DNA of 55,386 bases from Azospirillum sp. 51_20 (GTDB lineage: Bacteria > Verrucomicrobiota > Kiritimatiellia > RFP12 > UBA1067), in contig CAVCAF010000001.1 in the NCBI GenBank assembly GCA_963600185.1, positions 1 to 55,386 of the forward strand. The letters run 5' to 3'. Positions 1-55,386 of this stretch are shown here, piece after piece. Made by a program: the position numbers and the translations under genes. How positions within the stretch are numbered: position 1 is the first letter of the stretch; each line of letters opens with the position of its first letter. The notes beneath the pieces were generated by a model, which made no database searches, was not told the origin of the DNA, and saw only the letters and a program-made list of their open reading frames with translations.

Positions 1-85
1 TTAAAAACTCTGCGTCTCTGCGACTCTGCGTGAGATTTAAGTAGATAAAGATCTAAAATCTTGTAAATCCTGTCTAAACCAGTAC

Positions 86-118
86 AAGGGGTTAACTTAC
101 CCCTTTACTTTGATCTTT
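86..118 (+). terminator. possible intrinsic terminator of an off-window upstream gene
   Basis: AAGGGG (86-91) pairs with CCCCTT (100-105), giving a 6-bp stem and 8-nt loop. It is followed by TACTTTGATCTTT, which is only a weak T tail. Confidence 0.3.
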
Positions 119-186
119 GACAATTGAATTTTACTTCGAGGCTAGCTGGCAATAAACTAGAAATGCTAGCGAGTGGGCGCGAGATT

Positions 187-195
187 TGGTATAAT
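187..195 (+). promoter_or_regulatory. extended -10 promoter TGGTATAAT
   Basis: TGGTATAAT lies at 187-195, with the ATG of the lipoprotein gene at 205, only 9 nt after the hexamer. The same motif recurs at six or more other unit starts in the window. Confidence 0.6.
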
Positions 196-204
196 AGAGG
201 GCAT

Positions 205-1599
205 ATGAAACTTATGCGAAGGTTGTTTCTAGGTCTAGTCGTCACGAGCTGTGTCGCGCTCAGTGGCTGTTTCTCGGTGGATTCCGCCGCGGCAGAAGCG
301 CGCAAGGCTCTTTTACAGGGCGATATGCCGCGCGTTTGTGCGTGGGCGGAGGAACTGGCGACAAACAGCTCCTACTCTGCCGCGCTTGGGTATGTGGAAG
401 CGGGGCGTGCACGCTTTCTCGCAGGCGACTTCGCCGCGAGTGAGAGTTGGTTTCGCCGCGCCATAGATTCAAGTGTGAAGCGCAGTGAGAGCGGTCCGCG
501 TATCAATCTGACGGATGTTGGGAATACGGCACTCGCGGCGACGGTGACGGATGACCGTACGCGGCAGTATACGCTCGGTGCTTATGAACTGAACTTAGCC
601 CTTCAGTATGGCATTCTCGCCGAGGTGCTGAATAACAAGTATGAAGAGGCCCTCGTTGATTCGCGTCTCGCCATTTATGTGCAAGATACGCTCGCGGAAA
701 AGTTAGGCGGCGACCTCGTCGCGCCTTCCTCCAGCACCAACCAATCGGAACTCGCCGCGCAAAATATCTGCGAAGGACAGGACGCGGCACTGGACGACCT
801 CATAGCGGGGACGCGTAATTCGTGGGAGAATCCTGTCCTTTGGTGGCTGACGGGCATTCTTTTTGAGACGAATGGCGAACTTGACTTCGCGCAACAATCT
901 TACCGCAAGGCGCACGCGATTCGTCCCGAGAACACCTTATTTGCCGCGGACGCCGCGCGGTTCGCCGTGGGCAAGCCCCAACAGCGGTTACCGAAGAAGG
1001 GCAAGGCACGGATAGTCGTCCTTTATGATGCGGGGCTTGTGCCGATGAGGGAGTCGCTCAAGGTGCCCGTCCCCATTTACACAGGCATGGCGATAGACAT
1101 CCCTGTTTATCGTGAAAAGCGCACGACTTACGGGACGCTTCAGGTGGATGGCAGCCAAGGTTCGCTGGGACTTGACGTGACGGCCCTCGCCGCACGCGAC
1201 TTAAAGGAGCAGTTGCCGGGTATTGTCACGCGCAATGTGACGCGCGCGGCAGTGCAGGCTGCCGCCCAAGCCGCCGTTAATAATGCGGGCAATGAGTACG
1301 CCCAAATTGGTGTCTTCGCGGCAAATGCCATTATCTCGGCTCTTCGCCGTGCCGATACGCGCTCGTGGTTGACGCTGCCTGCCCAGACACAAGTCGCCAC
1401 AGTTGAGGATATCACGCCAGGCGCATACGCGCTTAAACTTACGACGGTGCACGGCGTAACGACTTTTGAATGCACCTTAAAGGCGGACGAAACGCGGCTA
1501 ATTTATGTCGCGGATGTTGCGCGTGGTGCGCGGCTTGCTTCCTGTTCACTGGGAGCTACCGCTAATAACACTGTCTTTGAGAATCACGAAGGCTATTAA
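205..1599 (+). CDS. putative lipoprotein of unknown function
   Basis: I trimmed ORF 124..1599 to the ATG at 205. The N-terminus MKLMRRLFLGLVVTSCVALSGC is a signal peptide plus lipobox (LSG|C). It is co-oriented with, and adjacent to, the LpoB-like lipoprotein gene. Confidence 0.6.
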   Translation: MKLMRRLFLGLVVTSCVALSGCFSVDSAAAEARKALLQGDMPRVCAWAEELATNSSYSAALGYVEAGRARFLAGDFAASESWFRRAIDSSVKRSESGPRINLTDVGNTALAATVTDDRTRQYTLGAYELNLALQYGILAEVLNNKYEEALVDSRLAIYVQDTLAEKLGGDLVAPSSSTNQSELAAQNICEGQDAALDDLIAGTRNSWENPVLWWLTGILFETNGELDFAQQSYRKAHAIRPENTLFAADAARFAVGKPQQRLPKKGKARIVVLYDAGLVPMRESLKVPVPIYTGMAIDIPVYREKRTTYGTLQVDGSQGSLGLDVTALAARDLKEQLPGIVTRNVTRAAVQAAAQAAVNNAGNEYAQIGVFAANAIISALRRADTRSWLTLPAQTQVATVEDITPGAYALKLTTVHGVTTFECTLKADETRLIYVADVARGARLASCSLGATANNTVFENHEGY

Positions 1600-1616
1600 A
1601 AAGAAAGGTCCTAATT

Positions 1617-2204
1617 ATGAAACAACTACTCATTCTATTAGCAGTCGCCTCTTTGGCGTATGGGTGCGCGAGTACCAGTGCACGCGAAACGCAACTGGAT
1701 AAGCAGGCACGAAGTGCCGCGCTCGAGCCGCAAGATGTGCGGCGCACGGTTGAAAAGATGGTGGACTCCATGCTCGCTGACGGCGACTTTATTCGTGAAG
1801 TCGGCGGTTCGCGTCCAGTCCTCGATATTGCCAAGGTGCAAAACCGCTCGTCCATGCATCTCGATATGACTTCGCTGACGGACTCTATTCGTACGAAACT
1901 TCTGCGCTCACGCAAGTTCCGTTTTATGGATCACACAACTGCCGCGGACGATTTGCAGTTTATGAATGACCAGGCGCTCAATGGCTTAACGGACTCTAAG
2001 AAGGCTGTTCGTGCGGGTGCACAATCTGCCGCGCAGATGTATCTCTACGGTGCGCTTTCTGAAATGCGTCAGCAGGTGGACGGCGTCACAGACCGTTATT
2101 TCAAGTTCACACTGAACTTAAAGGACTTGCGCTCAGGCGAGATTATCTGGAGCGACGAGCAAGAAATCCGTAAAGAGCAAAAGCGCGGCGTAATCGGCTT
2201 CTAA
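1617..2204 (+). CDS. LpoB-like (COG3417-type) lipoprotein, putative penicillin-binding-protein activator family
   Basis: The N-terminus MKQLLILLAVASLAYGC is a lipoprotein signal. The C-terminal region (YLYGALSEM..YFKFTLNLKDLRSGEIIWSDEQEIRK) resembles the LpoB C-terminal domain pattern. This is a by-eye similarity only. Confidence 0.55.
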   Translation: MKQLLILLAVASLAYGCASTSARETQLDKQARSAALEPQDVRRTVEKMVDSMLADGDFIREVGGSRPVLDIAKVQNRSSMHLDMTSLTDSIRTKLLRSRKFRFMDHTTAADDLQFMNDQALNGLTDSKKAVRAGAQSAAQMYLYGALSEMRQQVDGVTDRYFKFTLNLKDLRSGEIIWSDEQEIRKEQKRGVIGF

Positions 2205-2207
2205 TTC

Positions 2208-3404
2208 ATGGCGAAGCGGCACTTAATTGGCATAGGCGGCGTAGGGATGAGTGCGCTCGCGACGGCACTCCAGAGCCTCGGCGATGAAGTGACGGGCGCG
2301 GATAGAACACTCGGTACGCCCAATATCCGTTCGCTTGAAGGGCGCGGCATTAAGTGCTATCCCGATGATGGTTCGGGGGTTGACGCGGCGACCGATGAGG
2401 TTATTGTCTCAACGGCTATTGAGTCCGACAACGCTGGACTCAAGCGTGCCGCGGCACTCGGCATACCTATTACACATCGCGCCGCGGCACTTGCACGGAC
2501 GCTTAGCGGTTTTAAACTCATTGCTGTCGCGGGCACCTGCGGCAAGTCTACCGTTACGGCCATGCTCGGGCACATCCTTACGGAATGTGGGTTAGACCCA
2601 TTTTGCGTGAATGGTGCGAATGTACCAGGCTGGCAAGGGGCGGTGCGTCCCGGGAAGGGTAAGTATGCTGTCGCTGAGGTGGACGAGAGCGACAAGTCCC
2701 TCGTCGCCTTTCATCCGTACGCGGCAATTATTACAAATGCTTCCGCCGACCATTATTCTAAGGAAGAAATGGACGCGGTCTTTGACGCCTTTATTGCGGG
2801 GGTGCCCGGTCCAATTGTGGATGGACGCGTAGATGTCGGCGAGGTAGCCGTGTCGCTACCCGGTAAACATAATCGCGCGAACGCCTACCTCGCTTTACGG
2901 ATGGCTCTTGCGCTTGGGTGCGAAGAAAGTGCCGCGCGCGGCGCTTTACTTACTTTTAAAGGTGTTGAGCGGCGCTTGCAGAAGTATGGGACGCGGGTTT
3001 ATGATGATTACGCGCACAATCCCGAGAAGCTGCACGCTATGTGGACGACGCTTACGGAAGAGTTTCCCGCGGGGATTTGCGTTATTTGGCGTCCCCATGG
3101 GTACGCGCCGTTGCGCAAAATGAAGTCCGCGCTCGCGGCAATGTTTAACGCGGTGGTGCGTCCCCAAGATAAGCTCCTCTTGTTGCCAGTCTATGATGTG
3201 GGTGGCACAACCGATCGCTCGCTTAATTCTCAAGACCTCGCGGCAGAACTGCGCGAAGGGGTGTGCGAGCTTGTGCCAAGCCTAGAGGCGGCGTATGCGT
3301 GGGCTTTAGCGCACGCTCAGGACTATGCCGCGTTCGCAACCTGCGGGGCGCGTGACCCTGATTTGCCCAGTCTCGCCGCCCGACTCGCCGAAAAATTGTC
3401 GTAA
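2208..3404 (+). CDS. Mur ligase family protein (MurC/Mpl-like, short at 398 aa)
   Basis: The N-terminus has GIGGVGMSALA, a MurC-type Rossmann motif. AGTCGKSTVTAM is the P-loop, EVDESDKS and NASADH are Mur ligase middle-domain motifs, and YDDYAHNP is the C-terminal domain motif. Confidence 0.75.
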   Translation: MAKRHLIGIGGVGMSALATALQSLGDEVTGADRTLGTPNIRSLEGRGIKCYPDDGSGVDAATDEVIVSTAIESDNAGLKRAAALGIPITHRAAALARTLSGFKLIAVAGTCGKSTVTAMLGHILTECGLDPFCVNGANVPGWQGAVRPGKGKYAVAEVDESDKSLVAFHPYAAIITNASADHYSKEEMDAVFDAFIAGVPGPIVDGRVDVGEVAVSLPGKHNRANAYLALRMALALGCEESAARGALLTFKGVERRLQKYGTRVYDDYAHNPEKLHAMWTTLTEEFPAGICVIWRPHGYAPLRKMKSALAAMFNAVVRPQDKLLLLPVYDVGGTTDRSLNSQDLAAELREGVCELVPSLEAAYAWALAHAQDYAAFATCGARDPDLPSLAARLAEKLS

Positions 3405-3431
3405 GTTTTACTGTACTTTCGCCGAAAGAAG

Positions 3432-3440
3432 TGGTATACT
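3432..3440 (+). promoter_or_regulatory. extended -10 promoter TGGTATACT
   Basis: TGGTATACT lies in the 74-nt gap between the Mur ligase stop and the FHA gene. Confidence 0.45.
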
Positions 3441-3478
3441 CTATATTAGTAAAAAGTTTGAAAGGATTTTGAAAGAGG

Positions 3479-4171
3479 ATGAAAATCAAACTCATAGTGA
3501 CATTGAATAAGGAGTTGATGAGCCTGAGCTTCATTAACCAACAGGAAATTACGGTTGGTCGTGATGTCTCTAATACCATTGCGCCCCTGACGGCGGATGG
3601 GCTCTCACGGCGCCATGCGCGCCTCTTCGTGGAGAATGGCAAGTGGTTCGTTGAGGACTGTGGCAGTACGAACGGCACTTACAAGATGGGCACGAAGCTC
3701 GAAGGACGCGAAGAGCTAAAAGTCCATGACCTCCTGCAGTTCGGCAAACTTGAGATTTCGGTTGAGAGTATCCTCTCGGGCGATGAACCCATTACGGAAC
3801 CTGCGCCCGCCCCTACGGCACGCACAGAAAAGACGCTTGAATTGCCGCGTCCTGTCCCGCCGATTAGCCCCATTGGCATTAAGAAGCCCGAGACACCTGC
3901 GCCAGCCGTTGCGGAACTCGAACCTGTTGCTGAGTTAACGCCTGTTGAGGAAGTTAAGGAGCTTCCCAAGGCGGCTCCTGCCGCGGCTCCCGCGCTAACG
4001 CCCGTGGCCAAACCAGGGCTTAAGCCAGGTCTTAAGTTGCCCCCTCACAAAACGCTTGGTTCAGGCATTAAACTCCCGCCCAAGAAGCCTATGTTGGGTG
4101 CGGGGTTAAAGTTGCCGCCGCGTCCGATTCTTAAGGTTCCGCCTAAAAAGCCTGCCGCGCCAGCCTCTTAA
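3479..4171 (+). CDS. FHA domain protein with proline-rich repetitive C-terminus
   Basis: ITVGRD...GLSRRHARL...DCGSTNGTY is the FHA signature. The C-terminus carries repeated (G)LKLPP/KKP units. An alternative start is the ATG at 3518, preceded by AAGGAG. The stop overlaps the ligA start (TAATG). Confidence 0.8.
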   Translation: MKIKLIVTLNKELMSLSFINQQEITVGRDVSNTIAPLTADGLSRRHARLFVENGKWFVEDCGSTNGTYKMGTKLEGREELKVHDLLQFGKLEISVESILSGDEPITEPAPAPTARTEKTLELPRPVPPISPIGIKKPETPAPAVAELEPVAELTPVEEVKELPKAAPAAAPALTPVAKPGLKPGLKLPPHKTLGSGIKLPPKKPMLGAGLKLPPRPILKVPPKKPAAPAS

Positions 4172-6147
4172 TGGCAGAGCTTGAGGCTAGCCGCGCACGG
4201 ATGCGCGAACTCTGCGCCCAGTTAAATGCCGCGTCCGCGGCATACTATAATGGGCAAGCGGAGTTGATGTCCGATCACGAATGGGACGCGCTCTTTGACG
4301 AACTCAAGAAGCTTGAGCAAGATACGGGAATTATCCTCCCCGAGTCGCCGGTCCAGCATGTTAGTGCCGATTCGCTCGTGGGACGCAAGGAGCGGCACGA
4401 ATTCGCCGCGCTTTCCCTCGCGAAGACGAAGAGCATTGCCGAAGTCGCGAAATGGGCTGAGGGACGCCCCATTTGGATTTCTTGGAAGCTCGATGGCTTA
4501 ACGCTCGTCGTCACCTATGATAATGGGCTATTAACGAAAGTCGTCACCCGCGGCGACGGCACAATCGGGACGAATATTACCCATCTCGCGCCTGGCATTG
4601 AGGGCATCCCTCAGAAGATAAATGCGAAAGGGCACCTCGTCATCCGTGGTGAGGCGGTTATCTCTTATGCCGACTTTGAGGCGTTTTTGGCGACTTCGCG
4701 CGAAGAGTTCGCCAATCCCCGCAATCTAGCCTCGGGTTCACTCGCGCTAAAGGATGTAGAAGAATTAAAAGCGCGGCACTTGCGCTGGATTCCCTTTACG
4801 CTCGTTTATGCCGAAGATGCGTTGCTTTCGTGGGGCGCGCGGCGCGATTATTTAAAGTCCGTTGGCTTAGGTGCTGTAGATTGTGAGCGCGTGGAAAGCC
4901 CGACAATCGCCAATCTCGAGGCGGTTATTGCGCGTTGGACATCGCGCGTTGTGAACCGTGAGAATCCTTATCCCGTGGATGGACTCGTTGTGGTGTATGA
5001 TGATACCGCCTACGCGCAAACGGGATCCGTGACGGGACATCATGCGACGCGGGCAGGGCTCGCCTTTAAGTGGCAGGATGAAGAGGCAACGACGACACTT
5101 AAATATATTGAGTGGAGTTGCGCCGTAAGCGCGATTTCGCCTGTTGCCGTATTTGAGCCTGTCGCGCTTGAGGGAACCAGCGTCCGCCGCGCGAATCTTT
5201 GTAATATTTCCGAATGCGAACGCCTTGGTGTTGGCGATAAAGGGACGGAACTTGTCGTTATTAAGGCGAATAAGATTATCCCGAAGGTCGTTCGGGTGAC
5301 GCGCAAGGTTGGTGATTTTGCGCCGCCGAGTACCTGCCCTGTGTGCGGTGCGAAGACGGCGGTTGTGGAGTCCGCGACAGGCACACGTAAGTTGATTTGT
5401 ACAAATGCGGAGTGCCCCGCGCGGACACTCGCTAAGTTTATTCGCTTTGTCTCTAAAGACGGACTCGACATTGACGGGCTCGGCGGCGAAACACTCGCGA
5501 AGTTTGTGAATGAGGGTTGGCTCAAAACGCCTGCGGATATCCTTAGGTTAGACAAGCACGCGGATGAAATTGCCGCGCTGGAAGGCTTTGGCGAAAAGAG
5601 TGCGCAGAATATTTGCGCGGCATTAGCGGCGGCGAAAAAGCGCGAGGCAGTAAACTTTCTTGTCGCGCTCTCGATTCCGCTGTGCGGGAGGGATGTTGCG
5701 AAGAAGCTTCTCGCAGATGTCGGGTCGGTAAAAGAACTTGTAGAAAAGGCACGCATGGCATCGCCCGATGCATTCGCTTCGATTGACGGGATTGGCCCTG
5801 CCAAGAGCGCGGCATTTGTGGGGTGGATGCAGTCCGCCCCAAATGCCGCGCTAGTCGATGATTTATTAGGTGAACTTGAGCTTACGATGCCGCCGAAGGT
5901 GACGGCGGGGGCTTGTGCGGGGCTTACATTCGTTATTACAGGCGACCTCGTGGGCTACGCTAATCGCGATATGTTGAAAGCCAAAATAGAGTCCCTTGGC
6001 GGCAAAGTCGCGGGGTCTGTCTCGGGCAAAACGGACTTTTTAATCAATAATGATGCCCAGTCAAGCTCCTCAAAGAACAAAAAAGCCCAAGCACTCGGCG
6101 TACCCATCCTAACAGAAAAAGATTTCGAAATGCGATTCGGTACTTGA
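4171..6147 (+). CDS. ligA: NAD-dependent DNA ligase
   Basis: KLDG is the adenylation lysine motif. A four-Cys zinc finger (CPVCG...C..AECP), HhH repeats and a C-terminal BRCT-like domain (FVITGDL...GGKV) are present, and the 658-aa length fits. Confidence 0.95.
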   Translation: MAELEASRARMRELCAQLNAASAAYYNGQAELMSDHEWDALFDELKKLEQDTGIILPESPVQHVSADSLVGRKERHEFAALSLAKTKSIAEVAKWAEGRPIWISWKLDGLTLVVTYDNGLLTKVVTRGDGTIGTNITHLAPGIEGIPQKINAKGHLVIRGEAVISYADFEAFLATSREEFANPRNLASGSLALKDVEELKARHLRWIPFTLVYAEDALLSWGARRDYLKSVGLGAVDCERVESPTIANLEAVIARWTSRVVNRENPYPVDGLVVVYDDTAYAQTGSVTGHHATRAGLAFKWQDEEATTTLKYIEWSCAVSAISPVAVFEPVALEGTSVRRANLCNISECERLGVGDKGTELVVIKANKIIPKVVRVTRKVGDFAPPSTCPVCGAKTAVVESATGTRKLICTNAECPARTLAKFIRFVSKDGLDIDGLGGETLAKFVNEGWLKTPADILRLDKHADEIAALEGFGEKSAQNICAALAAAKKREAVNFLVALSIPLCGRDVAKKLLADVGSVKELVEKARMASPDAFASIDGIGPAKSAAFVGWMQSAPNAALVDDLLGELELTMPPKVTAGACAGLTFVITGDLVGYANRDMLKAKIESLGGKVAGSVSGKTDFLINNDAQSSSSKNKKAQALGVPILTEKDFEMRFGT

Positions 6148-6174
6148 CTTTTCACCCCAAAAAATTGTACAATA
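6144..6174 (+). promoter_or_regulatory. candidate sigma70 promoter (TTGACT-N19-TACAAT)
   Basis: TTGACT lies at 6144-6149 and TACAAT at 6169-6174, preceded by TG. The spacer is long, so confidence is only moderate. AAAGGA lies upstream of the ATG at 6210. Confidence 0.35.
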
Positions 6175-6209
6175 TTAGGCAGATTTGTCCAGCAAAGGAA
6201 ACGAAAAAT

Positions 6210-6914
6210 ATGAAAAATACAGTAAAGTACGGTTTGGCGGCTCTCGCGCTCGCGTCAGTTTCGCCTATTTTCGCTCAGGAACAAGAGTCCGAAACGGTCG
6301 GCTGGACGCCTATCGCTTTCGGTATCGCCACGCCCGTTCAGCTCCCTTGGGGCATGAACATGTGGGATGTCTTTGGGTTAGACCTTAATCTAATCTATTC
6401 TGACGCGCCCTTGATGTATGGTCTTGATATTGGTGGTTTAGCCGCGTTGACGCGCGGAGATATGCGCGGCGTTCAGGTCTCGGGGCTCGGCAATATCGCG
6501 CTCGCGGATGTCTACGGTCTTCGTGCTACGATTGGCGTTAACTACGCGTGGGACGGCGAAGTCTATGGCGCTGATTTAGGTATGGTTGGTATTACGCGTA
6601 AGTTCGCGGGTCTCAATGTTGAGTTCATCGGTAGCTACCATGAAGAGTTCTGCGGTCTTGAAGTAGCGCTCATCGGCAACATCGTCCGCGGCGAAGCGAC
6701 AGGTGCACAGGTCGCGGGGCTTGCTAACTACGCGCAAAAGGCGAGTGGCGCTCAAGTCGCGATTGGCTTTAATATGACCGAAGTTCTTAATGGCGCACAA
6801 ATTTCGCTCGTTAACTATGCGCGTGAGTGTCCCGCGGGCTTCCAGATTGGTCTCATCAATATTATTATTGATAACAAGATCAAGGTCCTGCCTATCGTTA
6901 ACGGCTACTTCTGA
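6210..6914 (+). CDS. secreted repeat protein (Gly/Asn-rich approx 20-aa repeats, G.Q.(A/S)G..N type)
   Basis: I trimmed this to the ATG at 6210. The signal peptide is MKNTVKYGLAALALASVSPIFAQ. Internal repeats include GVQVSGLGNIA, GAQVAGLANYA, GAQVAIGFNM, GAQISLVNYA and GFQIGLINII. Confidence 0.6.
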   Translation: MKNTVKYGLAALALASVSPIFAQEQESETVGWTPIAFGIATPVQLPWGMNMWDVFGLDLNLIYSDAPLMYGLDIGGLAALTRGDMRGVQVSGLGNIALADVYGLRATIGVNYAWDGEVYGADLGMVGITRKFAGLNVEFIGSYHEEFCGLEVALIGNIVRGEATGAQVAGLANYAQKASGAQVAIGFNMTEVLNGAQISLVNYARECPAGFQIGLINIIIDNKIKVLPIVNGYF

Positions 6915-6927
6915 TATTGGTTGAAGC

Positions 6928-7920
6928 GTGAAGAACTCGCAATTTCTTAAGAAGCCGACGGCGGGGGCAACGAAAGCCCCCGTACGCGCAGAAAAAAGGC
7001 ATGGGCTAGGGCGCGGACTTGATTCGCTCATTGCGCCTAAGGCTAGTGCCGCGTCTCCCGTAGCGTCTGCCGCGCCAGCCTTGCGTGTGCCGTCAGTCGC
7101 GCGCAATGAGGTTTCCTTTGAACTCCCCATAAACGAGATCGCGCGTAGCCCTTATCAGCCGCGCCGCGACTTCAAAGAAGGGGAGTTAAAGGAACTCGCG
7201 GAGTCTCTTAAGAATAACGGGCTCGTCCAACCCCCAACCGTCCGCAAGAACGCGGCAGGTAAGTGGGAGTTAATCGCGGGTGAGCGTCGCCTTCGTGCGG
7301 CGCAACTCGCGGGTTGGCAGCGTATTCAGGTTGTCGTTAAGAATGTGGATGACCTGACCGCCGCCGCGATGACGACGACGGAAAATCTTCAGCGTGAAGA
7401 CCTGAACCCAATCGAAGAGGCGGCGAGCTATAAGACCTTGCAAGACCAATTTGGGCTAACCCAGCAAGAAGTCGCCGCGCGGGTCGGGAAGGGACGCGCC
7501 ACCGTCGCGAATGCCGTCCGTCTCTTAGAGTTGCCAGAGGAAGTTAAGGCGCTTATCCAAAGCGGACTTCTTTCGTCCGGGCACGCGAAAGTGCTTCTCT
7601 CGGTTGAGGATGAGAAGCATCGTATACTTCTCGCGCGTGATAGCGTTAATGAACAGTTGACCGTTAGAGCCTTGGAGAAGAGGATCGCGCGGCTTAGCGA
7701 GCCTATTAAGGAAAAGAAGAAGGGCGAAAATGATTTGCCCGATGGCTATGTTCGTGCGCTCTGTGATAAATTACGTAAGCACCTCGGGTGCGCCGTCCGG
7801 TTAACAAGCGGGGTTACCCACGCTAATGGCAAGCACTCCAAAGGCGTTCTTGAGATTGATTTCTTTGATAATGATGAGCTAGATCGTATTTTGCGCATGA
7901 TAGGCGTAGAGGTCGATTGA
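6928..7920 (+). CDS. parB: chromosome partitioning protein ParB/Spo0J
   Basis: GRGLDSLI, the ParB box LIAGERRLRAAQLAG and an HTH (QQEVAARVGKGRATVANAVRLL) are present. The start is GTG. Confidence 0.9.
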   Translation: MKNSQFLKKPTAGATKAPVRAEKRHGLGRGLDSLIAPKASAASPVASAAPALRVPSVARNEVSFELPINEIARSPYQPRRDFKEGELKELAESLKNNGLVQPPTVRKNAAGKWELIAGERRLRAAQLAGWQRIQVVVKNVDDLTAAAMTTTENLQREDLNPIEEAASYKTLQDQFGLTQQEVAARVGKGRATVANAVRLLELPEEVKALIQSGLLSSGHAKVLLSVEDEKHRILLARDSVNEQLTVRALEKRIARLSEPIKEKKKGENDLPDGYVRALCDKLRKHLGCAVRLTSGVTHANGKHSKGVLEIDFFDNDELDRILRMIGVEVD

Positions 7921-7923
7921 GGT

Positions 7924-8814
7924 ATGATTGGTAGTGTTTGTTTTCTAGCAGCTTCTCTTGTGTTTTCGCCAGCAGAGGCGAAAGTCGCGTATAATGTCGC
8001 GGCGGATTTAGTTGAGAATTGTACGCCGCGCGACGCGGGTACATTCGGGTCAAGCCGTGCCGCGTATCGTCTTTTGGACGCGATTAGTTCAACGGGTGCG
8101 GACGCTACCCTCGACCGCTTTAAGGTTATTACCCCGCGCGGCGAAAAGACCATGATTAATATTGAGTCCGCGTTCGTTGCCTCGGATGACGCGGAATGGA
8201 TTGTCTTTCTCTCTCACTACGATACAAAGATGGGAGTTGCCTGCCCAGGCGCAGATGATGGCGCGAGTACTTCGGGCTTATTAGTCGCGCTTGCCGATCT
8301 CCTCTACAAGGAGCGTCCCACTAATTGTAATATACTTCTCGCGTGGCTCGATGGCGAGGAGAGTATGGTTGCCTACGGCAAGGATGACGGACTTTGGGGG
8401 TCGCGGCATTTAGCCGAGAAACTTAAGGATCGCCGCGCTAAGGTGCGTGCCGTTTTTTGTCTTGATATGCTGGGCGGCAAAGACCTCGTTGTCGCCGTCC
8501 CTAAGAATGGAAATGCCGCCTTGCGGCGCGTCGTCCAAAAAGTAGCGCGGCATTTAGGTAAGGAAGATCGTGTTAAACTCGTCGGGGATAGCATTACCGA
8601 CGACCATGTCCCTTTTCATGAGGCGGGGTTTCGCGCTGTTGACTTAATCGGGATGTGCTCTGCGCGTCCGCTCCCTTATTGGCATACGCCCGAGGACACG
8701 ATGAAGAACATTTCGGAGGAGTCGCTACTTTTCGCGGGGGAACTCGCCGTTGCGCTACTGAATGGGCTTACACCCGAGGAAGAAAAAACGGCGGCATCCT
8801 CGCCAACAAAATGA
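7924..8814 (+). CDS. M28 family zinc peptidase (aminopeptidase/glutaminyl-cyclase-like), secreted
   Basis: There is a signal peptide. SHYDTK...[10 protein letters not shown]...WLDGEE...DMLG...DDHVPF are the M28 metal-ligand motifs. Confidence 0.8.
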
Positions 8815-8837
8815 CTTTATTTAAGGAGATTCAAAAC

Positions 8838-10454
<1,617 letters not shown>

Positions 10455-10478
10455 GTCTTAAGCACCACATCCCCTTTA

Positions 10479-10520
10479 GCCGCGGCAAGAATCTCCTTCT
10501 CATGCCGCGGCACTTTTTAT
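10479..10520 (+). terminator. intrinsic terminator of pgi
   Basis: GCCGCGGC (10479-10486) and GCCGCGGC (10504-10511) form an 8-bp GC stem with a 17-nt loop, followed by ACTTTTTAT. Confidence 0.7.
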
Positions 10521-10600
10521 ATACTTTGCGAGTAACGAGGGGGTAAGGCGGAAGTAGAATGCCGCGAAAGTCTCTCTTCTAGTGGGGGATGCGCATCTCG

Positions 10601-10738
10601 CCTTCAAGAGACCGCGGTCTCAGCACCTTGAGACCGCGGTCACTCGACCCTGAGACCGCGGTCTCTTGCCCGATAGACCGCGGTCTCCAAGCCAACAGAC
10701 CGCGGTCTCTAAGCCTATAGACCGCGGTCTCTTGAAGG
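10601..10738. repeat. 22-bp-periodic array (6 units) of the palindrome GAGACCGCGGTCTC with 8-nt variable spacers
   Basis: Units start at 10608, 10630, 10652, 10674, 10696 and 10718. The array is bracketed by CCTTCAAGAGACC and GGTCTCTTGAAGG. Positions 10606-10687 are identical to 40128-40209. Confidence 0.95.
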
Positions 10739-10832
10739 ATTCCCAGTAGGAGAGGGTAAACGCCGCGCTTGGACGGGGGTGGTGGGGTACTTTACCGCGG
10801 CACTTCGTGCGCCGAGACGGACGCGATTTGTA

Positions 10833-10861
10833 TGTACTTCTCACCCCAAATATGGTATAAT
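10833..10861 (+). promoter_or_regulatory. sigma70-type promoter (TGTACT-N17-TATAAT, extended TATGGTATAAT)
   Basis: TATGGTATAAT lies at 10851-10861. The same 11-mer precedes both tRNA genes. Confidence 0.65.
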
Positions 10862-10867
10862 TTAGGG

Positions 10868-11143
10868 TGTTCGGACGGCGGATAAAGCAGGAAAGCGTCC
10901 GAATTGATAGGCCAAGAGTATGCTTAAGTGGCAAAGTGCCGCGCTCCGCTCTTTAAGGTCGTGTAATGATTTAGCGTCAACGCTAACAAGTCGTTCTGCA
11001 GAAATACTGGTACTATTTCAACAGGTGAACGGCATGAGAGTGATGATGCGCCCTTTGGGCGTGTTATCTTATTGTGTATTCACCTATGCCTGTACCAGGG
11101 CTACTGCAGAGTGCATGAGAAGATGATGCGCTCTTTTCTTTTG
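10868..11143 (+). ncRNA. candidate structured ncRNA or long regulatory leader (approx 275 nt, unidentified class)
   Basis: A strong promoter lies upstream and a terminator at 11108-11143. Internal hairpins include TTCGGACG (10870-10877) with CGTCCGAA (10896-10903), and AGGTGAA with TTCACCT. The only ORF (68 aa) has atypical codons and no RBS. Confidence 0.35.
11108..11143 (+). terminator. intrinsic terminator
   Basis: AGAGTGC (11108-11114) pairs with GCGCTCT (11128-11134), giving a 7-bp stem with one G-U pair and a 13-nt loop. It is followed by TTTCTTTTG. Confidence 0.5.
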
Positions 11144-11196
11144 CATTGAATGGGTTCGGCGGCGAACTACTAGCGCAGAACCTGGAGAGAAAGAAG

Positions 11197-12018
11197 ATGG
11201 CAGAAGAAAGTAAGGCAGTGGAAGGTCGGCTCTTGCCTGTTTTGATGACGGCGAGCGTCGATACGCGCGGCATGAAATGTGCGCGTTTTGCCGCGGAGGA
11301 GCGGGAGAAGATGTATATTCGCGCCGTCCGTTATTACCTCGACACGATCTGCCGCGATCCGCGGCAAAAGGTTGTTTTTTGCGACAATTCGGGCTGGGAT
11401 CTCGCCTCCTTTCGTGCGAAGGTGGGGCGTGGGGCGGAGCGTATTGAGTGGCTGTCACTGGACCCAAACGACTTCGACATCTCGCGCGGCAAGGGCTATA
11501 ACGAGATGATTCTTATGCGGCAGGCACTTGAGCGCTCGCCGGCTATTCGTGCGGCAGGTGCATTCTTTAAAGTGACGGGGCGCTACCCGATCTACAATCT
11601 TGGCTACTTCGTGAAGAAGGCTTCAAAGGCAATTTATGCGCACGGCAAGAAGTGGTATTGCGATGTTAAGGATCATCCGATTTATGAATGGCTCCATCTT
11701 GGCTGGAACGGACACTCCCTTGAGTGTCGCCTCTTTGGGGTGACGAACGACTTCTTCTGTGAGAAGCTAGTTCCGTTGACGGAGGAGTGCAATGACGCGG
11801 AGGGTAAAGAGCTGGAAGGGGTCTTACTCCGCGGCTTAAAACGGATGAGCTTAGAGGGCATAGTGACGCGCTTCAAGCGTGAGCCGCACTTTGGGGGCGT
11901 GGCTGGACATTACATTCCTTCCATCGCGTGGAGTGAAGATCAGGACTGCTTCAAGGAAAAGTTTAAGCGTGCACTCGGCAACTTCATCCGCATCTTCATG
12001 CCTTGGCTGAAGTTCTAA
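11197..12018 (+). CDS. hypothetical protein (possibly a sugar-transferase-like alpha/beta protein)
   Basis: I trimmed ORF 11146..12018 to the ATG at 11197, which lies 7 nt after GGAGAG. I recognise no diagnostic motif. The VFCDNSGWDL segment is reminiscent of GT-A-like proteins, but that is unproven. Confidence 0.55.
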   Translation: MAEESKAVEGRLLPVLMTASVDTRGMKCARFAAEEREKMYIRAVRYYLDTICRDPRQKVVFCDNSGWDLASFRAKVGRGAERIEWLSLDPNDFDISRGKGYNEMILMRQALERSPAIRAAGAFFKVTGRYPIYNLGYFVKKASKAIYAHGKKWYCDVKDHPIYEWLHLGWNGHSLECRLFGVTNDFFCEKLVPLTEECNDAEGKELEGVLLRGLKRMSLEGIVTRFKREPHFGGVAGHYIPSIAWSEDQDCFKEKFKRALGNFIRIFMPWLKF

Positions 12019-12103
12019 GGTGCAGAATAGGCTCGTCTAGTAACCGAAGATAGGGGCGCTTTGGGGGTGTGCCGCAAGACCCCTACCAAATCTACGCCAG
12101 AAA

Positions 12104-12112
12104 TGATATAAT
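12104..12112 (+). promoter_or_regulatory. extended -10 promoter TGATATAAT
   Basis: TGATATAAT lies 10 nt upstream of the adk ATG (12123). Confidence 0.5.
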
Positions 12113-12122
12113 AGAAGGCGTT

Positions 12123-12758
12123 ATGAATATCGTAATTTTGTTAGGTGCCCCTGGTTCGGGCAAAGGTACAGTCGCGGGCAAGCTCGCGGCAGAAAATGCA
12201 CATCTCAAGCATGTCTCCTCAGGAGACCTCCTGCGCGGCGCTGTCGCGAAGGGAACTGACGCGGGCAAGAAGGCTAAGGATTATATGGAAGCTGGCAAGC
12301 TCGTCCCGGACGCCTTAATCGCGACGATGATTAAGGATGTCGTTGCCGAAACGACGGGCGATGTGACGATGCTCCTCGATGGCTTCCCACGCAACTTGGC
12401 GCAGGCGAAGATCCTCGAAGAGATGGGTGCACCCGTTAAGAGTGCGGTGCTGATTGATGTGCCGGACGCGCTAATTCAAGATCGTATCGCGGGGCGTCGC
12501 ACATGCCCGAAGTGCAAGGCGGGTTACCATGTTAAGAACTTGCCCCCGAAAGTGGAAGGCATCTGCGACAAGTGCGGCGCTGAACTCGTTATCCGTAAGG
12601 ACGACAACCCCGACACCGTCAAAGACCGCCTCGCGGTTTATCATAGCGAAACCGAGCCGCTCATTGCCTTTTATCGTGATAAGAACTTGCTCAGAAAGAT
12701 TGACGGCACAGTCGACATCGCCGATGTTGCCGCGGCGTTTCTGAAGGCAATGGCATGA
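12123..12758 (+). CDS. adk: adenylate kinase (zinc-lid type)
   Basis: MNIVILLGAPGSGKGT is the P-loop and the lid is CPKC...CDKCG. I trimmed the start from 12069. Confidence 0.95.
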   Translation: MNIVILLGAPGSGKGTVAGKLAAENAHLKHVSSGDLLRGAVAKGTDAGKKAKDYMEAGKLVPDALIATMIKDVVAETTGDVTMLLDGFPRNLAQAKILEEMGAPVKSAVLIDVPDALIQDRIAGRRTCPKCKAGYHVKNLPPKVEGICDKCGAELVIRKDDNPDTVKDRLAVYHSETEPLIAFYRDKNLLRKIDGTVDIADVAAAFLKAMA

Positions 12759-13525
12759 AAGTCGATATAAAGACTAAGGCGGAACTCGCGAAAATGCGTG
12801 AGGCGTGCCGTATGTCCGCCGAAATACGCGACATCTGCGCGAACGCCGTAAAGCCAGGCGTAACGACGGGGGAGATTGATGACCTCGTCGTCGCCTATTG
12901 TAAGAAGTATAAAGTAGAGGCGAGCTTCTATCGCTATGCGGGCTTCCCCGGACACTTGTGCGTTTCAATCAACGACGAAATCATCCATGGTATCCCGAGC
13001 TATGACCGCGTCATTATGCCAGGCGACCTCGTGAAGACGGATGTCGGTATTAAGACCCTTGGCTTCAACGGCGACACTTCGCGCACCGTTGCCTTGGGTG
13101 TCACCGACCCCGAAGTCATCCGTCTAGTAGAGACGACGAAGCGGTGTCTAAAAGCGGGAATTGCCGCGGCGGGACCAGGCGTACATCTCGGCGATGTCGG
13201 CTACGCGATTCAGTGTGTTGCTGAGGCGGAAGGCTTTGGCATTGTTCGTGACTGGATTGGGCACGGTGTTGGGCGCACGGTGCATGAGGATCCCGAAGTG
13301 CCAAATTATGGCGTACCAGGTACGAAACTTGTGCTGCGTCCAGGCATGACGATCGCGATTGAGCCTATGATTACGCTTACGAAGGCGGGTGAGAAGACGG
13401 AAGTTCTTGAGAACGACTGGACCGTCGTCACGCGTGACCGTTGCCTCTCAGCCCACTTTGAACACACCGTCGCCATAACGGACGATGGTGCAGAGATTTT
13501 GACTTTGCCGGCGGACTATCCCTGA
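12755..13525 (+). CDS. map: type I methionine aminopeptidase
   Basis: The ATGA overlaps the adk stop. The metal ligands D..D..H..E..E occur in the conserved context (KTDVG, GHGVG, IEPM, AHFEHT). Confidence 0.95.
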   Translation: MKVDIKTKAELAKMREACRMSAEIRDICANAVKPGVTTGEIDDLVVAYCKKYKVEASFYRYAGFPGHLCVSINDEIIHGIPSYDRVIMPGDLVKTDVGIKTLGFNGDTSRTVALGVTDPEVIRLVETTKRCLKAGIAAAGPGVHLGDVGYAIQCVAEAEGFGIVRDWIGHGVGRTVHEDPEVPNYGVPGTKLVLRPGMTIAIEPMITLTKAGEKTEVLENDWTVVTRDRCLSAHFEHTVAITDDGAEILTLPADYP

Positions 13526-13577
13526 AGTCTTGAGGCCCGAAGGCGCTTAGGTCGAATGGCGACTGATTGCTTCGAGA

Positions 13578-16046
13578 TTGGATTTCCGTCGGCAAGTCTT
13601 TGATTCCCCTATGGCGATGTTTCCCGTTGAAGAGAAGTTAAGCGACATTCGCCGCGCCCTCGCAGAAAATAAGGATGTCGTCCTAACTGCGCCCCCTGGG
13701 AGTGGTAAGACGACAATTGTGCCGCCCGCACTCCTAGAAGAGCCATGGCTTAAGGGACGCAAGATAGTCGTTCTTGAACCGCGGCGTTTAGCGGCGCGGA
13801 ACTGTGCACAGTATATTGCCGCGCGGCGGGGAGAGGAAGTCGGGGGCACCGTCGGTTATCGCGTCCGTCTTGAGAGCAAGGTTTCGGCGGCAACACGCCT
13901 TGAGATTATAACTGAGGGACTCCTCGCGCAGCGCATCCTGAACGACCCCGAACTTGCCGACACGGGGCTAATTGTCTTTGATGAGTTCCATGAACGCGCC
14001 CTTGCCTGCGACCTCGCCTTTGCACTTGCGCTGGAAGTGCGCCGCGCCTTGCGTCCAGATCTGCGGCTACTCGTAATGTCCGCGACACTTGACGCGGCGG
14101 AAGTCACGCGCCATCTCGGGGACGCGACCCCCATTTCAGCCGAGGGGCGCATGTATCCCGTGGAGACGCGCTATTTGGGCGACACCCCCATTCCCGCGGC
14201 AGTTTCGCGTGCATTAAAAGAGACGACGGGCGATATCCTTTGCTTCTTGCCGGGCGAAGGGGAAATCCGCCGCGCAAGTGCCGCGCTCGAAACGGTAAGG
14301 GAAGCGGAGATTTTGCCGCTTTATGGCGCACTCCCCAAGGCGGCGCAAGATCGTGTTTTCGCCTCTTCGCCGCGCCGTAAGGTTATACTCGCGACTTCCA
14401 TTGCTGAAACCTCAATTACGCTACCAGGGATAACCTGCGTAATTGATTCGGGGCTTATGCGTGTACCGCGCTTCTCGCCCACGACAGGCATGACGGGACT
14501 CGTCACCTTGCCGCTAACTTTAGATCGAGCCGAACAACGCCGCGGACGCGCTGGACGCGTCCAAGCCGGTGTCTGCTATCGGCTTTGGAATGCCGCGGAA
14601 AAGCGTCCCGCACGGATGAATCCCGAGATAATGGACGCTGATCTCGCGAGCCTCGTCCTCACAAGTACCGCGTGGGGGGCGATAAGGCGCACCGATTTAC
14701 CGTGGCTAACGCCGCCGCCTGCGAGCGCATGGGAGAAGTCCGTAAAACTTCTTAAACAACTTGGCGCACTTAAGGTAGACTGCACTCTTACGCCGCGGGG
14801 CGAGCGTATGGCGCATATGCCGCTACATCCGCGCCTAGCCAATATGCTACTGGACTTCAAGCCCCACGCGGCAGACCTCCAGAACGCGGCACTTCTCGCG
14901 GCAATTGTGGAAGAAGGGCGGCGCGGCACCGAGACCGATATCCGCCGCGTTATGGATGAGGTGCGTGAAACGCCCCATAACCCCGCCTCACAACGCATAC
15001 TCGCCTTAGCGCGGCGCTTTGGGGGTGGCGGCGAAAAGGGTGCGAATCCTGCGCCCCCCACCTGCTCGGAAGGCGCACTCCTCGCGCGTGCCTATCCCGA
15101 CCGCGTTGCCAAAAATCGGGGTAATGCGACCTTTCGCCTTGTGAGTGGGCGCGGGGCGTTCCTTGACCCCACGGATAGGCTCGCGAAAGAGCCGTGGCTT
15201 GTCGCCTGTACCCTCGATGACCGCGTCGGGGACGCTAAGATTTTTCTTGCCGCACCTATTAAGGAAAAGGAAGTCCGTGAATTATTCGCCGCGGACTTAA
15301 CGGAGGACGATATTTGCTCTTGGGATAAGCGCACCGAGCAAGTCATAGCCGCGCGGCGGACGCTTCTTGGCGCAATTACTTTATCGGAGAGACTCCTCTT
15401 GCCCGCGGCAGATGACGCGGCAATGCGTGCCAAGCGCACGACGGCACTACTGGAGGGCGTCCGTCAGAAGGGTGTCGCGAACTTGCCGTGCTGGACGAAG
15501 GAGTCCCTGCAATTCGCCGCGCGGCTGCGCTTCTTGCATAAGGTTCTCGTGTGGCCTGAGTTGACCGATACTTCCCTCATCGCATCGTTGGCGGGCTTCG
15601 TGGACGGCTTCACCAAGTGGCGCGACTTAGAGAAGGTCAAGATGAGCGAAGTGCTTACCTTTTGGCTTGCCTCTAATGGGCATACGCTGCGCGAACTCGA
15701 TACCCTCGCCCCTGCACGGATGGAAGTCCCGAGCGGCAGCCACCTCGTTATCCATTATGAGGGCGACGAACCTACTGTGGAAGCGAAGTTGCAAGAGTGT
15801 TTCGGGCTTATGACAACGCCGCGTGTCGCGGGAGGGCAAGTCCCTATCGTGATGACGCTACTCTCGCCCGCACAGCGTCCCATCCAAATCACCAAAGACC
15901 TCGCAGGCTTTTGGCGAGAAGGGTACCAACTCGTCCGTAAAGAGATGCGCGGACGCTATCCGCGGCACTATTGGCCCGAGGATCCTTTCGCCGCCACCCC
16001 CACGCGCCGCACCCTAAAATCGCGCCTAGGTGCAAAAACCACTTGA
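13578..16046 (+). CDS. hrpB: ATP-dependent RNA helicase HrpB
   Basis: APPGSGKTT, DEFHER, SAT and QRRGRAGR are the DEAH-box motifs. The C-terminus RGRYPRHYWPEDP is typical of HrpB_C. The ORF starts at TTG 13578, and ATG 13611 is an alternative start. Confidence 0.9.
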   Translation: MDFRRQVFDSPMAMFPVEEKLSDIRRALAENKDVVLTAPPGSGKTTIVPPALLEEPWLKGRKIVVLEPRRLAARNCAQYIAARRGEEVGGTVGYRVRLESKVSAATRLEIITEGLLAQRILNDPELADTGLIVFDEFHERALACDLAFALALEVRRALRPDLRLLVMSATLDAAEVTRHLGDATPISAEGRMYPVETRYLGDTPIPAAVSRALKETTGDILCFLPGEGEIRRASAALETVREAEILPLYGALPKAAQDRVFASSPRRKVILATSIAETSITLPGITCVIDSGLMRVPRFSPTTGMTGLVTLPLTLDRAEQRRGRAGRVQAGVCYRLWNAAEKRPARMNPEIMDADLASLVLTSTAWGAIRRTDLPWLTPPPASAWEKSVKLLKQLGALKVDCTLTPRGERMAHMPLHPRLANMLLDFKPHAADLQNAALLAAIVEEGRRGTETDIRRVMDEVRETPHNPASQRILALARRFGGGGEKGANPAPPTCSEGALLARAYPDRVAKNRGNATFRLVSGRGAFLDPTDRLAKEPWLVACTLDDRVGDAKIFLAAPIKEKEVRELFAADLTEDDICSWDKRTEQVIAARRTLLGAITLSERLLLPAADDAAMRAKRTTALLEGVRQKGVANLPCWTKESLQFAARLRFLHKVLVWPELTDTSLIASLAGFVDGFTKWRDLEKVKMSEVLTFWLASNGHTLRELDTLAPARMEVPSGSHLVIHYEGDEPTVEAKLQECFGLMTTPRVAGGQVPIVMTLLSPAQRPIQITKDLAGFWREGYQLVRKEMRGRYPRHYWPEDPFAATPTRRTLKSRLGAKTT

Positions 16047-16071
16047 GTTTAAGCGGCGAAATATGGTATAA
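16042..16071 (+). promoter_or_regulatory. tRNA-Thr promoter (TTGAGT-N18-TATAAT, TATGGTATAAT)
   Basis: The -10 lies at 16066-16071, 14 nt before the mature tRNA 5' end. Confidence 0.7.
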
Positions 16072-16085
16072 TATTGCGCAAATAC

Positions 16086-16160
16086 GCCAGGGTAGCACAA
16101 TGGCAGTGCATCTCATTTGTAATGAGAGGGTTGCGGGTTCGACTCCTGTTCCTGGCTCCA
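16086..16160 (+). tRNA. tRNA-Thr (anticodon UGU), CCA encoded
   Basis: The cloverleaf was folded by hand. The acceptor stem is GCCAGGG/TCCTGGC, the anticodon stem TCTCA/TGAGA with loop TTTGTAA, and the T-loop is TTCGACT. A 3' CCA is followed by a T-run. Confidence 0.9.
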
Positions 16161-16185
16161 TTCTTTTTTAAGGAGGGATTTAGGT

Positions 16186-16563
16186 ATGATAGAAACAATT
16201 TCTACAGCGTCCGCTCCAGCGGCGCTTGGTCCGTATAGCCAAGCCCTTAAGGCGGGTGGTTTTGTGTGGTGCTCAGGTCAAATACCCATTGACCCCGCGA
16301 CGAACACAATCACGGCTCAAACTATAGAAGAACAGACGCGCCAAGCGATTTCTAACTTGAAGAATGTCCTTGCGGCGGCGGGTACGAGTTTAGCAAATGT
16401 TGTTAAGACGACTGTCTTTATTAAGGATATGAACGACTTTGCCGCGCTTAATAAGGTTTACGCGGAAATGTTTGGGGCAACGAAGCCCGCGCGTTCTTGC
16501 GTGGAAGTCGCGCGCCTCCCGAAGGATGTGAAAGTCGAGATTGAGTGCGTTGCCGCGCTCTAA
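16186..16563 (+). CDS. ridA: RidA/YjgF family reactive-intermediate deaminase
   Basis: The product is 125 aa. APAALGPYSQA...SGQIP...ARSCVEVARLP is the family signature, and an AAGGAGGG RBS is present. Confidence 0.9.
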   Translation: MIETISTASAPAALGPYSQALKAGGFVWCSGQIPIDPATNTITAQTIEEQTRQAISNLKNVLAAAGTSLANVVKTTVFIKDMNDFAALNKVYAEMFGATKPARSCVEVARLPKDVKVEIECVAAL

Positions 16564-16591
16564 GGCGACTTTAGCGTAAGGACTGCATTTC

Positions 16592-18034
16592 GTGGAAAAA
16601 CAGCAGCACATTCCTCTGCCGCTTAAGTATCGTCCGATGACATTTGATGATGTCGTCGGGCAGGAACATGTCGTACGCACCCTAAGGCACGCCATTGCCG
16701 CGAATCGTGTGGCGAACGCCTACCTCTTTATAGGGCCACGCGGCATTGGCAAGACGACCCTTTCGCGTATTTTCGCTAAAGCCCTCAATTGTTCGTCGCC
16801 GAATGGCACTGAGCCTTGCGGCAAGTGCACGAACTGCGTGGAGATAGCCGAAGGACGCTCGCTTGATGTCATCGAGCTTGACGCTGCCTCCCATAATAAG
16901 GTAGAGGATGTAAAGCCGATAATTGACGCGGTGCAGTACAAGCCGAGCGCTTCGCGCTATAAGATATTCATCATTGACGAATGTCATATGCTGACGAACG
17001 CGGCATGGAATGCGCTTTTGAAGACTCTGGAAGAGCCGCCAGCCTATGTGCGTTTTATCTTCGCGACGACCGAAGGCGATAAGGTGCTCGCGACCATTGT
17101 TTCGCGTTGTCAACGCTTTGACCTGCGGCGCATCCAAACCCGCGACATAACCGCGCGGCTAAAGTATGTCTGCGAAAAAGAGAAGATTAAGGCAGAGGAC
17201 GACGCGCTACTCGCGATTGCTCGTGGCGCAGAAGGCGGTATGCGCGACGCGCTTTCTTCCCTCGACCAACTCATATCCTTTACGGACGGCAATATCACCG
17301 AGAAGGATGCCCTTGGTGTCTTTGGTCTCGTTGGGCGCGTGGAACTTGAGTCGCTCGCGGGTGCAATTCTTAAGGGCGACGCGGCGAGTATACTTTCCGC
17401 CGTCGAAGCTTTTGATTCCGCGGGCAAGAACTTGCGACGACTCGCGGGGGAACTTCTCGGACACTTCCGTAACCTCGTTGTTTTGCAGGCACTTGGCCCC
17501 GATACGAAGTGCCTTGAGGCGACTCCCGAGCAGATAGAAGTCCTTAAGAAACAAGCGGAAGGTGTGGACGCTGGACGCGTCTTTCGTATTTGCGATGAAC
17601 TTGCGGCAATGGAAGATAAGTTGCGGTATGTCTTAAGTGTTAGAACGCTTATTGAGATGACGCTCTTAAGGGCGAGCCGCATTGCTTCCACGGCAACAGT
17701 AGAGGAACTTATGCGGGCTGTGCGCACGCTAAAAGGGAGCGCGGCACCTGCTGTGGCGACGGCATCTGCGCCGTCCGTACCTGCGTCCGCTAAGTCTGCA
17801 CCCCAACCGCCGCCGCGCAAATATGTGATGCATCGCCTCCCCGACGCGGCAGAACTCGCGGCAGCGCCCGCCCCAGCCCCTAAGGTAGTGCCGCCGCCAC
17901 AACCAGCACCCGCTAAGCCCGCGGCGAAACCTGTCGCCCCGAGCCGTCGCCAAGAGATTCTGGACGACCCTAAGCTTAATGACCTCCTAAAAGAAGTTGG
18001 GGGCGCGGAAATAACGGATATACGGGAGAACTAA
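16592..18034 (+). CDS. dnaX: DNA polymerase III subunit gamma/tau
   Basis: GPRGIGKTT is the P-loop, a zinc module CGKCTNC is present, DECHML and GGMRDALS also match, and the tail is proline/alanine-rich. The start is GTG. Confidence 0.9.
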   Translation: MEKQQHIPLPLKYRPMTFDDVVGQEHVVRTLRHAIAANRVANAYLFIGPRGIGKTTLSRIFAKALNCSSPNGTEPCGKCTNCVEIAEGRSLDVIELDAASHNKVEDVKPIIDAVQYKPSASRYKIFIIDECHMLTNAAWNALLKTLEEPPAYVRFIFATTEGDKVLATIVSRCQRFDLRRIQTRDITARLKYVCEKEKIKAEDDALLAIARGAEGGMRDALSSLDQLISFTDGNITEKDALGVFGLVGRVELESLAGAILKGDAASILSAVEAFDSAGKNLRRLAGELLGHFRNLVVLQALGPDTKCLEATPEQIEVLKKQAEGVDAGRVFRICDELAAMEDKLRYVLSVRTLIEMTLLRASRIASTATVEELMRAVRTLKGSAAPAVATASAPSVPASAKSAPQPPPRKYVMHRLPDAAELAAAPAPAPKVVPPPQPAPAKPAAKPVAPSRRQEILDDPKLNDLLKEVGGAEITDIREN

Positions 18035-18038
18035 GACT

Positions 18039-18482
18039 ATGTTCAGTTGTGGATGGCTTTGGCTCTATGTTGGCGCGTTTTTAATGCTCGCGGAGTTGCT
18101 CGCGTCGGGCTTCATCGTTTTCTTCTTTGGGCTCGCGGCAGTTTCGGTTGGCGTTCTGCGCCTCATCTTAGGGGACGCGTTTACGCCAACATGGCAACTT
18201 GTCGCGATTTCGTTCTTCTCCATCTTCTACCTAGCGATTGTTAGGCGGTGGCTTAAGAAGATATTCGTTGGGAGCATGTCCTCCTCGCGTGTCGACTTCG
18301 ACAATGACTTCGTTGGACGCGTTGGGCGCGTTGTGGAAGCGATAAACCCGCCTTTGGAAGGGCGCGTCGAACTCGGGGACGCGGCGTGGAGTGCCGTAGC
18401 CGAAAGCCCAATTGCGAAGGACGCCAATGTTAAGGTAATTTCTCAAACAAATCTAACTCTAAAAGTGGAGGAAGTAAAATGA
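18039..18482 (+). CDS. NfeD family membrane protein
   Basis: It has N-terminal TM helices and a C-terminal OB-like segment (GRVELGDAAWSAV). It overlaps the downstream SPFH gene, which is the classic NfeD-SPFH operon arrangement. Confidence 0.75.
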   Translation: MFSCGWLWLYVGAFLMLAELLASGFIVFFFGLAAVSVGVLRLILGDAFTPTWQLVAISFFSIFYLAIVRRWLKKIFVGSMSSSRVDFDNDFVGRVGRVVEAINPPLEGRVELGDAAWSAVAESPIAKDANVKVISQTNLTLKVEEVK

Positions 18483-19408
18483 TACTCGCTGAAGTTAATG
18501 GTGCGCTTGTTTTCTTCGGGATTGTGGCGTTCATCGTCATAATCGCCATAATCAAGACGGCGGTAATAGTTCCGCAAAAGACAGCTTTTATCGTGGAGCG
18601 GCTCGGACGCTACCGTTGCACGCTTGACGCGGGGTTCCATATCCTTTTCCCTTTCATTGACCGTATCGCCTATCGTCATACCCTTAAGGAGCAGGCGATT
18701 GATGTGCCCCCGCAGGAGTGCATTACGAAAGATAACATCGCTGTTTCGGTGGACGGAATCCTTTATATGCAGGTCATGGATCCCGCCAAGGCGAGTTATG
18801 GCATTGGTAACTACCTTTTTGCAACGACTCAACTTGCCCAAACCACGATGCGCTCTGAAATGGGCAAACTTGATTTGGACCGCTCATTTGAGGAGCGTAC
18901 TTCCATTAACGCGGCGATTGTCGCGGCGGTGGATAAAGCGAGCGACCCGTGGGGCATTAAAGTGACGCGCTACGAGATTAAGAATATTACGCCGCCGCGC
19001 ACGATTCGGGACGCGATGGAAAAGCAGATGCGTGCTGAGCGCGAAAAACGCGCGATGATTGCGGAGTCCGAGGGTGAGCGCCAAGCGAAGATTAACCGTG
19101 CCGAGGGAGAACGCCAAGAAGCAATTGCACTTTCTGAAGGCGAGCGCACGCGGCGCATAAATGAGGCGGAAGGGCGCGCGAAAGAAATTACGCTTGTTGC
19201 TGAAGCGCAGGCGGCGGGTATCGCGAAAGTCGCCGAGGCGATTAACATGAAAGGCGGCGCGGAGTCCGTAAATATGCAACTCGCCCAGCAATATCTCGTG
19301 CAATTTGGTAATCTCGCGAAAACCAATAATACGATGATTATCCCCTCCAATTTGGCGGATGTCGCGGGCGTCTTAAAGGCGTGCGCGAATGTCGTAAAAC
19401 AAGCTTAA
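18479..19408 (+). CDS. SPFH/band-7 (stomatin/QmcA-like) protein
   Basis: There is an N-terminal TM helix. The SPFH core shows VPQKTAFIVERLGRY and TKDN..V.VDG, followed by a coiled-coil region with AEGER repeats. Confidence 0.85.
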   Translation: MILAEVNGALVFFGIVAFIVIIAIIKTAVIVPQKTAFIVERLGRYRCTLDAGFHILFPFIDRIAYRHTLKEQAIDVPPQECITKDNIAVSVDGILYMQVMDPAKASYGIGNYLFATTQLAQTTMRSEMGKLDLDRSFEERTSINAAIVAAVDKASDPWGIKVTRYEIKNITPPRTIRDAMEKQMRAEREKRAMIAESEGERQAKINRAEGERQEAIALSEGERTRRINEAEGRAKEITLVAEAQAAGIAKVAEAINMKGGAESVNMQLAQQYLVQFGNLAKTNNTMIIPSNLADVAGVLKACANVVKQA

Positions 19409-19444
19409 GACAACTAGACTTTTCAAGAAAGGATACATTTTTAA

Positions 19445-20449
19445 ATGTTAACGTGGATGGATAGCCTTCGGGGGCGTTCGCTGATGCGGATGGCTTCGTT
19501 TACGGATGAAGAAATGCTGAATCTCGTCGACCTCGCCGCACAACTTAAGGCGCGGCGTAAAGGTGGTGTGCGCGGCGATTTATTACACCGCAAGAATATT
19601 GCGCTAATCTTTGAGAAGAGCTCAACACGCACACGCAATTCTTCGATTATTGCCGCGCGGGATGAGGGCGGTGGGGCGGAATATTTGACGCGTCCCGATA
19701 TCCATTTTGGCAAGAAGGAGAGCGTGAAGGATACGGCGCGGGTTCTCGGGCGTATCTATGACGGCATCCTCTTCCGCGGCTTTTCGCAGAAAGATTGTGA
19801 AGATCTCGCGAAATATTCGGGTGTCCCTGTTTGGAATGGGCTCACCGATGAATATCATCCGACCCAGATTTTCGCCGACCTCTTGACGATAAAGGAAACC
19901 TTTGGCGACCTTAAGAACTGCACGGTAGCCTATGTCGGGGACGGACGCAACAATGTCGCGAACTCGCTTATGATGGGCTGCGCGAAGGCGGGCATTCGCT
20001 ATGTGTGCTGCACGCCTAAGGAACTTCACCCCGATGAAGCCGTGCTCGCCGAGGCGGATGTCGTCGCGAAGCGTAATGGCGTAGATATTCGCGTTGTGGA
20101 GAATCCCCATGAAGGCGTTAAGGGCGCGAATGTGATTTACACCGATGTCTGGGTGTCGATGGGCGAAGAGGCGAAAACTGCCGAGCGCATAAAGTTATTG
20201 CGTCCCTACCAAATTAACATGGAACTCTTAAAGTCCACGGGTAATTTGGACGGTAAACTCATGTTCCTACATTGCCTGCCTGCCTTCCACGACTTCAATA
20301 CCGAAGTCACGAAAGATACGGGTGCTTTGGAGGTGACGGACGAAGTATTTGAGTCGAAATATTCGCGTGTCTTTGACGAAGCCGAGAACCGTATGCACAC
20401 CATAAAGGCGCTCTTCGTTTCGTCACTCTGTGACCGCGCCAAAATCTAA
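19445..20449 (+). CDS. argF: ornithine carbamoyltransferase
   Basis: STRTR, HPTQ, DVWVSMG and HCLPA motifs are present. An alternative ATG lies at 19457. Confidence 0.85.
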   Translation: MLTWMDSLRGRSLMRMASFTDEEMLNLVDLAAQLKARRKGGVRGDLLHRKNIALIFEKSSTRTRNSSIIAARDEGGGAEYLTRPDIHFGKKESVKDTARVLGRIYDGILFRGFSQKDCEDLAKYSGVPVWNGLTDEYHPTQIFADLLTIKETFGDLKNCTVAYVGDGRNNVANSLMMGCAKAGIRYVCCTPKELHPDEAVLAEADVVAKRNGVDIRVVENPHEGVKGANVIYTDVWVSMGEEAKTAERIKLLRPYQINMELLKSTGNLDGKLMFLHCLPAFHDFNTEVTKDTGALEVTDEVFESKYSRVFDEAENRMHTIKALFVSSLCDRAKI

Positions 20450-20471
20450 CTTCTAGCGGAGAATATAACGG

Positions 20472-22337
20472 ATGCAGGGTGAGACTTTTCCTGATTGGAC
20501 TAAGGTATCCCCTAAAAACAGCGCGGCGGAATTGCCGCGCCTTTTAGCGGAAACCGAGAAGCGCGTGGTGGAACTCGAGAGCGAGAGCCCCGAGACATTT
20601 GAGGACTTCGCGTGGCGGCTAGATGACGCGACGCGCGAACTTTGGCGGGCGTGGGCGGATGTCGGGTTCATGACGAGCGTACGCAATTCGGCTGAATGGC
20701 GCGAAGTTGAGGAAAAGTTCCAGCCCGATATTGTCGCGTTCGCTTTGCGCATGGGGCAGTCGGAAAAGCTCCTGCAGCAGGCGAAAAGCGTCCTTCAGCG
20801 GCTCAAGTCGTGCGGCAACGCGAGTGAGAATGGGACGCGTATTCGCATTTTGCAGAAGTTTATTCAGGGTGCGGAACTCTCGGGTGTCACCCTGCCGAAA
20901 GATGAACGCGCACGGTATAATGAGATAGAAGCGCGGCTTGCGCAACTCTCAATGGACTTCTCAAACGCGGTTCTAGACGCGACGAAGGCGTTTACCTTCA
21001 CGAAGGATGGCAAGACTTACACGATTGATGACGCGAACTACCCCCAGACAATGAAGAATTGTGCCGATCGGGAAGTTCGTGAAGCCCTCTATCGTGGACG
21101 CTCCACGCGGGCACCTGAGAATACGCCACGGATAGCGGAAATCTTGAAGTTGCGCTTTGAGAAGGCGCAATTGCTGGGCTTTAAGACCCCCGCGGAACTC
21201 TCACTCGCGACAAAGTGTGCCCCCAGTGTCGCGGCAGTTGAGGATATGATAGCGGAACTAGATTCCGCGACAAAGAAGCCTGCTGAGACTGAAGAAAAGG
21301 CACTCGGCGACGGACTCCAGCCTTGGGATCGCGCCTACGCGGCGGAGAGACTGCGTGAAAAGACTTACAACTATTCTGAAGAAGAGCTTAAGCAGTATTT
21401 CCCCTTTGATAAGGTGCTCGCGGGACTCTTCAAAATCACTAAGTTCCTATTTGATGTTGAGGTAAAGGAAGTAACGGGCGCGGCGAAACCCTCGGTATGG
21501 CATCCAGATGTAAGGTTCTTTGAAGTCACGGAGAAGGGGGCGCCCATTGCCCATCTCTACATCGACCCCTATGTGCGCAATGGCGAGAAGCGCGGCGGAG
21601 CTTGGATGAGCGAGTTCCGTAATCGGTGCGACCGCCGCGGAGAGAAACCGCTCGCTTATCTCGCGCTTAATGCGCCTGCACCTGATGAGAAGGGCACAAG
21701 TTTGCTTCCGTTTAGGGAAGTTGAGACAATTTTCCACGAGTTTGGACACTCCCTGCAGTGCATGTTAACGCGCATTGGCGAGGAAGGCGCGGCAGGTATT
21801 TCGCTTATAGAGTGGGATGCCGTGGAAGTCGCGAGCCAGTTTATGGAAAATTGGTGTCTCGATGACCGCACAGGAATCCATGTGCCTTCTGAACTTAAGG
21901 CTAAAGTGCGTGCGGCGCGGAACTTTCGTGCCGCGACAGCCTGCCGTCGGCAGTTGGCGTTCGCCGAGACGGATATGCGCTTACATGAGAAGCCCGTGAA
22001 TGACCCTAATAGCGTCAAGAACGAGATTTTCGCACACTTTGGGCTTGAGGTTTTGCCAGACGATCTCTTCCTCAACGCTTTCTCGCACATCTTCGCGGGG
22101 GGCTATGCCGCGGGATATTATGGCTATAAGTGGAGCGAGGTCATGAGTGCCGATTGCTACGGAGCTTTTGAGGAAGCGGGTCTCACGGACGATGCCGCGG
22201 TAAAGGCGGTTGGTAAGTCGTATCGCGAGACGATTCTCGCCTTGGGAGGTAGCAAGAGTGCCTATGAGGTGTTCATCCTCTTTAGGGGACGCAAGCCTTC
22301 CAGCGCGGCACTTTTACGGCAACAGGGACTCGCCTAG
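20472..22337 (+). CDS. M3 family metallopeptidase (oligopeptidase A-like)
   Basis: FHEFGH is the zinc motif, and the length and overall pattern fit the PrlC/Dcp family. Confidence 0.85.
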   Translation: MQGETFPDWTKVSPKNSAAELPRLLAETEKRVVELESESPETFEDFAWRLDDATRELWRAWADVGFMTSVRNSAEWREVEEKFQPDIVAFALRMGQSEKLLQQAKSVLQRLKSCGNASENGTRIRILQKFIQGAELSGVTLPKDERARYNEIEARLAQLSMDFSNAVLDATKAFTFTKDGKTYTIDDANYPQTMKNCADREVREALYRGRSTRAPENTPRIAEILKLRFEKAQLLGFKTPAELSLATKCAPSVAAVEDMIAELDSATKKPAETEEKALGDGLQPWDRAYAAERLREKTYNYSEEELKQYFPFDKVLAGLFKITKFLFDVEVKEVTGAAKPSVWHPDVRFFEVTEKGAPIAHLYIDPYVRNGEKRGGAWMSEFRNRCDRRGEKPLAYLALNAPAPDEKGTSLLPFREVETIFHEFGHSLQCMLTRIGEEGAAGISLIEWDAVEVASQFMENWCLDDRTGIHVPSELKAKVRAARNFRAATACRRQLAFAETDMRLHEKPVNDPNSVKNEIFAHFGLEVLPDDLFLNAFSHIFAGGYAAGYYGYKWSEVMSADCYGAFEEAGLTDDAAVKAVGKSYRETILALGGSKSAYEVFILFRGRKPSSAALLRQQGLA

Positions 22338-23101
22338 TGCAAGGGCTCTTCGACACACACGCACATTTTCCCCTTGATAGGGAAGATACAGTTGATGCAC
22401 TAAAGCGTGCGAAGTTGGCGGGTGTGGAAGAAATCCTCGCAGTCGGCGGTGATAATGACCTAAACCGCGCGGCGAAAATTGCCGCGGAGGTCGTGGGTGG
22501 AGCAAGTGCCGATTTGCCCAAGGTTTATTTGGCGCAGGGCTACGATATGTCGTCCGTCGCGATGGAGCGTCCCAAAGTAGATTACACGCGTTTAACGGCA
22601 GTCGGGGAGCTGGGGCTCGATTATTCCCATGGCGAGACCAATCGCGCGGCACAATGCCAGCTTCTCGCGTCGCAATTAGAAGACGCGCGGCATTATGATT
22701 TGCCCGTAATAATCCACACCCGTGAAGCGGACGCGGATACCCTTGGCGTTTTGCGGGAAGTCCCCTCGCGAGGAGTTATCCATTGCTTTACGGGTACGCC
22801 CACTTTTTGCCGCGAATTACTCGATTTAGGTTTTTATATCTCAATTTCGGGGATTGTCACCTTTAAGAAGGCGGAAAATGTGCGTGAGAGTGCCCGCTAT
22901 GTGCCTGATGATCGGCTTTTAATTGAGACGGACTCCCCCTATCTCGCGCCCATCCCTTATCGCGGCAAGCAGAATGAACCCGCGTTCATCGTGGAAACGG
23001 CACGCTATCTCGCGAACCTACGCGGCACTTCATTTGACTCCCTCGCCACGCTCACCACCACCAACGCCCACAACTGCTTTGCGACAACGGGGGCGAGATG
23101 A
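22337..23101 (+). CDS. tatD: TatD family metal-dependent hydrolase
   Basis: FDTHAH, GE.GLDY, IHTREA, HCF and ETDSPYL motifs are present. The start is GTG. Confidence 0.9.
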   Translation: MQGLFDTHAHFPLDREDTVDALKRAKLAGVEEILAVGGDNDLNRAAKIAAEVVGGASADLPKVYLAQGYDMSSVAMERPKVDYTRLTAVGELGLDYSHGETNRAAQCQLLASQLEDARHYDLPVIIHTREADADTLGVLREVPSRGVIHCFTGTPTFCRELLDLGFYISISGIVTFKKAENVRESARYVPDDRLLIETDSPYLAPIPYRGKQNEPAFIVETARYLANLRGTSFDSLATLTTTNAHNCFATTGAR

Positions 23102-24108
23102 TATACGACGCTTTTACATTCTTTAATGAATTAGACTTACTGGAGATTCGGCTTAATACGCTCGCCTCCGTAGTTGATAAGTTCGTAATAGCCGAAGCGA
23201 CGCGCACCCACCGCGGCAAACCCAAGCAACTTTTGTTTGAAGCTAACAAATCGCGCTTTAGTGCGTTTCTTCCGAAGATTATCTACATTAAGGTAGACGA
23301 TCTACTCTCAGAAGAAGAGATAAATAAAGACCCCTATAATCTTGCTTGGGTGAATGAGAATCGTCAGCGGAATGCCCTTAAGCGTGGTTTAATAGAGGCG
23401 CGCGCGAATGATATAATTTTGCTGTCCGATTTGGATGAGATACCGCGCCCCGAAATAGTTGCGCAATTGGAGTCCGTCCTTGATGGAAGTACACGCGGCG
23501 TACGGTTTAGGATGTCCGCTTATTACTATTATCTAAACTATCTTAATTATACAAAACCCGTTTGGGAAATGGGCACATTTGCCGCGCGCTACAGGGTGTT
23601 TGGCGATAATGCCTATCTCAGCCGAACACTTATGGGGCGCTTCACACCTGAGTCTGAAAATCGCGGCGCTACTATGCAACGGCTCCGCTTTATGCCTGCG
23701 GATAGGGACTTGCCGCACGCGGGTTGGCATTTCTCGTACTTGGGAGGCATAGAGGCGATTGAGAATAAATTGCGGTCTTTCTCACATTCTGAGTTTAGTG
23801 CGATACCGCGTCCTGTTTTAGAGCAAAGTATCCGTAAGGGGCGCGATCCATTTGGACGCGGGGAGATGTTTTTTGGCGAGGTGATAGACGATAGCTTCCC
23901 ACGGTATGTGAGAGAAAATCAAGATAAACTTGCCGCCTTAATTTTTAAGGTGGACGCGGACTATCTCGCGCGGACAGCATTCCCGCGGCGGATAGCGAAG
24001 TTAAGGGGGCGCTTGCATACTTTTCTTGTGCGTATAATCCCACAAAAGTGGGTGCCGTCAATATTGCGTGTGCGCGAAGCCTTGCTTAAAAAGTTAGGTA
24101 GGCTATGA
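23098..24108 (+). CDS. glycosyltransferase family 17-like (GnT-III-like) protein
   Basis: The N-terminus MIYDAFTFFNELDLLEIRLNTL...VDKFVIAEATRTH..KPK and the SDLDEIP motif are typical of bacterial GT17 homologues. Confidence 0.75.
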   Translation: MIYDAFTFFNELDLLEIRLNTLASVVDKFVIAEATRTHRGKPKQLLFEANKSRFSAFLPKIIYIKVDDLLSEEEINKDPYNLAWVNENRQRNALKRGLIEARANDIILLSDLDEIPRPEIVAQLESVLDGSTRGVRFRMSAYYYYLNYLNYTKPVWEMGTFAARYRVFGDNAYLSRTLMGRFTPESENRGATMQRLRFMPADRDLPHAGWHFSYLGGIEAIENKLRSFSHSEFSAIPRPVLEQSIRKGRDPFGRGEMFFGEVIDDSFPRYVRENQDKLAALIFKVDADYLARTAFPRRIAKLRGRLHTFLVRIIPQKWVPSILRVREALLKKLGRL

Positions 24109-25394
24109 CCCCAAGTTGCCATAGACCTGTTAAGGAGCGGATGACGCGGCGGTGTCCGTCACATGATTATTCGGTGCGCGGCGTTTATATGATTACGACC
24201 CAGCTCGCGGTGCGGGAGCCGAAGTTGGGTACGCTTGAGCCGATTCCGTGCGGGGAATGGTGCGTGAGGCCGAGTGCGCTTGGCTGGAAGGTTCTTGCTT
24301 GCTGGGAGGCTATCCCTAAACACTGGCCGCAGGTTAAACTTATTGCCCACCAACTCATGCCTGACCACTTTCATGGGCTTTTATTTGTGAAGGAAGATTT
24401 ACCAATCGTCTCGGGACGGCAGAAGGTACTTGGGGATATCATGCGCGGCTTTAAGGCGGGGTGCCGCGAAGTTGGTTGGCAGGCGGGCTTTACGGACTCC
24501 CTCCTCAAGCGCGAAGGGCAACTCGCACAACTCAGGCGCTACATCGCCGATAATCCGCGGCGGTTAGCCGAGAAGCGGCGACATAAGGCGTATTTTAAGG
24601 TCGTAGAAGATTTGGCAATAGAGTTGGGCGGGGGCGTATGCGGTTTGTTTGCGGGGCTCGGGAATGCCGCGCTCGCGAATAAAGTGCCGCGGGTTTATGT
24701 GCAGTGTTCGCGCAAGGACTTCGCATATAAACATACGCGCCTTGAGAGTGGCAATTGGCGCATTGAGCGCAACGAGAAAGGCGCGGCACTTGTTGACTTT
24801 GAAACGCCTACTTTTAAAGAGAAAGCGGCGCAGTTTTTAGAAGCTGTAAAGAAGGGCGCGGTGCTGGTGAGCCCCTGTATCTCGCATGGCGAGAAAGAAA
24901 TCATACGCCGCGCATTTGAGGCGGGCGGTAGTGTAATTTGTCTGCGAAATAAGGGTTTTGGTAAACTAGAGAAACCCATGGGCAAGATGTTTGACCTCTG
25001 TGCCTCGGGGCGACTCTTATTGCTCGCGCCAAAGAATTGGCTCTATACAATGAGTAAAAAGCCAATAAGCCGCGAAGACGCGCTTGTATTAAATACGCTC
25101 ACCCAATTACTCGCGGACAGTGAGGTCGTGGTTAATTATAAGGGTCGGGTACCCAATGGGCTTGGGGCTTTGTGTGCCCAAGCGGTAGATAGCCCTATGT
25201 TAGAGGCGATAATAAATAGCGCCATTTCTGGCGCTAAACCTAACGCCCCCACACCGCCAAGTGACCTGCCCCGCGTATCGCCGCCGTTAACTCAAGCTCA
25301 AACGCGCGTAAACGAGGCTAAAGCCCCGCCCCACCCCCGTGTTGTGCCGTTAGGTTCTGCCGCGGAAACGCGGCAGTTAGGAGCCTTCGTATGA
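24105..25394 (+). CDS. RayT/IS200-like (COG1943, HUH Y1-transposase fold) domain protein with an approx 260-aa C-terminal extension
   Basis: LMPDHFHGLLFV is the HUH motif, alongside WQAGFTDSLL and RRYIADNPRRL. The C-terminal part (GAVLVSPCISHGEKEIIRRAFEAGGSVICLRNKGFG) looks DprA/SLOG-Rossmann-like by eye. The last approx 20 codons run through a REP-like hairpin. Confidence 0.65.
   Translation: MTPSCHRPVKERMTRRCPSHDYSVRGVYMITTQLAVREPKLGTLEPIPCGEWCVRPSALGWKVLACWEAIPKHWPQVKLIAHQLMPDHFHGLLFVKEDLPIVSGRQKVLGDIMRGFKAGCREVGWQAGFTDSLLKREGQLAQLRRYIADNPRRLAEKRRHKAYFKVVEDLAIELGGGVCGLFAGLGNAALANKVPRVYVQCSRKDFAYKHTRLESGNWRIERNEKGAALVDFETPTFKEKAAQFLEAVKKGAVLVSPCISHGEKEIIRRAFEAGGSVICLRNKGFGKLEKPMGKMFDLCASGRLLLLAPKNWLYTMSKKPISREDALVLNTLTQLLADSEVVVNYKGRVPNGLGALCAQAVDSPMLEAIINSAISGAKPNAPTPPSDLPRVSPPLTQAQTRVNEAKAPPHPRVVPLGSAAETRQLGAFV
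25313..25379. repeat. REP-like repeat copy A (CGAGGCTAAAG ... GTGCCGTTAGGTTCTGCCGCGGAAACGCGGCAGTTA)
   Basis: The hairpin CTGCCGCG-GAAA-CGCGGCAG lies at 25357-25376. It is near-identical to 28006-28041. Confidence 0.85.
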
Positions 25395-26155
25395 CCCAGC
25401 CCCTAATCATCTCGGTTGTACGCGACTTCGCGATGTATGAGCGCTCGTTAGGCTCAAACCCCAATTGCCGCGGTTGCCAGCTTATACCTTTAGATAACCG
25501 CGCCAAAAATGAGGGGCTACCCAAACGCTATAACGCGTTTCTCGCCTCGCGTCCGTCTTCAGAAGAGGCGTGGTATATTTTTTGCCATGAGGACTTCGAA
25601 CCGCGCGAGCCGCTTTTGCCGCGGTTAGCCAACCTTGACCCAAACGCCATTTGGGGCGTAATCGGGGCCGTCACACGCGTTAGATTTGGTCTCTATCATC
25701 AATGGCTTCTTCTTGGGCAAATCACCGAATGCAACAAAGATGGCTCAAACGAGCACCCCCTCGGCGAAAAAGTCGCGCTTGGTACACCTGTTGAGACCTT
25801 TGATTGCCAATGCCTAATCGTACACTCTTCACTCATTAGGCGACTCAACTTAAGCTTTGACGAGCACCTAACCTTTGACCTTTATGTGGAAGACTTTTGT
25901 ATGGCTGCTGCCGCGAAAGGGGTTGCCGCGCGTATCTTGCCGCTCGCGTGTCGTCACTGGAGCAATGGTAAGACGCAGCCGCGCTATTATGTCCAAGAAG
26001 CGTATCTCGCTAAGAAGTATCCGAATGTGTGTTTTACGGGCATTATATCGTGTATGCTTGGGGGTAAAGTGCTTTGGGGACGCCGCTTAACGATTTTTCT
26101 ACGGCGTTATGTGCGCGACTCAATCTTGAAGGTCGTCCACGCCTTGTTTAAGTAA
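25391..26155 (+). CDS. putative GT-A-fold glycosyltransferase-like protein
   Basis: LIISVVRD...YNAFL...WYIFCHEDFEP...FDCQCLIVH...FDLYVEDFC...CRHWSNG matches the pattern of small LOS/LPS-locus glycosyltransferases. This is a by-eye call. Confidence 0.5.
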   Translation: MTQPLIISVVRDFAMYERSLGSNPNCRGCQLIPLDNRAKNEGLPKRYNAFLASRPSSEEAWYIFCHEDFEPREPLLPRLANLDPNAIWGVIGAVTRVRFGLYHQWLLLGQITECNKDGSNEHPLGEKVALGTPVETFDCQCLIVHSSLIRRLNLSFDEHLTFDLYVEDFCMAAAAKGVAARILPLACRHWSNGKTQPRYYVQEAYLAKKYPNVCFTGIISCMLGGKVLWGRRLTIFLRRYVRDSILKVVHALFK

Positions 26156-26953
26156 ATAGGCGAAAGTCGTTTTGCCGTGCAACCCGAAGGGCTTGATGCT
26201 TGCCGCGGGGAGCGCGACATACCCCCCCAAATCATCAAACGCGAAATGAAATGCCGCGCTTTCGCTGGGGAAAGTAAACCTGCCCCACGCTTGGGGAACT
26301 AGCCTTAAATAGAAGGTGTAGTAGAAGTCTTCGCCACAATCTCGTGCGAGTCGCCGAAGCCCCTTAGCCCACATTTCTGCCGCGAACGCACAAAAACGCC
26401 GCGAACGGAGCGAGAAGCCTCCGTTATAAGTGCCTAGCCCAATCGCATAGAAGAACTTGCGCTTAAGTCCGTCACAAATTATGGGCGCACCCCAGAAGTC
26501 CGCCTTGCCCAAGAAGTCGCCGAGATTGTCGCTTAGGGGGAATCCGTCATCTTGGATGACTAGGCAATTGGGCGTTGAAAAGCGCGCATGAAGTCGCTGA
26601 ATGCAATCCGCGCTCATAGAAGGGATGTTGCCCGGCACAAGGCTCGGCTCGACTTGTATTTCAACGAACTTCTCGCCGCTTGCGAAGTCGGTCGCCTCTT
26701 TAAAAAGGCGCGGCACAATGAGTACCGTCTTAAGCCCCCCGAGTACATGCCACGATTGGCGAATCGCGAACTCTATCCATTGAAACGATTCCGCCTCGGT
26801 GCCTTCCTTAGGGAAAGAATAGATAATTAGCGTGACTTCGTCAAAGTATTTAGAGACGGCGGGCGTTTCGGCACGCAAAGTGGGTAGCCGCTTTAGTTGC
26901 CAGTCGCGTAAGAGCTTCGTCGCTTCCTTTATCTCGTCTTGAGTCAACTTCAT
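26120..26953 (-). CDS. DUF5672-like putative glycosyltransferase
   Basis: YNGGFSLRSRR and VIQDDGFP motifs are present. The gene converges on, and overlaps by 36 nt, the + strand gene. Confidence 0.5.
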   Translation of the reverse strand: MKLTQDEIKEATKLLRDWQLKRLPTLRAETPAVSKYFDEVTLIIYSFPKEGTEAESFQWIEFAIRQSWHVLGGLKTVLIVPRLFKEATDFASGEKFVEIQVEPSLVPGNIPSMSADCIQRLHARFSTPNCLVIQDDGFPLSDNLGDFLGKADFWGAPIICDGLKRKFFYAIGLGTYNGGFSLRSRRFCAFAAEMWAKGLRRLARDCGEDFYYTFYLRLVPQAWGRFTFPSESAAFHFAFDDLGGYVALPAASIKPFGLHGKTTFAYLLKQGVDDLQD

Positions 26954-27831
26954 TTTCTAAGAAAAACCTTGTCTACGAAGTGGGCAACGCCTTGCGCACC
27001 AAACACCTTGCGCGAGGTATTCATGATATGCCGTATTAAGCGCATAATAAACGCCATAGCGAAATACCCAAGTTTCGCGAGCGGGAGGGGATATTTACCC
27101 GCCGTAATCGAATAGCCCTGCGCTGTTATAGAATAGGAGAGCGCGGTCTCTAGAAGCCCCGCGAGCCCAAAGTCGACATGCGCAATCTTAGGCGTGACTT
27201 CTAGAAAGTCGTCCCATGTGAAGCGGGCGACAAACGGCTTAAGAAGTGCCGCGCGAACCATGAAGATTGTGCCCGCGACGGAAACTAGAGCCCGCGGCGT
27301 AAGCCCAAGCGACCGCAATAAATTACAGGCTGAAGTTTTACTTTCTAGGCAAAAGTCGCTACTCGCGTAGTTAATAAAGCAGCTGGAAGCGAGGAGCCCA
27401 AGTTTGGGGTGGCGCGTAAATGCCGCGAGGGATTCGCGCACTTTCTCGGGTGACGCACAAAACGCGAGGAGCTTTCGCCGCCATTCGTTGCCGTGAACTG
27501 GACGGAATCCGATAATGCCGTCCACATCGCGCTTCGTGTGCAACTTGACGATGTAGTCGTAATTCTCAAGAGGGCCTTTGTTCAGAACTTCGCAGACGAA
27601 CGCGCCGACATCGTATCCGCGATTAGGTGTCTCAATTATCTTGACAGCGGGATAGGGCAACAACTTCGGTAAAAGCGCGGCAAACTCAGGCTTTACGGTA
27701 GGATATGTCGCGATAATCGAAACACGCTCCGCGCCGCAAACTTCGATGAAGTTGCGGCAACACTCCGCAATCTCGGGGGCGATTTCCGGATAGAAGAAGT
27801 GAGCATGTATAAGTACGCGGCAATCTCTCAT
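26950..27831 (-). CDS. RgpF (rhamnan synthesis protein F)-like polysaccharide glycosyltransferase
   Basis: LIHAHFFYPEI...PNRGYDVGAF...KLHTKR motifs are present. Confidence 0.6.
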   Translation of the reverse strand: MRDCRVLIHAHFFYPEIAPEIAECCRNFIEVCGAERVSIIATYPTVKPEFAALLPKLLPYPAVKIIETPNRGYDVGAFVCEVLNKGPLENYDYIVKLHTKRDVDGIIGFRPVHGNEWRRKLLAFCASPEKVRESLAAFTRHPKLGLLASSCFINYASSDFCLESKTSACNLLRSLGLTPRALVSVAGTIFMVRAALLKPFVARFTWDDFLEVTPKIAHVDFGLAGLLETALSYSITAQGYSITAGKYPLPLAKLGYFAMAFIMRLIRHIMNTSRKVFGAQGVAHFVDKVFLRK

Positions 27832-27838
27832 TGCGGAT

Positions 27839-27847
27839 ATTATACCA
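27839..27847 (-). promoter_or_regulatory. extended -10 promoter TGGTATAAT (minus strand), leaderless configuration
   Basis: The reverse complement of 27839-27847 is TGGTATAAT. Only 7 nt (ATCCGCA) separate the hexamer from the ATG at 27831. Confidence 0.6.
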
Positions 27848-27926
27848 AAACTCGCCCCACGATACCATACGCGATTTTATTCGCCACGCTTTGGGCGACG
27901 TTAACTTTAACCCCAATGCGAGTTGC

Positions 27927-28041
27927 CGAGGCTAAAGTAGTGCCCTTACCTAGTGTAGTGCCGTTAGGTTCTGCTGCGTTTGAAGTTGCGACCTTACCCA
28001 GTGTCGCACCGTTAGGTTCTGCCGCGGAAACGCGGCAGTTA
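27927..28041. repeat. REP-like repeat copy B (two sub-units, the second carrying the hairpin)
   Basis: CGAGGCTAAAG lies at 27927. CCTTACC(T/C)AGTGT.G..CCGTTAGGTTCTGC occurs twice, about 46 nt apart. The hairpin CTGCCGCGGAAACGCGGCAG lies at 28019-28038. Confidence 0.85.
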
Positions 28042-28069
28042 AGGGCCTGCTTAAGGCGCGTGAGAGTAA

Positions 28070-28143
28070 GTAGAAGGGGGTGGCGCTCTTACTGGGAGAG
28101 GCACCCCCTCTTGCGTAGGAGGGGGTGGCAGTTCTACTGGGAC
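28070..28143. repeat. 45-nt tandem duplication (GTAG(A/G)AGGGGGTGGC..T.CT.ACTGGGA)
   Basis: The units start at 28070 and 28115. Confidence 0.8.
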
Positions 28144-28331
28144 GGGTACCCGCTCGCGCCGTCTTTCGCGTCATCTTGGGCTACTTTCCAAAACCTTGTC
28201 AAGTTTTTTTTAAAACTTTTTTCACCTGTGATGGGTAGAAAATGGCACTTAGCCATCTTCGCGTTTTTCGCACCCAAACTCACTGCGGAATTCGCGTCCA
28301 AACCGCGGCACTTACCGCGGCAGATTGGCAA

Positions 28332-28400
28332 GGGGCGGGGAAGGGTGGCAAAAGTGGGGGTTTTGGGGTGGCTAAAAACCCGATTTTGGGTGTTTTGGGG
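28332..28400 (+). other. G-run cluster with T4G4-like units (potential G-quadruplex)
   Basis: GGGG-C-GGGG-AA-GGG ... GGGGGTTTTGGGG ... GATTTTGGG-TGTTTTGGGGG. Confidence 0.6.
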
Positions 28401-28699
28401 GTGCGGAGAGGTGTCCGTCGGCGAGATCAAGATTTAAAATGCCATAATCGGTGACTAGGAGGCTCGTATTGCGCTTGGAAGGGTTCGGATGTGGGAGGAT
28501 ACACCCCAAAGCGAGGAGCCCCTAAAATCGAAAATTTTCGGGGTGTCTGGCGATTAGGCATTTTGGACGGATTTCGTCCGCGGCAAAATCGCGGCATTTC
28601 CGCGGCGTTTTGGAGGCTAAAAACCGTGCTTTTGGCAGTCAGGTTTCGGGCAAGTAAGCTAATAGCCCCAACTGTCCAACTGTAAAAATAACTAAAAAA

Positions 28700-28938
28700 A
28701 TGCTGTGTGCGTGTGTTTTGTGTGGGGCTGTTAGGCTGTTAACTGTTAAAAAACAACAAAAAATGGCTGTGTGTGTTGTTTTTGTGGATGCTTGGGTGTT
28801 TGTCGTAGGTGAAAGGAAGGTTAGTTTCTCGTTTTCGTTTTCGCTCGGCTAGGGGGTGAGGGGGGTCACAACAACACACACACAACATAAGTGTCGTTTT
28901 GGACAACAACAGTTGGACAAAACACACGCACACAACAT
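28700..28938. repeat. long imperfect inverted repeat, GT-rich arm and CA-rich arm
   Basis: TGTGTGCGTGTGTTTTGT (28705-28722) is exactly complementary to ACAAAACACACGCACACA (28917-28934). CTGTGTGTGTTGTTTTTGTGG (28767-28787) roughly matches CACAACAACACACACACAAC (28867-28886). Confidence 0.85.
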
Positions 28939-29050
28939 TTCTTTCTATTTCTTTTTTATTTTCTTCTTCTTGCTTTCTCTTTAAAGGGGTCTGGGGGAAC
29001 CTTTCTCTTTCATTCGTCTTCTTTGTTTTTTTCTTTTTCTTTCTTGCCCT
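28939..29050 (+). repeat. approx 110-nt polypyrimidine (CT-rich) low-complexity tract
   Basis: TTTCTTTCTATTTCTTTTTTATTTTCTTCTTCTTGCTTTCTCTTT ... CTTTCTCTTTCATTCGTCTTCTTTGTTTTTTTCTTTTTCTTTCTTGCCCTC. Confidence 0.85.
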
Positions 29051-29295
29051 CAAAAAGCGTCTTCTCTAGCCCCTCCAGAGTGCTCGCCTCGGGGTCGCTT
29101 GGGGTGGCTTTGGGGATTCAGAAGGGTGGCTTAGGGTGCCTTCGGGCGGGCGCGGCGATTTCCGCGGCGAACCTTTTGGGTAGCGTTAAGGGGTGAAAAA
29201 GGGTGCTCCAAAAAAAGTTTTAGGGGCTTCAAAAATTGGCGTTTGGAAACTTAAAATGAAAAATGCAGTTGCCGAAAATTAGTTGAAAAATCCTA

Positions 29296-29325
29296 TTGAC
29301 CCGGCACACCGAAATATGGTATAAT
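29296..29325 (+). promoter_or_regulatory. tRNA-Val promoter (TTGACC-N18-TATAAT, TATGGTATAAT) with upstream A-tract region
   Basis: The -35 lies at 29296-29301 and the -10 at 29320-29325. Multiple A5-7 tracts lie between 29196 and 29290. Confidence 0.75.
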
Positions 29326-29341
29326 ATTCGCCAATTAGCAA

Positions 29342-29418
29342 GGGCTATTAGCTCAGTTGGTTAGAGCGCTTCCTTGACATGGAAGAGGTCAGTAGTTCGA
29401 ATCTACTATAGCCCACCA
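29342..29418 (+). tRNA. tRNA-Val (anticodon GAC), CCA encoded
   Basis: The cloverleaf was folded by hand. The acceptor stem is GGGCTAT/ATAGCCC, the D-arm is GCTC-AGTTGGTTA-GAGC, the anticodon stem is CTTCC/GGAAG with loop TTGACAT, and the T-arm is AGTAG-TTCGAAT-CTACT. Confidence 0.92.
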
Positions 29419-29445
29419 TTCCCCACCCGAAACTCCAACCCTAAC

Positions 29446-29512
29446 CTTGTTGTTGCCTTAGTGCCATGCTCGTTGTTGCCCTCGTGCCATTGCCTTGTTG
29501 TTGCCCTGTCCC
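29446..29512. repeat. three tandem 23-24-nt units (C.TGTTGTTGCC.T.GTGCCAT)
   Basis: The units start at about 29446, 29469 and 29493, immediately 3' of tRNA-Val. Confidence 0.75.
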
Positions 29513-29612
29513 AACTATAACCTAGTACAACGCTAAGCGCGGGGGTGGTCACGCGAGGGGAGTGAAAATCTTTGATTTTAGTGAGATTCTTCTCCGAAAG
29601 AGGCTCTATTTT

Positions 29613-29621
29613 TGATATAAT
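29613..29621 (+). promoter_or_regulatory. extended -10 promoter TGATATAAT
   Basis: The hexamer lies at 29616-29621. An ATG follows 7 nt downstream (29629) and opens a 9-codon mini-ORF that ends in an ATGA overlap with the next gene. Confidence 0.5.
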
Positions 29622-29654
29622 ATAAGGGATGAAAAGTACGAGAGAGAAAGAAGG

Positions 29655-30656
29655 ATGAAAAAGGCGACAAGATTCCGTGCGGTCGTCCTCGCGGGCGGCA
29701 GTGGCGAGCGGTTTTGGCCGCTTTCGACGAAAGAGAAGCCCAAGCAATTTTTGAATGTGTTTGGGGGCGTGAGTCTTTTGCGTCAGAGTGTGACGCGGCT
29801 AGAGAAGTTGGCGACGCCTGAGGGACTCTATGTCATCACGGCGAAGGATCTCGTAGGGTTAACGCGCAAGGAGCTCCCCGAAGTGCCACCGCGGCAGATT
29901 GTGGGCGAGCCGTTCCGTCGTGATACGGGAGCTGCGATTGCACTGGGGACGGGACTTGCGGGCGCGGCAAATGATGATGTCATCGGCTTTTTCGCGAGCG
30001 ACCATCTTATCCGTAATGAGCATGCCTTTCTCGCGACAGTCAAAAAGGCGATTCGCCTCGCCGCGGCAAAAGAGAAGATTGTCGTTATTGGGATACCCCC
30101 AACATGGGGATCGCCTGCGTTTGGGTATGTGGACCCAAAGACGGGTGCATTCGTTGAGAAGCCCGACGCGAAGAAGGCGAAGCAATATTTAAAGAAGGGC
30201 TACTTGTGGAATGCGGGGCTTTTCATTGCGCGTGCAAGCGTCTTTCGTGCCGCGATCGCGGCGTATGCGCCCGCGTTGAAGCCTTTAACGGAAAGTGCCG
30301 CGTTTTCTGCTGCACGCCTCGCGCGACTGTATGAGCCGTTGCCGCGGATTTCGTTTGATTATGCGGTGATGGAGAAGTCCGTTAATGTCGCGGTTATTCG
30401 TGGGGACTTCGGCTGGGACGATGTGGGCGGCTTTCAGGCGTTCGATCGCTACTTCCCGCACGACAAGAAGGGCAACGTGCGCGAGGGGCCTTGCCGCGTC
30501 GTTTCCTCGGCGGGGAATATTTGCGTCGTGAGAGGGGCGCCCATTTCGCTTTTGGGAGTCTCCAATCTCGTCGTCATAACAACGCCCCAAGGCGTGCTCG
30601 TCGCGAATAAGCGTCACCTCTCGGATATGAAGAAACTCTTTCAGACGACCTCGTAA
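29655..30656 (+). CDS. mannose-1-phosphate guanylyltransferase (nucleotidyltransferase domain only)
   Basis: AVVLAGGSGERFWPLS is the N-terminal signature, and FASDH and WNAGLF motifs are present. At 333 aa it has no PMI/cupin domain. Confidence 0.8.
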   Translation: MKKATRFRAVVLAGGSGERFWPLSTKEKPKQFLNVFGGVSLLRQSVTRLEKLATPEGLYVITAKDLVGLTRKELPEVPPRQIVGEPFRRDTGAAIALGTGLAGAANDDVIGFFASDHLIRNEHAFLATVKKAIRLAAAKEKIVVIGIPPTWGSPAFGYVDPKTGAFVEKPDAKKAKQYLKKGYLWNAGLFIARASVFRAAIAAYAPALKPLTESAAFSAARLARLYEPLPRISFDYAVMEKSVNVAVIRGDFGWDDVGGFQAFDRYFPHDKKGNVREGPCRVVSSAGNICVVRGAPISLLGVSNLVVITTPQGVLVANKRHLSDMKKLFQTTS

Positions 30657-30670
30657 GATAAGAAGAAACA

Positions 30671-31426
30671 GTGAAGCGCAAGTATAAAGTCCGTATAGCC
30701 TATGATGGCACAGCCTACGCGGGGTGGCAGGCGCAGGAGAACGCGCTCGGCATCCAGCAGGTCGTGGAGGAGGCGCTCGCCTATTTGGAGGGGAGTCCCG
30801 TGCGTCTTTATGGGAGTTCGCGTACGGATGCAGGCGTTCACGCCAAGGGCTTCGTTGCCCACTTCTATCTCACGAAGCCGATTCCGCCCACGAATCTCGT
30901 GCGGGCACTCAATGCACGCCTCCCAGAAGCGATTCGCATTCTTCGCGCGGCATATGCGAAAGAGTCCTTCGACGCACGGCTCTCGGCGAAAGGTAAGGAA
31001 TATCGCTATCAACTTTATCAAGGCGAGATTGAGCCGCCTGACCTCGTGCCGTATTGGACATACTGTCATCGGGTGCTTGATTTGGAAGCAATGCGCCGCG
31101 CCGCCAGTTATTTCGTGGGGGCGCACGACTTCGTTTCGTTCGCCGCCAATCCCGACCGCGTCCTAGAGACGACGGTACGGACGATATTCTCGTTTGACAT
31201 CAAGAAGGTGGGCCCGCGCTACACCTTCATTGTAAGAGGCGACGGCTTCCTTTATAAGCAGGTGCGTTCCATGGTCGGCTTCTTGTTGAGTGTCGGACGC
31301 GGGAAAGAGAAGCCCGAGGCTGTGAAGGAACTTCTCGCAGCACATGCGCCGCGGACGGCGCGTGTTGAGACGGCTCCCGCGCGGGGGTTGTTTCTTTGGA
31401 AAGTATTTTATAAGAAAGTAATTTAA
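30671..31426 (+). CDS. truA: tRNA pseudouridine(38-40) synthase
   Basis: YDGTAYAGWQ and SSRTDAGVHA (catalytic Asp) are present. The start is GTG. Confidence 0.92.
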   Translation: MKRKYKVRIAYDGTAYAGWQAQENALGIQQVVEEALAYLEGSPVRLYGSSRTDAGVHAKGFVAHFYLTKPIPPTNLVRALNARLPEAIRILRAAYAKESFDARLSAKGKEYRYQLYQGEIEPPDLVPYWTYCHRVLDLEAMRRAASYFVGAHDFVSFAANPDRVLETTVRTIFSFDIKKVGPRYTFIVRGDGFLYKQVRSMVGFLLSVGRGKEKPEAVKELLAAHAPRTARVETAPARGLFLWKVFYKKVI

Positions 31427-31430
31427 GATT

Positions 31431-32510
31431 ATGCTCTATCATCTCTCATTCTACCTACAACAATTTTGGGGACCCTTTCGGCTTCTCCAATCCCACGCAC
31501 TTTTGCTCGTCGGGGGTGCTTTTTGTGCCGCGCTCCTCGTCGTCTTTCTTTTGCCGCGGCTCTGGGATCTACTGCCGCGCGATAGGGGCAAGGTCATCCT
31601 GTGCGACATGGGCGGCATGACTTCGAAAGGTAAGCCGACAGGCGCGGGGATTATCGTCACCTTGCTCGCAATGCCCATAATCATACTCTTTGTTCCGCTT
31701 GATTGGTGGGACGCGCTCACGGTCGTTTTCATCTATATCGCCATGCTTTTCGGCTACCTCGACGATCGTGCCGCGGTGCCGTGGGGAGAACTTAAGAAGG
31801 GACTTTTGGATGGTGTCGTCTCGCTCGGCATCGCCTACTGTATCGCGAAGGGACACTCCACGCTCGTGTGGCTACCGTTCGTGAAAGGCATGTGGACGAT
31901 CCCGATGGCGGTTTATGTGCCCTGCGCGGCGTTTATGCTCTGGTTTACGATGAACGCCACGAACTGTTCGGACGGCGTAGATGGGCTCGCGGGGTCGCTG
32001 ACGGTTATTGCGCTCGTCATGCTCGCGGTCATGCTTTATGTGGTCATCGGCTACAAACCAATCGCGCACTACTTCCTTTTACCGTGCAACCCCGATGCCG
32101 CGCGGTGGGCAATTCTCGTCATGATAATTGCGGGCGCGTTCGGGGGCTACTTATGGTATAACGCTGAGCCTTCCAAAATCCTCATGGGCGACGGGGGAAG
32201 TCGCTTCTTAGGTATCCTCGTGGGCGCGGCAGTTCTCGTCACAGGCAATCCCTTTCTCGTACTCGTCTTCTCGCCTATCGTCCTCGTAAATGGCGGGGGG
32301 GGGCTCGCGAAGCTTGTCCTTTTAAGAGTCGCGCGTAAAATGGGACGCGAGTTTGACGAGAACTCGCCCATTCGGCGCTTGCGCTTCCCCTTGCATGACC
32401 ACTGCAAGAAGAACCTTAAATGGTCCAATGCTCAAGTTCTCATGCGGTTCATACTCCTGCAACTTATCGTTATGCCGCTCCTCTTTATCCTGCTCGTGAA
32501 GATTCGCTAA
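31431..32510 (+). CDS. MraY-like polyprenyl-phosphate sugar-phosphate transferase (GT4 family), divergent
   Basis: It is a multi-TM protein. NATNCSDGVDGLAG, MGDGGSRFLG and KGKPTGAG (compare K.GTPTMGG) are present, and FPLHDH sits where MraY has PxHHH. It is not in a dcw cluster. Confidence 0.65.
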   Translation: MLYHLSFYLQQFWGPFRLLQSHALLLVGGAFCAALLVVFLLPRLWDLLPRDRGKVILCDMGGMTSKGKPTGAGIIVTLLAMPIIILFVPLDWWDALTVVFIYIAMLFGYLDDRAAVPWGELKKGLLDGVVSLGIAYCIAKGHSTLVWLPFVKGMWTIPMAVYVPCAAFMLWFTMNATNCSDGVDGLAGSLTVIALVMLAVMLYVVIGYKPIAHYFLLPCNPDAARWAILVMIIAGAFGGYLWYNAEPSKILMGDGGSRFLGILVGAAVLVTGNPFLVLVFSPIVLVNGGGGLAKLVLLRVARKMGREFDENSPIRRLRFPLHDHCKKNLKWSNAQVLMRFILLQLIVMPLLFILLVKIR

Positions 32511-33443
32511 ATGTTCGTTGCCGCGCTTATATTCGCCGCGACCTTGACGCGTGCAGAAATTATTGAGCGAATGCGGGCACCTGTGCTCACGAAGGTGCAG
32601 GGGCTTGTGCAGGTCATTGCCGAGTGCCCGAGCGATATGCGCCGCGAATATCAAGCGTCCGTAGCGGGTTTCGCCGCGACGATTTGCAATGAACTTTATC
32701 GCGGCTACCGTGAGCAACCGCGGCGCTTTACGGCAAGCCCCCTCACGATTGTAATCGGCGAGGAGCGCACAAATAATGCCGCGGTCGTGACGCACATCGA
32801 GAAAGTGAAAGATGAAGTGCCGCGCACGCGCCTTTATTTGCCCGCGCCTGGCTTTACGAACCTTGAGAAGCTCCAAGCCGAAGTCATCAAGGCGTTTATG
32901 CGATCCGTTAAAGGTAAGGAGCTAACGGACGCGGAAGCGGTGGAGTTTTATACGAACCTCGACCCGGCGCGGCGTGCGGCGAATGAGGAGAGGGAACTTG
33001 AGAAGTGGAAGCGCGGCGAAAAGACAAGCCTTAGTGACGAGGAGGCACTGACCCTTATGCGCAAGGTGCTTTTACCAGGCATGGCGAGCGTGAATGATGT
33101 GCTTACTTTCGCAAGCCGCCTTAGGCTCTATGCCCTAACCTTTGATACGCCGTACTTAGGTAAATACGCCTACGTCACTTACGCGGAAGCAATAGACATC
33201 GCCGACATTGACCCCCGCGTACGCTTCGCCGCGTTTAATCGTGCCCCTTTGCTCGTCGCCTATTCGGGTGGACGCAGTGAGGAGCTCGCCGCCGCAGGGA
33301 AGGCATATAGCGACTTTCTCTTCGCGCTTGCACGCTTTACGGACACCAAAGAAGCGCTCCATAAACAACTCGAAGAAGCCGATTTAAAACTCAATATAGC
33401 ACTTGAAAAAGCGCGTAAAGCGCAGAAAGGTAATGAGCCATGA
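32511..33443 (+). CDS. hypothetical protein (possible short signal peptide)
   Basis: The long ORF is tightly coupled to its neighbours (TAAATG upstream, ATGA downstream). I recognise no motif. Confidence 0.55.
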   Translation: MFVAALIFAATLTRAEIIERMRAPVLTKVQGLVQVIAECPSDMRREYQASVAGFAATICNELYRGYREQPRRFTASPLTIVIGEERTNNAAVVTHIEKVKDEVPRTRLYLPAPGFTNLEKLQAEVIKAFMRSVKGKELTDAEAVEFYTNLDPARRAANEERELEKWKRGEKTSLSDEEALTLMRKVLLPGMASVNDVLTFASRLRLYALTFDTPYLGKYAYVTYAEAIDIADIDPRVRFAAFNRAPLLVAYSGGRSEELAAAGKAYSDFLFALARFTDTKEALHKQLEEADLKLNIALEKARKAQKGNEP

Positions 33444-34837
33444 ATCCACATGCCATACGGACAACGAAGAAAACGATAACGGATAACACAATCGACCCCG
33501 ACATCCTCGCTTATACGGTTGGGGACGATCCGCAACTCGACTTGCGCCTCGCGGTTTGGGACTGCATGGGGACGGCGGCGCATGTGACGATGCTCTCTGA
33601 AATGCCGCTCCAAAAGCCCATTATTACGCGGCTAGAAGCGACAAAAATCCGTCGGGAACTCGGGCGTATCGCGGAGTCTGCTGAGAAGGGCGAGTTTGAG
33701 ATAAAAGTCGAAGACCAAGATGTCCATATGGCGGTTGAGCGCATTTTAACGGAGCGGCTCGGGGACTTAGGCAAGAAAGTCCATACGGGGCGCTCGCGTA
33801 ATGACCAAGTCGCGGTTGATGTACGGCTTCACATGCGTAGCGAGCTTCTCGAAATTATGGATTCTACGCGCGAACTTGGTTCCGCACTCGATAATCTCGG
33901 TAGGAAGTATTGCCTTGGGCGCGTCAATAAAGCCGTGCCTCTCGTGGGGCGCACCCACATGCAACCCGCCATGCCCTCGAGCGTGGAAGTTTGGGCGACG
34001 GGGCATGAAGAGATGATTCTCGACCAAAATGAAAACTTAGAGGCGGCATTTCGCCTCATTAACCGCAATCCGCTCGGGAGCGCGGCGGGGTATGGGGTGC
34101 CGCTACCGCTCAACCGTAAACGGACGACGGAGCTCCTCGGGTTCGAGTCCACGATTCACAATGTCTTTGGGGCATCTATGGCACGCGGCGAATGTGAGGC
34201 GGCACTTCTTTCGGCATTGGCGCAACTTATGACGGTTCTCTCACGCCTTGCCCAAGACATGATCCTCTTTTCCATGCCTGAGTTTGGCTACTTTAAACTG
34301 CCGCGGGAGTTCTGCACAGGCTCCTCGATTATGCCCCAGAAGTTTAATCCCGATGTTCTGGAGCTCGTCCGTTCTAAGACGGCGCAGGTACTCGGACTCC
34401 AAACCGCGTCACTTTCGCTCCTCCACGCTATGCCAGGCGGATATAATCGCGATTTGCAAGATTGCAAGGGGCTTTACATGAAGGGACTCGATATTACCAA
34501 ATCCACCCTTCGTATTCTGACGCGGGTCGTTGAGGGACTCGAGATTGACGAGAAGAGTTGCCGCGCGGCATTTACGCCAGGCGTTTTCGCGACGGATGCC
34601 GCGCTCAGGTTAGTGGCTAAGGGCAAGCCGTGGCGCGACGCCTACCATGAAGTGCGTGACCACCTCGAGCGGCTTGTGGATGAAGATCCAGATGAGGCAA
34701 TTAAGGCGAAGACCCATGAAGGTGCTACGGCAGGTATTGACCATGTCTACTATAGTAAGCGCCTCGCGAAGATGTTCTCCGCCCATATGGATCGCTTTAA
34801 TATCGTTAGAAAGTGCCAAAGGGCTCTCTTTAGATGA
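33440..34837 (+). CDS. argH: argininosuccinate lyase
   Basis: HTGRSRNDQV and GSSIMPQKFNPD are the fumarate-lyase signatures. Confidence 0.9.
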   Translation: MNPHAIRTTKKTITDNTIDPDILAYTVGDDPQLDLRLAVWDCMGTAAHVTMLSEMPLQKPIITRLEATKIRRELGRIAESAEKGEFEIKVEDQDVHMAVERILTERLGDLGKKVHTGRSRNDQVAVDVRLHMRSELLEIMDSTRELGSALDNLGRKYCLGRVNKAVPLVGRTHMQPAMPSSVEVWATGHEEMILDQNENLEAAFRLINRNPLGSAAGYGVPLPLNRKRTTELLGFESTIHNVFGASMARGECEAALLSALAQLMTVLSRLAQDMILFSMPEFGYFKLPREFCTGSSIMPQKFNPDVLELVRSKTAQVLGLQTASLSLLHAMPGGYNRDLQDCKGLYMKGLDITKSTLRILTRVVEGLEIDEKSCRAAFTPGVFATDAALRLVAKGKPWRDAYHEVRDHLERLVDEDPDEAIKAKTHEGATAGIDHVYYSKRLAKMFSAHMDRFNIVRKCQRALFR

Positions 34838-35562
34838 GTTTAGCGCTGCTAGAAGCGAATAATTTACGCGTCAGCTACGGTAAGTTCGAAGCCGTGAAGG
34901 GGGTATCGTTTACTCTCAAGCGCGGCGAAATTGTGGGGATTGTCGGCGAATCGGGTTCGGGTAAGTCGACAATCGCCCGCGCAATTATGGGGCTGAATCC
35001 GCCCTCGGGTGGGGAACTTATTAATCGCGCGGCGGGTGTGCAGATGGTTTTTCAGGACGCGGTAGGCTCGCTTAACCCCCGCATGACAACGCGGCAAACG
35101 CTAAGGGAAATCCTAAAAGTAAAGCGCAATCCCGCCTCTCCCGAGGGACTTTTAAGCCGCGTCGGGCTTTCCACCGCCGTACTGGAGCAGTATCCGCGCG
35201 AAATGTCGGGGGGACAGTGCCAGCGCGTTTCTATTGCCCGCGCCTTGGCGTGCCGTCCAGAGGTGCTTGTCGCCGATGAACCCGTTTCCGCCTTGGATGT
35301 CTCGGTTCAGGCACGGGTACTGAATCTCCTAAGAGACTTACGCAATGAATCGGGGCTCGCGATTCTACTTATTGCCCACGACTTAGCCGTCGTAAAGAAT
35401 GTCTGCGACACGATTTATGTTATGCATAAGGGGGTGTTCGTGGACTCTGGCGCGGCAGAAGAAGTCTTCGCCCACCCTAAAAGCGACTATACGCGGCACT
35501 TATTAGAAGTTGTCCCTGATGTTGAACGCGCCCTCGCCGAACGCGAAAAAGGCTTATCGTGA
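34834..35562 (+). CDS. ABC transporter ATP-binding protein (DppF/OppF-like), orphan
   Basis: Walker A is GESGSGKST, the signature is MSGGQCQR, and Walker B is LVADEP. No permease or binding-protein genes lie nearby. Confidence 0.85.
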   Translation: MSLALLEANNLRVSYGKFEAVKGVSFTLKRGEIVGIVGESGSGKSTIARAIMGLNPPSGGELINRAAGVQMVFQDAVGSLNPRMTTRQTLREILKVKRNPASPEGLLSRVGLSTAVLEQYPREMSGGQCQRVSIARALACRPEVLVADEPVSALDVSVQARVLNLLRDLRNESGLAILLIAHDLAVVKNVCDTIYVMHKGVFVDSGAAEEVFAHPKSDYTRHLLEVVPDVERALAEREKGLS

Positions 35563-36287
35563 ACCGCATACTCTTTGAGAAGGACGAAATTAAGGGCGGC
35601 GTTGCCACTATTGGCGGCGTGCGGGCGGAGCATATCCTAAATGTCCTTCATGGCGAGGTCGGGCAGATTCTCAAGACAGGTGAAGTGGACGGCTTTCTTG
35701 GAACGGGAGAGATAACGGCAATTGCCGCGGGGGAAGTGACGGTAAAGTTGACCCACACGACCCCAAGCCCCCAACCGTGGATAGATCTTATACTCGCCCC
35801 ACCGCGTCCGCGTGCCCTAAAGCGGCTTTTGCCCCAACTCGCGTCCCTTGGGGTTGGGCGCATTGTCCTCGTGGGGGCAAAAAAAGTAGAGAAGGACTTC
35901 TGGGGCGCGACCTTATTAAAGGAAGAGAATTACCGTCCGTTATTTGTGGAAGGGCTGATGCAGGCGGGGACGACGATTTTGCCGCGGCTGGAGGTTAGGC
36001 GCAATTACCGTAAGTTCCTAAAAGAGGAACTAAACGCGGCGTTTCCGTCCAGTTTAAGGATTGTGGCGCATCCGGGTGCGGCGGAGGGCGATAGACTTTG
36101 TCCCTTGCCCAAGGATAAGCGACCTCTTTTGGCAGTGGGTCCCGAGGGCGGGTGGACGGATAGCGAAGTCGCGGAACTTGAGGTGGCAGGGTTCGCACGC
36201 TATTCGCTTGGGACGCGCATTTTGCGCACGGATACAGCCCTCATCGCGCTTTTGGCGCAATTACAGCTTTTAACTGGGAATCTTTGA
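35559..36287 (+). CDS. rsmE: 16S rRNA (uracil1498-N3)-methyltransferase
   Basis: An RsmE-like PUA N-terminus is present, with GPEGGWTDSEV and LGTRILRTDTA. The start is GTG. Confidence 0.85.
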   Translation: MNRILFEKDEIKGGVATIGGVRAEHILNVLHGEVGQILKTGEVDGFLGTGEITAIAAGEVTVKLTHTTPSPQPWIDLILAPPRPRALKRLLPQLASLGVGRIVLVGAKKVEKDFWGATLLKEENYRPLFVEGLMQAGTTILPRLEVRRNYRKFLKEELNAAFPSSLRIVAHPGAAEGDRLCPLPKDKRPLLAVGPEGGWTDSEVAELEVAGFARYSLGTRILRTDTALIALLAQLQLLTGNL

Positions 36288-38314
36288 TTATGACCGACTT
36301 TTCTAAACTCTTAAATCCAGAACAATTCGCCGCGGCGACGGCGGGGGATGGTCCCTTATTGGTACTTGCCGCGGCGGGGACGGGCAAAACCCGCACCCTC
36401 GTCCATCGCGTCGCCTATCTCGTTGAGCAGGGTGTGCCCGCGGATCGCATTCTTCTCTTGACCTTCACGAACCGTGCCGCGCGGGAAATGCTCGATCGGG
36501 CAATGAAAGTCGTTGGGGATGAGGCGGGGGCAATCTGGAGCGGCACTTTCCACTCGATTTGCGCACGCTTTTTGCGCCGTTATTGTACATTTCTTGGCTA
36601 CCAGCCGCAATTTACCATTATAGATGAGGAAGACCAGAAGAAACTCCTCAATGAAATCATTAAAAAGACAGTGAAAGACCCGAAGTCGTTCGTGAAGAAG
36701 GAGATTGTCGCGAAGATGATATCCGAAGCCGCGAATGAATCGAAGGATCTTGCGCTCATTGCCCAGCGTTGGCAATCAAAGGAAGCGGGGATTGATGTTG
36801 AGGATATCCTTAAGGTCGCCGCGACTTATGAAACGCGCAAAAAAGAGCTGAATGCGATGGATTTTGACGATTTACTCGTCAACGGACTTAAGCTCCTTAA
36901 GACCCAAGACCGGGTGCGGGAGATGTTCCAAGAGCACTTCCTCTATATTCTCGTCGATGAATACCAAGATACGAACGGACTCCAAGCGGAGTTCACGGAT
37001 ATCCTCGCGGCAAAGCACCGCAACATAATGGCGGTCGGGGACGATTTTCAGTGCATTTATACTTGGCGCGGCGCACAAATTGAGAACATCCTTAACTTCC
37101 CCGAGCGCTGGGAAGGGTGCAAAATCGTGAAGTTGGAGCGCAATTATAGATCCGTCCCCAGTATCCTCAAGGTGGCAAATTGCGTGATGAAGGATGCCGC
37201 GGAAAGCTTCGAAAAGCAACTTAAGCCGATCCGTGAGGAGTTTGGGATGCGCCCCGCCCTCTACACCGTCTTTGATGGACGTACCCAAGCGGCGGAAATC
37301 CTCAAGCGCGTCCAAATTATGCGAGAGAACGGCTACCGCTATTCGGATATGGCGATACTATACCGCAGCCATTACCAGTCCATTGAGCTCCAGATGACCC
37401 TGACACGCCAAGGTGTACCTTTTCGGATAACTTCGGGGGTGGGAGTCTTCGAGCAGGTGCATATTAAAGATGTGCTCGCCTATTTACGGCTCTTACTTTC
37501 GGCGACGGATGAGCTCTCATTTATGCGCTTTATCTCGCTTTTGCCGAGCGTCGGGGAGAAAACTGCCGTGGGCATTTGGCAGAAAATGGGGCGGCGGTTT
37601 GATTGCCATAGTCCCGAGGACTTGGAGAAACTGGGCGGCTTCTTGGGTGCACGCTCGAAACCCGTTTGGCCTGCGCTCGCCCACTGCTTCATGAAGTCCG
37701 CGGCGAACTTGAAACATAACGAAATTGGACGCCTTCTTGGCGATTTCCTCGACTTTTTCTATTCGGACTACCTTAAGAAGAACTTTGACGAGGCGAATGC
37801 CAATGACCGTGAGCAAGATGTGAGGGAACTTGCGAACCAAATTGCCGCGGCGGAAGGGGGGCTCGGGGGGTTCCTCGCGGATGTCGCGCTTTACACCAAT
37901 CTTGATGCCCGAAAGAACAATCTTCATACCGATAGCCTCACGCTTTCCACCGTCCACCAAGCGAAGGGCATGGAGTGGCCCGTCGTCTACATACCCTGGT
38001 GCACCGAGGGGAAGTTCCCTTCGTCTATGGCACGCAAGGAAGGGCGGATGTCTGAGGAGCGTCGCCTCTTTTATGTGGCAGTCACGCGGGCGAAGGATAA
38101 CCTCTTTCTTTACGCACCCGAGACGCAGATGTCGTCCGAGGGGAATGTTATGCCCGCGGAGCGTTCCATCTTTATAAAGGAGATACCGAGGGAACTTATG
38201 GAAGAGCGCCGCTCGTCGGTGTATGTTCCGTTCCTGCAACGGATAGGGAATCCTTTCCGTAGCCAACGCCCGACGCGGCAACAACCCACCTTTAAAACGT
38301 ACTGGAGGCGGTAA
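36284..38314 (+). CDS. UvrD/PcrA/Rep family ATP-dependent DNA helicase
   Basis: AAAGTGKTRTL, VDEYQDTN, TVHQAKGMEW and YVAVTRA are SF1 motifs. Confidence 0.9.
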   Translation: MIMTDFSKLLNPEQFAAATAGDGPLLVLAAAGTGKTRTLVHRVAYLVEQGVPADRILLLTFTNRAAREMLDRAMKVVGDEAGAIWSGTFHSICARFLRRYCTFLGYQPQFTIIDEEDQKKLLNEIIKKTVKDPKSFVKKEIVAKMISEAANESKDLALIAQRWQSKEAGIDVEDILKVAATYETRKKELNAMDFDDLLVNGLKLLKTQDRVREMFQEHFLYILVDEYQDTNGLQAEFTDILAAKHRNIMAVGDDFQCIYTWRGAQIENILNFPERWEGCKIVKLERNYRSVPSILKVANCVMKDAAESFEKQLKPIREEFGMRPALYTVFDGRTQAAEILKRVQIMRENGYRYSDMAILYRSHYQSIELQMTLTRQGVPFRITSGVGVFEQVHIKDVLAYLRLLLSATDELSFMRFISLLPSVGEKTAVGIWQKMGRRFDCHSPEDLEKLGGFLGARSKPVWPALAHCFMKSAANLKHNEIGRLLGDFLDFFYSDYLKKNFDEANANDREQDVRELANQIAAAEGGLGGFLADVALYTNLDARKNNLHTDSLTLSTVHQAKGMEWPVVYIPWCTEGKFPSSMARKEGRMSEERRLFYVAVTRAKDNLFLYAPETQMSSEGNVMPAERSIFIKEIPRELMEERRSSVYVPFLQRIGNPFRSQRPTRQQPTFKTYWRR

Positions 38315-38317
38315 AAG

Positions 38318-39496
38318 GTGACTATTTGGATAGAGAATCCGTTTGATAATCTGCCGCGGGAAGGTGCGCGGGCGATGCGTTATTGGCTCATGGCTAGGGC
38401 ATTTGCCGCGGCGGGGCATCGGGTTCTTTATTTGACGAGTTCCTTTAGCCACACGGGTAAAGTGCCGCGGTCTTTGCCCGAAATCTTTACCGAGGAGGGT
38501 ATAGAAGTTAGGCTTATCCCGACCGTGCCCTATAAGAAGAATATAAGTCTTGGGCGAATCCTTAGCCACCGCGCTTATGCGAAAAAGTGGCAAGAGCTGG
38601 CACTGGGGGCAAAAGTGCCGCGTCCGGACGCAATTATTGTCTCGACTCCGCCCCTCGCGACAGGCAAAGTCGCGCGGCACTTAGCGCGGCACTTCGGTGC
38701 GAAACTCGTCGTGGATATCCAAGACGCCTGGCCCGAGACTTTCTATCGCCTTTTACATCCTATTATAAGAGGAGTGGCGCCACTCCTTTTTGCGCCGATG
38801 TTAAGGGAAGTTAAACGGCTTTTGGGCGCGGCAGATTTGGTGACGGGGGTCTCGGCACGGTACATTGAGCGGGCGCGGAACTTTGGCATTTCGGGAGGCA
38901 GGTTATTTTACCATGGTATTACCCTCGCGAATTGGGGTACTAGGTCAATTCCAGCCCCCGAAAACGCCCCCCTACTCGTTTATATTGGGGGACTAGGCGA
39001 AAGTTATGACCTAGGCACTGTTTTACGGGCAGTTAAGGACTTACCGCGCGTGAAACTCGCCCTCGCGGGGGCGGGAAAGGGTGAGGCGGCACTAAAAGCC
39101 TATGTGAAGGCGCACAATTTAGAAGAAAGGGTATCCTTCCGCGGCTATTTGGGTGCGGATGAACTCAGTAGACTCCTCGAAAGTGCCGCGGTCGGGATTA
39201 TCCCTCTCGCGGAAAGTAGTTGGGTGGGAGTCCCCTATAAGCTCGCGGACTATGCCGCGGCAGGTCTCGCCGTGTTAAGTTCACTAAAAGGCGAAACGTA
39301 CGCACTTTTGGCGAAATATGCCGCGGGCGAGACTTATGAAGTCGGGTCAGCGGAGTCCTTCACCGCGGCACTTAAGCGCCTTTTGCCGCACTTAGAAGCC
39401 GCACAAAAGGGTGCGCGGCACTTGGCGGAAGCCGAGTTCGATGCCGCACTGATATACCCGCGGTATGTCGCGGCAGTTGAGGAGGTTGTAAAATGA
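38318..39496 (+). CDS. GT-B fold glycosyltransferase (family 4-like)
   Basis: The C-terminal half shows G.G...L....... and PY-type motifs. The start is GTG. This is a by-eye call. Confidence 0.65.
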   Translation: MTIWIENPFDNLPREGARAMRYWLMARAFAAAGHRVLYLTSSFSHTGKVPRSLPEIFTEEGIEVRLIPTVPYKKNISLGRILSHRAYAKKWQELALGAKVPRPDAIIVSTPPLATGKVARHLARHFGAKLVVDIQDAWPETFYRLLHPIIRGVAPLLFAPMLREVKRLLGAADLVTGVSARYIERARNFGISGGRLFYHGITLANWGTRSIPAPENAPLLVYIGGLGESYDLGTVLRAVKDLPRVKLALAGAGKGEAALKAYVKAHNLEERVSFRGYLGADELSRLLESAAVGIIPLAESSWVGVPYKLADYAAAGLAVLSSLKGETYALLAKYAAGETYEVGSAESFTAALKRLLPHLEAAQKGARHLAEAEFDAALIYPRYVAAVEEVVK

Positions 39497-40005
39497 GCCT
39501 TGAGGAGTTCGACGAATACTTTATGGCCATGGCGCTCAGGGAAGCAGAAAAGGCGGCGACGGACGGCGAGGTGCCGACGGGGTGCGTCATCGTGGAGCTA
39601 CCCGAGGGGGCAATAGACCCGACAGGAAAGAAGCCGTTTGATTTGATGTGTGCCGAGGCGCGTATCTTGGGGCGTGCCCATAACCAAACTGAGCAACTCA
39701 ATGACGCGACAGCCCACGCGGAAATGCTCGCCCTAAGCGCGGCATTTCAGGCGAAAGGCAACTGGCGACTCACCAATACGCGGCTTTATGTGACGAAAGA
39801 GCCCTGTCCAATGTGCGCGGGGGCAATAGTGCTCGCACGCGTTTCGGCAGTCATCTGGGGCGTGTCGGACCCTAAGCGGGGAGGGGGGACGGTCTTTAAA
39901 ATCTTTGACCATCCCGGCATCAATCATCATCCGCAAATCAAGACGGGGGTACTTGAGGAACCCTCGCGGCAAATACTCCAAACCTTCTTCAAGTCCCGCC
40001 GCTAG
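39493..40005 (+). CDS. tadA: tRNA adenosine(34) deaminase
   Basis: HAEMLAL and PCPMCAGA are the CDA zinc motifs. Confidence 0.9.
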   Translation: MSLEEFDEYFMAMALREAEKAATDGEVPTGCVIVELPEGAIDPTGKKPFDLMCAEARILGRAHNQTEQLNDATAHAEMLALSAAFQAKGNWRLTNTRLYVTKEPCPMCAGAIVLARVSAVIWGVSDPKRGGGTVFKIFDHPGINHHPQIKTGVLEEPSRQILQTFFKSRR

Positions 40006-40116
40006 TCTCTCGGGGTAGCTGAGACACTGTCTCGGGGTGATGTTTCTACTGTCTCGGGGTGGCGCTCGCAGTGTCTCGGGGTGCCCCTCCCAGTGTCTCG
40101 TCCTAGGTGAGATACT
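40003..40116. repeat. 22-bp-periodic array of A(C/G)TGTCTCGGGGTG units with 8-nt variable spacers
   Basis: Units start at 40003, 40025, 40047, 40069 and 40091, with a degenerate unit at 40113. The first unit overlaps the tadA stop codon. Confidence 0.9.
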
Positions 40117-40129
40117 GCGCGGAGGCTAA

Positions 40130-40256
40130 GAGACCGCGGTCTCAGCACCTTGAGACCGCGGTCACTCGACCCTGAGACCGCGGTCTCTTGCCCGATAGAC
40201 CGCGGTCTCTCACCCTTGAGACCGCGGTCTCTGAGCCTATAGACCGCGGTCTCTTA
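40130..40256. repeat. 22-bp-periodic array (6 units) of the palindrome GAGACCGCGGTCTC
   Basis: Units start at 40130, 40152, 40174, 40196, 40218 and 40240. The first four units plus their spacers are identical to the 10.6-kb locus. Confidence 0.95.
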
Positions 40257-40308
40257 AAGGGCTACTAAGGAGACCCCCCACAATCTTCCAAGTAGATGTA
40301 GGTTTCTC

Positions 40309-40337
40309 TTGTACTTGGACGCAAAATATGGTATCAT
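40309..40337 (+). promoter_or_regulatory. sigma70 promoter (TTGTAC-N17-TATCAT, TATGGTATCAT)
   Basis: The motif lies at 40327-40337, about 75 nt after the palindrome array and 32 nt before the fprA-like ATG. Confidence 0.6.
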
Positions 40338-40368
40338 ATAGGGGTATTCTACAAGGAGCTTGAAAGAA

Positions 40369-41529
40369 ATGTCCGACTTACTAGATGATATAGCGTCCGT
40401 TGGCGTTAACGACACGGGAATCACCCTCTTCGAGGGGCAATTTGCCGTCTCGAAAGGGATGTCCTATAACTCCTATATAATAAAGGACGAGAAGATTACG
40501 GTAATGGATACCGTGGACGCGCACTTTGGTGAGGCGTGGCTGGGGAACATCCGCCGCGAAATCGGTGCGCAGGAAGTCGCCTACCTCGTCGTCCAGCATA
40601 TGGAACCCGACCACTCGGCGAACATTGCCGCGTTCGCGGCGGCGTATCCGTCGGCGACGATTGTCGCTTCCGCCGCGGCATTCGTGATGATGAAGAACTA
40701 CTTTGGCACAGACTTCGCCGATCGTCGCCTTATAATAAAGGAGGGGGACACCCTCAACACGGGGCACCACCTCCTCAAGTTCGTCGCCGCGCCCATGGTG
40801 CATTGGCCCGAGGTCATGGTCACTTTTGATGAGGCGACAGGCGTTCTCTTTTCCGCGGACGCTTTCGGCAAGTTCGGTGCGACAAATATTCCTGATGATG
40901 AGGGTTGGGATTGCGAAGCGCGGCGTTACTACTTCGGTATTGTCGGCAAGTTCGGGGTGCAGGTGCAAGCGCTCCTCGCAAAAGCCGCGAAGTTGCCCAT
41001 TTCGCGCATCTATCCCCTGCATGGACCTATCTTCACGACGGCGGAGGAGATTCAGCACGCCCTTGAGCTTTACACGACTTGGTCGCGGTATGAGGTGGAG
41101 ACTAAAGGGGTGTTCATCGCCTATACCTCCGTTTATGGCCATACCCAGCGCGTCGCCGAAGAGCTTGCGTCCCTTTTAACGGCGAAGGGCATTAAGGTCG
41201 CGAAGGCGGATCTCACGCGGGAGGATATGCACGAGGCGATTGAGGACGCGTTTCGGTATGGCACGCTTATTTTGGCGACGACCTCCTATAATAATGGGGT
41301 GTTCCCGAAAATGCGTGAGTTTATAGAGCACCTCTTGGAGCGCAACTACCAAAAGCGGTGCGTTGGGTTTATTGAGAATGGTTCGTGGGCACCCTGCGCG
41401 GCGAAGAAGATGCAGGAGATGTTTGCCGCGGCGAAAGAAATCACGCTTTTACCAACCACCGTCACGGTAAAAGGTGCCGCGTATAACCAAGCCGACCTCG
41501 AAAAGCTCGCGGAGGAGATCTCGGCGTGA
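40369..41529 (+). CDS. flavodiiron protein (FprA family, MBL fold plus flavodoxin)
   Basis: VVQHMEPDHS is the diiron motif, and a C-terminal flavodoxin-like domain is present. The ATG at 40369 lies 10 nt after AAGGAG. Confidence 0.85.
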   Translation: MSDLLDDIASVGVNDTGITLFEGQFAVSKGMSYNSYIIKDEKITVMDTVDAHFGEAWLGNIRREIGAQEVAYLVVQHMEPDHSANIAAFAAAYPSATIVASAAAFVMMKNYFGTDFADRRLIIKEGDTLNTGHHLLKFVAAPMVHWPEVMVTFDEATGVLFSADAFGKFGATNIPDDEGWDCEARRYYFGIVGKFGVQVQALLAKAAKLPISRIYPLHGPIFTTAEEIQHALELYTTWSRYEVETKGVFIAYTSVYGHTQRVAEELASLLTAKGIKVAKADLTREDMHEAIEDAFRYGTLILATTSYNNGVFPKMREFIEHLLERNYQKRCVGFIENGSWAPCAAKKMQEMFAAAKEITLLPTTVTVKGAAYNQADLEKLAEEISA

Positions 41530-42863
41530 AGTTCGCGATTCATACTTACGGTTGCCAAATGAATGTGCGCGAGTCGGAAGCCGTCGAGGCTCTCCTCATC
41601 GCCGCGGGGCACACCAAAGCCGCGTCCGAAGAAGAAGCTGAACTTGTCATCGTCAATAGTTGCACCGTCCGTCAGAAGGCGGAAGAAAAAGCGATTGGCA
41701 AAGCGGGCAACCTCATTGCCGCGAAGAAAATCACGGGGCTTATGGGGTGTGCGGTGAAGCGACTCGATAAGGAACTCTTTAAGAAACTCCCTAAACTAGA
41801 CTTCGCCGTGGGGCCGCGTGCCTTTGGTCTCATCCCGAAGATTGTTGCCGAGGGCAAGTTCCCTGTGCTAGAACTAGGCGATGACCTTATCCCTGGGGGG
41901 CTCGATGCGCATACTGAGGCGAACGGATTTCAGGCGTTCGTCACGATTCTCGTTGGATGCGACAACCGCTGTAGTTATTGTATTGTCCCTGATGTGAGGG
42001 GACACGAATATTCGCGTCCCGCCCGCGAAGTCGTCGCCGAAATAAAGGCACTTGCCGCGCGCGGCATAAAAGAAGTGTGCCTCCTTGGGCAAAGCGTCCT
42101 GCGGTATGGGGTGCGCAATCCCGCGTGGGACGCGAGTGACGCACCAAGTCTGGGCGGCTATACGGAGGCGTTTCCGCGGCTTTTGGAAGCGGTCGCGTCC
42201 ATTCCCGGTATTGAGCGCGTCAGGTTCACTTCGGCACATCCCAAAGGGTGCACCGATGAACTCGTGAGGGTCTATAAGGAGTTTCCCCAAGTCTGCCGCC
42301 ACTTGCATTTACCCGTGCAGTCGGGGTCCGACCGCGTCCTCACCGAAATGGGGCGGCACTATACACGCGCAGAGTATCTCGCCGCCGTAAAGAAGTTAAG
42401 GGACTTCGACCCCGAGTTCGCCGTGACGACGGATGTTATTGTGGGGTATCCGGGCGAAACCGCGGCAGATTTCGAGGCGACGCGTACGCTCATGGATGAG
42501 GCGGGATTCGATAATTCGTTCATCTTTAAGTATTCGCCGCGCCCAGGGACGCGCTCCGCTAACCTCCCCGATGATGTCCCAACGGAGGAAAAAGAGCGCC
42601 GCGATCAGGTGCTTCTCGCTGACCAAGAACGCCGCGGACAAGCCCGCAACGAGGTCCTCGTAGGCTCGGTAAGGGAAGTTCTCGCCGAGGGACCCTCCAA
42701 AAGAAATGCCGCGCGCTGGAGTGGACGCGATAGTGGCAACCGCATTGTCGTCTGGGATATCACCCCCGAAAGGGCAGTCCCTAAGGCGGGTGAGAAGGTA
42801 AAAATACGCATAACTGCCGCGCACCCCCAAACCTTAATCGGTGAGGTTTCTGATAAAAGTTAA
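41526..42863 (+). CDS. miaB: tRNA-i6A37 methylthiotransferase
   Basis: TYGCQMN is the N-terminal cluster, CDNRCSYCIVP is the radical-SAM motif, and a C-terminal TRAM domain is present. The start is GTG. Confidence 0.9.
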   Translation: MKFAIHTYGCQMNVRESEAVEALLIAAGHTKAASEEEAELVIVNSCTVRQKAEEKAIGKAGNLIAAKKITGLMGCAVKRLDKELFKKLPKLDFAVGPRAFGLIPKIVAEGKFPVLELGDDLIPGGLDAHTEANGFQAFVTILVGCDNRCSYCIVPDVRGHEYSRPAREVVAEIKALAARGIKEVCLLGQSVLRYGVRNPAWDASDAPSLGGYTEAFPRLLEAVASIPGIERVRFTSAHPKGCTDELVRVYKEFPQVCRHLHLPVQSGSDRVLTEMGRHYTRAEYLAAVKKLRDFDPEFAVTTDVIVGYPGETAADFEATRTLMDEAGFDNSFIFKYSPRPGTRSANLPDDVPTEEKERRDQVLLADQERRGQARNEVLVGSVREVLAEGPSKRNAARWSGRDSGNRIVVWDITPERAVPKAGEKVKIRITAAHPQTLIGEVSDKS

Positions 42864-42892
42864 CTTTTTGGAGTGCGTATTCGGCTAAAATA

Positions 42893-42901
42893 TGATATAC
42901 T
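42893..42901 (+). promoter_or_regulatory. extended -10 promoter TGATATACT, leaderless configuration
   Basis: The hexamer lies at 42896-42901, and the ATG at 42909 is 7 nt downstream. Confidence 0.5.
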
Positions 42902-42908
42902 AGAGCAA

Positions 42909-43466
42909 ATGACGGTATTCTGGGGCTTTGTTTTAGGACTGCCACTACTGGTGTTTGGGGCAGTCGCGAGCTTGAAACCTGATTTCGCGAAACGCGAAGT
43001 CGGGCGCTTCTTTGTGTCGCGTCCCGCCGCAATTGCCCTCACAATATTCGCGAGTTTCTGGACGGGGTATGAGTGCGACACCATGGGAATAGATGTCTTT
43101 GACGCGATCTTAAAGCGCTTCCCGGGTGAGGTTTGGCTTCTCGCGGCGGTTCTCGCGTGGCTCGTTATAATATGGATGCCGAAGAACTTGCCCATGCGCG
43201 CCTTAACGGGTATCCTTATGCTGATTCCCGCCGAACTTTTCAAAGTGATGCGGTTTTATTTGCCTGCGGGGGGCATCGCCCTCGTCCATGTCTTTATCGT
43301 CACCGCTTATCTGGGCGCTATTATTGGTATGTACGGCATGTTCTACCCGTGGCGCCTCGAAAAGGGACTTATGATTTTACTAAAAACCACGCGTCGCGCA
43401 CGCCTCGTCGGGGGGGTATTTGCCCTCTGGGGGGCGGCACTTTGTGTGGTTGGGTGCGTACTTTAA
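42909..43466 (+). CDS. hypothetical multi-pass membrane protein
   Basis: There are five or six hydrophobic segments. I trimmed the start from GTG 42873 to ATG 42909 because of the promoter position. Confidence 0.6.
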   Translation: MTVFWGFVLGLPLLVFGAVASLKPDFAKREVGRFFVSRPAAIALTIFASFWTGYECDTMGIDVFDAILKRFPGEVWLLAAVLAWLVIIWMPKNLPMRALTGILMLIPAELFKVMRFYLPAGGIALVHVFIVTAYLGAIIGMYGMFYPWRLEKGLMILLKTTRRARLVGGVFALWGAALCVVGCVL

Positions 43467-43487
43467 AGGAAAGTTGATTATCCCCAA

Positions 43488-45182
43488 ATGAAAGATGTCC
43501 TATTGATTCTACTAACAGTTGGCGGAGGGCTAGGTATCTTTCTCCTCGGGATGAAGCACCTCTCCGAGGGACTGCAAGCGACGGCGGGCGGGGGACTGCG
43601 TAAGTTTATGTCCCACGCCACCAGCCACCGCCTCGTGGGTGTCGGTACGGGCATTATCTCAACCATAATCGTTCAGTCCTCCTCTATTATTACGGTTATG
43701 CTCGTTGGGTTCGTCTCCACGGCGCTCCTAACCTTGCCGCAGGCGATAAATGTCATAATTGGCGCGAATATTGGTACTACGGCGACAGTATGGATTATTG
43801 CCTACGCGCCCGATCCGCAATTACTAGGCTTCGTTGGACTCGCCCTCGGGGGTATCCTTTACTTCTTCTTTCATGGCGAGAAGGTTCATAATATTGGGCT
43901 TACGATTATTGGGCTTGGGCTCGTCTTTCTCGGACTTTACTTTATGTCCAAGGGCGTCGCCCCCATTCGTGAGAACCCCGATATTAGCGCGGTCTTCGCG
44001 AAGATGGACGCTTCCAACCTCCTCGGCGCGGCATTTGTTGCCCTCGTCGCCTTGCTCCTAACGGCGGTTATCCAATCTTCCGCCGCGACAATTATGATCG
44101 CGATGGCGCTCGCCCAGCAACAACTCATTACTTATGAAGTCGCGATCGCCGTCCTTTTTGGTGCGAATATCGGCACAACCGCCACAGCCTGGATTGCCGC
44201 GATTGGGGGTACGGCGGACGGCAAACGGACGGCTCTTGCGCATACCCTCTCAAATGTCATCGGGTCAATTGTGTTTTTGCCGCTTTTCCCATTCTTCGTT
44301 AAGGCGGGGCAGGCGCTCTTCCCGAATTGGAATGAGGTCGGGACGATGGTTGTCTCGGGACATGAGGCGACAGTCCTCCCCCACATTATGGCACCTATCG
44401 CCGTAACGGACACCATTTTCGCTGTTTGCCGCGGTGTCTTACTCTTCCCCTTTGTAAAGCCTTTTGCGCGACTCGTGGAGCGCTTCATCCGCCAACCCGA
44501 GAACGAAAAACCGCACCTCTCGGTTTTGAAGGTCGGGGCAAAGTTGTCGCCCGTTATCGCCTGCGACCAAGCTTTGCAAGAAGTGCAATTTATGCGCGAT
44601 AGCAATTTGAGCCTACTTGATTGTGCGCGTAAGGTTATCGCGGGGGAATCTGATGAGGATGAAGAAAACCACATTCTCCACCGCGAAAGTATCCTCGATA
44701 ATGTCCAGAGGGAAGTGACGGAGTTTCTCGGCAGCATTATGACTAAACGTCTCGCGGCGGATGTCGCCGAAAGGGCGCGGCGACTTTTGCGCCTTACGGA
44801 TGAACTTGAGAGCGTCTCGGATGAGACCGCCGTTATTTTACGGGTCGTTAAGCGCCTTCGTAAGAATAAGCAGGTAATTTCCCCTGTCTCCCGCGGCGTT
44901 TTACTCGAAGTTGCCCAAAAAGTGGAAGCTTTTGCGCAAGAAGTGACGCCCTGGATTCGCTCGCCGCGTCCCACAATTGATATTGAGGCGACCCAGCAGC
45001 GTTCCCGCGAGATTCATGAGTTTCTGAGAGATTGCCGCCGCTCCCAACTTGGGCGCGTTGGTCCCGATGACCCCGCTTCGCCACTTAGGGTCTTGGGTGA
45101 ACTCGATATTATTAATGCCTATGAGCGGGTGAGGTCCTACTACCTCAATATTGCTGAAACACTCGCGGGCGGTAAACGATAA
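43488..45182 (+). CDS. Na/Pi cotransporter family protein with PhoU-like C-terminal domain
   Basis: The motif GANIGTTAT.WI is duplicated (two Na_Pi_cotrans repeats), and the C-terminus is helical. Confidence 0.85.
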   Translation: MKDVLLILLTVGGGLGIFLLGMKHLSEGLQATAGGGLRKFMSHATSHRLVGVGTGIISTIIVQSSSIITVMLVGFVSTALLTLPQAINVIIGANIGTTATVWIIAYAPDPQLLGFVGLALGGILYFFFHGEKVHNIGLTIIGLGLVFLGLYFMSKGVAPIRENPDISAVFAKMDASNLLGAAFVALVALLLTAVIQSSAATIMIAMALAQQQLITYEVAIAVLFGANIGTTATAWIAAIGGTADGKRTALAHTLSNVIGSIVFLPLFPFFVKAGQALFPNWNEVGTMVVSGHEATVLPHIMAPIAVTDTIFAVCRGVLLFPFVKPFARLVERFIRQPENEKPHLSVLKVGAKLSPVIACDQALQEVQFMRDSNLSLLDCARKVIAGESDEDEENHILHRESILDNVQREVTEFLGSIMTKRLAADVAERARRLLRLTDELESVSDETAVILRVVKRLRKNKQVISPVSRGVLLEVAQKVEAFAQEVTPWIRSPRPTIDIEATQQRSREIHEFLRDCRRSQLGRVGPDDPASPLRVLGELDIINAYERVRSYYLNIAETLAGGKR

Positions 45183-45214
45183 GATTCTAATTCAATGGAA
45201 AGGTAACAAAAGTA

Positions 45215-46717
45215 ATGGCACATAACGGACATCATTTCCCTCGGGCGCGCTGGTCAGGGCAGCTCGCTTTCGTTCTCGCGGCAGCCGCCTCGGCAATTGG
45301 GCTCGGTAACCTCTGGCGTTTCCCCTATCTCGCGGCACAATATGGCGGCGGCACCTTCATCGTTATTTACCTTATCCTTACGATGACCCTCGGCTTTACC
45401 CTCATGGTAACCGAAATCTCGATTGGACGCATGACCGCCCAAAGTCCCTTAACCGCCTATGGGCGCATTCATCATCGCTGGGGCTTCCTCGGGTATTTAG
45501 CTGTCATTATCCCCGCTTTGATTTGTCCGTATTACTGCGTTATTACGGGGTGGGTCGTTAAATACTTCATTACCTATGTCAAAATGGCGATTACGGGCGT
45601 TAATGTCATGGGTGAGCAGGCGATTAACTCAGGGACATTCTTTACCACCTTCATTAGCTCTACGGATCCTCTTTGGTATGGCGCTTTCGTGATTATTGCT
45701 TGCTCGGGGGTCATCCTCCTCGGCGTTAAGAACGGAATCGAGAAGTCCAACCTCGTTATGATGCCGCTCCTCTTTATTTCGGCTATCGCGATTTGCATTT
45801 ATGTCGCGTGCTTGCCGGGTTCGGGCGCGGGTCTCGCCTACTATTTCGTCCCGAATATGGACTGCCTTACGGACTCCGCGGGCAACTTCTCCTTCGCGCT
45901 TCTCGGCAAAACTATTCTTGGTGCGATGGGGCAGATGTTTTATTCGTTGTCGCTCGCCATGGGCATTATGATTACCTACGGCTCTTACATGAAGAAGCAG
46001 GATAATATCGAGCGCTCGGTTCGCAACATTGAAGTCGCGGATACCTTCGTCGCCATTATCGCGGGCTTCATGATTATTCCTGTCGTTTATATGTTCGCGG
46101 TAAAAACGGGTGTCACGCCAGAACTCGTTGCCCAGCATGGGGGCAATGTAGAACTCGCGACAAAAGCCGCGGTTAAGTCGGCTATGAATCAGGGTCCTGG
46201 TCTTATGTTCGTCACCCTCCCGAAGGTTTTCGCCTCAATTGGTGCGAGTGGGGCATGGCTCGGCGCGACATTCTTCCTCCTCGTGATTTTTGCCGCGGCG
46301 ACTTCCGCCATTTCGCTCTTGGAAGCGTGCACCTCCTCTTTCTGCGACCTCTTCCACTTGCACCGCACCCAATCGGGGTTGCTCGTTATGGTGGGGACGC
46401 TCGTTTTGAGTGTGTTTTCCGCGCTAAGCTACGGAGTCTTCGAGAATGTGAAGATTATGGACTATCCCTTCCTCGACTTCTTTGACTTTATTACGAACTC
46501 CGTCCTTATGCCGATTGTCGCGGTTTTGACCTGCCTCTTCATTGGCTGGGCTATGTCGCCGCGTCTCGTTATTGACCAATGTGAACGCACGGGACATGCC
46601 TTCGGGGCTAAGAAGTTTTATGCGCTTATGGTGCGCTACTTCGCGCCACTTTTGCTTATCGCGATCCTTATTTCTGAGGTTTGCCGCGCCCTCCACTTGA
46701 AGGGCTGGACCATTTAA
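45215..46717 (+). CDS. sodium-dependent transporter (NSS/SNF family)
   Basis: GLGNLWRFPYLAAQYGGG is the signature, and there are about 11-12 TM segments. Confidence 0.9.
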   Translation: MAHNGHHFPRARWSGQLAFVLAAAASAIGLGNLWRFPYLAAQYGGGTFIVIYLILTMTLGFTLMVTEISIGRMTAQSPLTAYGRIHHRWGFLGYLAVIIPALICPYYCVITGWVVKYFITYVKMAITGVNVMGEQAINSGTFFTTFISSTDPLWYGAFVIIACSGVILLGVKNGIEKSNLVMMPLLFISAIAICIYVACLPGSGAGLAYYFVPNMDCLTDSAGNFSFALLGKTILGAMGQMFYSLSLAMGIMITYGSYMKKQDNIERSVRNIEVADTFVAIIAGFMIIPVVYMFAVKTGVTPELVAQHGGNVELATKAAVKSAMNQGPGLMFVTLPKVFASIGASGAWLGATFFLLVIFAAATSAISLLEACTSSFCDLFHLHRTQSGLLVMVGTLVLSVFSALSYGVFENVKIMDYPFLDFFDFITNSVLMPIVAVLTCLFIGWAMSPRLVIDQCERTGHAFGAKKFYALMVRYFAPLLLIAILISEVCRALHLKGWTI

Positions 46718-46760
46718 TATTCAATGATTTACTTCCTTATTAAAGTAGAAAGGTAGAAAA

Positions 46761-48056
46761 ATGAAACAAATTGGAGTTGGTATTCTCGGTTTCGGTACGG
46801 TTGGTGCCGGCGTTGCCGATGGACTTCTCAAGCACCGCGCCGTTATGGCTGAGCGGCTCGATGTGGATATCGTCCTTAAGAAAATTGCCGACCTCGATAT
46901 TACAACCGACCGCGGCATTTCCGTCCCGAAGGAAGTCCTAACGACGGACGCTTTCGCGGTGACCGCCGATCCCGAGGTGCAAATCGTTGTCGAGACGATT
47001 GGCGGTACGGGGATTGCTAAGACCCTCGTCCTAAAGGCACTCGAGAATAAGAAGTGCGTCGTAACGGCGAACAAGAAACTCCTCGCGGAATACGGACGCG
47101 AAATCTTCGATACAGCCGCCGCGAATGGGGTGGATATCTACTTTGGTGCCTCGGTTGGTGGCGGTATTCCCATTATCCGCGTCCTTCGTGAGGGTCTCGC
47201 GGGCAACGACATTGAGTCCATTGATGGTATCTTGAATGGAACTTGCAACTACATTCTTACACGGATGGAAAACGAGGGCTTGCCATTTGATGTCGTCCTT
47301 AAAGACGCGCAAAAGCTTGGCTATGCCGAGGCGAATCCATCCCTTGATATTGACGGATTTGATACGGCACATAAAGCCTGCATTCTCGCGGCACTCGCGT
47401 ATGGCTTCCAACCCCGCCTTGACGAGGTTTCGGTTGAGGGCATCCGTACTCTCCAAGGTGAGGATGTTGCGTATGCCGCGGCGTTTGGCTATCGCATTAA
47501 GCTTTTGGCGCGTGTGGCGAAGTCGGGCAATGAAATTGAGGTGGGTGTCGCGCCAACCCTCGTCCCGATGACGCATATGCTCGCGTCGGTTAATGATGCC
47601 TTTAATGCCGCGTGGGTTAAGGGCGACATGAGCGATTACACGATGTATTACGGACGCGGCGCGGGGCGTGCTCCGACGGCTTCCACCGTTGTCGGTGACA
47701 TTGGCGACATAGCCCGCAACCTCGCCCATGGCGAAACGCGCTATTCGCGTGCGGTAAAGACTTATGGCGAAGGGACGCTCAAGTTGCGCCCCGCGGGCGA
47801 GATTTCGTCGCGCTTCTACTTGCGCTTTGCCGTCGTAGATAAGGCGGGTGCATTTGGTGAAATTGCGACGATTCTTGGGCGGCACGGTGTCTCGATATCT
47901 GCCGCGTCCCAGAAGGATGAGAAGGGCATGCATGGTTTTGTGCCTGTCGTCGTCCTCACCCATGAGGCGAAAGCTGCCGAACTCGATGCGGCACTTGAAG
48001 AAATCAAGGCTTCGCGCGTCGTCGGCGACGACCCCGTCAAGCTTCGCATGATTTGA
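46761..48056 (+). CDS. hom: homoserine dehydrogenase
   Basis: GFGTVG is the NAD motif. A NAD_binding_3/Homoserine_dh core (GILNGTCNYIL) and a C-terminal ACT domain are present. Confidence 0.9.
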   Translation: MKQIGVGILGFGTVGAGVADGLLKHRAVMAERLDVDIVLKKIADLDITTDRGISVPKEVLTTDAFAVTADPEVQIVVETIGGTGIAKTLVLKALENKKCVVTANKKLLAEYGREIFDTAAANGVDIYFGASVGGGIPIIRVLREGLAGNDIESIDGILNGTCNYILTRMENEGLPFDVVLKDAQKLGYAEANPSLDIDGFDTAHKACILAALAYGFQPRLDEVSVEGIRTLQGEDVAYAAAFGYRIKLLARVAKSGNEIEVGVAPTLVPMTHMLASVNDAFNAAWVKGDMSDYTMYYGRGAGRAPTASTVVGDIGDIARNLAHGETRYSRAVKTYGEGTLKLRPAGEISSRFYLRFAVVDKAGAFGEIATILGRHGVSISAASQKDEKGMHGFVPVVVLTHEAKAAELDAALEEIKASRVVGDDPVKLRMI

Positions 48057-48075
48057 TTAAAGGTAAGGTAAAACA

Positions 48076-49437
48076 ATGAAAGTCTGCAAATTCGGCGGCA
48101 GTTCCCTCGCGAACGCGTCGCAGTTGAATAAAGTCATTGATATAGTACTTGCCGATCCCTCGCGGCGTATTGTCGTCGTCTCGGCTCCCGGTAAGCGTCA
48201 TACGGGCGATACGAAGGTGACGGATCTTCTCATCACCCTCGCCAACACCGCGCTCGCGGGTGAGAATACCGACCGCCAATATGGGGCGGTGATTGAGCGC
48301 TATGCCGAAATGGCGCAGCAATTGCACCTCGGCGAGGAAATTATTACGACGATAGAAACCGACCTTCGTAAGCGTCTCGACCAAGTTAAGACCCTCAAGC
48401 CTGAAGAGTTTATGGATCTTCTCAAGGCCTCGGGCGAGGATAACAACGCGAAACTCATCGCTGTCGCTTTTAAGGCACGCGGCGCAAATGCGCGTTATGC
48501 TTCGCCGCGCGAGACAGGCATGGTGCTTACGGGCAACTTCGGCGATGCGACGCTTGACCCCGCGAGTTATGATACGCTTTCGCGGGCATTCTCCAACTTC
48601 GAGGGTATCGTTATTTATCCAGGCTTCTTTGGTTATACTAGAGACGGCAAAGTCGCGACTTTCCCGCGTGGGGGTAGCGATATTACGGGTTCTATCCTCG
48701 CCGCGGCAGTTTGCGCCGATGTCTACGAGAACTTTACGGATGTTGATTCCGTTTACCCCGTTGACCCGCGCATTGTCCCTGAAGTGACGGAAGGTATCCC
48801 TACGATGACTTATCGCGAAATGCGAGAACTTGCTTATGCGGGTTTCGGTGTCTTCGCGGATGAGGCGGTTATCCCTGCTGTTCGGGCGCGTATCCCAATT
48901 AATATCCGTAATACCAACCACCCCAATGAACCTGGCACCATGATTCAGCAATCGCGCCGCGTTACGCCCGGTACGATTGTCGGCATTGCTTCCCAGGACG
49001 ATTTCTGCAATATCACGGTTGAAAAGTACTTGATGAACCGTGAAGTTGGCTTTGGGCGTCGCCTCTTGCAAGTCCTTGAAGACGAAGGTATCTCTTACGA
49101 ACATATGCCCTCGGGCGTTGACTCGCAGTGTGTTGTCGTAAAGGGTAAGAACTTCCCGAAAGAAAAAGAGCATAAAGTCGTCCGCGCTATTCGCGAAGCA
49201 CTCAATCCCGACTTCGTAGCCGTTGAGCGCGGCATAACGATTGTCATGATTGTGGGCGAGGGCATGTGCTATACGCCAGGCATGTTCGCGAAGGCGTGTC
49301 TTGCGCTGGCTTCCGAGGGCATTTCGCTTTCGATGGTCAACCAAGGCGCGAGTGAAGTGAGCTTCATGATTGCTATTCGCGGACAAGATCGCGATAAAGC
49401 GGTGCGTGCTCTCTATCGTGCGTTCTTTGGTGCCTAA
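48076..49437 (+). CDS. lysC: aspartate kinase
   Basis: KFGGSSL is present with an amino-acid kinase fold, and C-terminal ACT domains are present. Confidence 0.9.
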   Translation: MKVCKFGGSSLANASQLNKVIDIVLADPSRRIVVVSAPGKRHTGDTKVTDLLITLANTALAGENTDRQYGAVIERYAEMAQQLHLGEEIITTIETDLRKRLDQVKTLKPEEFMDLLKASGEDNNAKLIAVAFKARGANARYASPRETGMVLTGNFGDATLDPASYDTLSRAFSNFEGIVIYPGFFGYTRDGKVATFPRGGSDITGSILAAAVCADVYENFTDVDSVYPVDPRIVPEVTEGIPTMTYREMRELAYAGFGVFADEAVIPAVRARIPINIRNTNHPNEPGTMIQQSRRVTPGTIVGIASQDDFCNITVEKYLMNREVGFGRRLLQVLEDEGISYEHMPSGVDSQCVVVKGKNFPKEKEHKVVRAIREALNPDFVAVERGITIVMIVGEGMCYTPGMFAKACLALASEGISLSMVNQGASEVSFMIAIRGQDRDKAVRALYRAFFGA

Positions 49438-49442
49438 GTGAA

Positions 49443-50546
49443 ATGCGGCTTCTGCAACTAGTCCCAGCCCTTGAACAAGGTGGCGTTGAACGCGGCGTTG
49501 TTGAGTTGAACCGTGCCTTCGTGGCGCGGGGCTGGGAAAATCATGTTGTTTCGGCGGGCGGACGCCTCACGGAACAAATTGCTGCGGATGGTGGCGTTGT
49601 TCATACGCTTAATATTAAGAGTAAGAATCCGCTGACCTATTTCTGGCGGACGCAGAAGTTGCGTGCACTTCTTAAGGCAGTAAAACCCGATGTCGTCTGC
49701 GCCCATTCGCGCGTCCCCGCGTGGCTCTTCGTCGCCGCTAATCGCGAATTGAATATCCCATGGATAAGTTTTGCCCATGGGGCGAACTCCATTTCGCGCT
49801 ATTCCCGCGTCATGACAATGGGCGACCTTGTGGTCACCCCGAGCCAATATGTCGCGGACTACCTTCAAAGTGCCTACGGTACGCCCAAGGAGAAAATCCG
49901 CGTCATTCCGCGCGCTATTGAGGCTTCTCGCTTTGACCCTTTGAAACTAGATGAGGCATTTGTTGAGGAAAAGCGCCGCGAATGGGATACGGACTCTTAC
50001 TATGTCGTTATGGCGCTTGGACGCATAACGCAACTTAAGGGCTATGACGTCCTTATTCGCGCCATGTCCCTCTTGCCAGATGACATGAAACTCATTATCG
50101 TCGGTGAAGCAGAAACTAGACGCCGCGGTGTAGAGGCGGAACTTAAGAAACTCGCGGCAGAACTTGAAGTTGATGCCCGCGTCATTTTCGCGGGCAACCA
50201 ATCTAAAGTCGCCGAATGTCTCAGCCTCGCGGATGTGGTGGTCTCTTCTAATGTAAAGAAGCCCGAGGCATTTGGACGCTCTATGGCGGAAGCACTCGCA
50301 ATGGATCGCCCCGTTGTTGCGCGTGCCTTCGGTGGGGCGCTCGATGTCGTTCGTAATGAGATGGACGGCATCTTGATTGAGGGCGATGACGCGACAAATT
50401 GGCCCTTCGCCTTCGCGAACGCCATAAAGCAAACACGGATTATGGACTTTGATGATCTTCGAACGGACGCGCTGGAGCGCTTCTCTTTTGAACGCATGGT
50501 CGCGAAGTCCATCGCCGTCTATGAAGAACTTGTGAAAGGAAAGTAA
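49443..50546 (+). CDS. GT-B fold glycosyltransferase (family 4)
   Basis: The N-terminus reads LVPALEQGGVER, and the C-terminal E(x7)E-like region reads PEAFGRSMAEALA. Confidence 0.75.
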   Translation: MRLLQLVPALEQGGVERGVVELNRAFVARGWENHVVSAGGRLTEQIAADGGVVHTLNIKSKNPLTYFWRTQKLRALLKAVKPDVVCAHSRVPAWLFVAANRELNIPWISFAHGANSISRYSRVMTMGDLVVTPSQYVADYLQSAYGTPKEKIRVIPRAIEASRFDPLKLDEAFVEEKRREWDTDSYYVVMALGRITQLKGYDVLIRAMSLLPDDMKLIIVGEAETRRRGVEAELKKLAAELEVDARVIFAGNQSKVAECLSLADVVVSSNVKKPEAFGRSMAEALAMDRPVVARAFGGALDVVRNEMDGILIEGDDATNWPFAFANAIKQTRIMDFDDLRTDALERFSFERMVAKSIAVYEELVKGK

Positions 50547-50547
50547 C

Positions 50548-51303
50548 ATGATTACAGTTGGTATTATCGGTTGCGGATTCGTTGGTAGCGCCCTCAAGGT
50601 TTGGCTTGAGGAAAATAATAAGGATGTCGCGATTCGCGTCAGCGATCCGCCTAAGGGCTACAATGACGATATGACGGGCATCGACATCGCCTTCGTCCAA
50701 ATTCATATGCCAACCGAGGATGACGGCACGCAGGATCTTACGCTCATGAAAGATATAATTCGTAAGCTCCCGAATGTGCCTGTTTTCGTGCGCACAACGA
50801 TTCTGCCTGGCACAAGCGATCTTCTATCGCGTGAGACAGGGCATCAAGTCTGCTATATGCCCGAGTTCTTGACTCAGCGCACCTATATTGATGACTTCAA
50901 ACATCAGACCATGGTCTTCACGGGTGCACTTGATTTGCTTACGAAGATCTTCAAGGGCAAGAAGTTTACAGTTATGTCGCCCCTTGAGGCTGAGATAACT
51001 AAGTACGCCCACAATGTTTTCGGTGCGTATAAGGTCACCTACTTCAACGCGGTTAAAGAGTATTGCGAGAAGATGGGCGCGGATTGGACGAATGTCCATA
51101 CGGGAGTTCTCCTCTCGGGCTACATCAATGAGACCCACACGAATGTACCAGGCCCTGACGGTAAATGTGGCTATGGCGGCAAGTGCTTCCCGAAAGATGT
51201 TAATGCCTTCGCGAAGTTGACGGAAGGCTTGCCGCTTGGTAAGCTACTCGCGCCACTCCACGAACTTAATGTCCATTTCAGGGGCTTTGAGGAACATATC
51301 TAA
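50548..51303 (+). CDS. short UDP-glucose/GDP-mannose dehydrogenase family protein (N-terminal and central domains only)
   Basis: GCGFVGSA is the NAD motif, PEFL is present, and GGKCFPKD carries the catalytic Cys. At 251 aa it lacks the C-terminal UDP-binding domain. Confidence 0.65.
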   Translation: MITVGIIGCGFVGSALKVWLEENNKDVAIRVSDPPKGYNDDMTGIDIAFVQIHMPTEDDGTQDLTLMKDIIRKLPNVPVFVRTTILPGTSDLLSRETGHQVCYMPEFLTQRTYIDDFKHQTMVFTGALDLLTKIFKGKKFTVMSPLEAEITKYAHNVFGAYKVTYFNAVKEYCEKMGADWTNVHTGVLLSGYINETHTNVPGPDGKCGYGGKCFPKDVNAFAKLTEGLPLGKLLAPLHELNVHFRGFEEHI

Positions 51304-51305
51304 CG

Positions 51306-52268
51306 ATGACGCGGCGCACAAAACAAGTTCTACGCGTTCTACGCCGTCCCTTTGAGTGGTTCGGTATAGGGCTTGGACTTGTTTTTCTGCCGATTCTGCC
51401 GCGGCGCGCTATGCTCGCGCTTTGCGACTTCGCCTCATCTATAATGTACGCGTTTGACGGGCGCGGCAAGCGCCTTGCGCTTGAGAATCTCCGCATTATC
51501 CGCGGCACTCCCGACCCGCAAGCCCCCATGACGCAGGCTGAGGAGCGCATTCTTCGCCGCAGTTATCGCAATATGTCCCGCTCGGTTGGCTACGCTTTTT
51601 GGACATGTGTTAAAGCGAAACGCCGCGCCGCGTCTTCTGGCGAGATGTCCTTAGAAGGCAAGCAATTCCTCGCGGCGAATAAACCCGCCGTCACGGTCTC
51701 GGGGCACCTCGGTTGCTGGGAGATTCTCTCCCAACTCGCGTTCCTCGAAGGGCACCCAATGATGTCCGTCGCTAAAGACATTGGTTCTCGCGGTATGACC
51801 CGACTCCTGATGAAAGCGCGTGAATCTATTGGGCAAACAATAGTCCGTGCCGAGGGCGCGTTTCGTCCGCTAATGGCTGGACTCCGCGCGGGTAAGTCCC
51901 TCGGGCTTCTTGTAGACCAAGTCGTAGACCCTAAAGACGGCGGCGTATGGGTGCGTTTCTTTGGTAAGCCGTTCCCTGCGAGTGCCGCGCCCGCATTTTT
52001 CGCCGCGAAGGGACATGCCCCCGTGGCTGTCGCCTGGTCGCGTCCCTTAAAAGATGGACGCTGGCGGTGCGATGTTATTAAGATTTATAAGCCTGAGGAT
52101 GCCCGCGACATTTGGGGTTTTACTCAGAATTGCCTCGCTGATCTTGAGCGTGTCATTCGTCGGCATCCTTCCTGCTGGGTATTGAATTATCGTTATTTTC
52201 GTAAGACTCCTACACCCGCGGAGCTTGCGCAACTTGAGACGCGCGAATTAAAACGCGCCGCGAAATAA
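51306..52268 (+). CDS. LpxL/HtrB-family lipid A (Kdo2-lipid IVA) acyltransferase-like protein
   Basis: There is an N-terminal TM helix. The GHLGCWE (H.....E) motif and VDQ are present. Confidence 0.7.
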   Translation: MTRRTKQVLRVLRRPFEWFGIGLGLVFLPILPRRAMLALCDFASSIMYAFDGRGKRLALENLRIIRGTPDPQAPMTQAEERILRRSYRNMSRSVGYAFWTCVKAKRRAASSGEMSLEGKQFLAANKPAVTVSGHLGCWEILSQLAFLEGHPMMSVAKDIGSRGMTRLLMKARESIGQTIVRAEGAFRPLMAGLRAGKSLGLLVDQVVDPKDGGVWVRFFGKPFPASAAPAFFAAKGHAPVAVAWSRPLKDGRWRCDVIKIYKPEDARDIWGFTQNCLADLERVIRRHPSCWVLNYRYFRKTPTPAELAQLETRELKRAAK

Positions 52269-52284
52269 GAAGAAAGTCGTTAGT

Positions 52285-54024
52285 ATGCCTACAACTTTTA
52301 AACTAAGTGATCCATTCGGCACAGCGCCGCTCTATCCGCCTTTTACCCAGAGCGTCTCGCGCGGTATGCCTTGGCACAACTTGCCCATTACGCGCGAATA
52401 TACAATCGGGCAACTCCTCGACCAGTCCATTGCCCGTTGTGGAGAGAATGATGCGCTTGTGTACCCCGACCGCAACTTTCGCTTAACTTGGTATGAGTTC
52501 GGAGAGGAAGTCGATCGCCTCGCGCGCGGACTTATGACGCTCGGGGTTAAGCGCGGCGAAAAGATTGCGCTCTGGGCGACAAATGTTCCGCATTGGGTAA
52601 TTCTTATGATGGCGGCGGCGAAAATCGGCGCGATTCTCCTGCCGCTTAACACGAATTATAAGAGCCACGAACTTGACTTCGCGCTGAAGCAGTCCGATAC
52701 CGAGAACCTCTTCATTATTGAAGGCTATCGCGATTGCAGTTATATAGATGTTGTTTACGGACTTCTCCCCGAGCTGAAGACTTGCCCCCGCGGCAGACTT
52801 CATGCTGAGAAGTATCCTCACCTAAAGCGCGTCATGTTCCTTGGCGGACGCAAGAATCGCGGCATGTATTCGCTGGACGAGATTAAAGACCTCGCCGAAG
52901 AAACGCCTTTTGAGGACTATCTCGCGCGGCAAGCGGAAGTAGATGTTAACGACATTGTTAATATGCAATACACGAGCGGCACGACGGGCTTCCCGAAAGG
53001 CGTACAGCTTACCCACCGCAATATCGCCAATGACGGATTCTGGATCGGCGCGTGCCAAAACTTTTCCGCACGCGACAAGGCGTGTATTCCTGTGCCGCTT
53101 TTCCATTGTTTTGGATGCGTGCTGGGCGTAATGAGTTGCATTAACCACGGTGTGACGATGGTCTTCACCGAGAAGTTTGACCCTGTGCAAGTTATGGAGT
53201 CCGTCGAGAAAGAGAAATGCACGGCGGTCTACGGCGTGCCGACAATGTACATAGCGATTCTGGATCATCCGCAATTTAGCAAGTACGACTTTTCCTCGCT
53301 TCGTACAGGCATTATGAGTGGCTCGGCGTGCCCTGTCCATCGTATGCAGCAGGTCTTTGACCGTATGTATATGAAGGAAGTGACGAACCCCTATGGGCTT
53401 ACCGAGTCGGGCCCCGTTATGACGATGACGCGGTATTTTGAGCCTTCAATTGAGCGTAAATGCGCGACGATTGGGCAGGCACTACCCGGCATTGAAGTCG
53501 CGATTATTGACCCTGAGACGAAAGAACTCGCGCCCGTTGGGACGGATGGCGAGATTTGTTGCCGCGGCTTTAATAACATGAAGGGCTACTACAATATGCC
53601 CGAGCAAACTGCCGCGTGCATTGACGCGAATGGATGGCTTCACTCGGGCGATATCGGACGCATGGATTCTGAAGGCTACTATTATATCACCGGTCGCCTA
53701 AAAGATATCATCATCCGCGGCGGCGAGAATATTAGCCCGAAGGAAGTTGAGGACTTTATCGCGACAATGCCTGGCATTAAGGATATCGCCGTCGTGGGGT
53801 GTCCCTCGAAAAAATATGGCGAACAACCCGCGGCATTCGTCATCCGTTCCGAAGGCTCAACGATTACGGCGGAGGATATCGCGGCGTTTTGCAAGGATAA
53901 GATCGCCTGGTTTAAAATCCCGAAATACTTCCACTTCTTGAACGAGTTCCCGATGACGGCTTCGCAGAAGATTCAGAAGTTTAAACTGCGCGACATGGCG
54001 CACGACCTCTGGCCCTATGCCTAA
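52285..54024 (+). CDS. AMP-dependent synthetase/ligase (acyl-CoA synthetase-like)
   Basis: YTSGTTGFPKGV is the AMP-binding motif, with GYGLTE-like YGLTES and GWLHSGD. Confidence 0.85.
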   Translation: MPTTFKLSDPFGTAPLYPPFTQSVSRGMPWHNLPITREYTIGQLLDQSIARCGENDALVYPDRNFRLTWYEFGEEVDRLARGLMTLGVKRGEKIALWATNVPHWVILMMAAAKIGAILLPLNTNYKSHELDFALKQSDTENLFIIEGYRDCSYIDVVYGLLPELKTCPRGRLHAEKYPHLKRVMFLGGRKNRGMYSLDEIKDLAEETPFEDYLARQAEVDVNDIVNMQYTSGTTGFPKGVQLTHRNIANDGFWIGACQNFSARDKACIPVPLFHCFGCVLGVMSCINHGVTMVFTEKFDPVQVMESVEKEKCTAVYGVPTMYIAILDHPQFSKYDFSSLRTGIMSGSACPVHRMQQVFDRMYMKEVTNPYGLTESGPVMTMTRYFEPSIERKCATIGQALPGIEVAIIDPETKELAPVGTDGEICCRGFNNMKGYYNMPEQTAACIDANGWLHSGDIGRMDSEGYYYITGRLKDIIIRGGENISPKEVEDFIATMPGIKDIAVVGCPSKKYGEQPAAFVIRSEGSTITAEDIAAFCKDKIAWFKIPKYFHFLNEFPMTASQKIQKFKLRDMAHDLWPYA

Positions 54025-54959
54025 TGGAGCGACCCCTTATGCGTAAAGCCAAGGGCTATGTCCTAATGAGTGGCGGACTCGATAGCCAACTCGCCGTGCG
54101 CGTACTTGAAAACGCGGGTGCGGAAGTTGAGGTGCTCACTTTTGAAACGCCATTCTTTTCTCCAGACGCTGCACGGCGCGCCGCCGCGGCACTTAATGTC
54201 AAGTTGACCGTCGTTGACTTTACAGAGGACGAGATTGCGCTTATTGAGAATCCGCCCCACGGCTTTGGCGGCGCGATGAACCCCTGCATTGATTGCCACG
54301 CGCGGATGATTCGCCGCGCGGGGGAACTTATGCGCCAAGCGGACTATGACTTTGTGGCGACGGGCGAGGTAATGGGGCAACGCCCGATGAGCCAAAACAA
54401 GCAGTCCCTCGGCATTGTCGCGCGTGATTCGGGCTTAGAAGGGCGACTCGTGCGCCCCTTAAGCGCGAAACTTCTAGAACCTTCTATCCCTGAGACGCAA
54501 GGACTCCTTGACCGCGACAAACTCCTCGACATTTCGGGGCGCTCGCGCGAACGCCAAATTGCACTCGCCGCGGCATTTGGCATTGTGAATTATCCCTCGC
54601 CCGCCGGTGGCTGTAAATTGACTGAGGAAGGCTTTTGCCGTAAACTCAAAGATCTCATGGAGCACGAGGGACTGCATACGCGGCGCTTATTAGAACTCCT
54701 GCGCGTAGGACGACATTATCGCTTGCCCGATGGCTCATCGCTTATCGTCGGACGTGATGCGCGTGAGAATGCGCTTTTAGAAGCGGAATCCGCCCGCGGC
54801 ACTTTGCTTGATTGTGGCGATTTGAAAGGCCCTACATCGCTTTTGCTAGAAGGGGGCAAGTCGGCGAATGATCGCGCACTCGCTCAACTTATCACGCTTT
54901 CGTATGCGAAGGGCAACGAAGCGGAACGCGTTAAATATAAAGGTTATCACATATGCTAG
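54024..54959 (+). CDS. PP-loop ATPase, ThiI-like tRNA sulfurtransferase domain protein (no THUMP)
   Basis: SGGLDS is the PP-loop, with CIDCHARM, VATGEVMGQRPMSQ and RPL. Confidence 0.65.
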   Translation: MERPLMRKAKGYVLMSGGLDSQLAVRVLENAGAEVEVLTFETPFFSPDAARRAAAALNVKLTVVDFTEDEIALIENPPHGFGGAMNPCIDCHARMIRRAGELMRQADYDFVATGEVMGQRPMSQNKQSLGIVARDSGLEGRLVRPLSAKLLEPSIPETQGLLDRDKLLDISGRSRERQIALAAAFGIVNYPSPAGGCKLTEEGFCRKLKDLMEHEGLHTRRLLELLRVGRHYRLPDGSSLIVGRDARENALLEAESARGTLLDCGDLKGPTSLLLEGGKSANDRALAQLITLSYAKGNEAERVKYKGYHIC

Positions 54960-55386
54960 AAACAATTGCTGCTCATTTGGACTCCATTGCCGCGCTCGCA
55001 CCAGTTTGGGGGCTCGTCTTTATTTTCGTTTTCATGACGATTGAATCAAGTTTTATCCCTTTCCCGAGCGAAGTCGTCATGATACCCGCGGGCTTTCTCG
55101 CCGCACGCGGTGAAATGGGGCTCTCAGCGTATCCTGCGCTCACAGCGTCCATTATTGTCGGTACGCTCGGTTCTATTGCGGGCGCGTATGTTAACTATGT
55201 GCTCGCTCTTTATATCGGCAAACCCTTTCTTGAGAAATACGGACGCTGGTTCTTCATTAAACCCGAAGCCCTCAATCGTGCCTGCGAAGTTTTTAACCAC
55301 TATGGCGCGGCGACGACTTTTGTTTGCCGCCTTGTGCCCGTTATTCGTCAATTGATTTCGCTTCCCGCGGGGCTCGCACGGATGCC
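54953..55386 (+). CDS. DedA/SNARE-associated family membrane protein (3' end off window)
   Basis: I translated the open frame from ATG 54953 by hand: MLETIAAHLD...ESSFIPFPSEVVMIPAGFLA...CRLVPVIRQLISLPAG. It is not in the ORF track because there is no stop within the window. Confidence 0.75.
   Translation, partial: MLETIAAHLDSIAALAPVWGLVFIFVFMTIESSFIPFPSEVVMIPAGFLAARGEMGLSAYPALTASIIVGTLGSIAGAYVNYVLALYIGKPFLEKYGRWFFIKPEALNRACEVFNHYGAATTFVCRLVPVIRQLISLPAGLARM

Follow-up and report, generated by a model that had tools for sequence, protein, structure and literature searches.

The array of 22-bp units that separates a tadA-like deaminase gene from a flavodiiron (FprA-type) gene is one copy of a dispersed repeat family, and of this we are nearly certain. 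The existence of the family, its dispersal, its variation in whole-unit steps, its boundaries and its potential to form hairpins are all directly supported, as is the presence in the same genome of a gene resembling those of REP-associated tyrosine transposases (RAYT). Taken as a whole, the account that we favour, and to which we give somewhat better than an even chance, is that the arrays are dispersed hairpin repeats resembling REP/BIME (or BOX) elements, that a RAYT-type factor would act on them and that any effect on fprA would be generic. As far as the literature searched and Rfam show, this family of 22-bp repeats from Kiritimatiellae of the gut or rumen is undescribed. Proteobacteria are the group in which dispersed palindromic repeats have been studied well; the literature searches found no description of them in Kiritimatiellota, and searches on the motif and on 22-bp palindromic repeats in Verrucomicrobia returned nothing relevant.

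Layout of the array between tadA and fprA

The array was checked by direct sequence reading, TRF and pattern searches in the window, by which we mean the whole stretch of DNA that was analysed (55,386 nt). Upstream lies the tadA-like gene (39493..40005, + strand) and downstream the fprA gene (40369..41529, + strand); for both, Pfam agrees with the identities proposed in the first-pass annotation, and the start codon of fprA was settled separately. The palindromic part of the array (40130..40253, + strand) contains six units of what we call family A. These six units and their 22-bp spacing had been described before, and all three approaches recover them. Each unit consists of a 14-bp palindrome, (G/T)AGACCGCGGTC(T/A)C, and an 8-nt spacer, the period is exactly 22 bp, and the palindromic 14-mers start at 40130, 40152, 40174, 40196, 40218 and 40240. 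With up to two mismatches allowed, the palindrome is found 13 times in the window, where 0.28 matches would be expected, and 12 of the 13 lie inside two arrays, the present one and a sister array near pgi.

The proximal part of the composite array (40004..40129, + strand) was delimited by pattern search and a register check. Its three conserved units, A(C/G)TGTCTCGGGGTG plus 8 nt, begin at 40026, 40048 and 40070. Units of this kind had been reported and do exist, but their starts are 1 nt later than was then given. TGTCTCGGGGTG itself is exact at 40028, 40050 and 40072, with degenerate copies at 40006 and ~40094, and degenerate units at ~40004, 40092 and 40114 flank the three conserved ones. 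The two parts had been said to stay in phase across their junction to within 1 nt, and the register is in fact tighter than that: GTCTC cores stand at 40029 + 22n with an offset of 0 through 40249, in the proximal and palindromic parts alike. The few exceptions are 40117, where the core is absent, 40161, which reads GTCAC, and the first core at 40005, which is off by 2 nt.

The first degenerate unit adjoins or overlaps the stop codon of tadA (TAG, 40003-40005), in keeping with the earlier observation that gene end and array meet. Directly 3' of this codon, the first two proximal units build a hairpin (CTGAGAC-ACT-GTCTCGG, 40019..40035, + strand), which is followed by the T-rich tail GGTGATGTTTCT and is terminator-like. 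The proximal unit is confined to the tadA-fprA locus, as found in the window and in the strain contigs L036 and L037. One GTCTCGGGGTGGCGC, which comes from the proximal unit, also closes the array at locus L006, and this suggests that the proximal units are a local expansion of the array end in 22-bp steps. In the account favoured here, the proximal GTCTC-GGGGTG units would be such an expansion, or else a decay, of the array end, overlapping the tadA terminator hairpin.

The sister array, again of six family-A units (10608..10731, + strand; TRF and pattern search), is located downstream of the pgi gene (8655-10454, identified with Pfam) and of the pgi terminator (stem 10479-10487/10503-10511, T run 10514-10518). 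The -10 TATAAT of the next unit follows 125 nt further on, at 10856-10861. At both window loci, the array is therefore placed between a gene end and a promoter, as had been pointed out. An identity of 82 nt between 40128-40209 and 10606-10687 had also been claimed, and it is exact. The copied segment extends further, since 40128..40260 (+ strand, 133 nt) is 94% identical to 10606-10738, and the flanking sequences are unrelated. Such identity over 133 nt between unrelated flanks makes the ends of the segment the boundaries of the repeat element. Entire arrays would be copied from one intergenic site to another.

The repeat family in other genomes

Further members of the family were sought in one genome per species with an exact pattern of two palindrome cores 22 bp apart. 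With this strict two-unit pattern, at least nine family-A loci were found in the MAG UBA740 and at least eight in the MAG UBA6354, each with 2-9 units. The same scan returned two loci in one Prevotellaceae MAG, where the units are mixed with other palindromes; the placement of this MAG in Bacteroidota is backed by a PG1828-family lipoprotein adjoining one of the arrays. It also picked up unrelated 11-bp repeats in other phyla. A scan of metagenomes, this time for four GTCTC at 22-nt spacing, was swamped by unrelated 22-bp satellites and gave only two family-A contigs (L067 and L154).

In a set of 83 units, the core AGACCGCGGTCT is conserved at 93% or more per position, except for position 8 (86%), and every period is 22 bp. 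The spacer consensus, TTGCCCAA, is directional, so the unit can be described as a palindrome of ~20 bp (consensus CAAGAGACCGCGGTCTCTTG) with two asymmetric bases, which together make a 22-bp module. This unit is common to organisms whose orthologous proteins are just 68-76% identical. The usual array opens with ...CAA and closes with TTG..., in many cases as CTTCAA...TTGAAG, and longer flank modules recur in several of them. A search around the arrays found no conserved terminal inverted repeats, only the subfamily-specific flank modules, and no clear target-site duplication.

The number of units varies, a point that the first-pass annotation had proposed to check by comparison with relatives. 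L004 and L020 are a single locus in two genomes, with flanks that are 95% identical and nine versus four units. The window comes from a Kiritimatiellae bacterium: the best named relatives of its FprA are from Kiritimatiellae MAGs, and one of its genes shows 68% identity to the gene in the syntenic position of 'Verrucomicrobia bacterium UBA740'. Much closer strains, with an FprA that is 98% identical, occur in two Logan assemblies; close strains are present in the samples sequenced as SRR13434617 and SRR19415656. Their tadA-side contigs keep the proximal units, show different spacers and end within the first palindromic units, and their fprA-side contigs start ~60 nt 5' of the gene. Contigs that end at an array in this way are the behaviour of a multi-copy repeat, and assemblies break inside arrays at multiple loci. 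The arrays of this group fragment metagenome assemblies, and they run the risk of being mistaken for regulatory sites or mini-CRISPRs. The view that the arrays are non-random, and that their units and spacers evolve rather than simply being copied, holds up. Arrays would gain, lose and swap units one or more whole 22-bp modules at a time, through slippage, unequal recombination or gene conversion.

In a syntenic relative, L031, the proteins encoded nearby are 73-95% identical to those of the window, and the promoter is kept as TATGGTATCATAT. Upstream of this fprA promoter is a different 22-bp array, four CCGTTGCGCCGGAACGG + 5 nt, which we call family B. Family B is also present in UBA740, UBA6354 and L067, where it too coincides with the ends of contigs or with gaps in the assembly. 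Across ~220 kb of loci, period 22 dominates the tandem repeats of at least 9 bp, a count that is biased because the loci had been selected for carrying such arrays. The 22-bp period is common to units that are unrelated to each other, namely those of family A, those of family B (CCGTTGCGCCGGAACGG) and those of the mixed Prevotellaceae arrays. This common period, together with the presence of a different array at the same fprA locus, fits selection on phasing, and with it a function, better than a purely selfish element. One may go further and suppose that the 22-bp period itself, rather than the sequence, is selected, with phased hairpin or palindrome arrays of interchangeable units (A, B, C and mixed), in Kiritimatiellota and at least one Prevotellaceae genome, that are built and maintained by a domesticated HUH (RAYT-DprA) enzyme and read by a host factor as boundaries or insulators. 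We regard this extended version as improbable; if it were true, the host would have adopted the arrays as a repeat system of its own, different from REP/BIME elements, iterons and CRISPR.

Families A, B and C had no matches in viral contigs, and blastn against PLSDB and INPHARED gave none. Both window loci and 19 related loci were searched with Rfam 15 at the gathering and E-value thresholds, and nothing was found at the arrays. The matches that reach the threshold are two tRNAs in the window and one tRNA, a TPP riboswitch and a glycine riboswitch in the related loci; the array regions give hairpin-type matches only, far below threshold.

Genomic context and control of fprA

All of the arrays examined are intergenic, and tandem, divergent and convergent settings all occur. 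Both window loci are tandem, as is L006, where the array lies upstream of a promoter and a glycine riboswitch. L018 is divergent, between a tRNA and a TPP riboswitch, and L020/L004 is convergent, after a gene for an OmpR-type regulator. Genes in the high-GC MAG loci were called with a GC3 heuristic and partly checked with Pfam, and counts of the context types are approximate. The neighbours of the arrays (an Na:Ala symporter behind the glycine riboswitch, the TPP riboswitch, a tRNA, GH2, the OmpR-type regulator, an EndoIII-like gene and an ABC transporter) have no function in common. Where an array sits between convergent genes, there is no promoter for it to regulate. Array orientation shows no consistent relation to flanking promoters or genes. 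Elements of the IS200/IS605 type show an orientation bias relative to GC skew; in the few data at hand, the arrays show none.

The promoter of fprA (TTGTAC, 17 nt, TGgTATCAT; 40309..40337, + strand) matches the genome-wide consensus, and the TATGGTATAAT promoter is the strong-promoter consensus general to the window's genome. The AAATATGGTATAAT promoter is also found ahead of tRNA-Thr, tRNA-Val and other units (at 180, 6158, 16057 and 29310), and it is thus a general promoter consensus rather than one specific to arrays. The first-pass annotation had proposed, from the promoter common to both loci, a regulon of fprA and the 10.87-kb transcript. We reject this regulon because the motif is generic, arrays elsewhere stand beside unrelated genes and the distance to the promoter is variable. 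From array to -10 there are 92 nt at the fprA locus versus 138 nt at the 10608 locus, and the distance varies at other loci too.

A more specific form of the same idea would be a dedicated operator array for O2/NO stress, bound for example by a CRP/FNR-type dimer and controlling both fprA and the unit downstream of 10856. Nitrosative-stress regulators typically target flavodiiron genes, the palindromic unit has a 5-4-5 geometry like that of FNR-type sites, and promoters follow both window arrays. These points are met by others that make such an operator highly improbable. The promoters in question carry the generic motif, and the genes beside the other arrays are unrelated in function. The last palindrome centre lies ~97 or ~143 nt 5' of where transcription probably starts, so its position is not fixed, and an operator would not be expected to comprise six to nine sites in varying number. 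L031, the syntenic relative, furthermore retains the promoter and has a different repeat. An operator of the CRP/FNR type is recognized by a fixed helical position and a coherent regulon; what we find instead is variable distances, heterogeneous genes and some convergent contexts. An array effect on fprA would be generic, and a dedicated O2/NO-responsive role is unlikely. If there is such an effect, it would come from the stability of hairpins where tadA ends, or from the array acting as a barrier or insulator that keeps the two transcription units apart.

Hairpins and candidate binding factors

When single-stranded, the arrays are predicted to form very stable hairpins (folding z = -9.7 and -12.2). 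The Prevotellaceae arrays are informative on how such hairpins may be recognized. Adjacent 22-nt units differ there in their 5-6-bp stems (AAGGA, TACGA, TCTCA/TGGGA, AGGAC/GTCTT, TTCCA and TGCAC), a YGYG centre is common to all units, and G.T pairs are on one strand only. These arrays preserve palindromy and spacing, not sequence, and a factor that recognizes a hairpin, be it in ssDNA or in RNA, is therefore favoured over a single sequence-specific dimer that binds duplex DNA.

Such a dimer is central to a reading at the level of double-stranded DNA, in which one dimer per 14-bp palindrome, at a spacing of 22 bp (two turns), would give a filament or wrapped complex. Lambda O forms a complex of this kind on its ori iterons and can serve as a model, and the first-pass annotation had named a nucleoprotein filament on GTCTC half-sites as one option. 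The complex would act as an insulator, a roadblock, a domain boundary or an upstream promoter element. Several features agree with this: a near-invariant core stands beside variable spacers, no indel disturbs the exact 22-bp period, different unit types join in phase, and unrelated 22-bp arrays precede the same promoter in syntenic relatives. The L018 array, in the divergent promoter region of the tRNA and the TPP riboswitch, is probably untranscribed, and the 22-bp palindrome arrays within O-like initiator genes of phage contigs are real iteron sets. Within 450 nt of arrays, there are also 12 outward-facing TGnTATAAT promoters versus one facing inward, an excess that would be expected for any element in a long intergenic spacer. 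One sequence-specific dimer, however, could not read all of the Prevotellaceae stems, which differ from unit to unit. Some arrays have convergent-gene settings, the promoter distance is not fixed, the number of units is unstable (9 versus 4), and no candidate binding protein was found. We consider this reading credible but unlikely.

Recognition could instead take place in RNA, with the array transcribed together with the tadA 3' end, or alone, and acting as a multi-hairpin stabilizer or terminator, or as a sponge for a protein that binds YGYG loops. REPs in E. coli mRNAs act as 3' stabilizers or terminators. Between tadA and the array there is no canonical terminator, and the terminator-like hairpin arises from the first units. 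The predicted hairpins are very stable, and the + strand folds better than the - strand. In the orientation with the C-rich spacer, pair 1-14 is G-T in 34 cases versus A-C in 3, and the stems at L022 and L024 covary around a conserved CGCG/UGCG/CGUG loop, with G.U pairs on one strand only. Template-switch mutation can also keep palindromes perfect, though, so covariation is no proof of selection. The 10608 array falls between the pgi terminator and the next promoter, and the L018 array sits in a divergent promoter region. The orientation of arrays relative to flanking genes is inconsistent, and there is no Rfam family for them, all matches being far below thresholds. An element that works in RNA is, in our estimation, quite improbable.

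The window also encodes a ParB-family protein (6928-7920), whose gene has no adjacent ParA and lies 2.7 kb upstream of the first array. NBS and parS are 14-16-bp palindromes, and sopC of the F plasmid is a tandem array of such sites. The arrays might then be centromere-like or Noc-like sites for this protein, a lineage-specific equivalent of parS or NBS arranged in the manner of sopC. In favour of this, canonical parS is absent from the window, even at three mismatches; it is also absent from all related loci retrieved. Against it, the palindrome itself is unlike parS or NBS, and other unit families exist with the same period. The recognition helix (GKG-R...AN-A...LL-E...S-G-HA) is like that of the parS-binding Myxococcus ParB (R, A, A, G) and unlike that of Noc (Q, K, K, R) at the helix positions that, in work of 2020 by Jalal and colleagues, reportedly set ParB/Noc specificity. 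The chance that the arrays are sites for this protein seems to us very small.

A RAYT-like protein encoded in the window

In the favoured account of dispersed hairpin repeats, the most likely trans-acting factor would be a hairpin-recognizing HUH enzyme of the RAYT type. A candidate is encoded at 24105..25394 (+ strand), where an open reading frame of 429 aa combines a RAYT-like HUH/Y1 domain with a DprA-like domain. Sequence searches of Pfam and the PDB with this protein gave no match. The NCBIfam model REP_Tyr_transpos is matched, below its cutoff, by all 31 of 31 homologues, and in these 31 the HFH at residues 88-90 and Y146, N150 and P151 (YxxxNP) are invariant. An AlphaFold model of the protein (pLDDT 81) has as its best fold match in the PDB 4ER8, the E. 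coli RAYT bound to a REP hairpin, with IS200/IS605 TnpA next. By the same kind of fold comparison, the C-terminal half resembles DprA.

The gene is widespread and syntenic in Kiritimatiellae, including contigs that have no arrays, and it looks like a domesticated host gene, as RAYTs are. No family-A units are found beside it, the nearest arrays being 13.4 and 14.7 kb away. A different hairpin repeat is present at the 3' end of the gene (25310-25391) and again 2.6 kb downstream (27924-28053). Because the gene is syntenic, occurs in contigs without arrays and is not flanked by the repeats, its link to them is circumstantial. We consider it possible, though on balance doubtful, that protein and arrays are linked; mobilization of the repeats by this protein, and any effect of the arrays on transcription, are inferred.

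The combination found here is an unusual one, with a rigid period of two helical turns across unrelated units, in-phase fusion of unit types and a co-resident RAYT-DprA-like fusion that would bind ssDNA. If protein and repeats are linked, they would offer a tractable new pair of the REP/RAYT type for studying how hairpin repeats spread. The same pair would also allow the use of repeats by the host as boundaries of transcription units to be tested.

Comparison with known systems

Short palindromic repeats at regular spacing with variable spacers bring CRISPR to mind. In CRISPR loci, the repeats measure 23-47 nt, the spacers are unique and 21-72 nt long, and there are cas genes. In our arrays, by contrast, the repeat is 14 nt long, the 8-nt spacers follow a constrained consensus, and near-identical arrays occur at two loci. 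Spacers recur at the two loci and across genera, and no cas genes were found among the genes scanned. CRISPR can thus be rejected.

The ori iterons of lambda, where the O-some forms, are similar in that four to six sites with dyad symmetry are spaced some two helical turns apart, and in the phage contigs L161 and L172, 22-bp arrays of GTCTCACWGTGAGAC are present inside O-like initiator genes. The window arrays differ from lambda, plasmid and phage iterons in being chromosomal, intergenic, at more than one locus and among housekeeping genes (tadA, fprA and pgi), with no initiator gene. Plasmid or phage ori iterons adjoin or lie within an initiator gene, occur at one locus per replicon and have an AT-rich unwinding region; this assignment was rejected, and there was no plasmid or phage match with blastn.

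BOX elements of S. pneumoniae have the structure boxA - boxB(n) - boxC, with an internal repeat of 45 bp. The likeness is in the modular intergenic element, with an internal module in variable number between recurrent ends (here CTTCAA...TTGAAG and the flank modules). The 22-bp palindromic unit and the short, heterogeneous end modules set our arrays apart, and the sequences are unrelated.

REP/BIME elements with their RAYTs are known from, for example, E. coli, Pseudomonas and Opitutus; tandem reiteration of REPs is documented, and REPs are present in Verrucomicrobia and the PVC group too (PMC3733652). Two known REP superfamilies are defined by a GTAG or CGTC tag (PMC3733652), and neither these tags nor their complements are present in the 22-nt consensus of our family. 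There are further differences. The units described here are strictly head-to-tail with a directional spacer and a fixed period of 22 bp, whereas BIMEs alternate in orientation and have variable linkers. Cognate RAYTs are typically flanked by REPs, while the RAYT-like gene here is fused to DprA and has no flanking family-A repeats. Our arrays also occur in divergent promoter regions. The likenesses are those of short, imperfect stem-loop palindromes within the 20-40 bp expected of REPs (CAAGAGACCGCGGTCTCTTG, with z of -9.7 and -12.2), which are extragenic and dispersed (two loci in the 55-kb window, at least nine and at least eight in two MAGs), often repeated in tandem together with linker or flank modules that recur, and variable in copy number between strains. 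The genome in addition encodes a RAYT-like HUH/Y1 protein with 4ER8 as its best fold. Of the known classes, REP/BIME is the closest to the arrays.

A RAYT-like gene and its neighboring repeats

The window contains an ORF on the + strand (24105-25394), conserved in Kiritimatiellae and annotated as ‘hypothetical’, that we consider RAYT-like (REP-associated tyrosine transposase). As modeled, the N-terminal half of the protein is a RAYT/IS200-like HUH-Y1 domain, with 4ER8, a RAYT bound to a REP hairpin, as the top fold match; the C-terminal half of the model resembles DprA. The ORF is preceded by tatD and a GT17 gene in an operon-like arrangement.

A second repeat family, consisting of a 48-nt unit followed by the hairpin CTGCCGCGGAAACGCGGCAG, is found at 25310-25391 (one unit), where it overlaps the RAYT-like ORF in its low-confidence C-terminal tail, and at 27924-28053 (two units). 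Three genes lie between the two sites: one unknown, one DUF5672 and one RgpF-like.

Repeats in related contigs

The genome group that carries family A, the 22-bp palindromic repeat, also contains a second dispersed 22-bp hairpin repeat, family B (CCGTTGCGCCGGAACGG plus 5 nt), typically at contig ends. Its sites include positions 142-229 of L031 (a syntenic relative in which family B lies upstream of fprA), 31-101 of L067 (a metagenome contig), 7613-7699 of L006 and 6983-7028 of L009; the 55-kb window has none. A non-coding element of ~170 nt is also present in L067 (1-1000, in both orientations) and in L003 (1-168). The copies share 88% identity, one contig having 53% GC and the other 61%, and the element may be MITE-like and shared between genera. 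In a Prevotellaceae MAG (L022, 1200-1440), a large inverted repeat of 10-bp tandem repeats, four copies of CAACCTCGCG opposite their complement, lies directly upstream of a mixed 22-bp hairpin array.

Promoters, hairpins and other features of the window

A strong-promoter consensus with an extended -10, (C)GAAATATGGTATAAT, recurs at 180, 6158, 10850, 16057, 29310 and 40322, upstream of both tRNAs and several operons. From the promoter at 10856, a leader of ~280 nt (10862-11146), with a terminator-like hairpin at 11042-11068, extends to a 290-aa ORF (11146-12018) that has no match in Pfam or NCBIfam. This leader is the region that the first-pass annotation called a candidate ncRNA; no Rfam family matches it. 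Palindromes of the AAAGTGCCGCGCGCGGCACTTT type recur at 2926, 10933, 19560, 32814 and 1234, and may be bidirectional terminator hairpins of common sequence.

The tRNA-Val (29342-29418) is surrounded by a long non-coding region (28437-29655) dense in small tandem repeats, one of which has a 23-nt unit and occupies 29445-29507. The region also contains a 28-nt inverted repeat (arms 28694-28721 and 28917-28944). A ParB gene (6928-7920) lacks an upstream ParA gene. The ORF before it (6144-6914) looks like a lipoprotein or repeat protein, and canonical parS is absent from the 55-kb window with up to three mismatches allowed.

Arrays in phage replication genes

In phage contigs, the palindrome GTCTCACWGTGAGAC forms 22-bp arrays within lambda-O-like replication initiator genes (L161, 3156-3260; L172, 4916-5003; also L183, L190, L195 and L188). 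The arrays are preceded by 11-nt repeats, and are probably the iterons of a replication origin.
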